The translations under genes were made by a program, and so were the position numbers. DNA of 64,000 nucleotides, from positions 1,826,008-1,890,007 of the forward strand of contig OX639992.1 of assembly GCA_951828515.1 (NCBI GenBank), written 5' to 3'. The notes under the pieces were generated by a model. The model was not told the origin of the DNA, searched no databases, and saw nothing but the letters and a program-made list of their open reading frames with translations. Positions 1 through 64,000 of this stretch are shown here, one piece after another. Numbering within the stretch: position 1 is the stretch's first letter; every line of letters begins with the position of its first letter. Origin of the DNA: an uncultured Poribacteria bacterium. GTDB taxonomy: Bacteria; Poribacteria; WGA-4E; WGA-3G.

Positions 1-192
1 TTTAATTTTACCTTACGGACTTTTAATTTTACCTTGCGGGTAAGTAACGCACTTTGGAACTTTACGCTTTCCGTGTTTGAGTCGTTCTCTACTTCGTTAC
101 GAACTTGGGTCTTGAGGCGAGGCAAGACATATCGCCTTCGGCTATAGGCTGCCGTCTCTGGCTCAGTTTTTCAAGATCCCACATAGAGCGAA

Positions 193-762
193 CTACTCAA
201 ACAGGTGCGCGACTGGACAGGTAAAACCCGGTATGACATCCTCACCAGTGAGTATATCATCACGTGTGAGCATCTCAATATCCGTCTCAGAACGATATAC
301 CGTTACGGTTTGGGAAACAGGCTCAAGCACCCAGACGAGACGGGTTCCGGCGTTCAAATATGCGAGAGCCTTCTCGACAACACGAGATTGGACATCTGAG
401 GGAGAAACGACCTCAACCGCTAGATCAGGTGGTATAGGAAACCCTTTTGTTTTGTCGCCCGTCAACCGTGCAGTCGAAACAAATGCGACATCAGGTTTCA
501 TTACACGTTCCCCAACCCGAAATGTGATCTCTGCAGTGTACAGACGACCCAGTTTATTTTGATACACATACGCGTCCAAGTATCGAATAACATTGACACT
601 AATTTCACCATGCTCTCTCGACGGTGGTGGCATTGGTACTAATTCTCCCTTAACATATTCATACCCCTCCACATCATGCTCGAGAAATTCCTCCAACGTC
701 ATCTTGACACTTTCTGGCGGACGTATTCCCTGCTCAACTTCGTGGATTTCTTGTTGCTTCAT
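193..762 (-). CDS. Uma2 family endonuclease (DUF820, putative restriction endonuclease-like)
   Basis: 189 aa ORF with the C-terminal PDLAVEVVSPS motif and overall layout typical of Uma2/DUF820. A GGAGG RBS lies 8 nt upstream of the ATG at 762. Confidence 0.7.
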   Translation of the reverse strand: MKQQEIHEVEQGIRPPESVKMTLEEFLEHDVEGYEYVKGELVPMPPPSREHGEISVNVIRYLDAYVYQNKLGRLYTAEITFRVGERVMKPDVAFVSTARLTGDKTKGFPIPPDLAVEVVSPSDVQSRVVEKALAYLNAGTRLVWVLEPVSQTVTVYRSETDIEMLTRDDILTGEDVIPGFTCPVAHLFE

Positions 763-874
763 GCTTTTAATCCCTCCGTATAGAAAGTCACCAGTGTGTT
801 AAAGTCCAAGCACCTTTGAATAGGAAAGGCAAGAAGTCTAATGTCTGTTTTACCCGTCGATCTTCAACTGGATC

Positions 875-2107
875 CTAACCAATTTCCGTCATCAACTTCC
901 GAAAAGCGTTGAGTTGCGGGGCAATGATATGGGATGTATCTGTTTTGTTCTCAAGTGCTTCAACGGTTTTGAGTCCGTTGCCTGTGATGGCAAGAACCGT
1001 TGGTTCATCGGGTCGGATGTGCCCGCTCTCTATCAATTTTTTCGTGGCGGCGAGTGTTACACCGCCTGCGGTTTCGGTGAAGATACCTTCTGTGGAAGCA
1101 AGAAGTTTGATCGCATCCACGATTTCAATATCGGTGGCATGTTCGCCGACACCGCCGGAATTTCGGACAGTATCAACAGCATAGATGCCGTCTGCGGGGT
1201 TTCCAATAGCAAGCGATTTAGCGATTGTGTTCGGTCTAACAGGTTTCACAAAATCGCCATTCTCTTTGTATGTATTGACGATGGGTCCACAACCTTCGGC
1301 TTGGGCGACATGTATTTTAGTGTTCGGTTTATCTATTAATCCCAAAATGTGGAATTCCTTTAAAGCTTTGCCAATCTTTGTGATAAGAGAACCACCGGCG
1401 GCAGGTGCGACGATATGTGCGGGTGCCTTCCAACCGAGTTGTTCGATCAGTTCAAAACAGAGAGTTTTCGAGCCTTCAGCGTAGAAAGGGCGGATGTTGA
1501 TATTAACGAATGCCCAGGGATAGACCCCACCGATTTCACTGCAGAGTCGGTTGACCTCGTCATAAGTACCGGTGATACCGACAACTGTAGGACCATAAAC
1601 GAGGGATGCAACGACCTTACCAACTTCGAGATCTGCGGGGATGAAAATGAAGCAATTCAATTTCGCGATAGCAGCGTGTGCGGCTACAGCGTTGGCGAGG
1701 TTGCCAGTGGAGGCACAAGAAACAGTATCAAAATCGAATTCTTTTGCTTTGCTTAAGGCGACTGCTACAACTCGGTCCTTAAAAGAAAAGGTCGGATGGC
1801 AGACGGTATCATCTTTGATATAGAGTTCCTTGACTCCAAGGGCATCTCCGAGATTTTTAGCTCGAATGAGAGGTGTAAATCCGGTGTTCGTGCCATCTGT
1901 TGGTTCACCATCTACCGGCAGGAGATCTGCATAACGCCACATGCTTTGTGGACCGTTTTCTATTGAACACCTTGAAATAGATTTTTGTATCTCCTCATAG
2001 TTATAGTCTACTTCCAGGGGCCCGAAACAGAACTCGCAAACGTGAAGAGGTTCTTTGGGATACTTCTCACCACATTCGCGGCATTTGAGCCCTAATACTT
2101 TTTCCAT
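875..2107 (-). CDS. thrC: threonine synthase with N-terminal zinc-ribbon
   Basis: 410 aa. It has an N-terminal CxxC...CxxC segment, a PLP-lysine motif SFKDR, and the glycine-rich loop of the fold-type II PLP family. The start is preceded by the conserved leader CCGCAAGGAAAATTAAAAT-ATG. Confidence 0.85.
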   Translation of the reverse strand: MEKVLGLKCRECGEKYPKEPLHVCEFCFGPLEVDYNYEEIQKSISRCSIENGPQSMWRYADLLPVDGEPTDGTNTGFTPLIRAKNLGDALGVKELYIKDDTVCHPTFSFKDRVVAVALSKAKEFDFDTVSCASTGNLANAVAAHAAIAKLNCFIFIPADLEVGKVVASLVYGPTVVGITGTYDEVNRLCSEIGGVYPWAFVNINIRPFYAEGSKTLCFELIEQLGWKAPAHIVAPAAGGSLITKIGKALKEFHILGLIDKPNTKIHVAQAEGCGPIVNTYKENGDFVKPVRPNTIAKSLAIGNPADGIYAVDTVRNSGGVGEHATDIEIVDAIKLLASTEGIFTETAGGVTLAATKKLIESGHIRPDEPTVLAITGNGLKTVEALENKTDTSHIIAPQLNAFRKLMTEIG

Positions 2108-2130
2108 ATTTTAATTTTCCTTGCGGTTCG
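2108..2130 (-). promoter_or_regulatory. conserved translation-initiation leader CCGAACCGCAAGGAAAATTAAAAT immediately 5' of thrC ATG
   Basis: The same motif recurs at 1..46 (two copies), 2278..2303, 34029..34055 and 60341..60362, each abutting the ATG of a minus-strand gene. Confidence 0.5.
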
Positions 2131-2467
2131 GTCAGGCAAGTCTGAACCTTTGCGTGCCTTTGCGTGTATCTGGAGGAAACGCCCAAGCAAAACCCCTCCA
2201 TTTCACTACGGACTACAGGCTTCGCAAACGAGGTTTACAACCCTGTCCTCTGCTTACTGACTGCCGACCCCTATTCCTAATTTTCCTTGCGGTTCGGTCA
2301 GGCTGGTTAGGATTTTGACGATCCTCATCGTAATCCAGCCCGGCACGTTGTTTGGGCTTACGTTTTTGGTACTATTAAGATCGTGTGCCCTCGACACTTC
2401 CTTCACAACCCGAAAACGACGACTTCACGAATGAAAGAAGTCGTCGTGGCGTACCATCATCAGAAGA

Positions 2468-3799
2468 TTAAATTGTCAGTTTAACGCTAAATTCGTTCTT
2501 TCCGGATTGTAATGTGAGGCGTATAAAAAGCGAATGTTCACCTATCCATCTGACATCATCGACGTCAGACTCGGTTAATTGTAAACCTTCGTGGTCGCCC
2601 CACACTGCTATCCCATAAGGCATCGTCCTCATTGACTCTATCACAATAGCGATATGTAGCTGCGTTCGGTGTCGCGTCGGTAGAAAACCGGTTAGGACGG
2701 GTTTATTCACCTCGGATTGTAACACCCGTTCACCAGCATAGTTTTTGATTTCAATGGGATCCATAGCACCTTCAACAAAAGTGAACTCGCATGCCGCGTC
2801 GTAGTAAAACATTTTTAACGTAGACTTCGGCTTAGCAGTTTCCTCTTGGATCTCTGTACTCGTTTCTATAACAGCTGTCGGTTCGGTTTTCTGGCAACGT
2901 TTAATGTAATCGTCAACCATTTGAGAAAGAAGTAGCGGTTTTGTGTCTTGAATACCAACGATGTGTGCGAAGTAGGCATCGAGTCGTTCCAACCCCTCTT
3001 GCCCAAGGTGCGCAACGGTAAGTGGGTCGATATGTTCCACATAACCAAGCCATTGATTCCACGCTGTGCTTCCTACATAGATATCATAATGTTGTTGCGC
3101 TGTTCCGTTTAAGAGCGCCGCTCGGAGATTTTGTGTATCTTCGGCAAGATGACCAGCGGTATGGTAAGGTATACCCACAATCTTTTCAAATGATTGTGCG
3201 CTATCTACATCAGTGGTGCCTCGCGTGACAATAGCATCAAGAGACGCGGAAGCCTCAAGCGGGTAGAAACATCCAAAACCTCCGCGGTCGGAAACCTCAA
3301 CTTCGGGAACGTGCGGGTCTGTGTCATCAACATCCGACTGACTCCAGTGGTAACCCCAAAGTCCCTGGAATCCGGTCTGTTCAAGTACCCGTAGAAAAGT
3401 ATCATTCTTGAAGACTGCTCCTGCGATGTTGGGTTCTGCCCAAGACATTTCACGCGTGAGTCTTTCCCGTTCCCTTGTTATATATTCCGGCAACTTCTCT
3501 CGCATCGTGACGAGATGCGATGCCATGGCTTCTGTGCTGGCACCCGGATTTGCGTTCCTTGCCCTCTCCCAGTTTGTTTCCCAGATCTGTCTGATGTCGA
3601 GCATCAACAACGGCGCGTCGCCGTTCTCTGTATGCCATGCTGTGAGTAGTTTCGCGACGACTGGAGCAGATTTGGTATCGACCGCCCACGTTATGGGTAT
3701 ACCGTGTTTGTGCGCGACTTCTGCTAACAGTCGCATGCCCTCAAGCAGTCGTTCTCGGTCTTCCGCCATTGCTGTGCTTACCAATCCGTAACTCAGCAT
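2468..3799 (-). CDS. hypothetical protein (possible divergent polysaccharide-deacetylase/CE4-like fold)
   Basis: 443 aa ORF with good coding character and no recognisable catalytic motif. Its start at 3799 lies 2 nt from the stop of the upstream aldolase gene (3802), which suggests translational coupling. Confidence 0.35.
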   Translation of the reverse strand: MLSYGLVSTAMAEDRERLLEGMRLLAEVAHKHGIPITWAVDTKSAPVVAKLLTAWHTENGDAPLLMLDIRQIWETNWERARNANPGASTEAMASHLVTMREKLPEYITRERERLTREMSWAEPNIAGAVFKNDTFLRVLEQTGFQGLWGYHWSQSDVDDTDPHVPEVEVSDRGGFGCFYPLEASASLDAIVTRGTTDVDSAQSFEKIVGIPYHTAGHLAEDTQNLRAALLNGTAQQHYDIYVGSTAWNQWLGYVEHIDPLTVAHLGQEGLERLDAYFAHIVGIQDTKPLLLSQMVDDYIKRCQKTEPTAVIETSTEIQEETAKPKSTLKMFYYDAACEFTFVEGAMDPIEIKNYAGERVLQSEVNKPVLTGFLPTRHRTQLHIAIVIESMRTMPYGIAVWGDHEGLQLTESDVDDVRWIGEHSLFIRLTLQSGKNEFSVKLTI

Positions 3800-3801
3800 T
3801 A

Positions 3802-4515
3802 CTATTCCAAAAAGACGGTAACGCCCATGTCGGCGTACTTTTGGCGGGTGCTCGGATTACCATTCCTAAAGCAGACAGCGGTTGTAGTCCCCTCCAAAGC
3901 TCTTGCAACGTATTCAACACAGGCATCCACGGTTTGGAGTGCGTGATTTGGATGGCTCTCAATGCTGAACGTCAGATCAGCGGGACCGAAGGAGAGACAG
4001 TCAACCCCCGGCTTAGCGAGATATCGCGCATGTGTGACGGCTTCTATGGATTCAATTTGCATCCAGAGGATACCATTGGAGTTCCACCAATCGGCGTACT
4101 CAAGCCGTTCTCTACCTTCGGAATTTACCCGGGCGGCACCCCCCCAACTCCGAATTCCCTGTTGCGGGTAGTAGAAAGCAGCGACTGCTTCGTTTACGGT
4201 TTCGTCCAATTCCACCTGTGGCACCTCAATACCCGTAGGACCTAAGTCAAGGTAGTTGCCAATGAGATACGCGTTTTGGGTGTGCTTAATCCGAAAGTTG
4301 ACCAGAATCCCCAACTCATTCGCCATGTTACAGAAGGCGACGAGCCGATCCTCGTTGTATGGAGAGTGTTGGCTATCCACGGCGACAAAATCGTAGCCGT
4401 CCTCTTCGACTTTGGCAACGAGCACTTCGGCAGATGCTGCCATAGAGACGTTAGCGCCATAGACGAGTTCTCCGTTATGTATTCGCTGTTTCAAATTTGC
4501 TGCTGACATTGTCAT
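3802..4515 (-). CDS. HpcH/HpaI family aldolase (2-keto-3-deoxy-acid aldolase)
   Basis: This matches the HpcH/HpaI aldolase architecture (MTMSAANLKQRIHNGELVYG...DFVAVDSQHSPY...). The ATG at 4515 has a GAGGG RBS. The ORF extends 44 codons further upstream to 4647, but that extension lacks support. Confidence 0.7.
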   Translation of the reverse strand: MTMSAANLKQRIHNGELVYGANVSMAASAEVLVAKVEEDGYDFVAVDSQHSPYNEDRLVAFCNMANELGILVNFRIKHTQNAYLIGNYLDLGPTGIEVPQVELDETVNEAVAAFYYPQQGIRSWGGAARVNSEGRERLEYADWWNSNGILWMQIESIEAVTHARYLAKPGVDCLSFGPADLTFSIESHPNHALQTVDACVEYVARALEGTTTAVCFRNGNPSTRQKYADMGVTVFLE

Positions 4516-4905
4516 CCCTCGCTTTTTGTTGCAGCTTGCAGGTTTCCAAAACTTGCCGTTAAATAGTGTGTGTGGTGCGTGTAAGTTCAATTTCATAATG
4601 CAAACGCCATAGTAGGTGCTATTCCGAAAGCAAAGCAGGCGTTTCAATTCACGCTTGAACCTTTATAATTATACCCTAAAATCCGTTTCCTGTCAACGGA
4701 TTTGTGTTTTGTATAGAGCAATCAGCAATCAGCAGTCAGCAATCAGCAGTTGCCATTTCCTTTTGCTGTGTTTCAGAGTATTCAGAGTAAAACATGGAAA
4801 GTGATAGGTCTTAGAAAGGGTTGTAAACCTTCACTACAACTGGGTTCTGGGCGGTTTTCATAGCAGGTGTTTTGTAGATTTACTCTGAAAGTCTACAGTT
4901 AGCAG

Positions 4906-5060
4906 TCGGGAATCGGAGTTCCCTCCTACAAGAGTCAGTGTTTAGATAGGGCACGGGTTCTGGGAAAAGTCACGACCGGGAGGTCACTCCTACAGAAGAG
5001 GGAGTCAGGATTCAGAGGTTGCTCCTACAGGAAGGCTTTGGGAATTGACAGGATCGGATT
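4906..5060. repeat. cluster of small-hairpin repeats of the GGGAATCGGAGTTCCCTCCTACAGAAGAG family
   Basis: Units GGGAATCGGAGTTCCC and GGAGGTCACTCC, each followed by TCCTACAGAAGAG. Related copies lie at 9340..9412 and 52791..52830. Confidence 0.5.
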
Positions 5061-5111
5061 CTCAGGGTATGATGCTGGGAATGAGAAAAAATAGAGATGA
5101 TGGAGAATTGC

Positions 5112-5531
5112 ATGAAACCTTATGAATACGTCGAACACACGGCTGATATGGGACTACTGGTTAGAGGGAAAAGTCTGCCTAATCTTCTGAAAAACGCGGC
5201 ACAGGGACTCTTTGAAACGATAGCGGTCGTGGATACAATTGATGAGACAGACTCGGTCGAGATCCACCTTACGGCTGAATCTGTGGAAGATCTCTTCGTC
5301 GGATGGCTTGACGAACTCATCTTTCAGCACGAAACGAAGGAGATATTTTTTAAACGCGCCGACATCAAAGACTGTAGTGAAACAGAGGTATCAGCGACGG
5401 TCTACGGTGAACCGACAAATTTCGATAAACACGAGGTTTACACCGAAATTAAGAGTGTTACGTATCATCAGTTGCAAGTCGTGCGAAAGTGTGATGGTAG
5501 CTGGTTTGCTCAGGTTATTTTCGATCTCTGA
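5112..5531 (+). CDS. archease
   Basis: N-terminal YEYVEHTADMGL is the archease signature (HTAD) and the size is ~140 aa. GGAG sits 8 nt upstream of the ATG at 5112; the ORF track start at 5097 is the alternative. Confidence 0.8.
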   Translation: MKPYEYVEHTADMGLLVRGKSLPNLLKNAAQGLFETIAVVDTIDETDSVEIHLTAESVEDLFVGWLDELIFQHETKEIFFKRADIKDCSETEVSATVYGEPTNFDKHEVYTEIKSVTYHQLQVVRKCDGSWFAQVIFDL

Positions 5532-5541
5532 TACACTGTTC

Positions 5542-7464
5542 CTATGGATAGAACTGATACATTGTGGTGTTCAGAAGGATGTTTAGGAGGCTCCATGTGC
5601 TTCCCATGAGGTAATCACCGAGAACTAATCCTAAGAAGAAGGGGATGGCGCGCCGATAACTCTGGATACCACCGTGTCGAAGGATAAGCCATTTCAATGT
5701 CAAGGCAATTAGCAACGGAATCCAGAGGTCGGACATTTCTTGGTTGCTCGCCATCACATAACCGAGTGGATGCAGGGGTAGCCAAAAGAATTTGACACGA
5801 AGATATGTAAGCACCATCATGACAGAAAAGCCAATACCCATAAATATTACGCCGAGCCAGTCTGTGCTGAGCGGATACGTAATCCAGTTCGTCAACCGTC
5901 CGAAGTATTCTCTCCCGTAACCGAGTGCCCACGGTCCAAAGTAGCCGGAATCCGCACCGAATTGGTAGTAGAGATGCAGTTGGACCCAAAAGGCGACAAG
6001 CCCTCCGAAAATAGTGGCAATAACAACTGTCAAGAGCATCCGGCGTTGGTTAATATTAGCGAGTTCAGCGATTTTAAACGCCTCCAATTGATGCGGCATC
6101 TGCTGCGGACGGTAATCTCGGTTGAAAAAGCAGACGGAGAGTGCCGTTAAGTTCTGAGCCCCAAGACGATGCGTCCCCAAAATAGTGTTTAAGATGTATC
6201 GCGGTGCCTGCCAGTGGTAGGCGTGGACAAAAATGCCGGACTCCGCTCGGATACGTGTTGTCACCAGCGGCGTTATGAGGAACAGAACAGCGAAAGTAAG
6301 CGCAAGCCAGACCGACATGCCCGCCTTGTAGAGGAGAAACGCAAACAACAGAATACCGAGTCCAAAGCCCCATACCGCCACCCGATACGGCATCGGTTCA
6401 TCGTGCTGTTCGGCGGGTGGCTCTCGTCCACGAGAGGGCAGCACACTTTTCAGAACGGCTTTGAAATGCCGTTTGCCCGTCCAACCAAAGAAAAAACAGA
6501 GCCCCACGAATGCTCCGATCGTCTGTTCGTTAAGATAGGGGAAACGCGGGATACTACTCCACCCAACGGCTTTTGCTAAAGCGACTTCGTTCCGATAGAG
6601 AAAATAGAAGAGGGTTGTCGAAAAGAGGACATCCAACGGCATGAGGAACATAATGCCGATAGCAAACGGATAAAAAGCCGTGATGATGGTGCCGTAGAGA
6701 CTCAAGGGTGGCTCCTGAAACGAGAAAAAACGGCGCGTCACCGGAATATGTGGAATCACGGGATAGAGATGGCTCAATCCATTGAAAAGACTGATACCCG
6801 CAGCAATCGCAAAGCCGATCCACATCCGTTTATTTCTGAAGAACGCAGAAGTAGGATTCGTCATTGCCAGTGGGAGTTGAATAATCGGGAAGGTAAGGCG
6901 TTCACGCTGTGCCCACTGCCGACGGAGGATCGTATTGAGGCAGAGAAAGATGAACGCTATCACTGTAAAGAGCAACAACCACGCCGCTACTACTGGTGCC
7001 CAAACCTGTAGATGCATCGGACGGTATAGACTTGACTCTCCTTGGTAGTAGCCCCGAAGTGCGTCTCTATCTGAAACCGTGAGCCATTGCGGGAGGTGGT
7101 GCCAAAATAGGGTGCGCCATTCGTTTTCTTCCGTTGCGAACCAGAAACTGTGTCCAAGTACAGAAAGAATCGCTTGCAGGACATCGCATCCAGCGAGCGT
7201 TGTGGCGAAACTGAGTGTCACGTAGAGAAGTAGTAGTTCACCTTGTCCAAGGGCAAAATCACTGTTTAGGAGACGGATGACCGCGTTAATTAGCATCACT
7301 GCGGTGAGGATGAAAATCACGTTGGAGAGTGGGACGACCCATGTCGGAAAGGTATAGCGCACGACTTCCATCTGGATAAGGAAGTAGCAGTTAATCGGTG
7401 CGGTAATCGCGAAGATACACAAGACGCGCCAGGTCAAGGCACGTTGCTGGGGGAGAGAAGTCAA
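5542..7464 (-). CDS. polytopic integral membrane protein, unknown function
   Basis: 640 aa with at least 14 predicted hydrophobic helices and no recognisable catalytic motif. Confidence 0.5.
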   Translation of the reverse strand: MTSLPQQRALTWRVLCIFAITAPINCYFLIQMEVVRYTFPTWVVPLSNVIFILTAVMLINAVIRLLNSDFALGQGELLLLYVTLSFATTLAGCDVLQAILSVLGHSFWFATEENEWRTLFWHHLPQWLTVSDRDALRGYYQGESSLYRPMHLQVWAPVVAAWLLLFTVIAFIFLCLNTILRRQWAQRERLTFPIIQLPLAMTNPTSAFFRNKRMWIGFAIAAGISLFNGLSHLYPVIPHIPVTRRFFSFQEPPLSLYGTIITAFYPFAIGIMFLMPLDVLFSTTLFYFLYRNEVALAKAVGWSSIPRFPYLNEQTIGAFVGLCFFFGWTGKRHFKAVLKSVLPSRGREPPAEQHDEPMPYRVAVWGFGLGILLFAFLLYKAGMSVWLALTFAVLFLITPLVTTRIRAESGIFVHAYHWQAPRYILNTILGTHRLGAQNLTALSVCFFNRDYRPQQMPHQLEAFKIAELANINQRRMLLTVVIATIFGGLVAFWVQLHLYYQFGADSGYFGPWALGYGREYFGRLTNWITYPLSTDWLGVIFMGIGFSVMMVLTYLRVKFFWLPLHPLGYVMASNQEMSDLWIPLLIALTLKWLILRHGGIQSYRRAIPFFLGLVLGDYLMGSTWSLLNILLNTTMYQFYP

Positions 7465-7528
7465 TGTTAATCCGCCTTAGTGAAAAGCGTTAATCTTTTC
7501 TATCTGTCATGGAAACAGAGACGATTTG

Positions 7529-7795
7529 TTATAAGAAGGTTTTAACATCTTCAGGACTCGCTCCGACTGAGAGAGAAACGTGTCCCCATTCCTCGTTTGA
7601 AAGATGCTTTATTAATTCGTCCCAGATGAGGCTATGTCTCTCTTTCACCAACTTTCCATCAAACTTCCTGCTAACGATGACAATATGGATCAGGTCATCA
7701 AAACCATCGGAGACATCGACCAGATCATTTTCGTCACAGAAGTATCCACTTTTGAGTTTATCGTAAATTTTCTGCTTTAACATTTTGCATGCCAT
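7529..7795 (-). CDS. BolA family protein
   Basis: The region DGFDDLIHIVIVSRKFDGKLVKERHSLIWDEL matches the BolA core (H..vvVvS..F.G...v.RHrlvy..L). Start uncertain (ATG at 7837, 7795 or 7783). Confidence 0.5.
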   Translation of the reverse strand: MACKMLKQKIYDKLKSGYFCDENDLVDVSDGFDDLIHIVIVSRKFDGKLVKERHSLIWDELIKHLSNEEWGHVSLSVGASPEDVKTFL

Positions 7796-7954
7796 GTATA
7801 TATCCTTCGCTAAGATGTTATTGCTTATCCAGTGCATGACTTCTTCAACAGCTTCAATGAAAAAAGTTGCAGCATCACCAGTTGTTTGGCGGGTATAACG
7901 CCACTTTGGGGTCCAACGGTTGACTAAATTAAATTCGGTTGTCAGTCGTCAGTA

Positions 7955-7980
7955 GGCGGGGTTGCAAACCCCGCCAGCAG
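7955..7980. repeat. REP-like hairpin variant GGCGGGGTTGCAAACCCCGCCAGCAG
   Basis: Same family; located ~45 nt downstream of the enolase-family gene stop. Confidence 0.55.
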
Positions 7981-8021
7981 AGAAAAAGAAAACCGTACTG
8001 ACCTTTTGAAAGGATAAAGAC

Positions 8022-9293
8022 TTACCACTGACCATGCACAGGGGTCTCACGTGCTTTCTCGAAAAGATCTGCCCATTCGTCAGTGCCATCGTCAAAGTTT
8101 AATTCGAGACGCGCGCCATCCACCTGTGCCTCACCACCGCCTGCATTGAAATAACTCAAACCATCACCGGACATGTGGATGCAACTGCCATCAGGATAAA
8201 CAGCGGTTTTGATGATACGCGGGACAGGATGAATCGTATAACCGTCAGCGTCTAACTTATCAGCAGGTACACGGAAGCGTTCAACTGCGTCTTCATCGAC
8301 TTCAACGCCTAACCCAGGCGCATCGGCAATCTTGTGGCATCCATCCGAGACTTGTATGGGGTGCGTGAGCAGATGGTCGCTGTAGAGATTAATACAGGTG
8401 ATTGCGGGCCATGTCGCATGTGTGAGTACACTCCCGAGATGTCCTGCCCAGGTTGTCGTCAAGCCGTTTCCAACGATCTGGAGCCAAAACGGCATATCTG
8501 CTGCTGCGCTGAGTTGCCCCTCACGCATCACCTGCGATTTGCCACCACCGATGACAAACCCTGTGCATACGTCCTCACGCACACAAGTGGTATAGGGAGG
8601 TGACCCGAAATGCATGGCGACCTGACACCCAACGGCTTGACGAATCTGCTTGTTTCCGTCAACATCGCTCTGCGGGATGGGAGTCTCAAACATCGCCACG
8701 TTTGGATGTGCAGCGAGTTTTTTCAGGATCGGGATAGCCGTTTCTGCGTCGCGCCACGAACTGTTCGGATCGAGGTCGAGTTTGAAGTCGGCTGGTACGT
8801 TTTCTGAGACTGCCTCTACCTGTGCGGTGATATCCCACCACGGACGCGGTTTATTTTTGAAACTGGTATAGCCGTTTTCCACGGCGTTAGCGGCTTCTGC
8901 TGCCCAGTTTTCAGGGGAGGAGTCGATACACCACCACGAAATTGGAACAGCTTCGCGACACTGCATGCCAAGAAGTTGGTAGATTGGAATCTCTAAAATT
9001 TTTCCGACGACATCAAAGAGTGCCATCTGTAAACCGGCACCAAGCGAATCGTCGTTCATAAGTTCGGCGGGACTTTGTCCAAGCACACGTTCAGCACTGG
9101 TATCACTGACCCGGGAATAGGTATAGTGGATGACGGTCTCGCCCCAACCGATATGTCCAGTATCGGTTGTAACCTTGCACAATTCAAGAAGCGACCAGTT
9201 GTAAACTGTTGATACGCTCTGGGTGGTAATTTGTTGTTGGCGCGGGGTGAAGGGGACATCTACAATCACACGTTCTACGTTCGTGACTTTCAT
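8022..9293 (-). CDS. enolase-superfamily enzyme (mandelate racemase/muconate lactonizing enzyme-like dehydratase)
   Basis: N-terminal KVTNVERVIVDVPF capping-domain start typical of MR/MLE/galactonate dehydratases, followed by a TIM-barrel region. The ATG at 9293 has a TAAGGAG RBS; the 27 codons further upstream overlap a REP hairpin. Confidence 0.6.
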   Translation of the reverse strand: MKVTNVERVIVDVPFTPRQQQITTQSVSTVYNWSLLELCKVTTDTGHIGWGETVIHYTYSRVSDTSAERVLGQSPAELMNDDSLGAGLQMALFDVVGKILEIPIYQLLGMQCREAVPISWWCIDSSPENWAAEAANAVENGYTSFKNKPRPWWDITAQVEAVSENVPADFKLDLDPNSSWRDAETAIPILKKLAAHPNVAMFETPIPQSDVDGNKQIRQAVGCQVAMHFGSPPYTTCVREDVCTGFVIGGGKSQVMREGQLSAAADMPFWLQIVGNGLTTTWAGHLGSVLTHATWPAITCINLYSDHLLTHPIQVSDGCHKIADAPGLGVEVDEDAVERFRVPADKLDADGYTIHPVPRIIKTAVYPDGSCIHMSGDGLSYFNAGGGEAQVDGARLELNFDDGTDEWADLFEKARETPVHGQW

Positions 9294-9309
9294 GGGTAGA
9301 CTCCTTATC

Positions 9310-9336
9310 GGCGAGGTCAGGAAACCTCGCCAGCGG
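9310..9336. repeat. REP-like hairpin GGCGAGGTCAGGAAACCTCGCCAGCGG
   Basis: Member of a family of at least 10 copies sharing GGCGAGGTT-loop-AACCTCGCC-AGCGG. Confidence 0.65.
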
Positions 9337-9479
9337 CGGTGGATAAGCATCGTGATCGGGAGATCGTTCCTACACAAACAAGGGTCGCGATTCGGAGATC
9401 GCTCCTACAGAAGAGAAAAATAAAAAGGGCGAGGGATTCATAAAACCTTCTCCCCCGCCCTATTGTATACCAATACATA

Positions 9480-10307
9480 CTAATACGCAACTTTAATTTC
9501 GCCCCAGAGGGTCGTGAGCTTGTCTTTGACATCGACATCAAAACCGTTTTTGTTTGTAACGAGAATGCTGTCGATCCGTCCCATTCCCCAACTTTCGTGC
9601 CAAACACCGACAGAACCGGCACCCTTGGTAGTGGCTTTGTCGGATTCAAGTATTGGGTCTCCGAGGTCATCGGAGGGTGCGAACAGGTCTTTGATTTCAT
9701 CAAGTTTCTTATACCAGACTTTAACGTTGTTGCCTTGGACCTCAACGCGTCCGAAATAAGCGACAGCATTGGTTTGATCGAGTCCAGCCCCTAAGCCGTG
9801 CGGTACACTGTCTATTTCCTTACCACCATTTTCACAACCGCACTGATCAAGGCATTGTCCGCTCGGACAACACCCGTCTTCCAGACTCATGAAAAGGACG
9901 GCCGCTGTCTCATTATAGCCAAAGACAACGAGATAGCCTTTATCGTCCCCTTTTCTACGGAATTGCAGACCGAAACTATCATCATCACCAAAGGAAAAGA
10001 CGGCTTGGACGATGCCGTCGGTAAAGTTTTTCACACCAGGCAGTTCTGTGTTACCAGAGATACCGCATCCCTCAGCGGTTTGCTTCATGGATCTTTTTCC
10101 ACCGATTTTGCCGCCTTCAAAATCATCCTCACCCCAGATGGTGCCCGCGTTTTCCGGTTTATAGTTTTTGACATTGTTCACATCAGCATTCGGTTTTGCG
10201 TCCTTGGAGCCGGGCTCAAAATCGGCGTAAAACACAACTTGACCGCTGGCGTGAAACGAAACAAGTAGACTCAAAACGAGGCTGAAAAGAAAAAAACGTG
10301 TCTTCAT
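9480..10307 (-). CDS. secreted hypothetical protein, paralog A (Cys-rich core DGCCPSGQCLDQCGCENGG)
   Basis: Signal peptide MKTRFFLFSLVLSLLVSFHASGQ. A GGAGGAG RBS precedes the ATG at 10307. It aligns over its full length with the adjacent paralog at 10564..11388. Confidence 0.55.
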   Translation of the reverse strand: MKTRFFLFSLVLSLLVSFHASGQVVFYADFEPGSKDAKPNADVNNVKNYKPENAGTIWGEDDFEGGKIGGKRSMKQTAEGCGISGNTELPGVKNFTDGIVQAVFSFGDDDSFGLQFRRKGDDKGYLVVFGYNETAAVLFMSLEDGCCPSGQCLDQCGCENGGKEIDSVPHGLGAGLDQTNAVAYFGRVEVQGNNVKVWYKKLDEIKDLFAPSDDLGDPILESDKATTKGAGSVGVWHESWGMGRIDSILVTNKNGFDVDVKDKLTTLWGEIKVAY

Positions 10308-10563
10308 GAATGTCTCCTCCGATTTCATAAAGAGTTGTGTTGCCGTTTATTCACAAGCAACAGCATGATGACAAGGCTATAGGCATCGCTTAGATACCCG
10401 TATCATCAAAGATGCCTTGTCTAAAACTAAAGTGGTGTTGGGTGAGGTACGGAGACCTCACCCGACAAAGATGAGTAGTGCAATGCAGAAAGACTGAGGT
10501 ATGGTAACCTCGCCCTGCAACGCCAGTTGATTCTATGCTATTTGTCTATATTAAGGCAGGAGA

Positions 10564-11388
10564 CTAATAGCTGCTTTTAACGTCGCCCCACGTCGTAGAG
10601 AGTTTGGCGTGCGGGTCGACATCAGTGGTGCCACCAGGACCGGTAACAAGGACGCTATCGACTCTTCCGTTGCCCCAACTTTCGTGCCAGATACCGACAG
10701 TACCGGGTCCCAAATCATCTGCGCCGTCATATTCAGCGACTGGATCGCCGAGTTCACTGGAGGCGGCGAAGAGATCGGACACATCGTCAAGTTCCATATA
10801 CCAGACCTGGATGAGACTTCCGATGACTTCAACGCGCGCAAAATAGGCGACGCTGTTGTCTTGTGAGAGATCTGCACCTAAGCCGTGGTCAACCCCGACG
10901 AGTTCATTCCCCCCATTTTCGCAGCTGCACTGGTCGAGACACTGCCCGGAAGGACAGCATCCATCTGCGAGGCTACCGATGATAATTTGGGGTGTTTCGT
11001 TATAGCCGAATCCGACGAGATAACCGCTGTCGTCTCCGACGCGCCGGAATTGGAAACCAACGCCATCATCGTCTTGCCATGAAAAAACGGCTTGGATGAT
11101 ACCGTCAGAGAAGCCATCGACACCGGGCAGCGGTGTATTACCGGAGATGCCACACCCTTCGGCAGATTGATGCAAGGCACCGCTGCCATCAGGAAATTCA
11201 TCTGACTCCACCCAAACGGTTCCAGCGTTTTCCGGCACCCAATTTGCTGGGTCGTTAACGCTGACATCCGGGATCGCTTTAGAGCCGCTTATTTCAAAAT
11301 CAGCATAGAAAATTACCTGTGCGCTGGCGTGGCCAATCAGTATAACTGAAAAAAGTGTGATGAGCACCATAAGGTGGGTTCTTGTCAT
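10564..11388 (-). CDS. secreted hypothetical protein, paralog B (Cys-rich core DGCCPSGQCLDQCSCENGG)
   Basis: Signal peptide plus full-length similarity to 9480..10307 (shared segments QVIFYADFE, AEGCGISGNT, GCCPSGQCLDQC, VAYF.RVEV, WHESWG). An AAGGAG RBS lies upstream of the ATG at 11388. Confidence 0.55.
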   Translation of the reverse strand: MTRTHLMVLITLFSVILIGHASAQVIFYADFEISGSKAIPDVSVNDPANWVPENAGTVWVESDEFPDGSGALHQSAEGCGISGNTPLPGVDGFSDGIIQAVFSWQDDDGVGFQFRRVGDDSGYLVGFGYNETPQIIIGSLADGCCPSGQCLDQCSCENGGNELVGVDHGLGADLSQDNSVAYFARVEVIGSLIQVWYMELDDVSDLFAASSELGDPVAEYDGADDLGPGTVGIWHESWGNGRVDSVLVTGPGGTTDVDPHAKLSTTWGDVKSSY

Positions 11389-11588
11389 TTTGTCACTCCT
11401 TTATTGGTTGAATTTCCACAAGTTAAGTAGTCTGCCTCAAAGTCAGTTTTGCCTGCTAAGGGCAGATTCTTATCAATAGGATGGTTTCTCGTGAAACCGA
11501 TACCTAAAATATAGCAAAAAAGCAAATTTCTGTCAAGAAAAGATAGAATTTTTATTTTTTGGGAGGCTTTGCCGTTGAAAGGGGAGGT

Positions 11589-11615
11589 GGCGAGGTTAGG
11601 GAATCTCGCCAGGGG
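11589..11615. repeat. REP-like hairpin GGCGAGGTTAGGGAATCTCGCCAGGGG
   Basis: Same family. Confidence 0.6.
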
Positions 11616-11741
11616 TGTGTTAATCAGCAAACAGTTTATAAATTTTAGACGTTCCGATAGTTTTCAGGTGGAAAGAGAAAGAGTAGACAGGCGATTGCTA
11701 TAAGTGGAGCGGAAGTGAAGGGTCTCTAACGCCACGAAAAA

Positions 11742-12650
11742 CTAAAGACTGCTTGATTGCTTATAGTCTTTCAACCTATTTTGCAACGTCCGGACGCTAA
11801 TCTCCAATACTTCCGCGGTTTTCGTTCGATTTTCGTTCTGCCACGCCAAAGTGTCGAGGATAAAGGTTTCTTCCATAGTCTTAAGGCTTGCTCCGAGAGG
11901 AACAGACACAGTTTGTTGGTTTTCAGGTGTGTAATTTTCTTTTGGTATGTTAACTCGCGGTTGCCCAAATGCCAAAATTTCTTCAGGCAGATGCCCAGGT
12001 AACACAGCCTCTCCATCTGACAAGATAACTGCGTGGATTAAAGCGTTTTCTAACTCTCGTATATTCCCGGGCCAAGGGTAGTTTTGGAGACGTGCGAGCG
12101 TCTCTGGTACTATTTTACGCACTGGCTGCGCGTAGGTATTACAATGTTTCTCCACAAAGTATTCTGTCAACATGCGAATATCCTCTCGCCGCTCGCGTAA
12201 GGATGGTAAAGAAAGAGAAACAGCATTCAATCGATAGTAAAGGTCTTTGCGGAAAGTGCCATTATCAACAGCCTCCGAGAGGTTACAGTGCGTAGCCGCA
12301 ACGATTCGGACATCCACTGGAATCGGCTTTGTTCCGCCTAAGCGTTCAATCTCACCCGTCTCAACCGCCCGTAACAACTTCGCTTGTAGGGAAAGTGGCA
12401 TATCTCCAATTTCATCAAGGAAGAGTGTCCCGTTGTGTGCGCTTTCAAATTTGCCGATGTGTTGCGTTTTCGCGTCCGTAAATGCACCTCTTTCATGTCC
12501 AAACAATTGGCTCTCAAGCAGCATATCCGGAATTGCGGCACAGTTGACAGAAACCATTTTGTTCCCCGACCGATCACTGTTTTGGTGTAAGGCACGTGCT
12601 ATCAACGCGTTAGGATATTTATAAAGAGGTCTATTTACTCGTTGGGAAAC
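11742..12650 (-). pseudogene. sigma-54-dependent transcriptional activator fragment (AAA+ sigma-54 interaction domain C-terminal part plus Fis-type HTH); N-terminus missing
   Basis: It encodes ...ALIARALH...VNCAAIP...[10 protein letters not shown]...LLRAVE (ESFGHE-like GHERGAFT loop) plus a C-terminal HTH. The Walker A GESGTGKE and the receiver/sensor domain are absent. The frame opens only at a stop near 12654, inside the 3' end of the upstream gene, and the track start is a TTG. Confidence 0.55.
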
Positions 12651-14635
12651 CTCTTAGCGAGATACTTGGGGTTTGATCTGATGCTGGGTGGATAGCGGAT
12701 CTCCCATACCTTAACGAGTGCTTTCGCGAAATTGTTTGTGGGATAGATAGGTACAAATGCGCTGCTCGGCTCCCCACGCAGAAACGGAGCAGTAGTGGTT
12801 TCCTTTACGGTTAACATGAGATGGGTTGCCCTATGGGATCTCAGAAATTCTAATGCCTCGCGTTCGGTTTCAGCGAAGTTGATATGCTGTCGGTAGAGAG
12901 CTATCCAATGGGGTATGTAGTGGTCCTGATCAACAATGGTTTTGACCCCGGCGAGGACATTGAGTTGACTTCCATGATTCCAGTGCGCGGCAACAACAGC
13001 ATGCCCGGGTAGATTGCCTTTCATCCAATCAAACGCCTGCGCGAGGCTGCCTCTCCCCGGTATAGCCCTGCGAGATTTGATAGCGGCAGGTAGTGCCCGG
13101 TTTGCGTGCCCTCCGACAGGTGCATAGAACAGAATTAGGGTTAACATCAAGACAGGGATTGCTGTTCTTAATAGAAGCTGCGGGACACGGTGTTTCACTT
13201 TATTGGCATAGAAAGTGGCTAAGAACAAGAGGAGGTCTGCGGTAAAGAAGGCGATGGATATCCCGACAAAAAAATTGTAGCGTTTCGCATCCCGTGCCAG
13301 TGCTACCCAAAAGAGAAACCATAGGGTAAATGCAACATAGATGAATTCATTCTTAACAGCACTTCGTCGTCGCCAGGCAAGCACAAGGAATCCAATGACG
13401 CAGGTAGCAACCGCAATACCGAACTCAATATTAACAATGGATGTTCCCAAAAGCGGATCAAGCACACTGCGGTAAAAGGTTGTTCCCGTGAACAGGACCA
13501 GTGGTGCGGCGAACACCAGTCCTTGCCATTTCCAAAAGCGGAAGAGTGCCATAGCAATACCGAGACTCCCCAACACAAAAACACTACCGTAATGCGTCAT
13601 CCAATAGGCAAGAAAAGTGCTTTCCAGTTCCTCAATGCTTTGCATGAGTGCGCTTTGACTGAAAGGCACAGTGGTATCGGTAAGGGTTTTGGACTGCATG
13701 AGGATATAACCGAGTGCGAGCATGATGCTGGCAAGGGTTAATCCAAACGCAAGGGTGCGTGCGTGGAGACGAAGCCAATCAGCGAAAGGTCTCTTTGTGA
13801 TGAGAAGGTGGCGGAGGTAACGGATAACTAAAAGGGCGATCGGTGGGACAAGCATCAGGGCGGCGATGTGCGTTGAAAAGCCTTGCCCGCTTCGATACGC
13901 AGGAGATACAAGATACAGGGGTGGCACGAAGATGCAGACCCAGATGAGATATACCTCTAATCTGTCTTCTGTTTCGGAGGTGAGAAACCGCCATATCTCA
14001 ACCAATAGAATGATACTGAGAAAAACGCCGAAGCCTTCCCAACTGACACCCCCAAGGAACATAGCGAAACCACTCGCGAGTGTCCATAAAAGACACTTAC
14101 GTAGCTGTTGCGATTGCAATGAAGCGAGATAGGTTGTGACGGTGAGGATACCGAGCAGGAGGCACCAGCTGTCTCTATCTCCAAAACCGGCAGTGCTGCG
14201 GTTAATCGCGCCCGGGAGTGTTGCCAGAAGCACACCAACGATGCTTGAAAAGAGAATACCGAAAGTGCGATAAAAAAAGAGACAGAGCGCCCCAAGTCCA
14301 CTGCAGAACCAGACAACGGGTGTGTAGACAGTAACGTGATAGAGTGTAACCTTCGGGAATACCCACGCGATCCCTTTGTGAACGTAGGCGAGGACGTATC
14401 CGTAGAGATTGAGGGTTTGCGTTAAATCTCTACCGAGTGGCAGCCATCGGTTCATATCCCGTTCTGGCAACTTTCCGTTTTCGGAGATGAGCTGCGCCTG
14501 CCAGTAGTAGAAGTAACCATCTGATTCGGTTAGCTGTCCAGCGGGGACATTTGTGATTCCTTGCAGCCGAATGAAAGCGGCAAGGCATAGGATACCGACA
14601 ATCAGAAAGATCGCACTTAATTTTTGTATCTTCAT
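12635..14635 (-). CDS. STT3/AglB/PglB-type oligosaccharyltransferase-like GT-C membrane protein
   Basis: 666 aa polytopic protein. Its first external loop [12 protein letters not shown]....[14 protein letters not shown] parallels eukaryotic STT3 EFDPYFNYR...DDRAWYPLGR. A later [10 protein letters not shown] sits where WWDYG would be. Confidence 0.6.
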
Positions 14636-14776
14636 AACATTATTCTAAACTTTGGACAATTTTAAGCGATACGGCTGTCGTCCCTATGGGGCTGTCCATT
14701 TCGTTTTCATTTCTCTGATTCTTACAGAGGACGGGGTAGTTGCTCCGATGGTGAGCAACTACCGTGATAGGTTGAA

Positions 14777-15025
14777 TTAGTGGCAGGTATTTTCATATTC
14801 ACCACAAGCCTGCTCCGTGTTGTCTTTCGCACTTTCACACCGCTCTGCATTCCCACTGGCACACGCAATACTTTCATTCTCTTGTGCATCACTACACGCC
14901 TGTTGAAGGCTACTACAGTCACTAGCTTCTGCTTTCTGTAACATCCCGTGAAACGTCCCGAAACCAAATGTGAGTGCGAAGATGAGGACGAGGGCTGGAA
15001 TACTTGCAATCAATGTAGATTTCAT
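14777..15025 (-). CDS. small secreted Cys-rich protein
   Basis: 82 aa with a signal peptide (MKSTLIASIPALVLIFALTFG), 6 Cys in an acidic C-terminal half, and an AAGGAG RBS. Confidence 0.4.
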   Translation of the reverse strand: MKSTLIASIPALVLIFALTFGFGTFHGMLQKAEASDCSSLQQACSDAQENESIACASGNAERCESAKDNTEQACGEYENTCH

Positions 15026-15268
15026 GTTTTATTTTCTCCTTTTTCCGCCCCTTGATGGCGCGGAGATTTTACTAAAATATTCCGAACATGCTAAGGCACA
15101 TTCAATATATATCTATGAGCAATTTACATGCCAATAGCAAGAAGCCATACCGTTAGGGGATCTCGGCAAAATACAACTCTGCATATTTTGCGCACTCTGA
15201 AAATTTTACATACCTGACCCTGCATATTTTTCATAATTCCATAAGACGCATGCACCTAATGCAGAATA

Positions 15269-15414
15269 GGAGTTACGCAAAGCGCAATAATGCACGTCGC
15301 ATGAATCAACGGTATTCAGGTTCTCCATATGGCATGAGTCGGGGTGAGTACACCGCAGAATTGCGCTACTACGAACCAAAGCCCGCACAAAAACAGGTAA
15401 ACTATGTAAGTCCT
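15269..15414. repeat. MITE-family member with degenerate left TIR (AGGAGTTACGCAA) and intact right half shared with 29660/53575 copies
   Basis: The right half GAATTGCGCTACTACGAACCAAAGCCCGCAC...TATGTAAGTCCT matches the 29660 element. Confidence 0.5.
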
Positions 15415-15857
15415 ACCTAAGTTGCTACTTAACGTGAGATTGACATAAGCGTATCGTTGGAGCCCTGCCTCATTCTCGCAGGCAGCGGTGGATTGTCGGG
15501 TTTCGCTGTGTTTATTTTTCTGAATGTGTCATGAAAAAGGAGACGTTTGTGGGTAATTTGAAGGATTCTGGGTGTGTCATCGCTCTACCCGACCTACGGG
15601 TCTCTTTCAATTTTTATTATTAAACTCACGTTACTTACAAGATTTTCGCCGTGAAGTCCGCGTTTTTGTATCGTCTCCTGTGAACTTTCGGACGCACAAG
15701 AAACACGGACTAACAGTCTATGCTACAAAGGGGCTACTTGCGCTATTTGGGAAAACTTAATAACACAAAGGGGTGATGAGGCAGGCTTTCAAGTGCGTTT
15801 GCCTACCGAAATTGAAGGATGGAGATTGGAAAGTATGGAATAGGAATGGGAAATTTA

Positions 15858-18731
15858 TTAATTATCGCGCTGAAAACGGAATATCCCATTATGTTCTGTA
15901 CCGACGTAAAGTGTATTACGATCAACAGCAAGGGAGGTAACTGTGTATGGTATTTCTGGAGCAATTTGTTTCCAAGTGTTCGTTCGGCTATCTACTTGAT
16001 AAACCCCGCTGGCACATACACTGTAAAGGGTTGAGCCATCCGTCGCGATCTGATCCATAAGGAGTGGACACCCGTCAGTATCGGTGAGTGCATGCCAGGT
16101 TTCACCCTCGCGTGAACGCATCACTCCTGCGTCCGTTGAGATGTAGAGGGTTGAACCTACAAAGAGAATGTCTTTGTAGTAAGCAAACGGAAAGGCGAGG
16201 CTTTGGGTAATGTTCTTCCAAGTATTTCCACCATCCAGAGACCGGAAGAGGTCCCCCTCTCGTTTACCGGCATAGATGGTATCGTCCGAAGCGGCAAGAG
16301 CGAAACCTGTCTTAAGAGGTGAGATTTCTCCACCATCTTCCAAACCGGTGTGGTGCCACTCCGTCTCGCCGGGTCGCCACCTGAAAAGTTTCCGTCGGTG
16401 TTCCATAAAAACGGCTTCCCCGACGAGGGTAAAACTCCCGTTTGTTCTGTCTTCTGTCAGGAATAAGTTCTCGTCCCATAATTGTTCCGCTTCACGATCC
16501 CTGACGTTTGTTTCTCTGGCTTTTTGGAGCCTCTTCTGCAATTCAGTGTAGAGATCGTCTTCCTCGAAATCCGGCATACCTGGAACTGGTATCAGGGCAT
16601 CACTGCTAACGGGAAGGTAAAAAAGTTGCGTCCGATTACCGGGAACACTGCTGAGATGGAGAGTTGTATTGCTTGTCTGTATCTTTGGATAGACCAGAAG
16701 TTTACCTTCACTCTCCACGTTAAGGGTCTCCCAAGATTCACCACTGTTTTTTGATTTAATAATCTCTCCACCGGTGACTGCATAGAGAGCGTTTTCGACG
16801 GAACTTAGATTTTGAACATTGAAATTCGCGATCCCTGTTACAAAGGGATGCCATGTGTCCCCTCCATCCGTCGAGCGCGTTATTCCGCCGTAATAGGTTC
16901 TGTAAAAATTGTTTTCGTCCAACGCGATAGTAGGAGAAGCTCCAAATGCATGTCGGTCATTTCCAAGATACATCCACGTCTCACCGGCATCATAGGAGCA
17001 TAATATTCCACCAAAACTTATTAACAGAATCTTTTTCCCGATTGGGACGACTCTGACTGCGACTCCCATCTCAGGGGTATGCGGCGTAATATCGGTCCAT
17101 GAATCGCCGAGGTCGGTCGAATAGAAGACTTGGGCTTCAGGACCATGCCGTCGATTTATGCTCGTCCCGACGTAGAGCCTCTCCTCGGCAACTGCCAAGG
17201 ATTTAATACCGTGATCAGTCGGCACCGGCAATTTTTTCCAATTACCGGACAATCGGAAAAGCCCCCGACTCGTTCCGACAAAAAGCGTGTTATCAATGGC
17301 AAGCGCGTCCCGAATATGGAACTCGAAATCACCATCTTCCCGGACAATATCGGATCGCAAGACATGTCCTATGAATTCCCACTGCTTCCCAGCATCTTCG
17401 GAACGAAACACTTCGGTTCTGAGGACGAGGTACATCGTCATATCAGCATTCCCAGACTTGTGTTGCTGAGTGCCATCGGTAATCACCAATGCGACAGGAC
17501 GTCCCTCGGGGCGTGAGCCGAGAACACTCCAGGTTTTACCCCTATCCGTTGAGGCTAAAAGTTCATCGGATGTCAGGAGATAGAGGGTATCCCGGTATTC
17601 TGTCATGACCTTGCTGAATTCTCGCTTCGGACCGCTGGCACTGACAAGTGTCCACGCGTCTGTCTGTGGTGTGAATCGGTAGAAGCCGGGTTTCGCAACA
17701 GCATAGAGGGATTGGTCAGCGGCGAGAAAGAGTCCGGGATATGAAACCTCCCCTGTTCCGTTCGCTTGAATCCATTGCGGTTTCGCGGCGCGAGCGTCTG
17801 CCTCCTTGGGAGGCAAGGTAGCAAGCAAGTTGGGTCCCGGTTGTTGTCCGGCGCCTGTATTTTTGCCGAGCGTATCGGTGTTTCCGAATTGGTTTCTGAC
17901 ATCAGGCTTTAGTTTCAACGGAAGCACAACGGGTGCCTCAACGAATTCAATTGTCATCTCCGATGTTGCGTCTAAACTGTAAGGTTGCTGGAAACGATAC
18001 AGCGCACGTGTACCCACACCAATCATTAGAAGAATGAGAAACGTTGATGCGAAGGAAAACCCCCAGGGCACCCAAGGTTTACTTGCAGAAGGGGCAGTCG
18101 GCTGGAGACGAGCGATTTCTCGCATGACGTTCGCAGTCAGGGTCGACGGTGCTTGGAAAATACCGGAGACATCGTGGAGGAGGTGTTCTTGCGTTTTCAA
18201 TCGCTTGCGAGCCCGGTGGAGCCGACTTTTGATGGTGTTCGGGGATACACCCAAAAATTCACTAATCTTTTCACACGGCATCTCTGCGAGATAGTGCATC
18301 GTTACAACCGTGCGTTCGCTCTCTGGCAGTTTTTGGAGAAGACGCTTGACAAGGTCGCGCTGGTGCTCAACGTCTGCAGCTTCAGCACCTGTTGCCTCAT
18401 ACGCTGCATAGGAGAGTTCCGCCAGTTGGACCCCGGGCATCGCATCCAGAGATGTCGTTGGCTCCTGTTTCTTCCGCATCCACGCGATACACTGACGCGC
18501 CGCAATTACATAAAGCCACCCGAGAAAATGATACGGGGGTTTCAGGAGCGACAACTTTTTGTAAGCTTTCAGGAAAATATCTTGTGTGAGCTCCTGGGCT
18601 GTGTGAAAGTCGCCGATCTTCCGCCACACAAAGGTGTGGATCGGTTTCTGGTATCTGTTGACAAGCACGGTAAAAGCGTTGTCGTCTCCCTCTAAAACCC
18701 GCTGAATTAAGTCAAAATCATTGGTCTCCAT
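15858..18731 (-). CDS. ECF sigma factor fused to transmembrane anti-sigma-like segment and large BNR/Asp-box repeat (beta-propeller) extracytoplasmic domain
   Basis: N-terminal sigma-70 region 2 (DLIQRVLEGDDNAF...) and region 4 (ESERTVVTMHYLAEMPCEKISEFLGVSPNTIKSRLHRARKRL). One TM helix (WGFSFASTFLILLMIGVG). At least 8 Asp-box motifs S/TxDxGxTW (STDRGKTWS, SEDAGKQWE, STDLGDSWT, SYDAGETWM, STDGGDTWH, SKNSGESWE, SLDGGNTWK, SREGETWH). Confidence 0.75.
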   Translation of the reverse strand: METNDFDLIQRVLEGDDNAFTVLVNRYQKPIHTFVWRKIGDFHTAQELTQDIFLKAYKKLSLLKPPYHFLGWLYVIAARQCIAWMRKKQEPTTSLDAMPGVQLAELSYAAYEATGAEAADVEHQRDLVKRLLQKLPESERTVVTMHYLAEMPCEKISEFLGVSPNTIKSRLHRARKRLKTQEHLLHDVSGIFQAPSTLTANVMREIARLQPTAPSASKPWVPWGFSFASTFLILLMIGVGTRALYRFQQPYSLDATSEMTIEFVEAPVVLPLKLKPDVRNQFGNTDTLGKNTGAGQQPGPNLLATLPPKEADARAAKPQWIQANGTGEVSYPGLFLAADQSLYAVAKPGFYRFTPQTDAWTLVSASGPKREFSKVMTEYRDTLYLLTSDELLASTDRGKTWSVLGSRPEGRPVALVITDGTQQHKSGNADMTMYLVLRTEVFRSEDAGKQWEFIGHVLRSDIVREDGDFEFHIRDALAIDNTLFVGTSRGLFRLSGNWKKLPVPTDHGIKSLAVAEERLYVGTSINRRHGPEAQVFYSTDLGDSWTDITPHTPEMGVAVRVVPIGKKILLISFGGILCSYDAGETWMYLGNDRHAFGASPTIALDENNFYRTYYGGITRSTDGGDTWHPFVTGIANFNVQNLSSVENALYAVTGGEIIKSKNSGESWETLNVESEGKLLVYPKIQTSNTTLHLSSVPGNRTQLFYLPVSSDALIPVPGMPDFEEDDLYTELQKRLQKARETNVRDREAEQLWDENLFLTEDRTNGSFTLVGEAVFMEHRRKLFRWRPGETEWHHTGLEDGGEISPLKTGFALAASDDTIYAGKREGDLFRSLDGGNTWKNITQSLAFPFAYYKDILFVGSTLYISTDAGVMRSREGETWHALTDTDGCPLLMDQIATDGSTLYSVCASGVYQVDSRTNTWKQIAPEIPYTVTSLAVDRNTLYVGTEHNGIFRFQRDN

Positions 18732-18906
18732 CTATATCTTCTCCAAAAAATGAGCGTAAGGGCTTTATTATATAGTAACGCGTATAGAGGATCGAAAGGT
18801 TGCATAAAATGCAAGTTTCACGATAAATATTTTCGCCTTTTATAGCCTAAGTTGCTACGTACAAGATTTTATGGTAGATTTTAGAATTACTTTGACACTC
18901 TAAAGA

Positions 18907-18945
18907 GGCGAGAGAAACACCCAAGCAAAAACACCTCGCCAGCGG
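18907..18945. repeat. REP-family variant with enlarged loop (GGCGAGagaaacacccaagcaaaaacaCCTCGCCAGCGG)
   Basis: Its loop module AAACACCCAAGCAAAAAC recurs at 2172..2199 and 33246..33280. Confidence 0.5.
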
Positions 18946-19240
18946 AGAAGGGTCGTTGTTTTTTAGGATGTCTATGTATTTTTAGGATTTACCATAGTTA
19001 TGAAGGAAGAAGAGGCACAGACTAACAGTCTATGCTACGAATATCAAAATTTCTACACAGATATCGCCCCGCTGAGGCTTTAGCGTATTAGCGTTTTCTC
19101 ATTCGTAATTTACCAGAGATGTTCATTTTTTGCAAGGAATTTGGCTAAGAGCGGGTGTGTAAAATTTTGCCAGAAGATTGGGTTGGAAGGGTGGAAACTT
19201 GGAAGCGGAAAGTGTTGGTTGTCAGCGTCAGGTCAATTGT

Positions 19241-19267
19241 GTAAGTCCTAAGATCTTCAGGACTTAC
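19241..19267. repeat. perfect hairpin GTAAGTCCT-aagatcttc-AGGACTTAC built from the MITE TIR sequence
   Basis: 9-bp stem with a 9-nt loop; the arms are the TIR motif in inverted order. Confidence 0.5.
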
Positions 19268-19313
19268 GCAAAATGAAGATTAAGAATTTAATCGGGTAAT
19301 GCGGGTATTAATT

Positions 19314-19358
19314 GTCTGAATCAGGATTTTCAGGATTCAAGGATTTTCAGGATTATAG
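19314..19358 (+). repeat. CAGGATT-array repeat copy 1 (TGTCTGAATCAGGATTTTCAGGATTCAAGGATTTTCAGGATTA)
   Basis: A ~44-bp element holding four CAGGATT half-sites; also present at 48515 and 49552. Confidence 0.6.
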
Positions 19359-19420
19359 AACCTCTTTGATTGAGAACTTTCCTTTATAGAATTATCCAAA
19401 TATTTTATTAGGCTTCATAT

Positions 19421-19569
19421 TGCGTAAAGCAGCAATATATTTCACCCAAAAATGCCTCGCAGTGAGAGTATTTCAGTTATTTAACCCCCTAAAGAATCAA
19501 CGGTATGAATGCCTTATGGCATTCCCCGCCCCTTATCAGGGGGACTTCAAGAGGAAGTGTGTAAGTCCT
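19421..19569. repeat. MITE-family member (right TIR TGTGTAAGTCCT intact; internal module shared with 33112 copy)
   Basis: TTAACCCCCTAAAG...CCCCTTATCAGGGGGACTTCAAGAGGAAGTGTGTAAGTCCT parallels the 33112..33231 element. It overlaps the last codons of the nucleotidyltransferase gene. Confidence 0.45.
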
Positions 19570-19573
19570 AATC

Positions 19574-20251
19574 CTAAAAAAGTTGCTGGGCTGCCTGGAG
19601 GCGTTCGGGAGAGCCGATATCTATCCAATCGGGGTCGGTTTTAAGAACATGAAGGTTTTCTAATTTCGGAAGGACATCGTAGGAGAGAGAAAACACGTCG
19701 CTATCGGGAAACGATCGAGCAATTTTGCTGTTGAAGAGGTAGACACCGGCATTGATATACCCACTTTGGTATGTGGTAGGTTTTTCCAGGAATGCCGTAA
19801 TCTGCCCTGTATCCGAAGAGATGATTTCACCATAAGGACGGGTGTCATCCACCCAAACAGATAGCAGTAAACCTGCCATGTCCTCTCGAAATGTAGATAC
19901 CATTTCGTTGAGCGAGAAATCTCGCCACAGGACATCCCCGTTCAACACAAAGAACGGGGAACTCTGTATGTACCGCATTGCGTTTTTGATAGCACCCCCG
20001 GTGTCAAGTTTTTTATCTTCTTTACAATAGCGAATGGAAATGCCATTGTAAGACTCTCCGATGGTGTATTGGAGCACATCATGGAGGTGCCCAGTCGCGA
20101 GGATGAGTTCTTGGACTCCAACTTCCTTCAGGAATTCACACTGCCATTGTAGAATAGAACGGTTTTTGATTTTTAGGAGAAGTTTGGGGGTATGTTTGGC
20201 GGTGGCCCCCAGGCGAGTCGCATGTCCACCGCATAAAATGATTGCTTGCAT
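19574..20251 (-). CDS. sugar-phosphate nucleotidyltransferase (NDP-sugar pyrophosphorylase family)
   Basis: MQAIILCGGHATRLG N-terminal nucleotide-binding motif; 225 aa. Confidence 0.75.
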   Translation of the reverse strand: MQAIILCGGHATRLGATAKHTPKLLLKIKNRSILQWQCEFLKEVGVQELILATGHLHDVLQYTIGESYNGISIRYCKEDKKLDTGGAIKNAMRYIQSSPFFVLNGDVLWRDFSLNEMVSTFREDMAGLLLSVWVDDTRPYGEIISSDTGQITAFLEKPTTYQSGYINAGVYLFNSKIARSFPDSDVFSLSYDVLPKLENLHVLKTDPDWIDIGSPERLQAAQQLF

Positions 20252-20269
20252 AAATCTATCACCCTTGGT

Positions 20270-20296
20270 GGCGAGGTTAGGAAACCTCGCCAGCGG
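20270..20296. repeat. REP-like hairpin GGCGAGGTTAGGAAACCTCGCCAGCGG
   Basis: Same family; sits between the cytochrome-fusion gene and the nucleotidyltransferase gene. Confidence 0.65.
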
Positions 20297-20443
20297 TTGA
20301 ATGGTCCAGAATCTAAAGCGGTGTTGGCTTCGGGTTCTCTGAGGGTCCAGGCATCGGTTTGGGATCTGGAATGGGCTTCACGATTCCCATTTTCCAACTC
20401 ATAATTTTTCCTCCTTTCTAAAAAATGCATCTGTTTGCGGATT

Positions 20444-22294
20444 TTATTGACACGGTGTGCCGCTTGCCCGCAACAGCTGGTTTGCTCGAAATTGGTGGTT
20501 ATCAACTAAAATCGTAGGAGAGGCTCTAATGCCCAATTCCGCGGCACGTTTTATGTTCTCTCGGAAAAGTTGTTCTGCTTCCGGACTGTCAAATAGTGCT
20601 TGAATCTTCGCGACATCAATGCCGTATTTCTCAGCACAGTCCTCCCAACTCTTGTCCAGTTTTTTGCCGCGGCACAAAATATAGTCGAGATACTTATCAG
20701 GATACTCTCTCGCTATCAGTAACTGCCGAATGTTCTCTGCCACTTCGGGGTAGCCGTGTAGACTGGTGAACGGTGTTACCTCTTGGAGAGAAACAGTCTC
20801 TTTCTCTTGGGCGATAAAGCGGAGTTTAAAGTCAATTTTATCGCCAAACTCCTTCACGATCGGAATAATTTTCTCCTCCGCCTGAACACCGAATGGACAG
20901 TAACTCATTACAAAAAGTTCCAAGGTCGGTTTTCCCATTCGGGAAACCCGAGATGTCAATAATTCCTCAAGGTTCATCGGTTGGCGGCTGTGGTCCACAT
21001 CTTTGGTGTGGAGTGCTACCACTTCTGCAAACCCAGGCGAATGTTTTGTGTCGTGGCACGTAAGACAGAGCGATGTCTCAGCGGCGCGTCGGATATTCTC
21101 TTTCTTCGGATTGCCGACGTGTTGTTTGCCGGGACCGTGGCACGTTTCACATTGCACACCCTTAAAGGTCGATGTCTCATCACCAATCTGAAAACCTGTC
21201 TGGTAACCGAAGCCGGTCGTATGACAGGAAACACAATTCGGATTGAAGTATCGCTCTTTTTTCAACAGCGTTTCAAAAGCGAAAGCATGCCGTGTTGCAG
21301 ACCACTGGAGATATTCTTGCTCATGGCACCGCTGACAGGCAGTCGCTGATACATATCCGTTTTGCGGATCTTGTTCCAGTGGTTGTTCGGCAAAAAGGGG
21401 TTTGTGTTCAGACGATTGGGCAACCTCGCGGTAAAAATCGGTGAGCAACTGGCGCACGGATTCATCTTCTGGGACATCCCCGGTCAGTGCAAGTTGTGCG
21501 GCATGGTGTTGGGTTAGTTCACCGTCTGCATTCACCCAGAGTGCCAAAAAACCGAGTGTTTTCCCCTCAGATGTTGAACCTGCCCAAATCGGTGCGTTCA
21601 TCTGTTGAGTGGGTTCCACCTCTTCAGGACTGATGATGACATCGATATTAGGATGTTCCGTTGAGTTGGGTGTCCCTAAGGCAATCATCAGATTTGTATT
21701 TGGAAACTCTCGCTCAGTTGAAACGGGAACAACGGCAATTGAGAGTTCACCAGCAGTTTGAAGAATAGACGGTTGAGCGTAGGCGTGATTCTCATCAAGA
21801 AATGGGAATGATGCCGCAGCACGTCGCTCGATGAGATACGCATCTCCATAATTGAGGTCGTTTTGACTCAGCGCGATAGCGTCGTATCCCATTATGGACA
21901 TCGCTTTTAGATTTACCTGACACCTCTGTGTATCTATATCCTCGGTGCCATCGAAAATATCTCCAGCGTCAACCAAGAGCGTTGGAACGCCTTGTTGGCG
22001 GATTTGTGATATAAGGAAAGCACGCCTTGGCAAGCCACCGGCTTGTTCTTGATAGCATCCACACGGTTCCAGATGGCTTTTCGTGGCACCTGTATAGAGT
22101 ATCACGACAGAAGGTGGATCTTCACCTTCAAAGAGTGCGATAACGCTTTCAAAGGTTTCACCAATCGGTTGCCGTGCCTGTTGCTTGATTTCCTGAATCT
22201 GTTGCTGTCTGCGGGATTCCGCCCAATGTGTATATAGTGGTGGGACCCCGATAACAAGCGTTAGTAGAATTAAAGTGACGATAGCAAGCTTCAT
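20444..22294 (-). CDS. multidomain secreted/membrane-anchored protein: degenerate 5'-nucleotidase/metallophosphatase-like domain + tetraheme cytochrome c + C-terminal CPFG domain
   Basis: N-terminal hydrophobic anchor. VVILYTGATKSHLE...LLVDAGDIFDG...SQNDLN follows the 5'-nucleotidase pattern (ILHTNDHHS...LLDAGDQFQG...GNHEFD) with the His/Asp ligands replaced. Four CxxCH motifs (CQRCH, CVSCH, CETCH, CLTCH). C-terminal ~200 aa has SYCPFG. Its start is 2 nt from the upstream gene stop. Confidence 0.6.
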   Translation of the reverse strand: MKLAIVTLILLTLVIGVPPLYTHWAESRRQQQIQEIKQQARQPIGETFESVIALFEGEDPPSVVILYTGATKSHLEPCGCYQEQAGGLPRRAFLISQIRQQGVPTLLVDAGDIFDGTEDIDTQRCQVNLKAMSIMGYDAIALSQNDLNYGDAYLIERRAAASFPFLDENHAYAQPSILQTAGELSIAVVPVSTEREFPNTNLMIALGTPNSTEHPNIDVIISPEEVEPTQQMNAPIWAGSTSEGKTLGFLALWVNADGELTQHHAAQLALTGDVPEDESVRQLLTDFYREVAQSSEHKPLFAEQPLEQDPQNGYVSATACQRCHEQEYLQWSATRHAFAFETLLKKERYFNPNCVSCHTTGFGYQTGFQIGDETSTFKGVQCETCHGPGKQHVGNPKKENIRRAAETSLCLTCHDTKHSPGFAEVVALHTKDVDHSRQPMNLEELLTSRVSRMGKPTLELFVMSYCPFGVQAEEKIIPIVKEFGDKIDFKLRFIAQEKETVSLQEVTPFTSLHGYPEVAENIRQLLIAREYPDKYLDYILCRGKKLDKSWEDCAEKYGIDVAKIQALFDSPEAEQLFRENIKRAAELGIRASPTILVDNHQFRANQLLRASGTPCQ

Positions 22295-22296
22295 TG

Positions 22297-23445
22297 TTAA
22301 AAAAACCTATTTATAAGGGAGATTATCCCGAGGTGAAAGGGACCTTTACAGAGCACTGTTAACAATCCGCCGAATGTAATAACAGGTGCAAAACGAATCG
22401 CGGGTTGAATCCGAATCTTGTTATCAAAGTGTGCAAACGCGTTTTCTTTAACTAAACTCTGCAATTCACAGATTGTTTCGGCGGAAAGCCCGACTGGATC
22501 AGTTGTTATGAGCTCGGCACCTTGGCGTTCATTTCTATCCATCTGTTTCTCATAATGGGCACGACCATCCTCGCCTTCCTTTTTGACGATGTGTTCACTG
22601 AGGATCATCCCTACTTGGAGGTGTGACACTTCAATTATTCGATCAAATGCCACACTCGCTAACTGAAGCACGAGCTGCTTCGCTACCACAAAAATGAGTA
22701 GGTAGAAGCCTACAGAAAAGGCAATTCCTACCAGCAGCAGCCCGATGGAGGGGGCAGATTTCAGCATCAACCACCCGCTGAAAAATAAGATGACAACAAC
22801 AGCAGTTGGCGTTTTCAGCAAGGGACCCAAAACCTTTTGCATACCGGCAAAAACGAACAGGACTAATACGAGTCGCATCACTTGATCCAACTGCCAACCC
22901 AAACTATTGAAAAGGTAGGTAAGTCCTGCTCCAATAAGGATAAACTGAAGCAAACCATAGAGTTTCTCTAACAGGGAATCCCGATCAACGGAGGATTTGA
23001 TGAGTTGAATGAGCACTGCCCCTGTCCCCCGGACCCTGATTAACTTTACAATGAGGTAGCCTATTGCCACGATTGTGTAGGGAATGATGATATTGAGTGC
23101 CAATACTACCGGTGGAAACATTGATATCTCTTGTATAGGACCAAACCACCATGAAGGTAGTATTAAACAAAGCCCCCAGAATAACTTAGAGTCGCCGGGT
23201 GAAAAGACACCAAACGTATAGAGTCCGATGGCGATCGCACCACTAACCACAAATAGGATTGCAGCGTTCAAAGGAGTCGTAAGCCCCATAAAACAACCCG
23301 TTATTTGACCGAGGGTGCCTGCGTAAATGAGGCACATTGAACAGAGATTTGGTATTTTGTGGGTCTTTATGTCTGCATAACTTGCATAACCACAGAAGGT
23401 AAGAGCTATAGATAGAAGAACAGTCTCATAAATGAATGTGTTCAC
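22297..23445 (-). CDS. A24-family prepilin peptidase-like membrane protein with long C-terminal extension
   Basis: Both catalytic Asp motifs of A24/TadV/CpaA peptidases are present: ADIKTHKIPN (D-x5-IPN) and FSPGDSKLF (GxGD-KL). The ORF is 382 aa against ~170 aa for CpaA, with extra TM helices and a soluble C-terminal region. GTG start with a GGAAG RBS. Confidence 0.6.
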   Translation of the reverse strand: MNTFIYETVLLSIALTFCGYASYADIKTHKIPNLCSMCLIYAGTLGQITGCFMGLTTPLNAAILFVVSGAIAIGLYTFGVFSPGDSKLFWGLCLILPSWWFGPIQEISMFPPVVLALNIIIPYTIVAIGYLIVKLIRVRGTGAVLIQLIKSSVDRDSLLEKLYGLLQFILIGAGLTYLFNSLGWQLDQVMRLVLVLFVFAGMQKVLGPLLKTPTAVVVILFFSGWLMLKSAPSIGLLLVGIAFSVGFYLLIFVVAKQLVLQLASVAFDRIIEVSHLQVGMILSEHIVKKEGEDGRAHYEKQMDRNERQGAELITTDPVGLSAETICELQSLVKENAFAHFDNKIRIQPAIRFAPVITFGGLLTVLCKGPFHLGIISLINRFF

Positions 23446-23595
23446 AAAAACTTCCTATGATAATAGGAGGGTATTAGTAAACAATGATGGGTGCTTGTGT
23501 TTCCTTAATAAAATAAATTGTACCATCATTGATTTCAAAATACCCGCCATGTCTTTTACACCAAAAGATAGAACTTTAATGCTTACCTTTGATCA

Positions 23596-23892
23596 TCAAC
23601 TCGAGCGACACACATTTATCACTTCGCGGATAACCCTTGTGACAAAGTCGTTTTCAACTGGATCCCAAACCCAGTCTGTACCTACAGCGACTACCTTTTC
23701 TACATACTCATTCCCAGGCCCACAATCACCATCGTTATTGCACTCATCTGCATACGCTGATGAATTAAACACGATAGCTTGGACAAGCATGAGCCCTCCT
23801 GTAGCAATACTAAGAGTCAATGGTGTTTTTATACCTACACGGCCTTCCTCAGAATTGAGAAAGTCTTGAATTTTCGACTTGAGATTTTTCAT
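23596..23892 (-). CDS. small protein, paralog 1: conserved N-terminal leader (MKNLKSKIQDFLNSEEGRVGIKTPL), hydrophobic segment, Cys-rich C-terminus
   Basis: 98 aa. The first ~45 aa are ~80% identical to 25235..25522, and the shared C-terminal motif is C-[ND]-N-D-x-x-C-x-P-G-N. The upstream 60 bp is conserved between the two copies. Confidence 0.55.
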   Translation of the reverse strand: MKNLKSKIQDFLNSEEGRVGIKTPLTLSIATGGLMLVQAIVFNSSAYADECNNDGDCGPGNEYVEKVVAVGTDWVWDPVENDFVTRVIREVINVCRSS

Positions 23893-23986
23893 TCAGTTTT
23901 TCTTTTTTCTTTATACCGGCTCTCACACCCGGTCAGATTGACTCAACCTAGACTGTTTTGCAGGTTGATGCCTTCATAAAAGCACA

Positions 23987-24988
23987 CTATGGTTGTTTTA
24001 GATATCCCCACGACGTTGTCAGCAAATGAACTTGTGGGTGTACAGGCAACGCTCGTGGATCAAACCAACTCCCGAGGCTATTCACCCCTTGATGTGTCAG
24101 TTGCTTTGTCGATCGACGTGTGATATCAACTCTGAAGAGGTGTCTCTGCTCGTCAACCTTCTTTTCATAGAGGAGTTCAGTGCCATCAGGGCTCCACAGA
24201 GGGTGTCTCGCATATCCACCCGCTCTGGAGACGATCCGTTTCCTCTGTGTCCCATCGGGTCTCATAATATGAATCGTGGCCATATCGACTCGATCCAGAA
24301 GCCATGGAGCATCGGAAAAGGCGATCCATTCCGCGTCTGGAGACCATGAAGGGTACTTGTGACGTAAATCACCCAGAGACACTTTCCTCCGGTTCTGCCC
24401 TTCTGGCGAGATGAAAATGAGGGGGTAGCCTTCTCTTTCTTGTTGTGCGAAATTCGCTGCTGCAAAAGAGAAAACGATTCTCTCACCTTCTGGGGACCAC
24501 GCAGGTTGCCCGCCAAACTCCCCTGCGATAGCAAGCGGTTTTTCGTTTTTTCCATCAATGTCAGCTATGTAAATTGCCTCATCATGGTATCGGAAGTAAA
24601 CAATCCCTTTGCCATCAGGGCTCCATGCCGGTGCTGATCTGTCCGCTGCACTTCTAAAAACTCGTTTTACATTCTGACCATCCGCATCCATAAGGAACAC
24701 ATCTCGCTGACCGTCTCGATGAGACACAAAGAGAATATGTTCCCCTGTCGGTGAAAAGACGGGGGCATAATCGCGAGACAAGTGTTGTGTCAATTGGGTC
24801 ACTTCACTGCCATCGGGGTTCATGAGATAGATGTCCAGATTCCCTGTTATATCGGAGGCGAAGACAATCTTCGCTGTTTTCGGGGCTTTTGCCCAAGTCA
24901 GATCCAAAACACTGAAAAAAAACGATACGCAGAAAACGTAGAACATCAAAAGGGTAGGTTTCTTCATAAGTTTCTTTTCTGATAGCAA
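23987..24988 (-). CDS. TolB-like periplasmic beta-propeller protein
   Basis: Signal peptide, then repeated PxWSPDG blades (APVFSPTGEH, APAWSPDGKG, QPAWSPEGER, YPSWSPDAEW, HPLWSPDGTE). Start is either a TTG at 24988 with an AGGAG RBS or the ATG at 24967. Confidence 0.7.
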   Translation of the reverse strand: MLSEKKLMKKPTLLMFYVFCVSFFFSVLDLTWAKAPKTAKIVFASDITGNLDIYLMNPDGSEVTQLTQHLSRDYAPVFSPTGEHILFVSHRDGQRDVFLMDADGQNVKRVFRSAADRSAPAWSPDGKGIVYFRYHDEAIYIADIDGKNEKPLAIAGEFGGQPAWSPEGERIVFSFAAANFAQQEREGYPLIFISPEGQNRRKVSLGDLRHKYPSWSPDAEWIAFSDAPWLLDRVDMATIHIMRPDGTQRKRIVSRAGGYARHPLWSPDGTELLYEKKVDEQRHLFRVDITRRSTKQLTHQGVNSLGSWFDPRALPVHPQVHLLTTSWGYLKQP

Positions 24989-25234
24989 ACTATCACACTC
25001 CTAAAAATGGCATCGTCAGTGAGAGCCCGTGAAGTGAACACAGGGACCTTGCAGAGATACCACTGAGATCGTTTTTCCGTAAAAAAGACAAATAAAGTTA
25101 TCTTGACACAATACAACTTTATTTTTCAATCACCTGTAGGAACTTGGATAAAGTGGCTTGGCGAGATTTTTACAGCGGGCTTTCGCGCCACTTTTTGCCT
25201 CTCGCCAAGTCCGGGATGTTAGTTTCTAACATCG

Positions 25235-25522
25235 TTATTGGCAAAATGTATGTACTTCAACGATGTCTTCCACAACATGTCCTCGCATCGGACAAAAGAT
25301 CTCTTGAGTCCCAACAACAATTGTGACCGTTTGGCAGGTCTGGTTTCCAGGACATTGGGAGTCATTATCGCAAACTCTCCCAGCATCCGCATCGGGGGCG
25401 GTCATCGCTTGTGCAAGCAGAAGTCCACCTGTGGCGACACCGAGGGCTAGGGGTGTTTTCACGCCAACACGCCCTTCTTCGGAAGTCAGAAAGTCACTAA
25501 TACGCGACTTAAGATTTTTCAT
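25235..25522 (-). CDS. small protein, paralog 2: conserved N-terminal leader (MKNLKSRISDFLTSEEGRVGVKTPL), hydrophobic segment, Cys-rich C-terminus
   Basis: 95 aa, with an AAGGAG RBS and 5 Cys in the C-terminal half. Paralogous to 23596..23892. Confidence 0.55.
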   Translation of the reverse strand: MKNLKSRISDFLTSEEGRVGVKTPLALGVATGGLLLAQAMTAPDADAGRVCDNDSQCPGNQTCQTVTIVVGTQEIFCPMRGHVVEDIVEVHTFCQ

Positions 25523-25572
25523 TTGGTTTCTCCTTTCTTTTTACCGGGGATCTCAGACCCGGCAGGATTGAC

Positions 25573-27207
25573 TTAACCGGAACGGTTAAGCCCATTTCCA
25601 GCAAGAGGTACCTCGCGCTGGAAGTGCTTGAAAACAGATTCAACTTCGGCAGGGGTATGGTGTTTGGACAATACTTCTGCTAAAGCGTTTTCAAGGCGTT
25701 CAAATCGGTTTGTCTCCTGCCGATAGACACTCGGATAAGCCATTCCGGTTCTCGGGTCATAGTATCGGCAGAACAGGGGCTGACACAGGGATAGAGGTGT
25801 TGATGATTGGCAGCGTGTATTGGCACGCGCTGAACCTTGCTTAAACAGCCTCACAATCTCCTGAGCGGTGCGTTCCCACGTATATTTTGCTACGAATCCT
25901 TTTGCTACCTCCCTATACTTTTCGCATCTTTCCGTGTCACTTAGTAATTGGTTTATAGTTTCAGATAGATGCTGCATTGGAACCTCCAAATCGTTTCCTT
26001 TTCCAGCAGGACACTGGACAAGTACTCCCGCACCCTCAATTTCCGGCGGTAGTCCATATTTTGAAATCACAACTGCAGGGGTCCCGTATGCCATTGCTTC
26101 CAAAACCAATGAGGGGGAAGTCCCTGGTACAGCAGGGAAACAAACGACATCCAATGCTTGGAAGAATATGGGCAATACTGATCGCGTGCTTTCGTCACTT
26201 GCGTTGAAGATCACCAAGTTGCTCAGCGGATTCCGATATGCGTCAGCCAAAATTGAGTCGTAGACAAAGAAAACAAGGTGTGGGTTTGCAGTCGCGATAT
26301 CCAAGATATTCCGCATTCCAGCGTTTGGTTCAAATCCCGAAATAATACCCACCACGGGCCTCTGTGCAAACAATGGATTATCTGTAAGCACGGCAGCGTG
26401 TTGCTTGGCTAATTCTTTCCCGATAGGTTCAACGACATTGATGCCCTCTGAAATTGTGTGCACCCCTGCAGAGTCCACCCCGAATTCTGAGAGCCAGTCG
26501 GTAAGCCATGTAGCTTTGGACAGAATTAAATCTGTGGATTTCTGTGCCGTGTACGAATTCAAAGCAGATTCAAGGATTAAGGCTTGCATTCGTCTGTCAC
26601 TCTCTAAACAGCGAAGGACCGGCAGATTTTTAGAATAGTATAGGATATCGTGACTTGGAAATTGTCCAAGCAGTAAGATACCATCGTAGCCATCCATTGC
26701 ATACCAAGGGAACCAGAAATTTGAATGCTTCTCAATTATATCGCGATTTGATACGAACCCTCCAAAATCATGTCCCGGCTCCCCATTGATGTTGAAAGTT
26801 TCTAATTCCGCCAGTTTTGAGAGTGCTACCAATAGATGGAACCGGTTCTCGTTTGTTACAGGGTCCTGAACACTTTTTTCTGGAACAAACTGAAAGGGAA
26901 CAAGTAATTTGAGTCTCCTATCTGATTGAGAAGGTATGTAAGTGCTCCAAGTAGGACTTGACAACTGTCCCCGTTGACTGAGCCGTTGCAACCGTTCAAT
27001 GCCTTCAAAAATCTGCTCTATTTTGAATTTCGATCTTAACCTCTCAACAGTTGCATAAAGTGTTTCAGTGAGATTTTGATCAAGGAGTTCCCATTCCACA
27101 TCGTTAATTTCAACAATAGTATCAGATTCTAAGTCAGCGGCGTATTTTCGCCCCGACTGCTCAAATTTGCGGTGTTGATGCACTCGATATCTTGTTTCTA
27201 CCTTCAT
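25573..27207 (-). CDS. GT4-family (GT-B) glycosyltransferase with N-terminal PqqD/RRE-like domain
   Basis: C-terminal PAVPGTSPSLVLEAMAYGTPAVV is the GT4 E-x7-E region. The N-terminal ~90 aa (YAADLESDTIVEINDVEWELLD...IFEGIERLQRLSQRGQL) follows the PqqD pattern v.eLN..a..iw.l.dG..t..ei...l...y...eI..Dv..fl..L...GlL. Confidence 0.7.
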   Translation of the reverse strand: MKVETRYRVHQHRKFEQSGRKYAADLESDTIVEINDVEWELLDQNLTETLYATVERLRSKFKIEQIFEGIERLQRLSQRGQLSSPTWSTYIPSQSDRRLKLLVPFQFVPEKSVQDPVTNENRFHLLVALSKLAELETFNINGEPGHDFGGFVSNRDIIEKHSNFWFPWYAMDGYDGILLLGQFPSHDILYYSKNLPVLRCLESDRRMQALILESALNSYTAQKSTDLILSKATWLTDWLSEFGVDSAGVHTISEGINVVEPIGKELAKQHAAVLTDNPLFAQRPVVGIISGFEPNAGMRNILDIATANPHLVFFVYDSILADAYRNPLSNLVIFNASDESTRSVLPIFFQALDVVCFPAVPGTSPSLVLEAMAYGTPAVVISKYGLPPEIEGAGVLVQCPAGKGNDLEVPMQHLSETINQLLSDTERCEKYREVAKGFVAKYTWERTAQEIVRLFKQGSARANTRCQSSTPLSLCQPLFCRYYDPRTGMAYPSVYRQETNRFERLENALAEVLSKHHTPAEVESVFKHFQREVPLAGNGLNRSG

Positions 27208-27216
27208 TTTACAACC

Positions 27217-28926
27217 TCACGCTGTCGCTTGAATAAAGCCGTAGCATCTCGCAAGTATCGCCTTCGCGGTATCCTCATCTTCAATGAGTTCACTAAGTAT
27301 TGTTTCCACTTCCCTGACGGTATGTTCTTTGAGAAGGCTAATAACCAATCCGTCCTCAACTTTCTGGTTAAAAATTCCGTAGGGATTTACAAGCATTTCA
27401 TATCGCGAATTCATATTGAGTACTATGGACTTCTGTTCTAACCGTTTCTGATGGGTGTTCCAATAAGATGAAAAAAAAGTGTTGAGTCGATTTTCACAGA
27501 ACAATTTCTTTTTCCAATTGAGTTCCGAGAACAAGTCAAGGATACGTTGCGCTGTTTTCTTCCAAGTGAACGTTTGTGCGCGATTCAGTGCCTTTTGAGC
27601 GTAGGCTGCTCGTAGGGAATTGTCGTTTAGCAACAGATTTACCCCTTCCGAGAAGTCAAGTGGAGAAGCATAACTGGCAATGCTCGTGATGTCCTGTTCA
27701 AAGGGAACGGTAGGAACGATCAAACCCGCATCTCCCACGACAGAAGGAACACCATCAAAATCGGAGATGACCGGTGGTACACCGCACGCCATTGCTTCAA
27801 GCACTGTTAATCCGAATGTCTCCTCGCCAGACACGGAAGGGAAACAATATACATCAAAGGCGTTGTAAATCAGCGGTAATTTTTCACGATCATAGAATCC
27901 GATATAGATAAGGTTCTCGGGAATTTTTCGCTGTGCGTATCTACCCTCATTCTGACCCGCCTGCAAAAAGAGAAGATGTGGGTTGAGTTCTGCCAACTTC
28001 AGGTAGATAGATGCCCCCTTTTCAGGTTGGAAACGAGAGAGGTAACCCACGGTGGGCATTGTTTTAATTCGTTCATCTCCTACGCGTTTCGCGAGTTCAT
28101 TCTTTGCCTGTTGTTTATCCATTGGACGGAATAAGTTTAAATCTACACCATTTGCGACAGTATTGAAAACACCTTTATCCCAGACGAACTGGGAATAAAA
28201 TTCGCCAACAGAATCTGTAGGTGCCGTGAAGGCATCATAATCCCGTAGAGCAGTATAGTGTAACAATACAGAACGCACGTTTGTACCACCATGTCCACCC
28301 ACCGAATGCACTTGCATTAGAATCGGAGGGAGTTCGGGACATCGGAATAGTGGGATGAATCCTTCTTGGCTACGGTCAGAGTGGATTGTAAGGATACCTT
28401 CATATTGCGAAGCAATCTTTTCGGGTATACGCACCATGTCGAGCAGACTCAAATCCACTTCGTAGAAATTCTCGCCAAGTTTTCTGTTTTGTGTGCCAGC
28501 AAAGTGAAGTACTGCCTGGTCTTTCAGAGCCTGAATAGTATAAGCGAGAGCAACATGGGTCCCAGCACTGGTATTTTCTATGTCTGAAACAGCATCGGGA
28601 GCCAACCCCTGGACCACCAATAAAAAATGTGGACAATCTCCTTTTTTGAAAAATAATACGTCGGATTTCTCACCACGATTAAGGAGTAAACCCCGTCCCA
28701 CATATTCGATCAATGTCTCAAATGCTTCTTCAATATCACCATCACTGTAAGCGGTTTTTAATGTCTCTATAATTTCCTCTGTCGTCCGTGTCTCCGCGAG
28801 TTTCAGAACATCAGCAATCGCAGCAGAGATTTCGACGAGACTTGCTTTATCCAAGTCTGCGGCGTAAAGTCCACCATCTTTTTCAAAAATATGGAGTTGA
28901 TGAAGAGGTTTCGGAAAATCAAGCAT
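27217..28926 (-). CDS. GT4-family (GT-B) glycosyltransferase with N-terminal PqqD/RRE-like domain (paralog)
   Basis: PSVSGEETFGLTVLEAMACGVPPVISD is the GT4 motif. N-terminal LYAADLDKASLVEISAAIADVLKLAE.RTTEEIIETLKTAYSDGDIEEAFETLIEYVGRGLL is PqqD-like. Start uncertain (ATG at 28926 or TTG at 28950). Only 10 bp separate it from the downstream paralog. Confidence 0.7.
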   Translation of the reverse strand: MLDFPKPLHQLHIFEKDGGLYAADLDKASLVEISAAIADVLKLAETRTTEEIIETLKTAYSDGDIEEAFETLIEYVGRGLLLNRGEKSDVLFFKKGDCPHFLLVVQGLAPDAVSDIENTSAGTHVALAYTIQALKDQAVLHFAGTQNRKLGENFYEVDLSLLDMVRIPEKIASQYEGILTIHSDRSQEGFIPLFRCPELPPILMQVHSVGGHGGTNVRSVLLHYTALRDYDAFTAPTDSVGEFYSQFVWDKGVFNTVANGVDLNLFRPMDKQQAKNELAKRVGDERIKTMPTVGYLSRFQPEKGASIYLKLAELNPHLLFLQAGQNEGRYAQRKIPENLIYIGFYDREKLPLIYNAFDVYCFPSVSGEETFGLTVLEAMACGVPPVISDFDGVPSVVGDAGLIVPTVPFEQDITSIASYASPLDFSEGVNLLLNDNSLRAAYAQKALNRAQTFTWKKTAQRILDLFSELNWKKKLFCENRLNTFFSSYWNTHQKRLEQKSIVLNMNSRYEMLVNPYGIFNQKVEDGLVISLLKEHTVREVETILSELIEDEDTAKAILARCYGFIQATA

Positions 28927-29273
28927 ATTTTTTGTCTCTATATACAACAAACTGAATCAACACATTATTTTATTTCAACTCGAAGAATGCCAATTCTTGA
29001 AATAATGCTCTGTTACAACGACAGATATCTCTAACGAATTTTTTACGTATCACTCAGCATTCTCTATGTTGCAATTCCCGTGCCAATTGGAAGAACCCAC
29101 GCCGTTCGTGAATTTTAGGAAAATGGGACTACGCAAATTTTTCGCAGTCGGCAAATTTTGCATACCGAATCTCTGCAGATATTGCAGAGTTCCAAAAGGC
29201 AGTGGCACCGGCGCGCGATATATCGGGGACGAACACTATGGTAAACTTTAGAATTAACTGTACACTCTGCACC

Positions 29274-29294
29274 GGCGAGGTTAGAAACCTCGCC
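29274..29294. repeat. REP-like hairpin GGCGAGGTTAGAAACCTCGCC
   Basis: Same family. Confidence 0.6.
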
Positions 29295-29360
29295 TACCCG
29301 GGGAGGGGAGAATGTCTGCTTATTTTTTTGGTTTACCATAATAGCGACAAACTCCTTAAC

Positions 29361-29645
29361 CTACTCCCAATCCGCGTGTCCGCTATCAACCATCCTCCGA
29401 TTGACATACAAGTTATCCGAGTATCGCCAGACATGCGCGACTATGCGCCCATAAATATCGGTAGCTACCGACTTGATTGTGACGCGCTTCAGCTCTATGA
29501 GAAACTTTAGATAGGCAGTGGATATTTGTCCTTCGGGGGTGCTGTTTTCAGGGGCATTTATATTTGCCAAGCGAATGCGTTGAGTTGACGTGTTAAAGGT
29601 ATCACCATCAGTTACGGATGTGACGTAGGTTGAATATTCATGCAT
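29361..29645 (-). CDS. thermonuclease (staphylococcal nuclease-like) family protein
   Basis: VTDGDTF...IRLANINAPE...DIYGRIVAHV matches the SNase core (v.DGDT..irL.giDaPE....YGR.la.v). 94 aa with a GGAGG RBS. Confidence 0.6.
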   Translation of the reverse strand: MHEYSTYVTSVTDGDTFNTSTQRIRLANINAPENSTPEGQISTAYLKFLIELKRVTIKSVATDIYGRIVAHVWRYSDNLYVNRRMVDSGHADWE

Positions 29646-29659
29646 CTCTCTACCTCCTC

Positions 29660-29779
29660 AGGACTTACGCAAAATTGGCTTTCATGCCAAAATTGAAGGG
29701 ATATTCCCGAAGAAAGCGCAATGAATTGCGCTACTACGAACCAAAGACCGCATGAAAACGGGTCAACTGCGTAAGTCCT
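29660..29779. mobile_element. MITE-like element (~120 bp) with 12-bp terminal inverted repeats AGGACTTACGCA / TGCGTAAGTCCT
   Basis: It is bounded by perfect TIRs and is intergenic. A near-identical copy (~95% identity) lies at 53575..53694. Confidence 0.7.
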
Positions 29780-29947
29780 ACCTCCTTTTTGAAGGAGTAA
29801 CTTATAGGCGTATGTGGACGGAAACGGAATAGCCGCTATCCCTCACAAATTAGGGATTTATACTACAGTAACGCGGATAGGGTACAGGAAGGTTGCAGAA
29901 AGTGCAATTCTTTGGAAATGTTGTGTGGTTACAATAAATTTGTAATG

Positions 29948-29974
29948 TGGCGAGGTTAGGAAACCTCGCCAGCG
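29948..29974. repeat. REP-like hairpin GGCGAGGTTAGGAAACCTCGCCAGCGG
   Basis: Same family; identical to the 20270 copy. Confidence 0.65.
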
Positions 29975-30252
29975 GCGGTGGAGGTATCCGCTTCTCTTGA
30001 GATTGCCTCGCAGTAAGAGTTATTTGTAGGTTTTACCATAGATGAAGTCAACAATTTCTATTTTAGTGTTAGAGAAATTCGGTATACCGACGTGTGTAGA
30101 TTAAAATGTTTGTTCTATACGAAGCGGAGAATTTTTGAGGGAACTTAAGGAGCAGGAAGGTGGACGCGAAAGAAGGCGCGGTGTCGCGCCTTCCAACATA
30201 TCCATTTTTTTCGACTTGACAGAAGCGAGTAGAAATGCTACGTTACTGAATA

Positions 30253-30699
30253 TTAATTATTCTCGGCACCTTCGTCAATCCAGTCAATGAAAAGTTGGAC
30301 TTGGTCTCCATCCAACGGTGGGCCGCCAGGCGGCATGCCGCCGCCATCAATGCGTTTGACGACAAGGCTTCCTTTGCCATCGCCAGCGACAAAGGCAGGA
30401 CCGTTCGCGCCACCCTTTTTGAAGGTATCGTATTGGCTGAGGTTAAGCCCTGCGACACCGGGTGCGGCGTGGCATCCCGGAACGGCGCATCGTTCAGCGA
30501 GGATAGGCTGGACATCGTCCCCAAAAGAGACCCCTTCCACAACAGGTTCTTCGACAGGAGGAGGCTCAGGTGCTGGTGTCTGAGCAGGAGGAGGCGTTGT
30601 AGCGGGCTGGAGAACATCAGCCATACCGGTGGTATCCTCAGTGGTGTCACCTTCATCCCCGCAACTGGCAACGAAGATTGCAATGAGAAAGAGACTCAT
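30253..30699 (-). CDS. lipoprotein with planctomycete-type cytochrome c (PSCyt1-like) domain
   Basis: Signal peptide with an ASCG lipobox, then a Pro-rich linker. ERCAVPGCHAAPGVAGLNLSQYDTFKKGGANGPAFVAGDGKGSLVVKRIDGGGMPPGG...LFIDWIDEGA resembles the PSCyt1 pattern (C..CH ... GG.sG.a.vpG....S.L...i...MPp ... l..WI..GA). Start may instead be upstream at 30768. Confidence 0.5.
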   Translation of the reverse strand: MSLFLIAIFVASCGDEGDTTEDTTGMADVLQPATTPPPAQTPAPEPPPVEEPVVEGVSFGDDVQPILAERCAVPGCHAAPGVAGLNLSQYDTFKKGGANGPAFVAGDGKGSLVVKRIDGGGMPPGGPPLDGDQVQLFIDWIDEGAENN

Positions 30700-30897
30700 G
30701 GCGAAAATAGGAATAGAAACGGAATGAAGGTATCGTTTACGTGTATGTATCAAAGACGAAGCAATCACGACAGGATTCTCCTTTTTTCAGAAATGTATTT
30801 TTTGGCGTAGTTTGCAAGCCAAAACTTGCTGTTAAATGTGTAGGAATCTCGTTGTTTTGTATGTATATAGAATACCACGATGCAAAGGAGATGTCAA

Positions 30898-31842
30898 ATG
30901 AAAATTCTGATTAACACCGATACGACGGCAGAACAACAACAGCAGATCAAATCGGTTTCTGATGACCTTTCGCTTGTGCACCCACAGAATTCAGAAGAGG
31001 CGCTGCGCGAAATCGTAGATACTGATATTGTGTTGGGTGGATTCAACCGTTCGCTTTTTGAAAATGCGAAACAACTGAAATGGGTACAAGTACTTTCGGC
31101 TGGCGTTGATGGCTTGCTGTTTCCGGAATTTGTTAAAAGCGATGTTATCCTAACGAGCGCGAAAGGGTTTGTTGGTCCACATCTGGCAGATCAGACATGG
31201 GCTTTACTTCTTGGTCTCCTCCGCGGCGTCGGACGTTCGGTTCGCGAGCGGACGTGGGACAATCGAATGTCGATCCGTCTGGCGACGTGGGAACTCAGCG
31301 AACAAACGCTGGGGATTATCGGACTCGGTGGAACGGGGATTGACGTTGCGCGTCGGGCACAAGGGTTCGATATGCGCGTTATCGCTGTGGATCCAGAGGC
31401 AGTTGAAGCACCATCGTTTGTCCATGCGGTTTGGAAGATGGATCGGTTCCATGATCTTCTTGCGGCGTCAGACATCGTTGCTATCTGTGCCCCGCTGACC
31501 CCGGAGACGCACGGTATGTTCGACGATGCGGCGTTTGAACAGATGAAATCGCATGCGCTGCTTATCAACGTCACACGCGGCAAGATTGTCGACGGACCGG
31601 CACTGCTCCGTGCACTCACTTCAGAAAGTATCGGCGGTGCGGGGTTAGATGTCACGCCTGAAGAGCCGTTGCCTACTGACAGTCCGTTATGGGATCTACC
31701 GAACGTGATTGTTACACCACACGTTGCGGGTGGCTCACCGATCCGCTTGGACCGGAGTGTTGGGCTTTTCTGCGATAATTTAGAACGGCTCCTCGTTGGG
31801 AAACCGCTCCTGAGCGTGATTGACAAAGAGAAAGGGTACTAA
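30898..31842 (+). CDS. D-isomer-specific 2-hydroxyacid dehydrogenase family (glyoxylate/hydroxypyruvate reductase or PGDH-like)
   Basis: GIIGLGGTGIDVARRAQGFDMRVIAVD NAD-binding GxGxxG-17-D, with catalytic R/E/H region (VTRGKIVD...VTPHVAG). An AAGGAG RBS lies 7 nt upstream of the ATG at 30898. Confidence 0.8.
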   Translation: MKILINTDTTAEQQQQIKSVSDDLSLVHPQNSEEALREIVDTDIVLGGFNRSLFENAKQLKWVQVLSAGVDGLLFPEFVKSDVILTSAKGFVGPHLADQTWALLLGLLRGVGRSVRERTWDNRMSIRLATWELSEQTLGIIGLGGTGIDVARRAQGFDMRVIAVDPEAVEAPSFVHAVWKMDRFHDLLAASDIVAICAPLTPETHGMFDDAAFEQMKSHALLINVTRGKIVDGPALLRALTSESIGGAGLDVTPEEPLPTDSPLWDLPNVIVTPHVAGGSPIRLDRSVGLFCDNLERLLVGKPLLSVIDKEKGY

Positions 31843-32043
31843 GATGTCAGGTGCTTACGGTACAGGTGCGGTTGTATAGTAATATTAGAAAATCAATGTT
31901 AGATTTTCAGGAAGGGTGGAAGAGAAGGAAGACTGGAAGAAACACCCTATTTCCTATCTTCCAAACTTCCAACTTTCCGACCCAATTGGGATTCAAAACC
32001 TGTATGTTAAACTTGCTTACCGGTGAAGGGGCATAAGTCATAT

Positions 32044-33054
32044 TTAGTCCATATCAGCGATTTTAACGAGTTGCTTCCCGGTATTGCCGCCCTTTAGCAT
32101 GCTAATGAACGCTGCGGGCGCGCTTTCGATCCCACCTTCTTCAATTGTCTCATGATATTTCAACCTGCCCTGTCGCAACCATTCTGACATCTCAACGAGT
32201 GCCTCGGTATGCTGATCGGCGAACTCAGAGACGAGGAAGCCTTCAATCCTCGCGCGCTTAGTGATCATGTGCCAGAGGAAACGCGGTCCTGTCTCCGGTT
32301 TCTCTAAGTTATACTGCGAAATTTGCCCACAAATGACGACGCGCCCCTTGATTCTTAAATTAGTGAAAACGGCATCTGTGATAGCACCACCGACGTTGTC
32401 AAAATAGACATCAATACCATCAGGAAGAAGTCTCTGGAGTTCTTCGTGATAATCGCTAACCTCTTTATAATTAAAAGCGTCATCAAATCCGAGTTCATCA
32501 ACGATGTAAGCGACTTTTTCATCGGTTCCTGCAGAACCGACAACCCGACACCCCTTGATTTTCGCGATCTGTCCGACGACGGAACCGACTGCCCCAGCGG
32601 CACCAGAGACAAATACTGTCTCCCGCTCTTGGAGTTTCCCAATCTCAAGCAAGCCGAAATAGGCTGTTAGACCGGGCATACCGAGAATCCCGGCACCGGT
32701 TGAGATAGGAGCGATTGTCGGATCAATCTTCCTTAAGCCATCACCGGCAGCAACGCCATATTCTTGCCATCCGATACCCGCGTTGACGATATCACCTACT
32801 TGAAAATCCGGATGCTTTGACGCGACAACTTGTGCGATAACACTACCTATCATAATCTCGTCAATTTCCACGTTAGCGGCGTAAGATTTCGCTGCATTAA
32901 TCCGTCCTCGCATATATGGATCCACTGAGAGGTAGAGCGTCTTTACCAACACCTCTCCATCTTCAGGCGTTGGAATCGGCACTTCAACCAAGTTAAAATC
33001 CGACTCCTTTGGGTACCCTGCGGGTCGGGAAGCGAGGGTAATTTGACGATTCAT
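32044..33054 (-). CDS. NADP-dependent oxidoreductase, MDR superfamily (YncB/CurA/PTGR-like alkenal/enone reductase)
   Basis: MNRQITLASRPAGYPKESDFNLVEVPIP...LYLSVDPYMRGRI N-terminus is typical of this family. GAAGAVGSVVGQIAK nucleotide motif. AAGGAG RBS. Confidence 0.8.
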   Translation of the reverse strand: MNRQITLASRPAGYPKESDFNLVEVPIPTPEDGEVLVKTLYLSVDPYMRGRINAAKSYAANVEIDEIMIGSVIAQVVASKHPDFQVGDIVNAGIGWQEYGVAAGDGLRKIDPTIAPISTGAGILGMPGLTAYFGLLEIGKLQERETVFVSGAAGAVGSVVGQIAKIKGCRVVGSAGTDEKVAYIVDELGFDDAFNYKEVSDYHEELQRLLPDGIDVYFDNVGGAITDAVFTNLRIKGRVVICGQISQYNLEKPETGPRFLWHMITKRARIEGFLVSEFADQHTEALVEMSEWLRQGRLKYHETIEEGGIESAPAAFISMLKGGNTGKQLVKIADMD

Positions 33055-33111
33055 TTTAACGTTTCTCCTTTATTCATTTTCAGTTATCGGTTTTCAGTGG
33101 TTAACTGTCAT

Positions 33112-33231
33112 AGGACTTACGCAAAATTAGCAAATATCGGGCTTATGGACGCAAAAAGTGGTATTTTCCATATTTTTAACCCCCTAAATCCCCCTTATCA
33201 GGGGGACTTTAAGAGGGAGTGCGTAAGTCCT
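33112..33231. mobile_element. MITE-like element, same TIR family, different internal module (contains CCCCCTTATCAGGGGGA hairpin)
   Basis: AGGACTTACGCAAAATT ... GAGTGCGTAAGTCCT. It is intergenic between the MDR reductase and PhyH genes. Confidence 0.65.
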
Positions 33232-33281
33232 GTGTCAGTAAGATCGCGAGCGGGGGAAACACCCAGCAAAAACACTCGCTT

Positions 33282-34028
33282 CTACAACGATAGTTCGGGA
33301 TCAGATTTCCTGTGATTAAATTGCACGGGATCTTCACCGTGAACGACGATAAGTTTGTGTTCGGGCGCATCCCAATCGAACACTTTGACAATCGGCAGGA
33401 TGACCCGAACCGCTAAACCGATGCGTCGTTTGTCAGAACGATTTGCCTCCGAGTGATGCAAGGTGCGCTCATTAAAAAGGACAAATTCGCCGGGTTGCAT
33501 TTCAAGGTTGACAATAGTGGTGGTATCAATGAACCCGAGATCGCCCATTTGATTGAACGCCATGTCCGAGGTCGCTTTCACGTGTGGGACCACTTTTCGG
33601 TGTGAGCCGGGAACGATCTGGAGACAACTATTTTCTAATGTTGCGGAATCGACAGCAATCCACGCAGAAATAATAATCGGAGGTTCAAGGGGCCAGTAAT
33701 TAAAGTCTTGATGCCACGGAATCTCTTTCGCGCCCGGTTCTTTGATGAAAAAATTCGTCCGCCAGAGCAGAAGATCGGGTCCGTAGAGAGATGCCATCCG
33801 TTTGACGATCGCTGGATGTGTGGCGAGATTATGAATCAATGTAGAGTCAAGATGGCGGTTGTGCGCCAATTGGTTGTGATCCGGCGGTGCAGTCTCAAGG
33901 ACTGTCTCTATTTCCGAATGCATGTTGAACATATCTTCAGAACTACAAAGTTTGTAAGGACCGAGGTAACCCTGCCGCCAAAACTGTTCCCTTTCTTCGG
34001 CACTCAATGCATGATTTCCGTTCTGCAT
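33282..34028 (-). CDS. phytanoyl-CoA dioxygenase (PhyH) family Fe(II)/2OG oxygenase
   Basis: WHQDFNYWP (HxD) ... later His. 248 aa. Preceded by the conserved leader GCAAGGAAAAATTAAAAA-ATG. Confidence 0.75.
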   Translation of the reverse strand: MQNGNHALSAEEREQFWRQGYLGPYKLCSSEDMFNMHSEIETVLETAPPDHNQLAHNRHLDSTLIHNLATHPAIVKRMASLYGPDLLLWRTNFFIKEPGAKEIPWHQDFNYWPLEPPIIISAWIAVDSATLENSCLQIVPGSHRKVVPHVKATSDMAFNQMGDLGFIDTTTIVNLEMQPGEFVLFNERTLHHSEANRSDKRRIGLAVRVILPIVKVFDWDAPEHKLIVVHGEDPVQFNHRKSDPELSL

Positions 34029-34202
34029 TTTTTAATTTTTCCTTGCGGTTAGATAACGTACGTTTCAAATTTGATGTCCGTTCCATAAATCCGCCTGCGC
34101 CGTTGTTGCAGGCTATAGGTTCCGTACAAATTCTGAGAATCATTATGGTCTTGGTCGGAACGTCGTGGAAAGCAGACAGAGGACATACATTTATAGTAAA
34201 GC

Positions 34203-34384
34203 CCATAATTACTTGGACATTACGGATAGGCGAGGATACAATCCTCGCCAGCGATGGTGTGGGCATAATTACTTGGACATTACGGATAGGCGAGGATACA
34301 ATCCTCGCCAGCGATGGTGTGGGCTTCCTTCACTGAACATAGGCGAGGATACAACCCTCGCCAGCGATGGTGTGGGCTTCTTTC
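34203..34384. repeat. tandem repeat, ~60 bp x3, each unit carrying a REP-like hairpin GGCGAGGATACAATCCTCGCCAGCGATGGTGTGGG
   Basis: The first two units are identical: CATAATTACTTGGACATTACGGATAGGCGAGGATACAATCCTCGCCAGCGATGGTGTGGG. The third has a different left half. Confidence 0.7.
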
Positions 34385-34434
34385 ACTGAACAACTGTCCA
34401 CATATTTTCTGACTTTACTATAAAATCCGCGATA

Positions 34435-35472
34435 CTATTCCTGACAGACATGCACTTTAACTGCGCCGGAGGTCTTATCGGCAGACACTCGAAACGCTTC
34501 AACGATCTCTTCAAGCGGATAGTAGTGTGTCACCAATTTTGTAGCATCGACCTTGCCGGAGTCAATTAATTCAATCGCTGCCTCAAAGTCGGTCTCCATC
34601 CCGCTATACCCGTAGCAGTTAGACCCTGTAACGAATGCCTCTGACCAGACGATCTTGGAAAGATCCACTTCAAGCGGTTTGTAGTATCCCGCGACGAGGA
34701 CAACAGCCCCCTGTTTCCGAACGATATTCATAGCGATGTCAAAGTTTTCCCCACCGCCTACGGTTTCAATCACGGCATCAAAACCGATACCGTCTGTGAC
34801 ATCCTCGACGTATTCTTGCACGTCGGTGTCGCTGACGTTCACAACATGATTTGCACCGAGTGCTCTTGCGAGTTCTGCCTGTTGTTCGTATTTAACAGTA
34901 ATCAGCGTCTCTTTGACACCCGCGGCGACTGCATCCGCTAAAGCGAATTGTCCGATAGTCCCGCCACCGATAATTGCGATGGTATCTCTGGAATTGGCAC
35001 CTGTCCGCGCGATGGCACGATGTGAAACAGCGAGCGGTTCAACGAGTGCTCCTTGCTCAAATGTCATGTCTTTCGGTAATTTAAACAACCCGGAATAGTG
35101 CGTCGAGGTGTATTCAGCGAACCCGCCGTGCATACTCGGAGAGACTCCGGTTCTATTGAAGCAGAGATTATACTGTCCGGTCTCACAATACTTGCAGGTG
35201 CCACAGTGCGCAAAGCATTCCACAGCGACCCTGTCACCAATGTCAAATTTTGTTACACCATCGCCGAGTGCCACGACCACGCCACATGTCTCATGCCCTG
35301 CGGCGTATTCGTGGGATTGCCCCCAATGCCCGAAATAACTGTGCAGATCACTTCCGCAGATACCGGTCTGTTTTGTATCAACGAGTACAAAGCCTGGAGG
35401 CGGTTCGTTCCGTTCGACCTCACGAATTTCAATTTCTTCAATGCCTGTGTAGATAGCGGCTTTCATTCTCAT
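34435..35472 (-). CDS. zinc-dependent alcohol dehydrogenase, MDR family (threonine/sorbitol dehydrogenase-like)
   Basis: GICGSDLH ... GHE ... structural zinc Cys cluster (CAHCGTCKYCETG); GGGTIG nucleotide motif. Confidence 0.8.
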   Translation of the reverse strand: MRMKAAIYTGIEEIEIREVERNEPPPGFVLVDTKQTGICGSDLHSYFGHWGQSHEYAAGHETCGVVVALGDGVTKFDIGDRVAVECFAHCGTCKYCETGQYNLCFNRTGVSPSMHGGFAEYTSTHYSGLFKLPKDMTFEQGALVEPLAVSHRAIARTGANSRDTIAIIGGGTIGQFALADAVAAGVKETLITVKYEQQAELARALGANHVVNVSDTDVQEYVEDVTDGIGFDAVIETVGGGENFDIAMNIVRKQGAVVLVAGYYKPLEVDLSKIVWSEAFVTGSNCYGYSGMETDFEAAIELIDSGKVDATKLVTHYYPLEEIVEAFRVSADKTSGAVKVHVCQE

Positions 35473-37094
35473 GACAGTTTCTCCTTTGTTTCTGGCGTTA
35501 GCAGTTGTTTACGGAGTGCTTGCTTATCAAATTTTCCGACGCTCGTTTTCGGGATTTCATCAACAACGACAAACCGGTCAGGAATCCAAAATTTAGGAAA
35601 CTCAACAGAGAGGTGTTGCCGAAAGTCATCCGAGATGCTTTCATCCGTCCATTGTGTGAGTACAACAACAGCGAGTGGACGTTCACCCCACTTTTCATCT
35701 GGCACGCCGATGACAGCCGCCTCACGTACGGACGGGTGCTTTAGGAGTGAAGTTTCTAAGGCAACACTTGAAATCGACTCTCCACCACTTCGGATAAGTG
35801 CTTTCGCGCGGTCCACAATCTGCACGTAACCGTCTACGTCAATAGTAGCAACATCTCCGGTGCGTAACCACCCATCGGCAGTGAAATATTCCGTAGTAGG
35901 CTGAATATTATAGTAACAACTTGCTGTCCATGGACTCCGCACTTGTAGTTCCCCGACTACCTCTCCATTCCAAGGAAGTTTCGTGAAACCATTAGACGTT
36001 TCAGCTGCGAGACGGAGTTCAACACCCGGTATGGGTTGTCCTTGCTTCGCCTTAATTCGCCATTTTTCAGCATCCGACAAATTTTGATGCACCCCGCGCA
36101 GTTTCGAGAACGTACCCGTCGGTGACATCTCCGTCATCCCCCAAGCGTGGCACACCTCAACACCGAGATTTTTTTCATAAGCTTCAATGAGAGTCGGTGG
36201 CATCGCCTCACCGCCGACTATCAATCTTCGCAACGTGGAGAGGTCCCGCTTCCTTTTCGATAATTCGGGATAAGCCTTTGCCCAGATTGTCGGGACTCCT
36301 GCAGCAACGGTGACACCTGTCTCGGCGATGAGATCAGCGAGGCACACGGGCTTGGCACTCGGAAGCACTATATCCGCACCAGCGAACATAGCCGCGTAGG
36401 GCAGTCCCCACGCCATCGCATGGAACATCGGAACAAGGGGCATCACGACATCTGCCTCTGTTAATCCGAAGACATCGGCTTGATTCACGGCAAGCGTGTG
36501 GAGAAACATGGAGCGATGGGTATAGAGAACGCCTCTCGGTTCCCCTTGCGTCCCACTGGTATAGCAAAGCCCCATTGCCCAGCTTTCGTCAGGAATATTC
36601 CATGAATAGACCGGCTCGGCTTCAGAGAGCAACTGTTCATAAGCAACACTCGGAGGCACGGAAATCGGATTAAAGTGGACAATTTGCTTACATTCTATTC
36701 TCTCTCGTAGTTCCTCAAATGGCTCGGCAAATGCGTCACCCACAAAAATAATCTTGTCTTCTGCCTCGTGGACAATCCGCGCCAGTTGAACGGGAGTGAG
36801 ACGAACATTGAGCGGGTGTAGCACAGCCCCCATGCACGGAATCGCATAGTAGAGTTCCAGATGCTGATAGGTATTGGAAGCGTACGTCCCAACTCTGTCC
36901 CCTGACTGTATAACACCCAATTGCGTGATAGCATCCGCTAACCGTTTCACACGCTCGTATAACGCAGTATAGGTGTAACTATGGAACGTCTGATCGGGCA
37001 GAAGTGTAGTAACTCGCTTACTGCCGTGTATATGGTGAGCATGTTCCAAAATCTGCGCAAGCGTCAAGGGATAGTTCATCATCAAGCCGTGCAT
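35469..37094 (-). CDS. AMP-dependent synthetase/ligase (fatty-acyl-CoA synthetase family)
   Basis: YTSGTQGEPRGV AMP-binding motif I, GWLRTGD motif, C-terminal Lys region. It overlaps the downstream ADH by 4 nt (ATGA). Start uncertain between 37094, 37082 and 37148. Confidence 0.8.
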   Translation of the reverse strand: MHGLMMNYPLTLAQILEHAHHIHGSKRVTTLLPDQTFHSYTYTALYERVKRLADAITQLGVIQSGDRVGTYASNTYQHLELYYAIPCMGAVLHPLNVRLTPVQLARIVHEAEDKIIFVGDAFAEPFEELRERIECKQIVHFNPISVPPSVAYEQLLSEAEPVYSWNIPDESWAMGLCYTSGTQGEPRGVLYTHRSMFLHTLAVNQADVFGLTEADVVMPLVPMFHAMAWGLPYAAMFAGADIVLPSAKPVCLADLIAETGVTVAAGVPTIWAKAYPELSKRKRDLSTLRRLIVGGEAMPPTLIEAYEKNLGVEVCHAWGMTEMSPTGTFSKLRGVHQNLSDAEKWRIKAKQGQPIPGVELRLAAETSNGFTKLPWNGEVVGELQVRSPWTASCYYNIQPTTEYFTADGWLRTGDVATIDVDGYVQIVDRAKALIRSGGESISSVALETSLLKHPSVREAAVIGVPDEKWGERPLAVVVLTQWTDESISDDFRQHLSVEFPKFWIPDRFVVVDEIPKTSVGKFDKQALRKQLLTPETKEKLS

Positions 37095-37240
37095 GTTCTC
37101 CCGGTCCCTCACACAAACAATTGTCCAAGTTTCCCATGATTTTAGCATAAAAGCAGACTTTGTGGTTAAAAAAACTAATACTCTACATCTTTACAACTTT
37201 AATTTGCATTTTACGAAAAAAGAAGACATAATTAACTGTT

Positions 37241-37375
37241 AGGGCTTACGCATAAAGCAGATATTAGAGGATGCAAGAGTAAATATAGTGGATTCTGTAA
37301 TTAATTTTACACCAAACTCGGTGCGGTTAGAAACCGCACCTACCGGCGGTGTGCAGATATTAGAGGATGAAAGAA
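37241..37375. repeat. degenerate MITE-like copy (AGGGCTTACGCATAAAGCAG ... CGGTGCGGTTAGAAACCGCACCTACCGGCGG)
   Basis: It shares its internal module with 37515..37604. The TIRs are mutated. Confidence 0.4.
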
Positions 37376-37514
37376 CAAACGGATAGGGATTTTCCTATGC
37401 CTCCAATCTTTCACGGTTCCAATCCTGCCAGCAGACGAAGGAATCTCGCGTAAGTGTATTAGAATCGGAAACATGTTTGGATGTTTTATACTTTTATATC
37501 CATTTTTTACGATC

Positions 37515-37604
37515 AGGACTTACGCAAAATCACTAAATTTCATCTATTCGGATGCATTCGGTACGGTTGGGAAACCGCACCTACCGGGGAAGTGCGTAAG
37601 TCCT
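37515..37604. mobile_element. MITE-like element (~90 bp), same TIR family, internal module CGGTACGGTTGGGAAACCGCACCTACCGGGG
   Basis: It has perfect TIRs. Its internal module also occurs in a degenerate copy at ~37241..37375. Confidence 0.65.
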
Positions 37605-37637
37605 AACTATTATCAACCTATAAACAAGGAAAACTAA

Positions 37638-40430
37638 ATGTCAATTTCAAATAGTAAACAGTATTTCTGGTACATTGCCGCCATTTTATTTAGCATTGCA
37701 TCAGTGATACCAACGGCTGTCAGTGCAGACACACTCTCAGTCGTTGTTCAAGATCAGAATGGAAATGCTATATCAGAAGCAAAAGTACAAATTGGAAACC
37801 AAGAACAAACAACTGACGAATCAGGAACTGCCACGTTTAGCGATGTCACAGACGCACAGTCAGTGACTGTAATAGCAATCGGATTTTCGAGTAAACGCAT
37901 TAATACCACTGCCGGACAAACTGAAGCAATAGTCAATCTTGCTCCGATTCAAACGATTGAATCCGTTGTAGTCGTCGGGACCCGGAGTATAGGTAGGCGA
38001 GCTTTACAAGCCTCCGTTCCAATAGAAGTCGTTAACAGGGAACAACTCAGCCTTACCGGTCAATCTGAGACAGGGCGTGTGCTTCAGATGTTAGTCCCCT
38101 CCTTCAATTTCTCAAGTTCAAGCATTAGCGATGGCACAGATGCCCTGCGTCCAGCAACACTGCGTGGCTTGGGACCTGACCAGACGCTTGTGCTTGTCAA
38201 TGGTAAGCGTCGTCACAAAAGTGCGTTGTTGCACGTTAACACGTCGGTAGGACGTGGGACCGCTGGAACGGACTTCAATGCGATTCCATCCGCGGCGATA
38301 GAGCGTATTGAGGTACTTCGGGATGGCGCGGCGGCACAGTACGGCTCCGATGCTATCGCTGGTGTTATCAACATCGTGCTAAAAGATGACGTTGACACAG
38401 GCGATGCCGACATCTATTGGGGACAAACATACGAAGGCGATGGCGACACATGGAACGGTAACGCCAACTACGGCATGAAAGTCGGCGAATCCGGTTTCCT
38501 CAATCTCACCGCTGAATGGCGCGATAGAAAACGGACGAACCAGGCAGGTCTTACGGGCGAACGGCAGTATGACTGGATAGATGTCGACCAAGGCAGACCT
38601 CCGGATAAAATGCTTGAAATTGAAAATGATGATGGAACTGTAACCGAAAAACCGGTATGGTTTGACCCGCGCGAATACACTTTTGAACGGCAGAACTTCC
38701 GCATTGGAGATGCCGACTCTTCACAAAAAATTGGATTTTATAATTTTGGACTTCCACTCGCCGCGGGTTTAGAACTCTATTCTTTTGGTGGGCACTCTTC
38801 ACGCCAAAACAACAGTGCCGGTTTTTACCGCCGAGCCAACCAAGCATCACGGACTGTCACCGAAATCTATCCCGACGGGTTCCTACCGGAAATCAATACC
38901 GACGTTGGGGACACATCCATTGCCTTAGGTATAGCATGGACGCATGAAGCGACCGACCTGAATGTCGATGCCAGTATCAATCACGGCTTGAATACATTCG
39001 ACTTTTTGATTTCTAACTCACTGAATGCCTCCTATGGTGCGAGCAGTCCGACCTCCGCGGATGCGGGTGGATTTGAGCTTTCGCAAACGGTGTTTAACTT
39101 AGATGTCACCTATCCACTGGACTACCAATCCTCACTGATGAACCTCGCAGGCGGTGTCGAGTTCCGTCGAGAAGGTTACGGCATCCACGCTGGCGAACCG
39201 CTTTCATGGATTAACGCTGGACTTGGGGCACCGGGTGCCACTGGCGGTATCCAAGTATTCCCCGGTTTCCGACCCGATAACGAATTGGACGAAAGTCGAA
39301 CCAATATTGCAGGTTATGCTGATTTTGAATCCTATCTCAGTGGACAACCCGGAGCAGGTCTTCTTGTCGGGGCAGCGGTGCGCGGTGAGCAGTATAGCGA
39401 CTTCGGTACCACCGTCACAGGAAAAGCGACGGCTCGCTATGACTTGACGAAACAGATTGCGGTTCGTGCGGCGGGCAGCACAGGTTTCCGGGCACCTTCA
39501 CTGCATCAACTCTACTTCAATAACATCAGTACGCAATTCTTGGTAGATGCGACGGATCTTGATGGTGACGGCGATACAACCGAAGTGTTACCACGCGAAC
39601 TCGGCACGTTCCGTAACGACAGCGATGCTGCACGTGCACTCGGGATACCTGAACTCAAAGAGGAAACCGCATTTAACGTCTCCGGTGGTTTCGTGTTGAA
39701 ACCGCTTGAGAAGATGTGGCTCACAGTAGACGGTTTTCTCATCCAAATTGATGATCGCATCGTTCTGAGTGGTAGTTTCAGTGCCGATAAAATTCCAAGC
39801 CTCATCGCGGCAGGGGCAAGCAGCGCACAGGTGTTCACAAACGTCGCACAGACACGCACCCAAGGCGTGGATGTCGCAGCGGGTTATCTCCACGCTTTCG
39901 ACGATGAATCGCTTCTTAATCTGAAGGTTGCGTTCACATGGGCAGATACCGAAGTTATCGGTGCCGTGGATGCGCCAGAAATCCTCATCGGGCTTGAGGA
40001 GACCCTCTTCCCTTCACAGGATCGCTCCATGATTGAGGAGTGGCAGCCGAACACCCGAATCAACTTCAGTGCAGATTACATCATCGGCGATCTCACCATC
40101 GGTGGTGCTTTGCGCTACTTCGGGAGTTACACCGTCCAAGAGGGAAGTGGTGCCGATCCGGCACGGCAGACTTACGGCGGGAAATGGCTTACCGATGTCC
40201 AGAGCAACTATCAACTCAATGAAGGGCTTTCATTGACTATCGGCGTGAACAACTTATTTGACCAACTGCCCGATCTCAATGAAATCGGTCAGTCGCGGGC
40301 TGGAACATTAGAGGATAGCACAGGACATGTCATTGTGGACTCGCCTGGCGTTTTCACGTATTCCAGAAGGTCGGCACCTTTCGGTTTCAATGGCGGACTT
40401 TACTACGCGAAACTATCCTATAGTTTCTAA
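37638..40430 (+). CDS. TonB-dependent outer-membrane receptor with N-terminal carboxypeptidase-regulatory-like domain
   Basis: Signal peptide, then a CarbopepD_reg-like stretch (VVVQDQNGNAISEAKVQIGNQEQTTDESGTATF). Plug region with TonB box. C-terminal barrel ends YYAKLSYSF (terminal Phe). Confidence 0.85.
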   Translation: MSISNSKQYFWYIAAILFSIASVIPTAVSADTLSVVVQDQNGNAISEAKVQIGNQEQTTDESGTATFSDVTDAQSVTVIAIGFSSKRINTTAGQTEAIVNLAPIQTIESVVVVGTRSIGRRALQASVPIEVVNREQLSLTGQSETGRVLQMLVPSFNFSSSSISDGTDALRPATLRGLGPDQTLVLVNGKRRHKSALLHVNTSVGRGTAGTDFNAIPSAAIERIEVLRDGAAAQYGSDAIAGVINIVLKDDVDTGDADIYWGQTYEGDGDTWNGNANYGMKVGESGFLNLTAEWRDRKRTNQAGLTGERQYDWIDVDQGRPPDKMLEIENDDGTVTEKPVWFDPREYTFERQNFRIGDADSSQKIGFYNFGLPLAAGLELYSFGGHSSRQNNSAGFYRRANQASRTVTEIYPDGFLPEINTDVGDTSIALGIAWTHEATDLNVDASINHGLNTFDFLISNSLNASYGASSPTSADAGGFELSQTVFNLDVTYPLDYQSSLMNLAGGVEFRREGYGIHAGEPLSWINAGLGAPGATGGIQVFPGFRPDNELDESRTNIAGYADFESYLSGQPGAGLLVGAAVRGEQYSDFGTTVTGKATARYDLTKQIAVRAAGSTGFRAPSLHQLYFNNISTQFLVDATDLDGDGDTTEVLPRELGTFRNDSDAARALGIPELKEETAFNVSGGFVLKPLEKMWLTVDGFLIQIDDRIVLSGSFSADKIPSLIAAGASSAQVFTNVAQTRTQGVDVAAGYLHAFDDESLLNLKVAFTWADTEVIGAVDAPEILIGLEETLFPSQDRSMIEEWQPNTRINFSADYIIGDLTIGGALRYFGSYTVQEGSGADPARQTYGGKWLTDVQSNYQLNEGLSLTIGVNNLFDQLPDLNEIGQSRAGTLEDSTGHVIVDSPGVFTYSRRSAPFGFNGGLYYAKLSYSF

Positions 40431-40453
40431 GACATCTGTATAAAAATGTTTAC

Positions 40454-40511
40454 AGAGGACTCCTTTTAGTAAAAGTCTCTTACTTTAGGACTACAAGGAG
40501 TCCTCTTTTTA
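40454..40511 (+). terminator. rho-independent terminator (12-bp stem AGAGGACTCCTT/AAGGAGTCCTCT, long loop, T5)
   Basis: The inverted repeat lies 24 nt after the stop of the first TonB receptor gene and is followed by TTTTT. Confidence 0.6.
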
Positions 40512-40569
40512 ATCGCATTATTGTTCAATTTCGCATATTGGACTTATCTATACTAAAAGAATCCTCATA

Positions 40570-43368
40570 ATGTTAATTTTAAGCAATATACGTTACTTCT
40601 GGCACATCGCCATCATTTTATTCGGCATCACATTGATGATACCGATGGCAGCCAATGCCGATATACTTAAAGTAGTCGTTCAAGATCAAAATCGGAAGGC
40701 TGTTCCAGAAGCAAAAATTCAGGTTGGCAATCAAGAACAAACAACAGATGACTTTGGGACCGCCACTTTTAGCGATATAGCAGATGCAGAATCGCTAACT
40801 GTAACAGCAATTGGATTTCTGAAAAAACGAATTAATATCATTTCGGGGCAAACCGAGACCACAGTAATACTGGCTCCCATCCAAACGATTGAATCTGTTG
40901 TAGTCGTTGGAACTCGGAGTATGAGCAGACGAGCTCTGCAGGCTCCTGTCCCGATAGAAGTCGTTAACAGGGAACAACTCAACCTTACGGGTCAATCTGA
41001 AACGGGTCGTGTGCTTCAGATGTTAGTACCCTCCTTCAACTTCCCAAGTTCAACCATTAGTGATGGCACTGACGCGTTGAGACCCGCGACTTTGCGGGGT
41101 TTGGGACCTGATCAGGTGTTGGTACTGATCAATGGTAAACGTCGCCACAAAAGTGCGTTACTTCACGTAAACAGTTCGGTCGGTCGTGGCACTGCCGGCA
41201 CAGACTTCAACGCGATTCCTGCCGCGGCGATAGAACGTATTGAAGTACTCCGAGATGGTGCAGCGGCACAGTACGGCTCCGATGCCATCGCTGGTGTTAT
41301 CAACATTGTGCTGAAGAACGATGTCGATAAAGGCGATGCTAACATTTATTGGGGACAAACTTATGAAGGTGACGGAGATACGTGGAGTGGAAATGTGAGC
41401 TACGGAACGAAAGTAGGAGATTCCGGCTTTCTCAACTTAACAGCGGAATGGCGTGAACGTTATCGGGCAAATCGCGCTGGACTCACCGGGACGCGACAAT
41501 ACGATTGGGTAGAAGCGAATCAAGGCAGAGCACCTGATGCTATACTTGAGGTAAAGGATACAAATGGTAATGTGACAGGTGAAAAACGGGTCTGGTTTGC
41601 CCCACGCGAATATCATTTCAATCGGAAAAATCTCCGGGTCGGGGATTCTGACGCCTCACAAAAGGTTGGGGTTTACAATTTTGGCTTGCCGCTGACGGAA
41701 GGATTAGAGTTATATTCATTCGGTGGTTATTCCACGCGCCAAAACAACAGCTCAGGTTTTTATCGCAATGCCAAAGATGTTAGCCGTAACGTGAAAGCGA
41801 TCTATCCAGATGGTTTTCTCCCCGAAATTAACACAATGATTGAAGATGTATCCATTGCTTTGGGAATGGCTTGGAACCACACCTCAACAGATTTGAATGT
41901 TGATGTCAGTATCAATCACGGTCTGAATACGTTTGACTTTTTCGTTTCTAACTCTCTGAATGCATCCTATGGGGCTGCGAGTCCAACTGTCGCTGATTCC
42001 GGTGGCTTTCGACTCGATCAAACCGCTTTTAATGTAGATGCCACCTATCCGCTTATGTATCAGTCTTCACTGGTGAACCTCGCAGGGGGTGTCGAACTCC
42101 GTAGGGAAGGCTACGGTATTCGAGCGGGTGAACCTGTTTCTTGGCTCAACGCAGGTCTCGGTGCAGAAGGTGCCGCTGGCGGTATTCAGGTATTTCCCGG
42201 CTTCCGACCGGACAATGAAGTCGACGAAAGCCGAACCAATATTGCAGGCTATGCGGACTTCGAATCCTACTTAAGTGGCCAACCCGGAACAGGTCTTCTC
42301 GTCGGTGCTGCAGTGCGTGGGGAACAGTATAGCGATTTCGGTGCAACTGTCACAGGCAAAGCGACAACCCGCTACGAGCTGACAGAACAGGTTGCGGTCC
42401 GCGCTGCAGGTAGCACAGGTTTCCGAGCCCCTCTACTCCAACAACTCTATTTTAACAACATTAGCACACAATTCAAGGCGGACAATAACGATGCTGACGG
42501 CGATGGGGACACAACAGAACTACTGCCTTTCGAGATAGGGACATTTCGGAATGATAGTGCCACGGCGCGCACGCTCAACATTCCAGAGCTCAAAGAGGAA
42601 ACCTCCGTCAATGTTTCAGGCGGCATTGTGGTCAAACCCATTCAAAATCTATGGCTGACGCTTGATGCCTTTCAGATTCATATTGATGATCGGATTGTGC
42701 TGAGTGGAAGTTTCAAGGCTGATGCTGTCCCTGTCTTAGCACAAGCGGGTGTTAACCAAGCACAAGTCTTTACAAATGTCGGACAAACACGCACCCGTGG
42801 TATCGACATAGCTGCAGGTTACCTACATGCTTTCGACAACGAATCCATCCTGAATTTCAAGTTCGCGGCAACGTGGACGGACACTGAAGTTATTGGCGAT
42901 GTGGAAGTTCCCGGTCCTATTCTGATTGGCTTTGAGGAAATCCTTTTTCCGGAACGAGAACGCTCCATCATTGAGGAATGGCAACCGAACACGCGCATAA
43001 ATTTCACAGCAGATTATATTATTGGTCCCCTCAAGCTTGGATCTGCTTTACGCTACTTCGGAAGTTACACCGTTCAAGAAGGAAGCGGAGAGAGTGCGCA
43101 GCGACAAACCTATAGTGGAAAATGGCTCACTGATATCCAAGGGATATATCAACTCAGCAACTCTTTAGCACTGACGTTAGGGATAAACAATTTTCTTAGT
43201 CAACTACCTGACCTGAATGAGGTGGGACAAGCGCGTGGTGGCACCCTCATAGATAGTACTGGAACAGTTATTGCGGATTCACCAGGCGTTTTCACGTATG
43301 ACCGTAGGGCTGTCCCTTTCGGTTTTAACGGTGGATTTTACTACGCGAAGGTATCCTACAGTTTTTAA
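40570..43368 (+). CDS. TonB-dependent outer-membrane receptor (tandem paralog of 37638..40430)
   Basis: About 70% identical along its length to the upstream receptor, with the same domain order. It ends YYAKVSYSF. Confidence 0.85.
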   Translation: MLILSNIRYFWHIAIILFGITLMIPMAANADILKVVVQDQNRKAVPEAKIQVGNQEQTTDDFGTATFSDIADAESLTVTAIGFLKKRINIISGQTETTVILAPIQTIESVVVVGTRSMSRRALQAPVPIEVVNREQLNLTGQSETGRVLQMLVPSFNFPSSTISDGTDALRPATLRGLGPDQVLVLINGKRRHKSALLHVNSSVGRGTAGTDFNAIPAAAIERIEVLRDGAAAQYGSDAIAGVINIVLKNDVDKGDANIYWGQTYEGDGDTWSGNVSYGTKVGDSGFLNLTAEWRERYRANRAGLTGTRQYDWVEANQGRAPDAILEVKDTNGNVTGEKRVWFAPREYHFNRKNLRVGDSDASQKVGVYNFGLPLTEGLELYSFGGYSTRQNNSSGFYRNAKDVSRNVKAIYPDGFLPEINTMIEDVSIALGMAWNHTSTDLNVDVSINHGLNTFDFFVSNSLNASYGAASPTVADSGGFRLDQTAFNVDATYPLMYQSSLVNLAGGVELRREGYGIRAGEPVSWLNAGLGAEGAAGGIQVFPGFRPDNEVDESRTNIAGYADFESYLSGQPGTGLLVGAAVRGEQYSDFGATVTGKATTRYELTEQVAVRAAGSTGFRAPLLQQLYFNNISTQFKADNNDADGDGDTTELLPFEIGTFRNDSATARTLNIPELKEETSVNVSGGIVVKPIQNLWLTLDAFQIHIDDRIVLSGSFKADAVPVLAQAGVNQAQVFTNVGQTRTRGIDIAAGYLHAFDNESILNFKFAATWTDTEVIGDVEVPGPILIGFEEILFPERERSIIEEWQPNTRINFTADYIIGPLKLGSALRYFGSYTVQEGSGESAQRQTYSGKWLTDIQGIYQLSNSLALTLGINNFLSQLPDLNEVGQARGGTLIDSTGTVIADSPGVFTYDRRAVPFGFNGGFYYAKVSYSF

Positions 43369-43520
43369 CGGTTGCTAAAATCCAAAAGAGGCAGGCATGG
43401 TTGAAAACCGCGTCTTTTTGCATATTAAAATTATTAAGTTTTCCCGTAGGAGCAATCCTCGAATCGCAACTTCTTTAATAGAAGCGACAGAAAACTGAAA
43501 ACAGAACGATCCCCGTGAAG

Positions 43521-45422
43521 TTATGTGATGTTTTCAGCAAAACTCTCAGCAGATGGCCATATTGAGCAAAAATAGGAGAATAAGTTTTCCGTGCGCTGAC
43601 TAATTTGCGGTGAATCCCAGATACTATGTTGACAAATTTCCTTATTCATCACCAAAAGGGAATTTTGAAATAAAGATGTTTTCTTCTCAGGAAACGGATC
43701 GTTTGACATACTGGAATTGTGCCTACCTGTGACAAGCGTCAGGTTTCCTATGCTTTGTAGGAAATTACTTCTTAGATTTGCCAATGCAAATGATAGTTTA
43801 TACGATTCATTAATTAACCCATTTTCAGACGGTTCGGTTTCCCATTCTGGGTTATTCGCGCGGTATTCACTCCGAAACAGGTCTTTATAATAAATCCTGT
43901 CTTTGGACTCAAAAACAAGTTTATCATCCCCTTTTATACCCAGTGGTAAAGACCAAGTTCTCTGCCATTTCTCAGGCATTATATGCTCAAGGCTAAGCTT
44001 ATTGTCAAAAACCAACGTACCAGTCTCAAGAAACCGGTTCTCTTCCCGCTTCATTAGTTCAATTCGATACAAAATGTAACGAATGACGTTTTTGTTTACA
44101 CCATAGGGAACAGGTCCTAACGTCAAAAAAGTTTTAACTTCAGAATCAGTCGGCCACTTAGTCGCGTTTGCCGTTTCATCAGATAATAGGCTTATGAAGT
44201 TTCCTAAGTTGAAGTTTCGTCCCTTCAGCCTCCGAATTAAGCGAGAAAAGAATTGGGTATAACTCTGAGTACCTCGTTTGATACACAGCAAACGACGCAT
44301 TGTATAAGACTCCAAAATATGTAGGACTTTGGAAAATTCTGGGCCGGATACCTTCAATTCATTTATTATAAATAGTATAAATGGGTGTACGGTTGCAATA
44401 TCAAATATTTCGTAAAACAACATCGCTCTTCCAATTTCTGAATCGAGGCTACAATTTGTCATTTCTTGATAAACTTCTGAATATCTTTTCAGTTCGGAGA
44501 GCTCATATTCAATTCTATTGTTTACCGCAAGATTTCTCTGATATACATTAAACAGAGGCGTAACATTCTCCGCGCCTAGCTTTGCCATGACAAAGTGTTG
44601 GAAAAAGAGTTCAGATAACGCTATTTTCGTTCGCGCGACCGTTCTTTCTGTTTCCCAATAAGGAGTCTCAAAATGATTCCAATAATCTCTATATAACCTA
44701 TCTCTATCCTCTTCAATCCGAGCCCTCAGAAATAGATTGTTCCTGAGCAAATCAAATTGGAGTAGAGGTTTACCCCTTGCATTGAGCGACTCAAAAATTT
44801 TTTCAGGCTCGTCATTTGAACCAAGCAATATCTGGACGAACCCAAAGTCACGTTGGATAGAACGAAATAGCCTTCGAGTTTTTTGCTCATCACGGTCAAC
44901 ATAATTTTCAATTTTATTCTTGAAATAACCATAGGCTTCGTGCATAGTCTGGGGACCACTATCTGCACTTTTATCAATTAATGAAATGAATGCATCCTTG
45001 TCAAAATCTGTTGGGATAAGTTTGTACTGTTGTTCATCGTTTGAGTCGTAACCTTCATTCCGTAGGTACCGTTCGGTTTGAATCTTAATCTTTTTAAACC
45101 CATACGATTTACAAATATCTCTAAGGGCACAGAGGATGATTTGAAAGGTCGTTAAGCGTTGCTGTCCATCGATAATTTCATACTGTTTTACTTCATCCAC
45201 GTTGCTCGTTTTTTGCTGTATGACGATAGCACCCGTAAAGTGAGGAGAATGCTGCCCTTGGTGTTCATCTGAGAGTTTCTGACGAATTTTCCCCATTATA
45301 TCATCCCATAAAGGTTCCCATTGATCATCCAGAGTCCAGACGTAATGGCGTTGAAAGAGAGGAATTATGAACTGAGTTTCGCCACTAAATAAAGCATCTA
45401 CATCCACACTCGTTGTATCCAT
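43521..45422 (-). CDS. GmrSD-like DUF262/DUF1524 protein (type IV modification-dependent restriction endonuclease family)
   Basis: N-terminal IPLFQRHYVW and IIDGQQRLTT (the DGQQR ParB-like NTPase motif of DUF262). C-terminal LEHIMPEKW His-Me/HNH-like DUF1524 motif. 633 aa with an AAGGAG RBS. Confidence 0.75.
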   Translation of the reverse strand: MDTTSVDVDALFSGETQFIIPLFQRHYVWTLDDQWEPLWDDIMGKIRQKLSDEHQGQHSPHFTGAIVIQQKTSNVDEVKQYEIIDGQQRLTTFQIILCALRDICKSYGFKKIKIQTERYLRNEGYDSNDEQQYKLIPTDFDKDAFISLIDKSADSGPQTMHEAYGYFKNKIENYVDRDEQKTRRLFRSIQRDFGFVQILLGSNDEPEKIFESLNARGKPLLQFDLLRNNLFLRARIEEDRDRLYRDYWNHFETPYWETERTVARTKIALSELFFQHFVMAKLGAENVTPLFNVYQRNLAVNNRIEYELSELKRYSEVYQEMTNCSLDSEIGRAMLFYEIFDIATVHPFILFIINELKVSGPEFSKVLHILESYTMRRLLCIKRGTQSYTQFFSRLIRRLKGRNFNLGNFISLLSDETANATKWPTDSEVKTFLTLGPVPYGVNKNVIRYILYRIELMKREENRFLETGTLVFDNKLSLEHIMPEKWQRTWSLPLGIKGDDKLVFESKDRIYYKDLFRSEYRANNPEWETEPSENGLINESYKLSFALANLRSNFLQSIGNLTLVTGRHNSSMSNDPFPEKKTSLFQNSLLVMNKEICQHSIWDSPQISQRTENLFSYFCSIWPSAESFAENIT

Positions 45423-45766
45423 ATCTAAACTCTCCTTACATGTTATGACCTATCTAAAGATTGCCGAAATGCCACAAAATCCACTTTCTTATGGGAGCGA
45501 ACAAGGCCACAAGAATAGTTAAATTATTAATATTACATTGTGTCAGATTCCAAAAATGTTGTCAAATGAAATCCCATAGTCATCCAGTTCACCTATAAAA
45601 ACAACACCCGTATCTTGCCATACCCATAGTAGGAATGATTCCTCAATAGCACCTTTTTCATAGAAAGGGCGGAAAATCGAATGATTTCGTTTGGATATTT
45701 CTATTGCACCTATTTGGACAATATGCTAAATTGGAACGAGATTTGAATCTAAAGGAGAGTTATTGA

Positions 45767-46330
45767 ATGCATCGACATCTCTTAATCGTTTGTGCGACGT
45801 TACTTTTTATAGGTGCCATTATTGCGCTGAGCATCAACTCTGTTGAAAGCCAGAGTGATATGGTGCAGCGCGGGAAATACCTCGTGGACACGGTGGGTGC
45901 GTGCGGACATTGTCACACACCACGCGCCGGTGCTGAATATAATATGGACATGTATCTCGCCGGACATCCAGCGAACGCGCCTTACCCACGCTACAATTTC
46001 AGCATGATGCAACAGGGCATCTTCATCCTGACATCAACACAAATGACAGCATTCTCCGGTCCGTTCGGAACGAGTTTCTCATCAAACTTGACCCCGGACA
46101 AAGAAACCGGATTGGGCGAATGGACAGAGAAAATGTTCATCCAAGCGATGCGTACTGGACTCCATCAAGGCATAGAAGGCAATCGGAAGATATTTCCACC
46201 GATGCCGACGAAACACTACGCCCAAATGAACGATGAAGACTTAAAAGCAATCTGGGCGTATCTCAGGACAACTAAGCCTGTTAAAAACGAAGTGAGTTCG
46301 CCGTTGAATTCACGGGGACGACCGTATTAG
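45767..46330 (+). CDS. c-type cytochrome (single CxxCH), membrane-anchored
   Basis: N-terminal hydrophobic anchor; GACGHCHTPR heme-binding motif; distal Met candidates. AAGGAG RBS. Confidence 0.6.
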   Translation: MHRHLLIVCATLLFIGAIIALSINSVESQSDMVQRGKYLVDTVGACGHCHTPRAGAEYNMDMYLAGHPANAPYPRYNFSMMQQGIFILTSTQMTAFSGPFGTSFSSNLTPDKETGLGEWTEKMFIQAMRTGLHQGIEGNRKIFPPMPTKHYAQMNDEDLKAIWAYLRTTKPVKNEVSSPLNSRGRPY

Positions 46331-46478
46331 TTAGCCGTCAGCCATCAGGGCGTTCCGCTGCGCTCCACTCTCGGGTGTCAGCAATCCATTTATGGTATTT
46401 TAAGATTCTGACTGCCACACGTCCCGCTGAACGCTAACACCTACGTCGGGGCAACTCAAAAATTCGGAGACACACTTT

Positions 46479-47714
46479 ATGGTATTAGAAAAAAAATCAG
46501 TACGAATCGCCGTTGTCGGTATGGGTATAGGCAAACCCAATGGGACGGCACTCGCCAGCAATCCACGAGGCAATGTTGTCGCACTCTGCGATTTGCTTGA
46601 AGATCGGATGAAAGACTTCGCCAAAGATTTACCGGGCGAGGTCAAATTCTATACAGATTATAAAGAGATGTGCAAAGCCAGCGACATCGACGCAGTATTT
46701 GTTGGCACACCGAACCAGTGGCATGTGCCGATAGCATTAGAAGCGGTGCGGAACGGCAAACACGTCATGGTAACGAAACCACTCGCCGATTCTGAGGAAG
46801 CGGCGCAAAAACTTGTCGCGGAAGCGGAAGACGCAGGCGTTGTCAATATGATGTCGCTCTCTACGCGCTTCGGAGATACTTGCCAACACCTCGGCACCCT
46901 CGCACGCGATAATTATTTTGGTGAACTCTACTATGCCCGTGCGCGGAGTGTGCGTCGCAACGGTATCCCGGCATGGAATCTCGGCTTTATCAAGAAGGGA
47001 GGCGGTGCGTTTCGTGATATGGGTGTCCACGTTCTCGATTCAGCGTGGTGGATTCTCGGATTGCCGAAACCGGTCGCAGTGCTCGGTGCCGCCGGTGCGA
47101 AATTTGGGCCGCGGGGACGCGGCTACTGGAATCGCAGTCAACCGCCACAGGAGACCTACGAGCAGTACGAGTCAGATGACTACGCAGGTGGTTTCATTAC
47201 CTTTGAAAACGGGCTCGGTTTACAGGTGGAAAGTTTCTGGGCATCACACCAACCTGATGAATTCCAGATAGAACTCTTTGGCACAGAAGCCGGCGCGACG
47301 ATGAGTCCCTTACGACTCTACCGCACGGACGAATCGGGCACGTCTGAGGATATAAACGTCAATCTACCACCGGGTAAATACAGTAACTCATGGGATGCGA
47401 TCGCCGATCACTTCATCGCATGCATCTTAGACGACGTAAAGTGCCAGGCACCGCTCCGCCACGGATTGATTGTTCAACAGATGATGGAAGGGTTGCTCAA
47501 AAGTGCTGAGACGGGACGTGAAGTCCAGATTGAAGAAATTGGAGACCAACCAAAGCGTGGAAATACAAAAATGTCCGTGCCGAAAGTCAAAGAACTGCGC
47601 CGATTGCGCGACGAAGAAAATTGGACCTACGACGAGCTTGCTCAGAAGTTCGGCATAAGTGATACCTGTGCATGGAATATCTACCAGCGAAATACATGGA
47701 AACACGTGAAGTAG
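46479..47714 (+). CDS. Gfo/Idh/MocA family oxidoreductase with C-terminal HTH-like extension
   Basis: RIAVVGMGIG Rossmann start with the family-typical core. An extra ~50 aa C-terminal tail reads VKELRRLRDEENWTYDELAQKFGISDTCAWNI, which resembles a sigma-r4/resolvase-type helix-turn-helix. Confidence 0.7.
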   Translation: MVLEKKSVRIAVVGMGIGKPNGTALASNPRGNVVALCDLLEDRMKDFAKDLPGEVKFYTDYKEMCKASDIDAVFVGTPNQWHVPIALEAVRNGKHVMVTKPLADSEEAAQKLVAEAEDAGVVNMMSLSTRFGDTCQHLGTLARDNYFGELYYARARSVRRNGIPAWNLGFIKKGGGAFRDMGVHVLDSAWWILGLPKPVAVLGAAGAKFGPRGRGYWNRSQPPQETYEQYESDDYAGGFITFENGLGLQVESFWASHQPDEFQIELFGTEAGATMSPLRLYRTDESGTSEDINVNLPPGKYSNSWDAIADHFIACILDDVKCQAPLRHGLIVQQMMEGLLKSAETGREVQIEEIGDQPKRGNTKMSVPKVKELRRLRDEENWTYDELAQKFGISDTCAWNIYQRNTWKHVK

Positions 47715-47752
47715 TAGAATCCTATATTGAAGACGCTGGAGAGGTTTAAAAA

Positions 47753-48475
47753 ATGACCTTCGACCTAACAACGCTTCGCGACGATTTTGCAAGAAACGGT
47801 TTCGCTATTACACCGAATCTGTTTACGCGGAGTGAAGTTCAACATCTCAAATTAGAGTGTATTGACCTTCTCGAAGCCGTTAAGGCAGAAACAGGTGCAG
47901 CCGCTGGACACGGTGTGTATGTCGGTTTAGCTGCGCGAAGCCCCGTTTTCCAAGCGGCAGTCGGTGATGCGCGGATACTCGATATTTTAGAAGGCATCCT
48001 CGCACCGGATATTGAGTTCCTGAGCGATAAGATGGTTTTCAAAAGTGAGACGACGACTTTCGCCAGCCCTTGGCACCAAGACTGGTCGTATTGGTATGGC
48101 GCACACAAGCTCTCGATCTGGGTCGCCCTCGACGATGCGACTGTCGAAAACGGGTGTCTCAAACTCTTTCCGGGTTCCCATAAATCCGCTATTGTCCACG
48201 ATGGTGATGCCAGTGATGGCAATGGGTTCGGGAATCGACTCCGTCCGGGGGCAGTTGATGAAAGTCGCGCTGTTACCGCGGAGGTCGAAGCAGGGGGTGC
48301 CGTCTTTTTTCACGATTTGACGCTTCACTCCAGCCATCCCAACATATCCGGCGAAGAACGCTGGGTTTGGATCCCCACATATCGCGACGCGAACGCGGAG
48401 GACACCGATTATCCGTGGGCTGTTGCTGCGAAAGTTTTAAGGGGCGAAAAATTAAGGGAACGGATGGAAGGATAG
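47753..48475 (+). CDS. phytanoyl-CoA dioxygenase (PhyH) family Fe(II)/2OG oxygenase
   Basis: WHQDWSYW (HxD) ... LHSSHPN distal His; 240 aa. Confidence 0.75.
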   Translation: MTFDLTTLRDDFARNGFAITPNLFTRSEVQHLKLECIDLLEAVKAETGAAAGHGVYVGLAARSPVFQAAVGDARILDILEGILAPDIEFLSDKMVFKSETTTFASPWHQDWSYWYGAHKLSIWVALDDATVENGCLKLFPGSHKSAIVHDGDASDGNGFGNRLRPGAVDESRAVTAEVEAGGAVFFHDLTLHSSHPNISGEERWVWIPTYRDANAEDTDYPWAVAAKVLRGEKLRERMEG

Positions 48476-48514
48476 AAGAATGGAAGGCTGGGAAGAGTGG
48501 AAGGGGAAGAGATC

Positions 48515-48557
48515 GTCTGAATCAGGATTTTCAGGATTCAAGGATGTTCAGGATTAG
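48515..48557 (+). promoter_or_regulatory. CAGGATT-array repeat copy 2, intergenic upstream of sugar-phosphate isomerase gene
   Basis: Same 44-bp element, in the same orientation as the flanking genes. Confidence 0.4.
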
Positions 48558-48628
48558 GAAGTGCCAGCGCGATTCTTGGGACAACCAAGAATTTTCGCTT
48601 ATTCCGACTCACAACTATAGGAGAAGTT

Positions 48629-49483
48629 ATGTTTAAAAATTTGAGTACCGGTGCGATCAGCATCCGGGCAAATATGACAGAAGGTTTAGCGTTAGCAAAA
48701 AATTCCGGTTTTGAAGGTCTCGACCTGAACATTGACGAAGCCAACCAACTCGCCCAGGAACACTCCGTCCAACACGTCAAAGACCTCTGGTCAGAAGCAG
48801 GTATCGCTATGGGCGGATGGGGGTTCGGTGTGAACTGGCGTGGTCCTGATGCTGATTACGATGCTGGTTTAGCACAATTGCCCGAACGCGCAGCACTTGC
48901 CGCAGAGTTGGGTTGCTATCGGACAACCACTGTTGTCGGACCTGCCTCCAATGACATGACCTTTCAGGAGAATTGGGATTTCTCTGTGAAACGGCTGCGT
49001 CCTATTGCCGAGATTCTTAAAGAACACGGGCATTCAATCGGGCTTGAATTCATCGGACCGGCAACGAGTCGCAAAGGTTCTAAGTACCTCTTCGCCTATT
49101 CGATGGATGCGATGTTAGGGCTTGCCGCCGCTGTCGGTACAGGAAACGTTGGACTGCTGTTCGATACATGGCACTGGTACACCTGTCGTTCCACGACCGA
49201 CGATGTTCGCAAACTCTCTGTATCGGATGTTGTTTACGTCCACATTAACGACGCGCCTGCTGGTATTGACCCGTATGACCAGATTGACAATATCAGGTGT
49301 CTTCCCGCCGAAACCGGGGTCATCCCGCTCACTGAGCTGATGCACATCCTGACGGAGATCGGCTATGAAGGACCTGTGACACCGGAACCGTTCAGTCAAA
49401 AGGTGGCAAGCATGGAACCCGCAGACGCAGCGAAAGCCACTGCGGAATCGTTGGATCAGGTGTGGGAAAACGCGGGGCTATAA
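48629..49483 (+). CDS. sugar phosphate isomerase/epimerase (xylose isomerase-like TIM barrel)
   Basis: GFEGLDL ... GLEFIGP ... FDTWHW ... VHINDA pattern of AP-endonuclease-2/xylose-isomerase-like TIM barrels. AGGAGA RBS. Confidence 0.7.
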   Translation: MFKNLSTGAISIRANMTEGLALAKNSGFEGLDLNIDEANQLAQEHSVQHVKDLWSEAGIAMGGWGFGVNWRGPDADYDAGLAQLPERAALAAELGCYRTTTVVGPASNDMTFQENWDFSVKRLRPIAEILKEHGHSIGLEFIGPATSRKGSKYLFAYSMDAMLGLAAAVGTGNVGLLFDTWHWYTCRSTTDDVRKLSVSDVVYVHINDAPAGIDPYDQIDNIRCLPAETGVIPLTELMHILTEIGYEGPVTPEPFSQKVASMEPADAAKATAESLDQVWENAGL

Positions 49484-49551
49484 GTGTTCTGTCTACCATA
49501 GGCGCGCTGCATGAAGATTCAGAATTTAATTCGATTATGTGGTGCGTCCAT

Positions 49552-49595
49552 TGTCTGAATCAGGATTTGCAGGATTCAAGGATTTACAGGATTAT
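49552..49595 (+). promoter_or_regulatory. CAGGATT-array repeat copy 3, intergenic upstream of RraA-like gene
   Basis: Same element, in the same orientation. Confidence 0.4.
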
Positions 49596-49674
49596 GGGTG
49601 CCTCTCATTTGAAAATCATCCTTCGATGGTTACCAATGGAGCAGATTTTACTAAGTACAGGAGTGTGACTTAAC

Positions 49675-50481
49675 GTGCAACTTATCCACAAAGAGAGCAT
49701 CCTCGCGATGACCCACTTATGGGAAGGCGACCGATTCCCTGATGGGCGCCCGCGCGTCTCGGACGATATTATTCAGCGGATGAAGGCTATCAGTATCGAG
49801 CAGGCGTGGGGTGTCCTGCACGGCAACGACTATAAGTTTCAATTTGCTGGCGACTGGATGAATCTTCATCCGGATCGGATTCTTGTCGGTAGAGCGGTGA
49901 CGTGCGCTTTTGTGCCGATCCGTCCTGACTTCAACGATGCGATTTCTGCCCAAGGCGAAAAAGAAGGATGTGTCGGCGGTCAAAACTCATGGGTAATCGA
50001 TACGCTCGTCCGCGATGATGTCATCGTTGTTGATCTCTTCGGCAAAGTGAAAGATGGGACTTTCGCCGGGGACAATCTCGGCAACTCCATCTATGCGAAA
50101 ACACGGACAGGAATGGTAATCGACGGTGGTATCCGGGATCTGGATGGTATCTACGAATTGCCAGATTTTGCTACGTTCGTGCGCGGTGTAGATCCGACAG
50201 GTATTGCGAACGTCACACTCACGGGCATCAACATTCCCATCCGCATTGCGGAAGCGACAGTTTTACCGGGAGACGTGGTTTTAGGGAGACGTGGTGGAGT
50301 CATCTTTATTCCACCACACTTCGCACAACAGGTCGTTGAACAAGGCGAGGAGGTGGCTCTCCGAGATCGGTTCGGGCATCAACGGCTACGCGAAGGTGTG
50401 TACACGCCAGGCGAAATAGATAGGAAATGGTCTGAGGAAATCGAGGCAGACTTTGCGAAATGGCGTGAGGATCAGAAATAA
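49675..50481 (+). CDS. RraA-like protein (RraA/4-hydroxy-4-methyl-2-oxoglutarate aldolase family)
   Basis: VVDLFG...AGDNLGNS...GMVIDGGIRD matches the RraA/DlpA signature (D..G....a..G......A...G..G.ViDG.iRD). GTG start with a GGAG RBS; an alternative ATG is at 49708. Confidence 0.55.
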   Translation: MQLIHKESILAMTHLWEGDRFPDGRPRVSDDIIQRMKAISIEQAWGVLHGNDYKFQFAGDWMNLHPDRILVGRAVTCAFVPIRPDFNDAISAQGEKEGCVGGQNSWVIDTLVRDDVIVVDLFGKVKDGTFAGDNLGNSIYAKTRTGMVIDGGIRDLDGIYELPDFATFVRGVDPTGIANVTLTGINIPIRIAEATVLPGDVVLGRRGGVIFIPPHFAQQVVEQGEEVALRDRFGHQRLREGVYTPGEIDRKWSEEIEADFAKWREDQK

Positions 50482-50565
50482 AAGCTCCGCACGCCGCAAT
50501 TCAGATTGACGACAACGCAGACTCCTGCTAAAATTAAGAGAAACCCACAGACACGGAGGGGACGC

Positions 50566-51393
50566 ATGAAACCTCTTAACGACTTCGCTCTCAAACAACG
50601 AAAATATCTGCCGACCTTCACAAAAGCCACCGGAAAACCTACCGTTTACATACCAGGCTACCCGTATGAGGACGAGCACCCTATACCCGCAACCGGATTC
50701 CACGGAGAACAGATCAACATCTTGTATGAACAACTCTCCAGTTATTTCGCAACGCACACCCATATCTATATCGGCGTTGACAACTTCATCTATTACCGTG
50801 AAGGCGATACCACGAAGAGCGTCGCACCCGATATTTATGTCGTCTTAGGCGCAGCAAAATTTCCACTCCGCAGGAGTTTCTACACTTGGGCAGAAGGTGC
50901 GGTGCCAACGGTGCTTTTTGAGTTTTTGTCGGATTCGACAGCCGATGAGGATCGAGAAGAAAAGGTACAGATATATCTACGGGATATAGGGGCACAAGAG
51001 TATTTCATCCATCAACCCGAGATGGAGAAACCTGCAGAGTTTCGCGGGTGGCGGCGGGACCCCTCAGGCGCGATTGTTGAGATGCCCGCGGATGCACAGG
51101 GAGATTTATTTAGCGAGTCCTTAAATTTGTCGTTCCGGTGGACAGATCAACATCATAGCCATGTCCGGTTGTTACGTCCTTATCTGCCGGATGGCACTCC
51201 GATCACGACTGCTATAGAAGAGCGGAACCTTCGCGCAGCAGCGAAACTGCGTGCGGAAGAAGCAGAAGTCCGTGCGGAAGAAGCAGAAGTCCGTGCGGAA
51301 GAAGCAGAAGTCCGTGCGGCAGCAGAAGCGCGCCGACGGCAGGCATTAGAACTTGAGTTGGAACACCTTCGCCGCCGACTCACAGACCGATAA
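50566..51393 (+). CDS. Uma2 family endonuclease (DUF820) with C-terminal heptad tandem repeat (RAEEAEV x3)
   Basis: PDIYVVLG...PTVLFEFLSDST is the Uma2 core. A GGAGG RBS lies 7 nt upstream of the ATG at 50566. The C-terminus is coiled-coil-like and encoded by a 21-bp x3 tandem repeat. Confidence 0.7.
   Translation: MKPLNDFALKQRKYLPTFTKATGKPTVYIPGYPYEDEHPIPATGFHGEQINILYEQLSSYFATHTHIYIGVDNFIYYREGDTTKSVAPDIYVVLGAAKFPLRRSFYTWAEGAVPTVLFEFLSDSTADEDREEKVQIYLRDIGAQEYFIHQPEMEKPAEFRGWRRDPSGAIVEMPADAQGDLFSESLNLSFRWTDQHHSHVRLLRPYLPDGTPITTAIEERNLRAAAKLRAEEAEVRAEEAEVRAEEAEVRAAAEARRRQALELELEHLRRRLTDR
51250..51330 (+). repeat. in-frame 21-bp tandem repeat (CGTGCGGAAGAAGCAGAAGTC x3 + partial) inside Uma2 gene
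   Basis: Encodes RAEEAEV x3. Confidence 0.7.
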
Positions 51394-51711
51394 CAGAGAA
51401 AACACGTCACTGGCCAAGCGATCAACCTCGCCCACTGCTGCGCTTTGACCGATATTCTGTTTTATGCGTCCATCCTAACAAAAACTTTACAGACCCTTTG
51501 AAAATATTTGACATTTAAACGGAAAATGTAGTATGATTGGGCTTTGGTTCCTGTAAAAAGCATGTGCGATTGTTTTTAATGAAAGTAATGACCATGCGGG
51601 TTTTACTTTTTCATTAGCACTCAATTTTTACATGAGCTAATTCGGTATTTTGTTATTTTTGATTATAGATCGGCAAACTACACTATAGACTCAGAATCCA
51701 CAGGAAGCCCT

Positions 51712-52302
51712 ATGACACCTGAAGGGATAGTCGTTGCGGCGGTTGAGCAATATTTTTCGCAGCCCAAATTCCAAAAATTCTCTACAAAACAAGAATATCA
51801 AATTAAGATGGGCTCTGATAAACGCAGAGCAGACGTTGTGCTTATGAATAGCAAAGGCGATCTTGCGGCTATTGCAGAATGCAAGCGTCAGGGGGTAGAG
51901 GGAGATGGAATCGATCAATTGAAGTCTTATCTCAGTGCAACGGACACATCTTTAGGGATATTCGCGAATAGTACGGAACCCGATTCATGGAATTTCTACG
52001 AAAATCTAGGGAGAAACCGATTTAGAGAGATAACGACACATTCTGAGTTTGAAAAACAGGTTGTAAAAGGTGGAGATAACTTTGTAACTCGCGCATTAGA
52101 TTTTTTTAGACAGTTTCTGCGACCTAAACCTGGCAACATCAAGAGTGATGACAGGAAACCTACCGGCATAGAAATAGATGAAGAGTCCGCGGAACCAATT
52201 CCCCCGGTAATATCCCCAAAACGACACATTGACTCTATAATTCCCAAGGACAGACCTTTGCAAAAACGTGAGTTTGATAAAGGAGACGGATTTTATTATT
52301 AA
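51712..52302 (+). CDS. PD-(D/E)xK nuclease-fold protein (type I restriction enzyme R N-terminal domain-like)
   Basis: RADVVLMNSKGDLAAIAECK gives D...E.K spacing typical of HsdR_N/Mrr-like PD-(D/E)xK nucleases; 196 aa with an AGGAAG RBS. Confidence 0.5.
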   Translation: MTPEGIVVAAVEQYFSQPKFQKFSTKQEYQIKMGSDKRRADVVLMNSKGDLAAIAECKRQGVEGDGIDQLKSYLSATDTSLGIFANSTEPDSWNFYENLGRNRFREITTHSEFEKQVVKGGDNFVTRALDFFRQFLRPKPGNIKSDDRKPTGIEIDEESAEPIPPVISPKRHIDSIIPKDRPLQKREFDKGDGFYY

Positions 52303-52958
52303 ACTCACGTTGATTTAGGGATTTGTATATGTACCGCGATCCATCAGCGAAAGGCATGGATGAGGTAAATAATCGACTCAGTGAGGACATAATAACACTA
52401 CGCACAATGGACAGACAACGGAAACAGACAATCGCGTAGCAACAGCAAAACAGAGATGATGGTTGCCGCGATAAAATCATCGGGTACGCAATTATTGGTA
52501 TTATTGGTATTATTTTCGCACTGATAGGTGCCTTGTCGGAAGGGTGTTAAAAAAATAATCCCTGTCCTATCGTCGCAAAACTACAGCCTGCTATCCTGAT
52601 TCCAGCAACAAATGCTGACGAACAAAAAATCCGAGAAACCCGTGGCATCCGCGTCAATCCGCGATTCAGACGGATACCTCTCGCCGTAAAGCAAAATAAT
52701 TACACACCCAGAACTCCACAAACTAACACGTTTATGCTACAAAGAGGCCCTGTGAATTCTAACATTCACTAAAAAAATTGCCTCGTAGAGCAACAGGTCG
52801 GGAATCGGAGTTCCCTCCTACAGACGAACTAATCGCTCTGGGCATTTTCAACGGCTTGTGGAAGGATTATCAAGGGGTACCTGAAGGGTTGATTTAGAAA
52901 AGTATTTTGAAAATGTGATTCCAGTAGAAACGAGTAGCGGAAAAAGATGTTGCAACTT

Positions 52959-53366
52959 TTAGAAGAGTTTTGCTTTTTTATTTCCCCATTTTGGATCAAC
53001 TGAAGGTGCACAAAGACAGTCGCGATTGTGTTCCAAAGCCGCTGCCTCACGGTAATGACCACCATTTTCCAATTCGCGTATTTTCTGATTATAGTGCTCA
53101 AGCACGCGTTGGTATACTTCCTCTGCAGTCAAACCATCAGCAAACGCCCGATCTATTTCAGAATCGCAGTCAAAAAAAGCGTCGGAAATACGCATCAAAA
53201 CGATGAAGTCCTCATTGTATCCAAAGTAGGCAAGGCACCCATGGGTCCCAAAGTCAGGTCCGAGTTTAGCAGCAGTTTGACAAGCAAAAAAATGAACAAC
53301 CTTGCTATCTGATTCCTCAGATTGATAACTCCCTATATCAAAAATAGAGTTGCAATGTTCTCCCAT
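52959..53366 (-). CDS. hypothetical protein
   Basis: 135 aa ORF with no RBS and no recognisable motif. Coding status uncertain. Confidence 0.25.
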   Translation of the reverse strand: MGEHCNSIFDIGSYQSEESDSKVVHFFACQTAAKLGPDFGTHGCLAYFGYNEDFIVLMRISDAFFDCDSEIDRAFADGLTAEEVYQRVLEHYNQKIRELENGGHYREAAALEHNRDCLCAPSVDPKWGNKKAKLF

Positions 53367-53574
53367 ATAGAAGGGACAAGCAGTGAAATGGAACTTGTGT
53401 TGGTTCTCCTTCTACCACTTCTCGTAAAGAAATCCATTGACCATCGGAAGTTATAGCCACTGGACGACTCCAATGGTCTTCGTGAGGCATTGGTGCGTTA
53501 TTCGCCATGAGTGTCTCCTTAAGGAATCAGAACCCAAACTATTTTTTTTAAACTGGTTGATATTTCTAAGTATC

Positions 53575-53694
53575 AGGACTTACGCAAAATTGGCTTTCAT
53601 GCCAAAATTGAGGGGATATTCCCGAAGAGAGCGCAATGAATTGCGCTACTACGAACCAAAGACCGCACGAAAACGGGTCAACTGCGTAAGTCCT
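53575..53694. mobile_element. MITE-like element, second near-identical copy (TIR AGGACTTACGCA)
   Basis: It shares ~95% identity over 120 bp with 29660..29779 and has the same TIRs. Confidence 0.7.
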
Positions 53695-53867
53695 AAAGTA
53701 TTATACGATAAAACGAAATAAAAGTCGAAAATAGGACTGGGTGCCACTATGTGAAAAATTTGACTTTTCGTAGTGTATATGTTATACTTTAAAATGAAAT
53801 TTTTCAGGCAGCTACACTTAAGATAGGGTTGTAGAAGCGGTATTGTGCGTTGTTATCTGGATGAAAA

Positions 53868-54818
53868 ATGAGAATCGCCAAAAATCTGACAGACCTCATC
53901 GGGAATACGCCAACGATCCGCCTGAACGCCTTGCCCAGCAAGGACGATGCGACTATTTTCGCGAAACTGGAAGCCTACAACCCGGGTGGCAGTATCAAGG
54001 ACAGGATTAGTTATGCGATGGTCGTTGATGCCGAAGAACGCGGTATCCTTAGAAAAGGGGATACCATCGTTGAACCTACAGCGGGTAACACAGGCTTAGG
54101 GCTTTCTATCGTCGGTATCGCGAGAGGTTATCCTGTCACTTTGACGATGCCAGAAAACGTCAGTCGTGAGAAATACGAACTCCTTTCCGCCTTCGGTGCG
54201 AAAATTGTGCTAACACCAGAACACGGTGGTATGGCAAGTGCCATTTGGGAGGCAGAAGAGATTGTCAGACGACACTCGCGGCATTATATGCCGAACCAGT
54301 TCACAAACTCTGCGAATCCAGAAATCCACCGGCGCACGACTGCAGTCGAAATTCTTAAAGCAATCGGTAGCGACATCGATTTTTTCGTTACTGGGGTTGG
54401 AACAGGTGGTACATTGACAGGCGTTGGGGAAGTGTTGAAAACAGAATGCCCCGATGTGAAAGTTGTCGCAGTGGAACCGCGGGTTTCAGCCGTGCTTTCC
54501 GGGGGTCCCCCGAATCCGACGCGAATTGATGGTCTCGGTGCGGGAATGATCCCCGAAGTGCTCAATGTAGATGTGATTGATGAAGTCATCACGGTCTCCG
54601 AAGAAAAAGCCTATCAAATGATGAAATCAATTTCAACAAGCGAAGGTTTGTTAGTCGGTATGTCGTCGGGTGCGAATGTGTACGCTGCCTTAGAGGTTGC
54701 AAAAGACCAAGGACCGGATAAAACTGTCGTTACAATTCTCCCCGACACAGGGGAACGTTATTTCAGTTTGAGTCGTTACTTTGAAATCGAATCGGACATC
54801 ATGGAGGCACTCCCTTAA
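53868..54818 (+). CDS. cysM: cysteine synthase (O-acetylserine/O-phosphoserine sulfhydrylase, CysK/CysM family)
   Basis: PLP-lysine motif SIKDRISYAM and glycine loop GVGTGGTLTG. 316 aa. Sits next to cysH, cysO-like and mec-like genes. Confidence 0.85.
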   Translation: MRIAKNLTDLIGNTPTIRLNALPSKDDATIFAKLEAYNPGGSIKDRISYAMVVDAEERGILRKGDTIVEPTAGNTGLGLSIVGIARGYPVTLTMPENVSREKYELLSAFGAKIVLTPEHGGMASAIWEAEEIVRRHSRHYMPNQFTNSANPEIHRRTTAVEILKAIGSDIDFFVTGVGTGGTLTGVGEVLKTECPDVKVVAVEPRVSAVLSGGPPNPTRIDGLGAGMIPEVLNVDVIDEVITVSEEKAYQMMKSISTSEGLLVGMSSGANVYAALEVAKDQGPDKTVVTILPDTGERYFSLSRYFEIESDIMEALP

Positions 54819-54842
54819 AGTGTCCTGTATGGGAAACCAAGT

Positions 54843-55011
54843 GGAGTCTGCCTACTCTATGCTGTGGACGGCAGAGCGGAGTCTGCCTACTACTATGCTG
54901 TGGACGGAAACCGAACGGAGTCTGCCTACTACTATGCTGTGAACGGAAACCGAACGGAGTCTGCCTACTACTATGCTGTGAACGGCAGAACGGAGTCTGC
55001 CTACTACTATG
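54843..55011 (+). repeat. tandem repeat, 5 units of GGAGTCTGCCTACTACTATG(CTGTGGACGG + 6-9 nt); last unit provides the RBS and ATG of cysH
   Basis: Five copies of a ~28-bp core with 6-9-bp variable joints, read directly from the sequence. Confidence 0.7.
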
Positions 55012-55776
55012 AAGCCAATTGACGAAGAATTGACGTATTCAGTAGATCATGCTCTCTGTCAAGAAATTGTCTTGACGGAGGCTCCTCAAGAAATTCTTTT
55101 CTCTCTGTTTAAGCGGTTCAAAGCGCGCGCCGCAATTGTCACAAGCGGGCAACTATCGGGCATGGTACTGCTCCACCTGGCTGCCGAAAACCAATTGCCG
55201 TTTCGGGTCTGTACGCTTGATACACTTCGACTTTTTCCTGAGACCTATACCTTCCTTGAACAGGTGGAATCGCGCTACGGTATCCAGATCGAACAGATTC
55301 AGCCTGACCCACAAGAAGTACAGCAGATGGTGACAGAGCACGGCGAACACCTGTTTTTTGACAGCAAAGCGAAACAGGAATACTGTTGTAACATCCGAAA
55401 AGTTCGTCCGATGCAACGGCTCCTGGAAACGTTGGATGTTTGGATAACGGGTTTACGACACGACCAATCGGATGCGAGACAACAACTCCGAAAGGCAGAA
55501 ATCATATCTTCAACGACACATCCTGTGCTCAAGGTCAGTCCGCTTCTTCAGTGGACAACTGACGAGGTGTGGCAATTTGTTCGTGAAAACGAAATTCCTG
55601 TGAATCCGTTGCTTGAAGCAGATGACCGTGGTCATTATTATGAATCGCTTGGGTGCATCATCTGCACAACATCCATAAAACCCGGAGAACCGAAACGAGC
55701 AGGACGGTGGCGTTGGCAGAACGCCCCCTCTTCAGAAGAAAATACCAAAGAGTGTGGATTACACTACTCGATTTAA
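55009..55776 (+). CDS. cysH: phosphoadenosine/adenosine phosphosulfate reductase (CysH family)
   Basis: PAPS-reductase fold with C-terminal redox motif KECGLH (ECGLH signature). Its start codon lies inside the last unit of a 5x tandem repeat. Confidence 0.8.
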   Translation: MKPIDEELTYSVDHALCQEIVLTEAPQEILFSLFKRFKARAAIVTSGQLSGMVLLHLAAENQLPFRVCTLDTLRLFPETYTFLEQVESRYGIQIEQIQPDPQEVQQMVTEHGEHLFFDSKAKQEYCCNIRKVRPMQRLLETLDVWITGLRHDQSDARQQLRKAEIISSTTHPVLKVSPLLQWTTDEVWQFVRENEIPVNPLLEADDRGHYYESLGCIICTTSIKPGEPKRAGRWRWQNAPSSEENTKECGLHYSI

Positions 55777-55921
55777 TGGCTGTCAGCAAGATGGCTGTCG
55801 GCTGTCAGCCGTCGGAAACCTTTAGTAAAGAGGTTTCCTGATAAAGTAGAGTCTTCTTTCTGACTACTGACCGCTGATGACCGACTGCTAATGGCTAATA
55901 AAAAAGGAGAAAATCTATTTC

Positions 55922-56209
55922 ATGTCTGTAACAGTCCGTATCCCAACCCCGCTGAGACGTTTGACACAAAACTTGGCTGAGGTTGAAGCAGAAGGTGCCA
56001 ATATTGAAGGTATCATCGACAATCTTGAAGTAAACTATCCAGGGATGAAAGAACGTCTCTGTGATGACGGCGGAAATATCCGTCGGTTTGTAAATATCTA
56101 TCTCAACGACGAAGACATCCGCTTCCTCGATGGAAAAGCGACCGCTGTCGAAGATGACGCTGAAATCTCAATTATTCCCGCGATCGCTGGCGGATGCAGT
56201 CTATCTTAA
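55922..56209 (+). CDS. cysO: ThiS/MoaD/CysO-family sulfur carrier protein with C-terminal GG-CSLS extension
   Basis: 95 aa beta-grasp. It ends ...IIPAIAGG followed by 4 extra residues CSLS. AGGAGA RBS. Adjacent to a JAMM protease gene. Confidence 0.7.
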   Translation: MSVTVRIPTPLRRLTQNLAEVEAEGANIEGIIDNLEVNYPGMKERLCDDGGNIRRFVNIYLNDEDIRFLDGKATAVEDDAEISIIPAIAGGCSLS

Positions 56210-56315
56210 TGACTATTGCTTGCCAATGCCAGTAACGGTCAGAGACTCCGATGTATTGGCTGTCAGAGAGATTTTCAGCGTTTCTTTCTGACAGCTGACG
56301 GTTAATTGCTATTCG

Positions 56316-56780
56316 ATGACAACTTTGAAACCAGAAATCCTCAGCGAGATTTGTGACCACGCGAAATTGGAGTTTCCCAATGAATGTTGCGGTATCATTC
56401 TGGGGACTGAAACACAAGTATTTGTTCGGAAATGCCGGAACATACAGAATGAATTGCATCAGGAAGATCCAGACACATATCCGCGCGATGCCCGCACAGC
56501 GTACGTCATACACCCTGACGATTTAATCGCCATTCACAAAGAGTCTGACACACAGCAACGGCAGATTAAGGCGTTCTACCACTCACACCCAAACCACGAG
56601 GCGTACTTCTCCGAAAAAGACAAGGCAGATGCAACCGTATGGGGTGAACCTGCTTATCCGGATGCTACATATTTGGTTATCTCAATTTACGACACCGAAA
56701 TACGCGCGGTGAAGGCTTTCGCATGGGATGAAACAGGGAAAGATTTTATTGAGATCAAGGCACCGTTTGGAGAAACCTAA
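56316..56780 (+). CDS. mec: JAMM/MPN+ metalloprotease (Mec+/QbsD-like, sulfur-carrier C-terminal processing)
   Basis: EFPNECCGIILG (Glu) ... FYHSHPNHEAYFSEKD gives the HxHx7Sx2D JAMM zinc motif; 154 aa. Confidence 0.75.
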   Translation: MTTLKPEILSEICDHAKLEFPNECCGIILGTETQVFVRKCRNIQNELHQEDPDTYPRDARTAYVIHPDDLIAIHKESDTQQRQIKAFYHSHPNHEAYFSEKDKADATVWGEPAYPDATYLVISIYDTEIRAVKAFAWDETGKDFIEIKAPFGET

Positions 56781-56828
56781 TACAGTAGAAGCGATTTCCC
56801 GAACACGACCCTCATTGAGGCGAGAACC

Positions 56829-59177
56829 ATGCAACGCTTGCGAGTCCTTTTGGTGAAGCTTGCGAACCAAAACTTGCGCTACAAATGTCAGCAATTGATG
56901 TCGGACCTGCGCGTTGTCAAAACCTCTGGATTCAGGTCCTACGTTGGACTTCTCACCTTTTCCGCCGCTTCCCTCGCCATTGCCTTAGGAATCACCCTCC
57001 AAAAATACATTGTTTTTGAATACCACTCAAATTCGGGTATCGTCGGCTGGCTCAGTGTTCATGCGTATCCGAAACAGCAGGAATACTTCTTCTATCTGCT
57101 GGCACTGCTTGGTATCCCCACAACAATATATCTGTACTGGCTCGCGTGGTGTGTCTATTCGCGCTGGTGCGCCCAACGAACCGCCCAACCGATACAGCGT
57201 GTGCTGAAAGCAAACGCCTTGGCATCCATTCCGTTGTGGCTTTGCTGGCTACAGGTCTACTCTATCGGTCAGGGTATACTAACAGGCTTATTCGTACCGA
57301 TGAGTCTATCCATTTTGCTAAAATTGGTACTGTTGTATAAGCGGTACTTCCCTACACTGTGGACTCCAGATATTTCTGATGACAGAGACACCCACAACGC
57401 AGCCTGCAACAACGGCGCAGGCGGATTAATAGAAAAGCAGCCTAATCCTGAACCTCACTTTATAACTCCGCAAGGTACAATTAAAAAACGTGGTGGACTT
57501 GAATACCTTATCCTTCCCATTTTCATCTATCTCCTTATCTACTCTGGAAACATCCACGGCAAAATAGATTTATTTCATGAGGGTGAACGCCTCGCACCTC
57601 TCAATGAAATGCTGCACGGCGCGGTGCCGTTTCGGGACATCTATATCCAGCATGGACTCTTCCAAAACGCTTATCTGGCATGGTTGGGTAGCCAATTCTT
57701 TGAACCAACCCTATTCGGTATGCGTTCAATGGAGGACATATTGGACCCACTGGGTTATATCGCTCTCTACGTGCTCGGTTTGCAAGTATTCCGAGGTAGA
57801 TTTTTGACCGCTTTTATCTGTGTGATTATTGCCTCTGGGACAGAGTTTTGGGTAACTGCAAGACACAGCCTGGGCTTAATTAGTTTCGCCTTCGTAGCGA
57901 ATTCCCTTACGCACTTCCAAAAGACTCGCCCGAACCAGGTCCCTACATTTGTATGGAAATTGCTCCTCGCTGGGATCTCCACGAGTTTGGCGTTTTGGTA
58001 TAGCACTGAAATCGGGCTCTACACGCTGGGTGCCATCGGATTATTCCTGGTTATATATGTGTTCCAAGGCGGCTTTGGAACAGAGAATGGAAGAGGGCGA
58101 GGTTGGAAACCTCGCCAGCGGGAGGGAAGGGGAAGAGAATACCTGATCCCCTTAATCAGTTATGGCTGCGGGGTGCTGTTAGGTTTTCTCTCGGTAGGTA
58201 TCTATTTTTTATCGCACGGTGCCTTGGATGATGTAATCTGGAATTCCTATATCCAGTGTCGCTATCAACTCGCAACGTGGGGACTTGCTTTTCCATCTCT
58301 ATCGGAAACACTTGCCCTCTTGTCAACAGAGGGTTGGAACGCTTTCGTTTTCAGCGAAGGATTTCGATGGTACCTGCCCGTTTGCATCTTTTTGATCGTC
58401 GCGGCGTATCTGACATATCGGTGCTTATGTGGAACTGCATCAGAACCCAACGCGATGAAACTACTGCTGTTATTGCTCGGTGGCATTGCATTCTTCCGAA
58501 CTGCATTGGGACGTTCAGATGGTGGACATCTGATTTACGGCGCAACCTTTTTATGGCTGCTCTGTCTATTCCCATTAGAGAGAGGCATTTCCAAAATGTT
58601 CCGTGCGTGTCTATCGTTTTTAAGAGGGAACGGACGTTGGCAGTCCGCATTGAAGGCAGTGTGGGTGCTAATTCCGATGGCAATATTCTGTTGGTATGTA
58701 GGGCAAGCGCATCAGCCGTTGGCAGGTTTCCGAGAGAAATGGCAAAGATTGCGTCAGAACCCGTTCAAACAACGCGTTGTAACGCAGGAATTAGTGCGCG
58801 CAGGAAAGGTGGACATCCCAGACGATCAAGTTCAACAGGTTCAAAAGGTGGTCGCTTATATCCAAGAAAATACAGCACAGAACGAAAAGATTTTCGATTT
58901 TACGAGCCAGGGTGCCTACTACTTCTTCGCAGACCGACTGAGCGTTACCCGATTCCATCAAGTCTCGTACGCATCAACACCTGAGATGCAGCAAGAAGTT
59001 ATCTCAGCCCTTGAAAAGGACAAAACGCGTTTAGTGATCTTTAAAACCGGAGGTTGGTTCGATGCTGTTGACGATATTCCTGTCGAGGAGCGGCACCCCC
59101 TGATCGCGGAATACCTGCAGGCGAACTATGAACTCGCGGTGAACATTAACGAAACGGAGATTTTGCTTCGGAGATAA
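56829..59177 (+). CDS. large polytopic membrane protein, unknown function (contains an in-frame REP-element insertion)
   Basis: 782 aa with many TM helices and a GAGG RBS. Residues ENGRGRGWKPRQREGRGRE are encoded by a REP-like hairpin at 58096..58121. Confidence 0.5.
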   Translation: MQRLRVLLVKLANQNLRYKCQQLMSDLRVVKTSGFRSYVGLLTFSAASLAIALGITLQKYIVFEYHSNSGIVGWLSVHAYPKQQEYFFYLLALLGIPTTIYLYWLAWCVYSRWCAQRTAQPIQRVLKANALASIPLWLCWLQVYSIGQGILTGLFVPMSLSILLKLVLLYKRYFPTLWTPDISDDRDTHNAACNNGAGGLIEKQPNPEPHFITPQGTIKKRGGLEYLILPIFIYLLIYSGNIHGKIDLFHEGERLAPLNEMLHGAVPFRDIYIQHGLFQNAYLAWLGSQFFEPTLFGMRSMEDILDPLGYIALYVLGLQVFRGRFLTAFICVIIASGTEFWVTARHSLGLISFAFVANSLTHFQKTRPNQVPTFVWKLLLAGISTSLAFWYSTEIGLYTLGAIGLFLVIYVFQGGFGTENGRGRGWKPRQREGRGREYLIPLISYGCGVLLGFLSVGIYFLSHGALDDVIWNSYIQCRYQLATWGLAFPSLSETLALLSTEGWNAFVFSEGFRWYLPVCIFLIVAAYLTYRCLCGTASEPNAMKLLLLLLGGIAFFRTALGRSDGGHLIYGATFLWLLCLFPLERGISKMFRACLSFLRGNGRWQSALKAVWVLIPMAIFCWYVGQAHQPLAGFREKWQRLRQNPFKQRVVTQELVRAGKVDIPDDQVQQVQKVVAYIQENTAQNEKIFDFTSQGAYYFFADRLSVTRFHQVSYASTPEMQQEVISALEKDKTRLVIFKTGGWFDAVDDIPVEERHPLIAEYLQANYELAVNINETEILLRR
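58096..58121. repeat. REP-like hairpin GGCGAGGTTGGAAACCTCGCCAGCGG located inside a CDS
   Basis: Same family; inserted in-frame within the 56829..59177 membrane protein gene. Confidence 0.6.
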
Positions 59178-59275
59178 TATTATTAGTTATCAGTCGTCAG
59201 TCATCAATTTTCAGTTAAGAGATGATTTCCAAACGAAAACGGTTGTCGTTTAACCGAAACCGCTTTAATCAATAA

Positions 59276-60340
59276 CTACTTTTGTTGTTCAATGAAGATT
59301 CGGTAGATGTCCTCAAAGAGTCTGACATCTGTGAGTGTATCTTCGGCTGAAGATCGGAAGGGTTCATTGTTGCGGACATTCGCCACAAAGTATTCCGCTT
59401 CCCTGTGGTATGCCCAGGTCCAACTCGGTCTCGGAATCGGACGTGTGATTTCCTGTTCTTCTCCGGCTCGATAGACTTCAACCTCTGCAGGCGTATTTTT
59501 CAAAAGCAACGGTGGTGCCCACGTATGAACCCATCCGTTCTCAAAGTAGATTTGACTATGCTCATCCCACCGGTAGTGAGAGACATGTCCGGTCTCTAAC
59601 GTCACACGGATGCCATCCATATCGAAGATAACAACACCAGAATATCCGTTAGGGTCTAAATCGACGACTCTGATGCTAACGTTGTCGCCGGCATCAAGAA
59701 ACCAGCGCATCAGATTAATATTGTGCGTGTACTGTTGTAAATATCCTAAATAAGAACCGCGCCACTGTTCGGGTATCCACTCTGGGGTTTTGACAGGTGC
59801 GCTCGGCTTTGTTTCTGTTGTCCCATCCATGTGGGTATCGAGATTACACACCCAGTCGCCACCGAATCCGTGATTCCTTGCATACGTCAAGCGTCCGAGT
59901 TCATCTGTTTCTCGGAATTGTGAGACCTTTGCCTTGACGATCTCGTTTCCGGCATCGTACCGTTTCATATAACCGACCATCAACTTTTTGCCAGACGCCT
60001 GCGATGCTGATACAATAGCTTCGGCTTGTTCAACGGAAACAGCCATCGGTTTCTCCATGAAGACGTGCTTACCTGCTAAAAGGAGATCCTTCGCGATTTC
60101 ACCTTGTAATGCAAAGTCGGCAGATACGGCGACTGCTTCAATATCGGCATTTTGTGCGAGTTCACCGTGGTCCCGGTAAAGTTGAGGAATACCAAAACGG
60201 CTTTGGACTTTCTTTCCCAACTCCGTACGGACCTCTGCGAGTCCAATGAGTTCACAGTCTGGAATGCTTGCAAAATTTGGGATGTGGACCTTCTGTGCCA
60301 TGAACCCACAGCCGATATAACCGAGTCGAATGTTTTCCAT
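59276..60340 (-). CDS. Gfo/Idh/MocA family oxidoreductase
   Basis: IRLGYIGCGFMAQKVHIPNF Rossmann start, EKPMAVSVEQAE motif. Preceded by the conserved leader variant GGGCAAAATTAAAAT-ATG. Confidence 0.8.
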   Translation of the reverse strand: MENIRLGYIGCGFMAQKVHIPNFASIPDCELIGLAEVRTELGKKVQSRFGIPQLYRDHGELAQNADIEAVAVSADFALQGEIAKDLLLAGKHVFMEKPMAVSVEQAEAIVSASQASGKKLMVGYMKRYDAGNEIVKAKVSQFRETDELGRLTYARNHGFGGDWVCNLDTHMDGTTETKPSAPVKTPEWIPEQWRGSYLGYLQQYTHNINLMRWFLDAGDNVSIRVVDLDPNGYSGVVIFDMDGIRVTLETGHVSHYRWDEHSQIYFENGWVHTWAPPLLLKNTPAEVEVYRAGEEQEITRPIPRPSWTWAYHREAEYFVANVRNNEPFRSSAEDTLTDVRLFEDIYRIFIEQQK

Positions 60341-60497
60341 ATTTTAATTTTGCCCTAACGGGAGGTATCAGGTGTTGTGTGGCAACGTCCCCGAAATCCA
60401 AAGATCCGCTTTTCGCCTTCGGCTACAAGCTGCCACCGTCCGCTAAGTTTTAAACTTACCCGTACGGGATGGTCCTCCAGATAATTCAAAAAGATGT

Positions 60498-60944
60498 CTA
60501 ACGAAGATAGCGCGCCTCTATCTGCTCAACCGCGGTTTGAGCCCCTTCCCTTACAAGTGCGGAGGCATCGTCTCGGGCAAGTTGCTTCAGTTTACCGAGA
60601 CTGAGGCTCGCTTCCAGTTTACCGAGGGCGACTGCGACGAAATAGCGTACATCGGCATCTTCGTCGTCCAGTGCCTCTAAGAGTACGTTTGTATCCATTA
60701 CGGTGGCAAGATGTCGGTCAGCATCACCGATATTAATCAACGCCTGCGCGGCGAGCCGCCGCGAATGAATGTCTCCGTGAAGGAGGGAGGAGAGCAAGTC
60801 GTCGTTTCCTTTGGAAATGACACCTAAGTTATCCCAATCACAATCCAAACAGAACCATGAATTACCATCCAACCGACGGAGGTTCGCATTTTCGCACGAG
60901 GGACATTCCTCAAATTCCTGTTGTTGACTTATGATTTTGTCCAT
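60498..60944 (-). CDS. HEAT/PBS-lyase-like repeat protein with N-terminal zinc ribbon
   Basis: CPSC...CLDC zinc ribbon, then HEAT-like repeats (RRLAAQALINIGD ... DADVRYFVAVALGKL). AAGGA RBS. Confidence 0.55.
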   Translation of the reverse strand: MDKIISQQQEFEECPSCENANLRRLDGNSWFCLDCDWDNLGVISKGNDDLLSSLLHGDIHSRRLAAQALINIGDADRHLATVMDTNVLLEALDDEDADVRYFVAVALGKLEASLSLGKLKQLARDDASALVREGAQTAVEQIEARYLR

Positions 60945-61004
60945 TGTCCTTGATTACGGCACACGCTATGTGCCTCCTACTTTTCGCGCCGTATTCGGCG
61001 TATA

Positions 61005-61412
61005 TCAGTTCCCATTTTTGGTAGTCGTCATAGCTTCGTCAATCGTAGGGTTTCCTTCTAACTCAGGTAACTCGCGCCAGATTTCAGGACCCTCTGGTTT
61101 GAAATTAATTGTCGCGATGAACTGCATACCGTGATAGAAGTTAATTTTGAATTTGCCGCCGCCGAAATTTTTCCTGAGATACTGCAATGGGGCTTCAATC
61201 AACGGACCCATTTCGTCTGCGTGATAGAAAGCAAGCGGTTTAAACCGTACTGTATTGCCGACAGGTTCTTGCACGAGTAACTGTGCCGACGTAGCAGGAA
61301 AAAGCACCTGAAACGCTTGCCAAAGGTCGGAAACAGTGGGATCCAGTTTCCCAATGCGTTTTTTAAAGTCGTTCTCAAGATATTCTGAGAAGGTATTGAA
61401 AACCCAGTCCAT
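61005..61412 (-). CDS. hypothetical protein
   Basis: 135 aa ORF with no motif recognised. Confidence 0.35.
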   Translation of the reverse strand: MDWVFNTFSEYLENDFKKRIGKLDPTVSDLWQAFQVLFPATSAQLLVQEPVGNTVRFKPLAFYHADEMGPLIEAPLQYLRKNFGGGKFKINFYHGMQFIATINFKPEGPEIWRELPELEGNPTIDEAMTTTKNGN

Positions 61413-61604
61413 GATTTAGCCATCGGTTATCGGTTGTCGGTAGGGTATGCAGCAGTTGCAATAATAGTTTCGTACACCACAAACTGCTCTTAACCGATAA
61501 CTGACAACTGACAACCACTCCTCTGATAACTATTACAGCGGTGCCTTTAAGAAGTCCTTCCAATCAAAATTGGGCAGAGGAAACTCCTCCGTGGCTTTGC
61601 ATTG

Positions 61605-62018
61605 TCAAAATGTCGCCGCTTTCTCGAAAAACTCAATATCTACACGTTCAACACCGGCTTGTCGTGCATTTTCAGCGACACGCTGGACAACCATCTCACG
61701 GACAAACGGAATTGGTATCCGCTTGACTCGGTGCTCGACTTCCTCTGTACAAGGTACTGCAGTGTTATCAAGGAAGGGACCGTCCTGAAGTGCGGCTTCA
61801 GCAGGGTGGTCGCAAGTCTCAGGCACGAGTTGTTGCAGTCGCATCGAGACATAACCCGTCACCCACTGCTTGAACTCCTCAGTTTTCTCGGTACCAACTT
61901 CACCGACATCGGAACGCTGTTCCAACTTTTCGTTGATACTGACGAGCAGACTTTCCAGACGTGTCAAGCGTTCTTCTACACTCGTAAGCCGCTCGTGCGC
62001 ATTTGTTTGCTCACTCAT
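61605..62018 (-). CDS. hypothetical protein with PCP_red-like (protochlorophyllide-reductase C-terminal-type) domain
   Basis: C-terminal KRIPIPFVREMVVQRVAENARQAGVERVDIEFFEKA parallels [37 protein letters not shown] in the ORF at 63583..63975. N-terminal coiled coil. AAGGAG RBS. Confidence 0.4.
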   Translation of the reverse strand: MSEQTNAHERLTSVEERLTRLESLLVSINEKLEQRSDVGEVGTEKTEEFKQWVTGYVSMRLQQLVPETCDHPAEAALQDGPFLDNTAVPCTEEVEHRVKRIPIPFVREMVVQRVAENARQAGVERVDIEFFEKAATF

Positions 62019-62028
62019 GTTCTTCTCC

Positions 62029-62748
62029 TTAAATTACCCAATACTTCCAGAGGTCTTCTGGAATTTCGTATTTAATCTCCTCCCGTTTTTTATGGGAGTA
62101 ACGTGCGAAGATCCCAAAACGGGGGACATCTTTGACATTCGCTGAACCGGTATGGCAGAGAAACGCGTGCCACAACACAACATCGCCAGGGGCACCGATA
62201 AACTCACAAGGTCCCTCTGGTGATAAATCCGAAAGCACATGCCATCCCCACTCCTCAATATCATAGAAACTGCCATCAATCTGCTCTGGATATTGAAGGA
62301 AGTACTTGTGCGTTGAAGAGTGACTCTGGGGCCAAAAGACGAAAGCCCCGCCACCGGGTTCGACATCATAGAGGTAGGTCGTTGCACCGAGCATAAAAGG
62401 GCTCCAACCACCGGGACCGTATGCGTCAATATGTCCACTACCGGGCATCGACCACTCTTCTTCAGGGTTGGGCCACTTGACAAGCGGTGAACCACCACCC
62501 CCAGCAAATTGACCGCCACCGAGTTGTTCGGTAATCTCCTGCATCACAGGCAACTGCCCAAACAATGGCGAAAAACTGAAGTTTTGCACCACGTAATCGC
62601 CGGGCCATGTTTCTGGCGTTTCCATGCTGGAATTAAAATGCTCCCAGACCTGGGTCCGCCATCCCTCAATTATCTCAGGATTAATCAAATTCTTAAGGAT
62701 TAAGTATCCATGTTCCTGAAAAAATGCTATCTGATCTGCTGTAAGCAT
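62029..62748 (-). CDS. phytanoyl-CoA dioxygenase (PhyH) family Fe(II)/2OG oxygenase
   Basis: GSGHIDAYG (HxD) ... LCHTGSAN distal His. The ATG at 62748 is the likely start; the track ORF extends to 62814. Tandem paralog of the next gene. Confidence 0.7.
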   Translation of the reverse strand: MLTADQIAFFQEHGYLILKNLINPEIIEGWRTQVWEHFNSSMETPETWPGDYVVQNFSFSPLFGQLPVMQEITEQLGGGQFAGGGGSPLVKWPNPEEEWSMPGSGHIDAYGPGGWSPFMLGATTYLYDVEPGGGAFVFWPQSHSSTHKYFLQYPEQIDGSFYDIEEWGWHVLSDLSPEGPCEFIGAPGDVVLWHAFLCHTGSANVKDVPRFGIFARYSHKKREEIKYEIPEDLWKYWVI

Positions 62749-62801
62749 CTGGGTTCCCTCTATCGGTAAAGGACTGATGGCTGATAACTGACAACCACCT
62801 C

Positions 62802-63527
62802 TTAAATTGCCCAATATTTCCAGAGATTCTCTGGGATCTCATATTTAATCTCATCCTGTTTTTTATGGGCATATCGCGCAAAGAGACCAAAACGCGGGAC
62901 GCTTCTCACATTTTCCGATCCGGTATGACAGAGAAACGCGTGCCATAGCACAACATCACCCGCAGCACCAATAAATTCATGGGGTCCCTCTGGGGACAAA
63001 TCCGAGAGGACGTGCCACCCCCAACCCTCAATATCATAGAAACTGCCATCGATCTGTTCAGGGTACTGAAGGAAGTACTTGTGCGTTGAAGAGTGGCTCC
63101 GGGGCCAAAAGATGAAAGCACCCGCCTTGGGTTCAGCATCATAAAGATAGGTTGTCGCCCCTATCATAAAGGGGCTCCAGCCAGCAACAGCCCCATACGC
63201 GTCGATGTGTCCATCCTTGGGCAGTGCCCACTTTTCTTCAGGATTGGGCCACTTGATAATCGGTGACCCGCCACCGCCTGTAAAGAACTGTCCGCCACCA
63301 AGCTGATCGGTGATCTCTTGCATCACAGATAGATGCCCAAACAACGGTGAGAAACTGAAGCCTGGAATCTCATAATCGTTGGGCCACGTCTCCGGTGTTT
63401 CCAAGCTGGAATTAAAATGCTTCCATATCTGGGTCCGCCATCCCTCAATTATCTCAGGATCAATCAAATTCTTAAGGATAAGGTATCCGTGTTCCCGAAA
63501 AAATGCTATCTGCTTTGTCGTCAGCAT
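62802..63527 (-). CDS. phytanoyl-CoA dioxygenase (PhyH) family Fe(II)/2OG oxygenase (tandem paralog)
   Basis: About 75% identical to 62029..62748 (MLTTKQIAFFREHGYLILKNLIDPEIIEGWRTQIW...). The ATG at 63527 has an AAGGA RBS. Confidence 0.7.
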   Translation of the reverse strand: MLTTKQIAFFREHGYLILKNLIDPEIIEGWRTQIWKHFNSSLETPETWPNDYEIPGFSFSPLFGHLSVMQEITDQLGGGQFFTGGGGSPIIKWPNPEEKWALPKDGHIDAYGAVAGWSPFMIGATTYLYDAEPKAGAFIFWPRSHSSTHKYFLQYPEQIDGSFYDIEGWGWHVLSDLSPEGPHEFIGAAGDVVLWHAFLCHTGSENVRSVPRFGLFARYAHKKQDEIKYEIPENLWKYWAI

Positions 63528-63582
63528 ACGAATTCCTTCTGTGGTTGTTTGACGCACAGCGGCGTGCGCCTACTATCTTGCA

Positions 63583-64000
63583 TTAGCGTTTTGGTCTGAA
63601 GGATGGAATACCAGTTTTATCAAATCTTTTCTTGACAGCCTGCATCAACTCAGGGGTAACCTCGCGATAACCGTGTTCGCGTGCGTATTTTTCAACGCTT
63701 TTGACGACCATGCCACGCGCAAACGATGGCACACGCTTCAACCGCTTTTCTGCCGCCGGTGTCCACTGCAAATCATAATCGGTTTCTGTCGCAAAAGCAA
63801 TCTTTTTCTCAATTTGAACGGGGGGTGTGTTGTGTTGTCCAGGCTGATATTCACACGATGCGTCTTCGGCAAGATAGTTGCCTGTAGTGGCATAGGCACG
63901 CGCCCTGCAACCGCCGCAAACTTCCCTGAATTCACACGCACCGCACTTTCCTTCAAGCAGATTCCGGTTCCGCAAATCCTGAAAAGTCTTTGATTCATTC
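63583..64000 (-). CDS. partial CDS (N-terminus outside window): Cys-rich SPASM/twitch-like segment followed by PCP_red-like domain
   Basis: The frame stays open to the window edge. [18 protein letters not shown] resembles the terminal Cys cluster of radical-SAM auxiliary domains. The C-terminus shares the RVP.FARGMVV..VE..ARE.G domain with 61605..62018. Confidence 0.4.

Follow-up and report, generated by a model that had tools for sequence, protein, structure and literature searches.

The gene at 56829..59177 of the 64-kb stretch of Poribacteria DNA analysed here (the window) encodes a polytopic membrane protein, one loop of which contains a REP hairpin read in frame. The element belongs to a dispersed repeat family, is absent from most orthologues of the gene, is found in graded states of decay in those that carry it, and lies in a segment with a mosaic phylogeny. 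We consider it very probable that these observations reflect an old, REP-derived insertion of 42 nt with one origin, which has persisted as tolerated loop sequence while decaying and being reshuffled by recombination.

The in-frame element and its host gene

The host gene and the features of its second loop (loop 2) are as follows.

56829..59177, + strand: host CDS (ORF list), 782 aa; polytopic membrane protein with a soluble C-terminal domain
58011..58067, + strand: hydrophobic segment upstream of loop 2, aa 395-413 (Kyte-Doolittle; low-confidence AF2 helix 393-412)
58089..58095, + strand: first member of the GGAAGAG direct repeat (7 nt) bordering the 42-nt unit; the second, at 58131-58137, is within the tail of the unit
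58096..58116, + strand: REP hairpin, arms 58096-58104 (GGCGAGGTT) and 58108-58116 (AACCTCGCC), loop GGA
58096..58137, + strand: REP unit of 42 nt, made up of the hairpin and the G/A-rich tail AGCGGGAGGGAAGGGGAAGAG; coincides with the indel that separates the gene from 'empty' alleles, and the tail is common to intergenic copies
58146..58202, + strand: hydrophobic segment downstream of loop 2, aa 440-458 (Kyte-Doolittle; low-confidence AF2 helix 428-462)

The original prediction, a REP hairpin read through in frame between two hydrophobic segments and adding an Arg/Gly-rich stretch, is borne out. The string GGCGAGGTT-GGA-AACCTCGCC-AGCGG is found at 58096-58121, the 782-codon frame contains zero internal stops, and hydropathy places the two segments on either side of the element. 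The hairpin is read in frame as GRGWKPRQ (G423-R-G-W-K-P-R-Q430) within ...TENGRGRGWKPRQREGRGREY... (aa 418-438), the predicted readthrough peptide includes ...TENGRGRGWKPR..., and the whole unit codes for 14 Arg/Gly-rich residues (R422-G435 or G423-R436). The stem is perfect, with 9 bp closed by a 3-nt loop; its fold of -16.2 kcal/mol (z = -3.8) was equalled by none of 200 shuffles, and a search of the window for the 21-mer, allowing up to 3 mismatches, gives 3 sites compared with 0 in 100 shuffles. No T-run follows the hairpin on its 3' side and terminator/promoter scan counts are at shuffle level, an Rfam scan of 56.5-59.5 kb returned no match, and loop 2 of the CDS holds no second, inverted REP copy across a short spacer of the kind that defines a REPIN.

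The host protein is colinear with 80 orthologues and has ThiS-like and JAB/Mov34-like genes as its upstream neighbours. A Kyte-Doolittle scan gives at least 12 hydrophobic segments; domain searches and a PDB profile search gave no Pfam, NCBIfam or PDB match. All named proteins among the close homologues (n = 371) are from Candidatus Poribacteria, and the wider family comprises 1664 cluster representatives at E <= 0.001. In distant representatives Pfam recognizes nothing beyond lectin or F5/8-C domains appended to the protein and a single PMT_2 match below threshold; these hint that the protein could be a GT-C-like enzyme whose C-terminus faces outward, an assignment for which we make no claim. 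The region around the insert varies in length. The position and topology of loop 2 are predicted from hydropathy and from an AlphaFold2 model (120-sequence alignment, pLDDT 46.6) that is too poor to place the loop; the RKR motif of the ancestral loop and a crude count of transmembrane segments suggest that loop 2 is cytoplasmic.

The 42-nt unit (21-nt hairpin and 21-nt G/A-rich tail) would have become embedded in DNA coding for a short turn between transmembrane helices. The length of the unit is a multiple of three and its hairpin loop is stop-free in frame (TGG), so that the unit would be read through and the turn lengthened by 14 residues. Arg/Gly richness would then be a by-product of reading GC-rich arms and a purine-rich tail as CGA, CGC, CGG, AGG, GGN and GAG codons.

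A dispersed REP family

The family consists of the hairpin and a 3' tail (AGCGGCGGTGGA-like or TACC-like), with 11 further copies in the window.

29274..29294, + strand: example of an intergenic copy, with its GTAG tag on the opposite strand
7955-7975, 9310-9331, 10441-10462, 11589-11610, 20269-20292: other family copies
29948-29971, 34229-34249, 34289-34309, 34342-34362, 37320-37340: other family copies, continued

All 11 are effectively intergenic (those at 9310 and 20269 precede the Pfam-domain starts of their stop-to-stop ORFs), and the intragenic copy is one of 12. The only REP cluster of the window, 34229-34362, is a direct tandem. Stems covary among copies (GGCGAGGTT/AACCTCGCC, GGCGGGGTT/AACCCCGCC, GGTGCGGTT/AACCGCACC, GGCGAGGAT/ATCCTCGCC); short stem-loop palindromes, dispersed and mostly extragenic, with compensatory stem changes, identify the family as REP. 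GTAG adjoins the stem in the copies at 7955, 29274 and 37320 (GTAG-GGCG/GGTG); the intragenic copy and most others have GCTG-GCGAGG on the opposite strand instead. REP hairpin families are by default expected to be mobilized by an IS200/IS605-like tyrosine transposase, and we infer RAYT-type mobilization here; the ten ORFs adjoining REP copies within the window include no Y1_Tnp domain or RAYT gene.

Exact matches in metagenome contigs show the same distribution, with 31 of 32 extragenic (L099 and L101 fall upstream of true gene starts) and the one clearly intragenic match in this same gene; the idea that REPs commonly colonize Poribacteria CDSs was accordingly rejected. An in-frame copy was found in just one other gene, encoding a radical SAM protein (L003 and L080). 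Which peptide the element encodes varies with the reading frame: RGxKPRQ for loop 2, (G/S)EVxNLAS for loop 1 and other places.

It is barely credible that the palindrome is not REP-derived but instead a local product of chance or of a small duplication within a rapidly evolving loop, or an assembly artefact. The loop is hypervariable and an unrelated perfect hairpin does lie just upstream, at 58060-58082, but hairpin and tail fit a dispersed family for which 0 chance matches are expected, the indel boundaries are those of the family unit, and the same element recurs in its other frame, both in the radical-SAM gene and in loop 1 of numerous orthologues. An assembly chimera is unlikely because independent assemblies (L037, L001, L039, L010, L008, L009 and L011) have the same insert at the same codon.

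Orthologues, decay and recombination

The original prediction had proposed alignment with orthologues and regarded the element as a recent insertion tolerated in the loop. Comparison of the window with 80 Poribacteria orthologues (81 sequences) supports an insertion, REP-derived in a continuous ORF, with orthologues both with and without it; 'recent' does not stand. There is no insert in 50 of the 81 sequences, which have a short ancestral loop of 23 residues anchor-to-anchor (LQSG-IxxRKRPLPL, found down to 56% identity). The hairpin is present in eight, namely the window and the seven assemblies listed above, and 18 further metagenome proteins have the insert at the same codon. Sixteen orthologues have the same segment without 12 apical hairpin bases, nucleotide homology between the two allele types being evident in GGAAG(A/C)(G/A)GGCGA[GGTTGGAAACCT](C/A)GCCAGCGGGA..., and L007 has a larger deletion in the insert. 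Two metagenome alleles (L081, L082) lack exactly 42 nt with boundaries at GGAAGAG, reading ...GGTGGAAGAG followed directly by AATAC..., and 'empty' alleles P0019 and P0027 are nested beside hairpin alleles P0018 and P0025.

The identical position and length suggest a single insertion, which would have entered the common ancestor of a sub-clade, as far as this segment of the gene is concerned. The lineages that share the insert have gene nucleotide identities of 81-87% (third codon positions 64-73%) and the insert has diverged about as the gene has (insert/gene identities of 97/97, 86/87 and ~80/82%). A strain- or species-specific insertion of recent date is therefore very improbable. The stem of the window is perfect and its element still fits the intergenic consensus, but seven other species-representative genomes and the 18 metagenome proteins have the insert at the identical codon, it has diverged in parallel with the gene, and decayed derivatives are widespread. 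An old insertion, common to lineages of ~82% gene identity and in varied states of decay, fits these data.

After the old insertion the loop would have been tolerated and mostly unconstrained, with mutation of the 5' arm, the 12-base apical deletion in 16 species and, in the two metagenome alleles, probable loss of the complete 42 nt between the 7-nt direct repeats. Mutations have altered the 5' arm of four hairpin orthologues (L037, L001, L039 and L010) and, at protein level, that of six proteins (P0013, P0018, P0023, P0024, P0033 and P0040). The window and the 'Y' group (L008, L009, L011) retain an intact stem, 18 of 18 stem bases being identical between them despite third-position identity of ~65% and tail identity of 65-70%, and the 3' arm with AGC is invariant in all eight hairpin alleles. 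The insert is probably neutral, but this degree of stem identity is more than simple neutrality predicts; it could reflect homogenization by the family's other copies, re-insertion or selection that keeps the hairpin.

The perfect stems and the unchanged 3' arm are also what would be seen if the hairpin were kept for a function, as an mRNA or DNA structure or a recombination site, for which a translational pause in membrane insertion, an RNase barrier or a site for a REP-binding protein or RAYT might be candidates. The crossing of the surrounding segment (aa ~351-460) between lineages and the REP material in both loops of the gene in many species point the same way. We nevertheless regard retention for function as quite unlikely: the intact hairpin has been lost by most carriers, through the 16 apical deletions, the larger one in L007 and the complete removal in two alleles, the 5' arm has mutated in the orthologues and proteins just listed, 50 orthologues function without an insert, and the intact alleles sampled are few.

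A first whole-gene tree made the expanded loop appear polyphyletic. This was rejected in favour of a recombination mosaic on the basis of segment trees and polarized sites. The central segment groups A+B with 100% bootstrap whereas the flanks group B+C, also with 100% bootstrap, and AB-derived sites number 7:0 in aa 351-460 against 0:12 in aa 461-782 (Fisher p ~2e-5). By these sequence comparisons, the segment at aa ~351-460 around the insert has passed between lineages through recombination, and homologous recombination would have reshuffled the alleles. Because well-supported branches intermix alleles that have the hairpin with those carrying the 12-nt deletion, a single insertion requires repeated recombination or parallel deletions.

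Known systems and repeats in both loops

Intragenic REPs of the GTAG- and CGTC-tagged superfamilies have been described (Di Nocera et al., 2013; PMC3733652). As in those families, which are 20-40 bp stem-loops and overwhelmingly extragenic, now and then a copy falls within a gene and is read through, the element being absent from homologues in related species. GTAG stands beside the stem in some copies here and in a loop-2 REP of another clade; unlike the GTAG-tagged REPs, the intragenic copy of the window has GCTG. The host, from a candidate phylum that the survey did not cover, encodes a membrane protein, unlike the replication and repair genes highlighted there.

The Rickettsia RPEs (Ogata et al., 2000, as outlined in PMC10969869) are likewise translated, in-frame, palindromic selfish repeats with orthologues that have and lack them, and according to that outline they are tolerated because they land in regions compatible with the fold. 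The present case shares with them a stop-free in-frame insertion in an intact ORF and insert-free orthologues. It differs in size and spread: in the same outline RPEs are ~100-150 bp with a conserved peptide of ~30-50 aa in dozens of genes per genome, whereas here 42 nt code for 14 aa and intragenic copies are few. Like REPIN/RAYT systems (Bertels and Rainey, 2011, PMC3116915; Nunvar; Ton-Hoang), the family has many hairpin copies per genome with covarying stems, but the copy in the gene is single, not an inverted doublet, and RAYT/IS200-type insertion does not normally produce a direct repeat like the 7-nt one flanking the unit. Instead of a target-site duplication, the GGAAGAG repeat may represent microhomology within a purine-rich stretch. 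Intragenic ERIC/MITEs with open frames (Delihas, 2007, as cited in PMC10969869) also represent small mobile repeats that give rise to new peptide, but have MITE-type terminal inverted repeats, which the present, much shorter element lacks.

Since in-frame REPs and RPEs have already been described, no new mechanism is involved. What the gene offers is a phylogenetically resolved case of REP-to-protein conversion in an uncultured sponge-symbiont phylum, every stage being visible in one place, from the short ancestral loop through the intact insert, the decay of its stem and the apical deletion to precise loss, together with recombination between lineages. It illustrates the lengthening of membrane-protein loops by palindromic repeats, and is a caution to annotators, and to alignment or structure pipelines, that loop inserts of this sort derive from repeats. 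It also establishes that REP families exist in Poribacteria, for which a literature search combining the phylum name with 'palindromic' returned CRISPR mentions only.

Unlike the cases in PMC3733652, the same gene is here struck at two loops by several repeat families. In loop 1, most orthologues have the REP seen in loop 2 of the window, either complete or as half copies, and loop 2 of another clade (L019, L024, L029) has a different, GTAG-tagged REP. The original description of the insert as a rare example thus holds in part: intragenic copies are few (1 of 12 in the window, 1 of 32 metagenome matches), but repeat-derived loops recur in this gene, and both intragenic REPs (PMC3733652) and RPEs (PMC10969869) were documented before. 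An unlikely further reading is that both loop-coding stretches are long-lived landing pads, where REP hairpins are kept at consensus by gene conversion or selection and from which REP-bearing segments move between diverged Poribacteria by homologous recombination. If true, the intragenic REP would be a recombination or regulatory site, or a driver of loop-length evolution, and not neutral filler.

Loop 1 of the window itself contains a second repeat-derived segment in frame, from a repeat distinct from both of these loop-2 REPs.

57401..57488, + strand: repeat-derived segment in loop 1, ~aa 191-220 (...NAACNNGAGGLIEKQPNPEPHFITPQGTIKK); copy of the element at 34028-34114, minus strand

The two copies are linked by two inverted-repeat pairs (I1 and I2), align with each other and share an exact 23-mer. 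The hairpin of this loop-1 repeat recurs in L002 and L037, again in loop 1; L001, L004 and L039 have it at other locations.

A REP-like hairpin read through in frame

The hairpin is inside the sole long ORF at its site in the ORF list, in the context ...GGAACAGAGAATGGAAGAG-GGCGAGGTT-GGA-AACCTCGCC-AGCGGGAGGGAAGGGGAAGAG-AATACC.... It is translated as G423-R-G-W-K-P-R-Q430, within ...TENGRGRGWKPRQREGRGREY..., and a Kyte-Doolittle scan places hydrophobic segments at aa 395-413 and aa 440-458 on either side. ORF, translation and hydropathy agree in every detail with the original observation of a REP read through between two hydrophobic segments. The folding energy is -16.2 kcal/mol (z = -3.8), and a search for the 21-mer allowing 3 mismatches finds 3 sites in the window vs 0 in 100 shuffles. 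There is no terminator-like T-run 3' of the hairpin, and an Rfam scan of the region gave no match. Repeat finding and a hairpin scan identify 11 more family copies in the 64 kb.

58096-58116, +: REP hairpin, inside 56829..59177 (+, 782 aa)
7955, 9310, 10441, 11589, 20269, 29274, 29948, 34229, 34289, 34342, 37320: further family copies

The copies share a hairpin with a 9-bp stem and a tail of 12-17 nt (AGCGGCGGTGGA, AGCGATGGTGTGGG, TACCGGCGGTGTG, TACCCGGGGAGGGGAGA; AGCGGGAGGGAAGGGGA in the intragenic copy), and their stems covary (GGCGGGGTT/AACCCCGCC, GGTGCGGTT/AACCGCACC, GGCGAGGAT/ATCCTCGCC). All 11 other copies are extragenic; those at 9310 and 20269 fall inside stop-to-stop ORFs, yet upstream of Pfam-domain starts. 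Scanning JGI metagenome contigs for the exact pattern found 32 loci, 31 of them extragenic, the only clear intragenic match being in loop 1 of the same host gene. In its structure (hairpin, tail, covarying stems) and its extragenic distribution, the family is therefore REP-like. The GTAG tag, a trait of the GTAG REP superfamily (PMC3733652), is present on 3 window copies, whereas the intragenic copy has GCTG. No Y1 transposase gene adjoins REP copies within the window.

Other repeats were seen in passing. Directly upstream of the REP, 58060-58082 forms a second perfect hairpin, TGTTCCAA-GGCGGCT-TTGGAACA, coding VFQGGFGT, with one stem mismatch in clade B (TTACAA) and no other occurrence seen. 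Three REPs form a direct tandem cluster at 34229-34362 (spacings 60 and 53 nt) with a PhyH gene on one side and an alcohol-dehydrogenase gene on the other. A second hairpin family (GGTCGCGATTCGGAGATCGCTCCTACAG), GTAG-tagged on the opposite strand, occurs in small clusters (4904-5034, 9348-9414, 52796-52827), and a dispersed repeat of ~120 nt containing AGGACTTACGCAAAAT and GAATTGCGCTACTACGAACCAAAG is found at 29658-29780, 53573-53695 and 15358-15418, two copies being 98% identical.

Loop 2 among orthologues

The window protein was aligned, as protein and codons, with 80 orthologous loci from species-representative genomes. The comparison proposed with the original prediction, against orthologues lacking the insertion, is provided by 50 of the 81 sequences, which have a short loop and no insert.

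Table. States of loop 2 in the 81 aligned sequences
Short loop LQSG-IxxRKRPLPL (anchor spacing 23 residues, identities as low as 56%): 50/81
Hairpin, 'W' form (window, L037, L001, L039, L010): 5/81
Hairpin, 'Y/S' form, GGT-TAC/TCC-AAA (L008, L009, L011): 3/81
Like the hairpin segment, without the 12 apical hairpin bases: 16/81
Larger deletion (L007): 1/81
Separate clade with a different expansion (L019, L021, L023, L024, L029, L040): 6/81

The 12-nt-deleted form, GGAAGCAGGCGA|AGCCAGCGGGAAAAAAAT, retains the outer stem bases and the family CCAGCGG. Three members of the separate clade, L019, L024 and L029, hold another REP in loop 2 (locus coordinates about 7200-7300; two copies in L024), GTAG-tagged, reverse complement GTAGGGGCGAGGTCACCTCGCCCC and read as GEVTSPLRQ; this turn looks to have been colonised independently there. 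The metagenome alleles P0019 and P0027 (L081 and L082) read ...GGTGGAAGAG|AATAC... and are without exactly the 42 nt of 58096-58137, the boundaries lying within a 7-nt direct repeat, GGAAGAG. They could be surviving empty sites; because they adjoin hairpin alleles in the protein tree, secondary precise loss is the more likely reading.

Table. Identity of the window sequence to other hairpin carriers (42-nt unit; gene; third positions)
L037/L001: 95-98%; 97-98%; 95-96%
L039/L010: 86%; 87%; 73%
Y group: 79-81%; 81-83%; 65-66%

Among hairpin carriers, divergence of the unit parallels that of the gene, down to the 79-81% vs 81-83% of the Y group, and stems have decayed: one mismatch is already present in L037 and L001, and most of the 5' arm is gone in L039 and L010. 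The insertion had been called recent; judged by this divergence it is old. All 18 bases of the stem match between the window and L008/L009/L011, with the adjoining tail at 65-70% and third positions at ~65%, a hint of homogenisation, selection or re-insertion.

A whole-gene NJ tree sets the expanded-loop clades A and B apart, (A,(B,C)), with 95-97% bootstrap, and a sliding comparison shows the host gene to be mosaic. Trees of aa 229-409 + 443-480 join A and B (100% bootstrap), trees of the flanks B and C (100%). Outgroup-polarised sites number 7 AB-derived vs 0 BC-derived in aa 351-460 and 0 vs 12 in aa 461-782 (Fisher p ~2e-5). The conflicting trees and polarised sites indicate that the loop-2 segment was exchanged between lineages, and the mosaic suggests that diverged Poribacteria lineages have recombined homologously. 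The hairpin and 12-nt-deleted haplotypes, which differ in their tails (EKRGxE vs EKNRRE), are intermixed on supported branches, for which recombination among old alleles is the best explanation.

Repeats in loop 1 and in a second gene

In clades A, B and C, loop 1 (aa ~176-226) of most orthologues contains the same REP in another frame. Full hairpins GGCGAGGTTnnnAACCTCGCCAGCGAAAA, read (G/S)EVxNLASE, lie at about 6490-6570 in locus coordinates in L001, L003, L004, L007, L011, L025, L027, L031, L032 and L057; half copies AACCTCGCCAGCGAAAAGG (3' arm + tail), read NLASEK, are found in many others, including L006, L039, L010, L009, L014 and L012, and arm plus tail is sometimes duplicated in tandem, P0045 having as many as 4. 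An 88-nt element, made of a hairpin GCCTGCAACAACGGCGCAGGC and a leader-like AACNCCGCAAGGNANAATTAAAAAA motif, takes the place of the REP in the window, L037, L002, L056 and L067. In L003 and L080, two species only distantly related, a radical-SAM/SPASM gene a few kb downstream also has the same REP in frame, in an interdomain linker; its protein ends in a PCP-reductase-like domain.

57401-57488, in frame in loop 1: 88-nt element, coding ...NAACNNGAGGLIEKQPNPEPHFITPQGTIKK
34028-34114, minus: other window copy, itself a PhyH gene's 5' leader; 23-nt hairpin core identical
L003 14002-14022 and L080 12674-12694, minus: REP in the radical-SAM/SPASM gene, QRSEVSNLASV / QNSGVSNPANS

Near 63, 2110 and 2316 (minus strand), the leader-like AACNCCGCAAGGNANAATTAAAAAA motif was also seen ahead of other ORFs.

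The host gene is a repeated target of repeats. The description of such an insertion as rare therefore holds for the REP family as a whole (31/32 metagenome loci and 11/11 other window copies extragenic) and fails for the host gene, with loop-1 REPs in most orthologues. A catalogue of intragenic REPs exists for several phyla (PMC3733652), and the classic palindromic elements inserted in frame are the Rickettsia RPEs, as summarised in PMC10969869; a literature search turned up nothing on REPs in Poribacteria. Family match, ORF and hydropathy sustain the core idea of a REP-derived, in-frame insert in a loop, and the loop-2 insert is a genuine, well-documented case of a phenomenon known before from intragenic REPs and RPEs.

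Translation and the host protein

Since the unit is 42 nt long, its insertion keeps the reading frame. The hairpin reads GGT-TNN-NAA in the loop-2 frame; intergenic variants with the loop AGA would read GGT-TAG, a stop, and at TNN the intragenic alleles that survive show TGG, TAC or TCC. R, G, K, P, Q and E are the residues encoded by the GC-rich arms and the purine-rich tail, so the insert adds a net positive peptide to a loop already RKR-bearing in its ancestral form. The positive-inside rule, with a crude count of TM segments back from the C-terminus, makes loop 2 probably cytoplasmic; the AF2 model of the host protein (pLDDT 46.6) is unusable for placing the loop.

Pfam, NCBIfam and PDB searches found no relative of the host protein. 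It has 371 close homologues, the named ones Candidatus Poribacteria, within a wider family of 1664 cluster representatives. Many distant homologues (P0121-P0270) match only from ~aa 205 onward, which places loop 1 at a module junction. Ricin-B or F5/8-C carbohydrate-binding domains are present at the C-terminus of some, and PMT_2 matches one below threshold, a hint of a GT-C-like glycosyltransferase with an outward-facing C-terminus.
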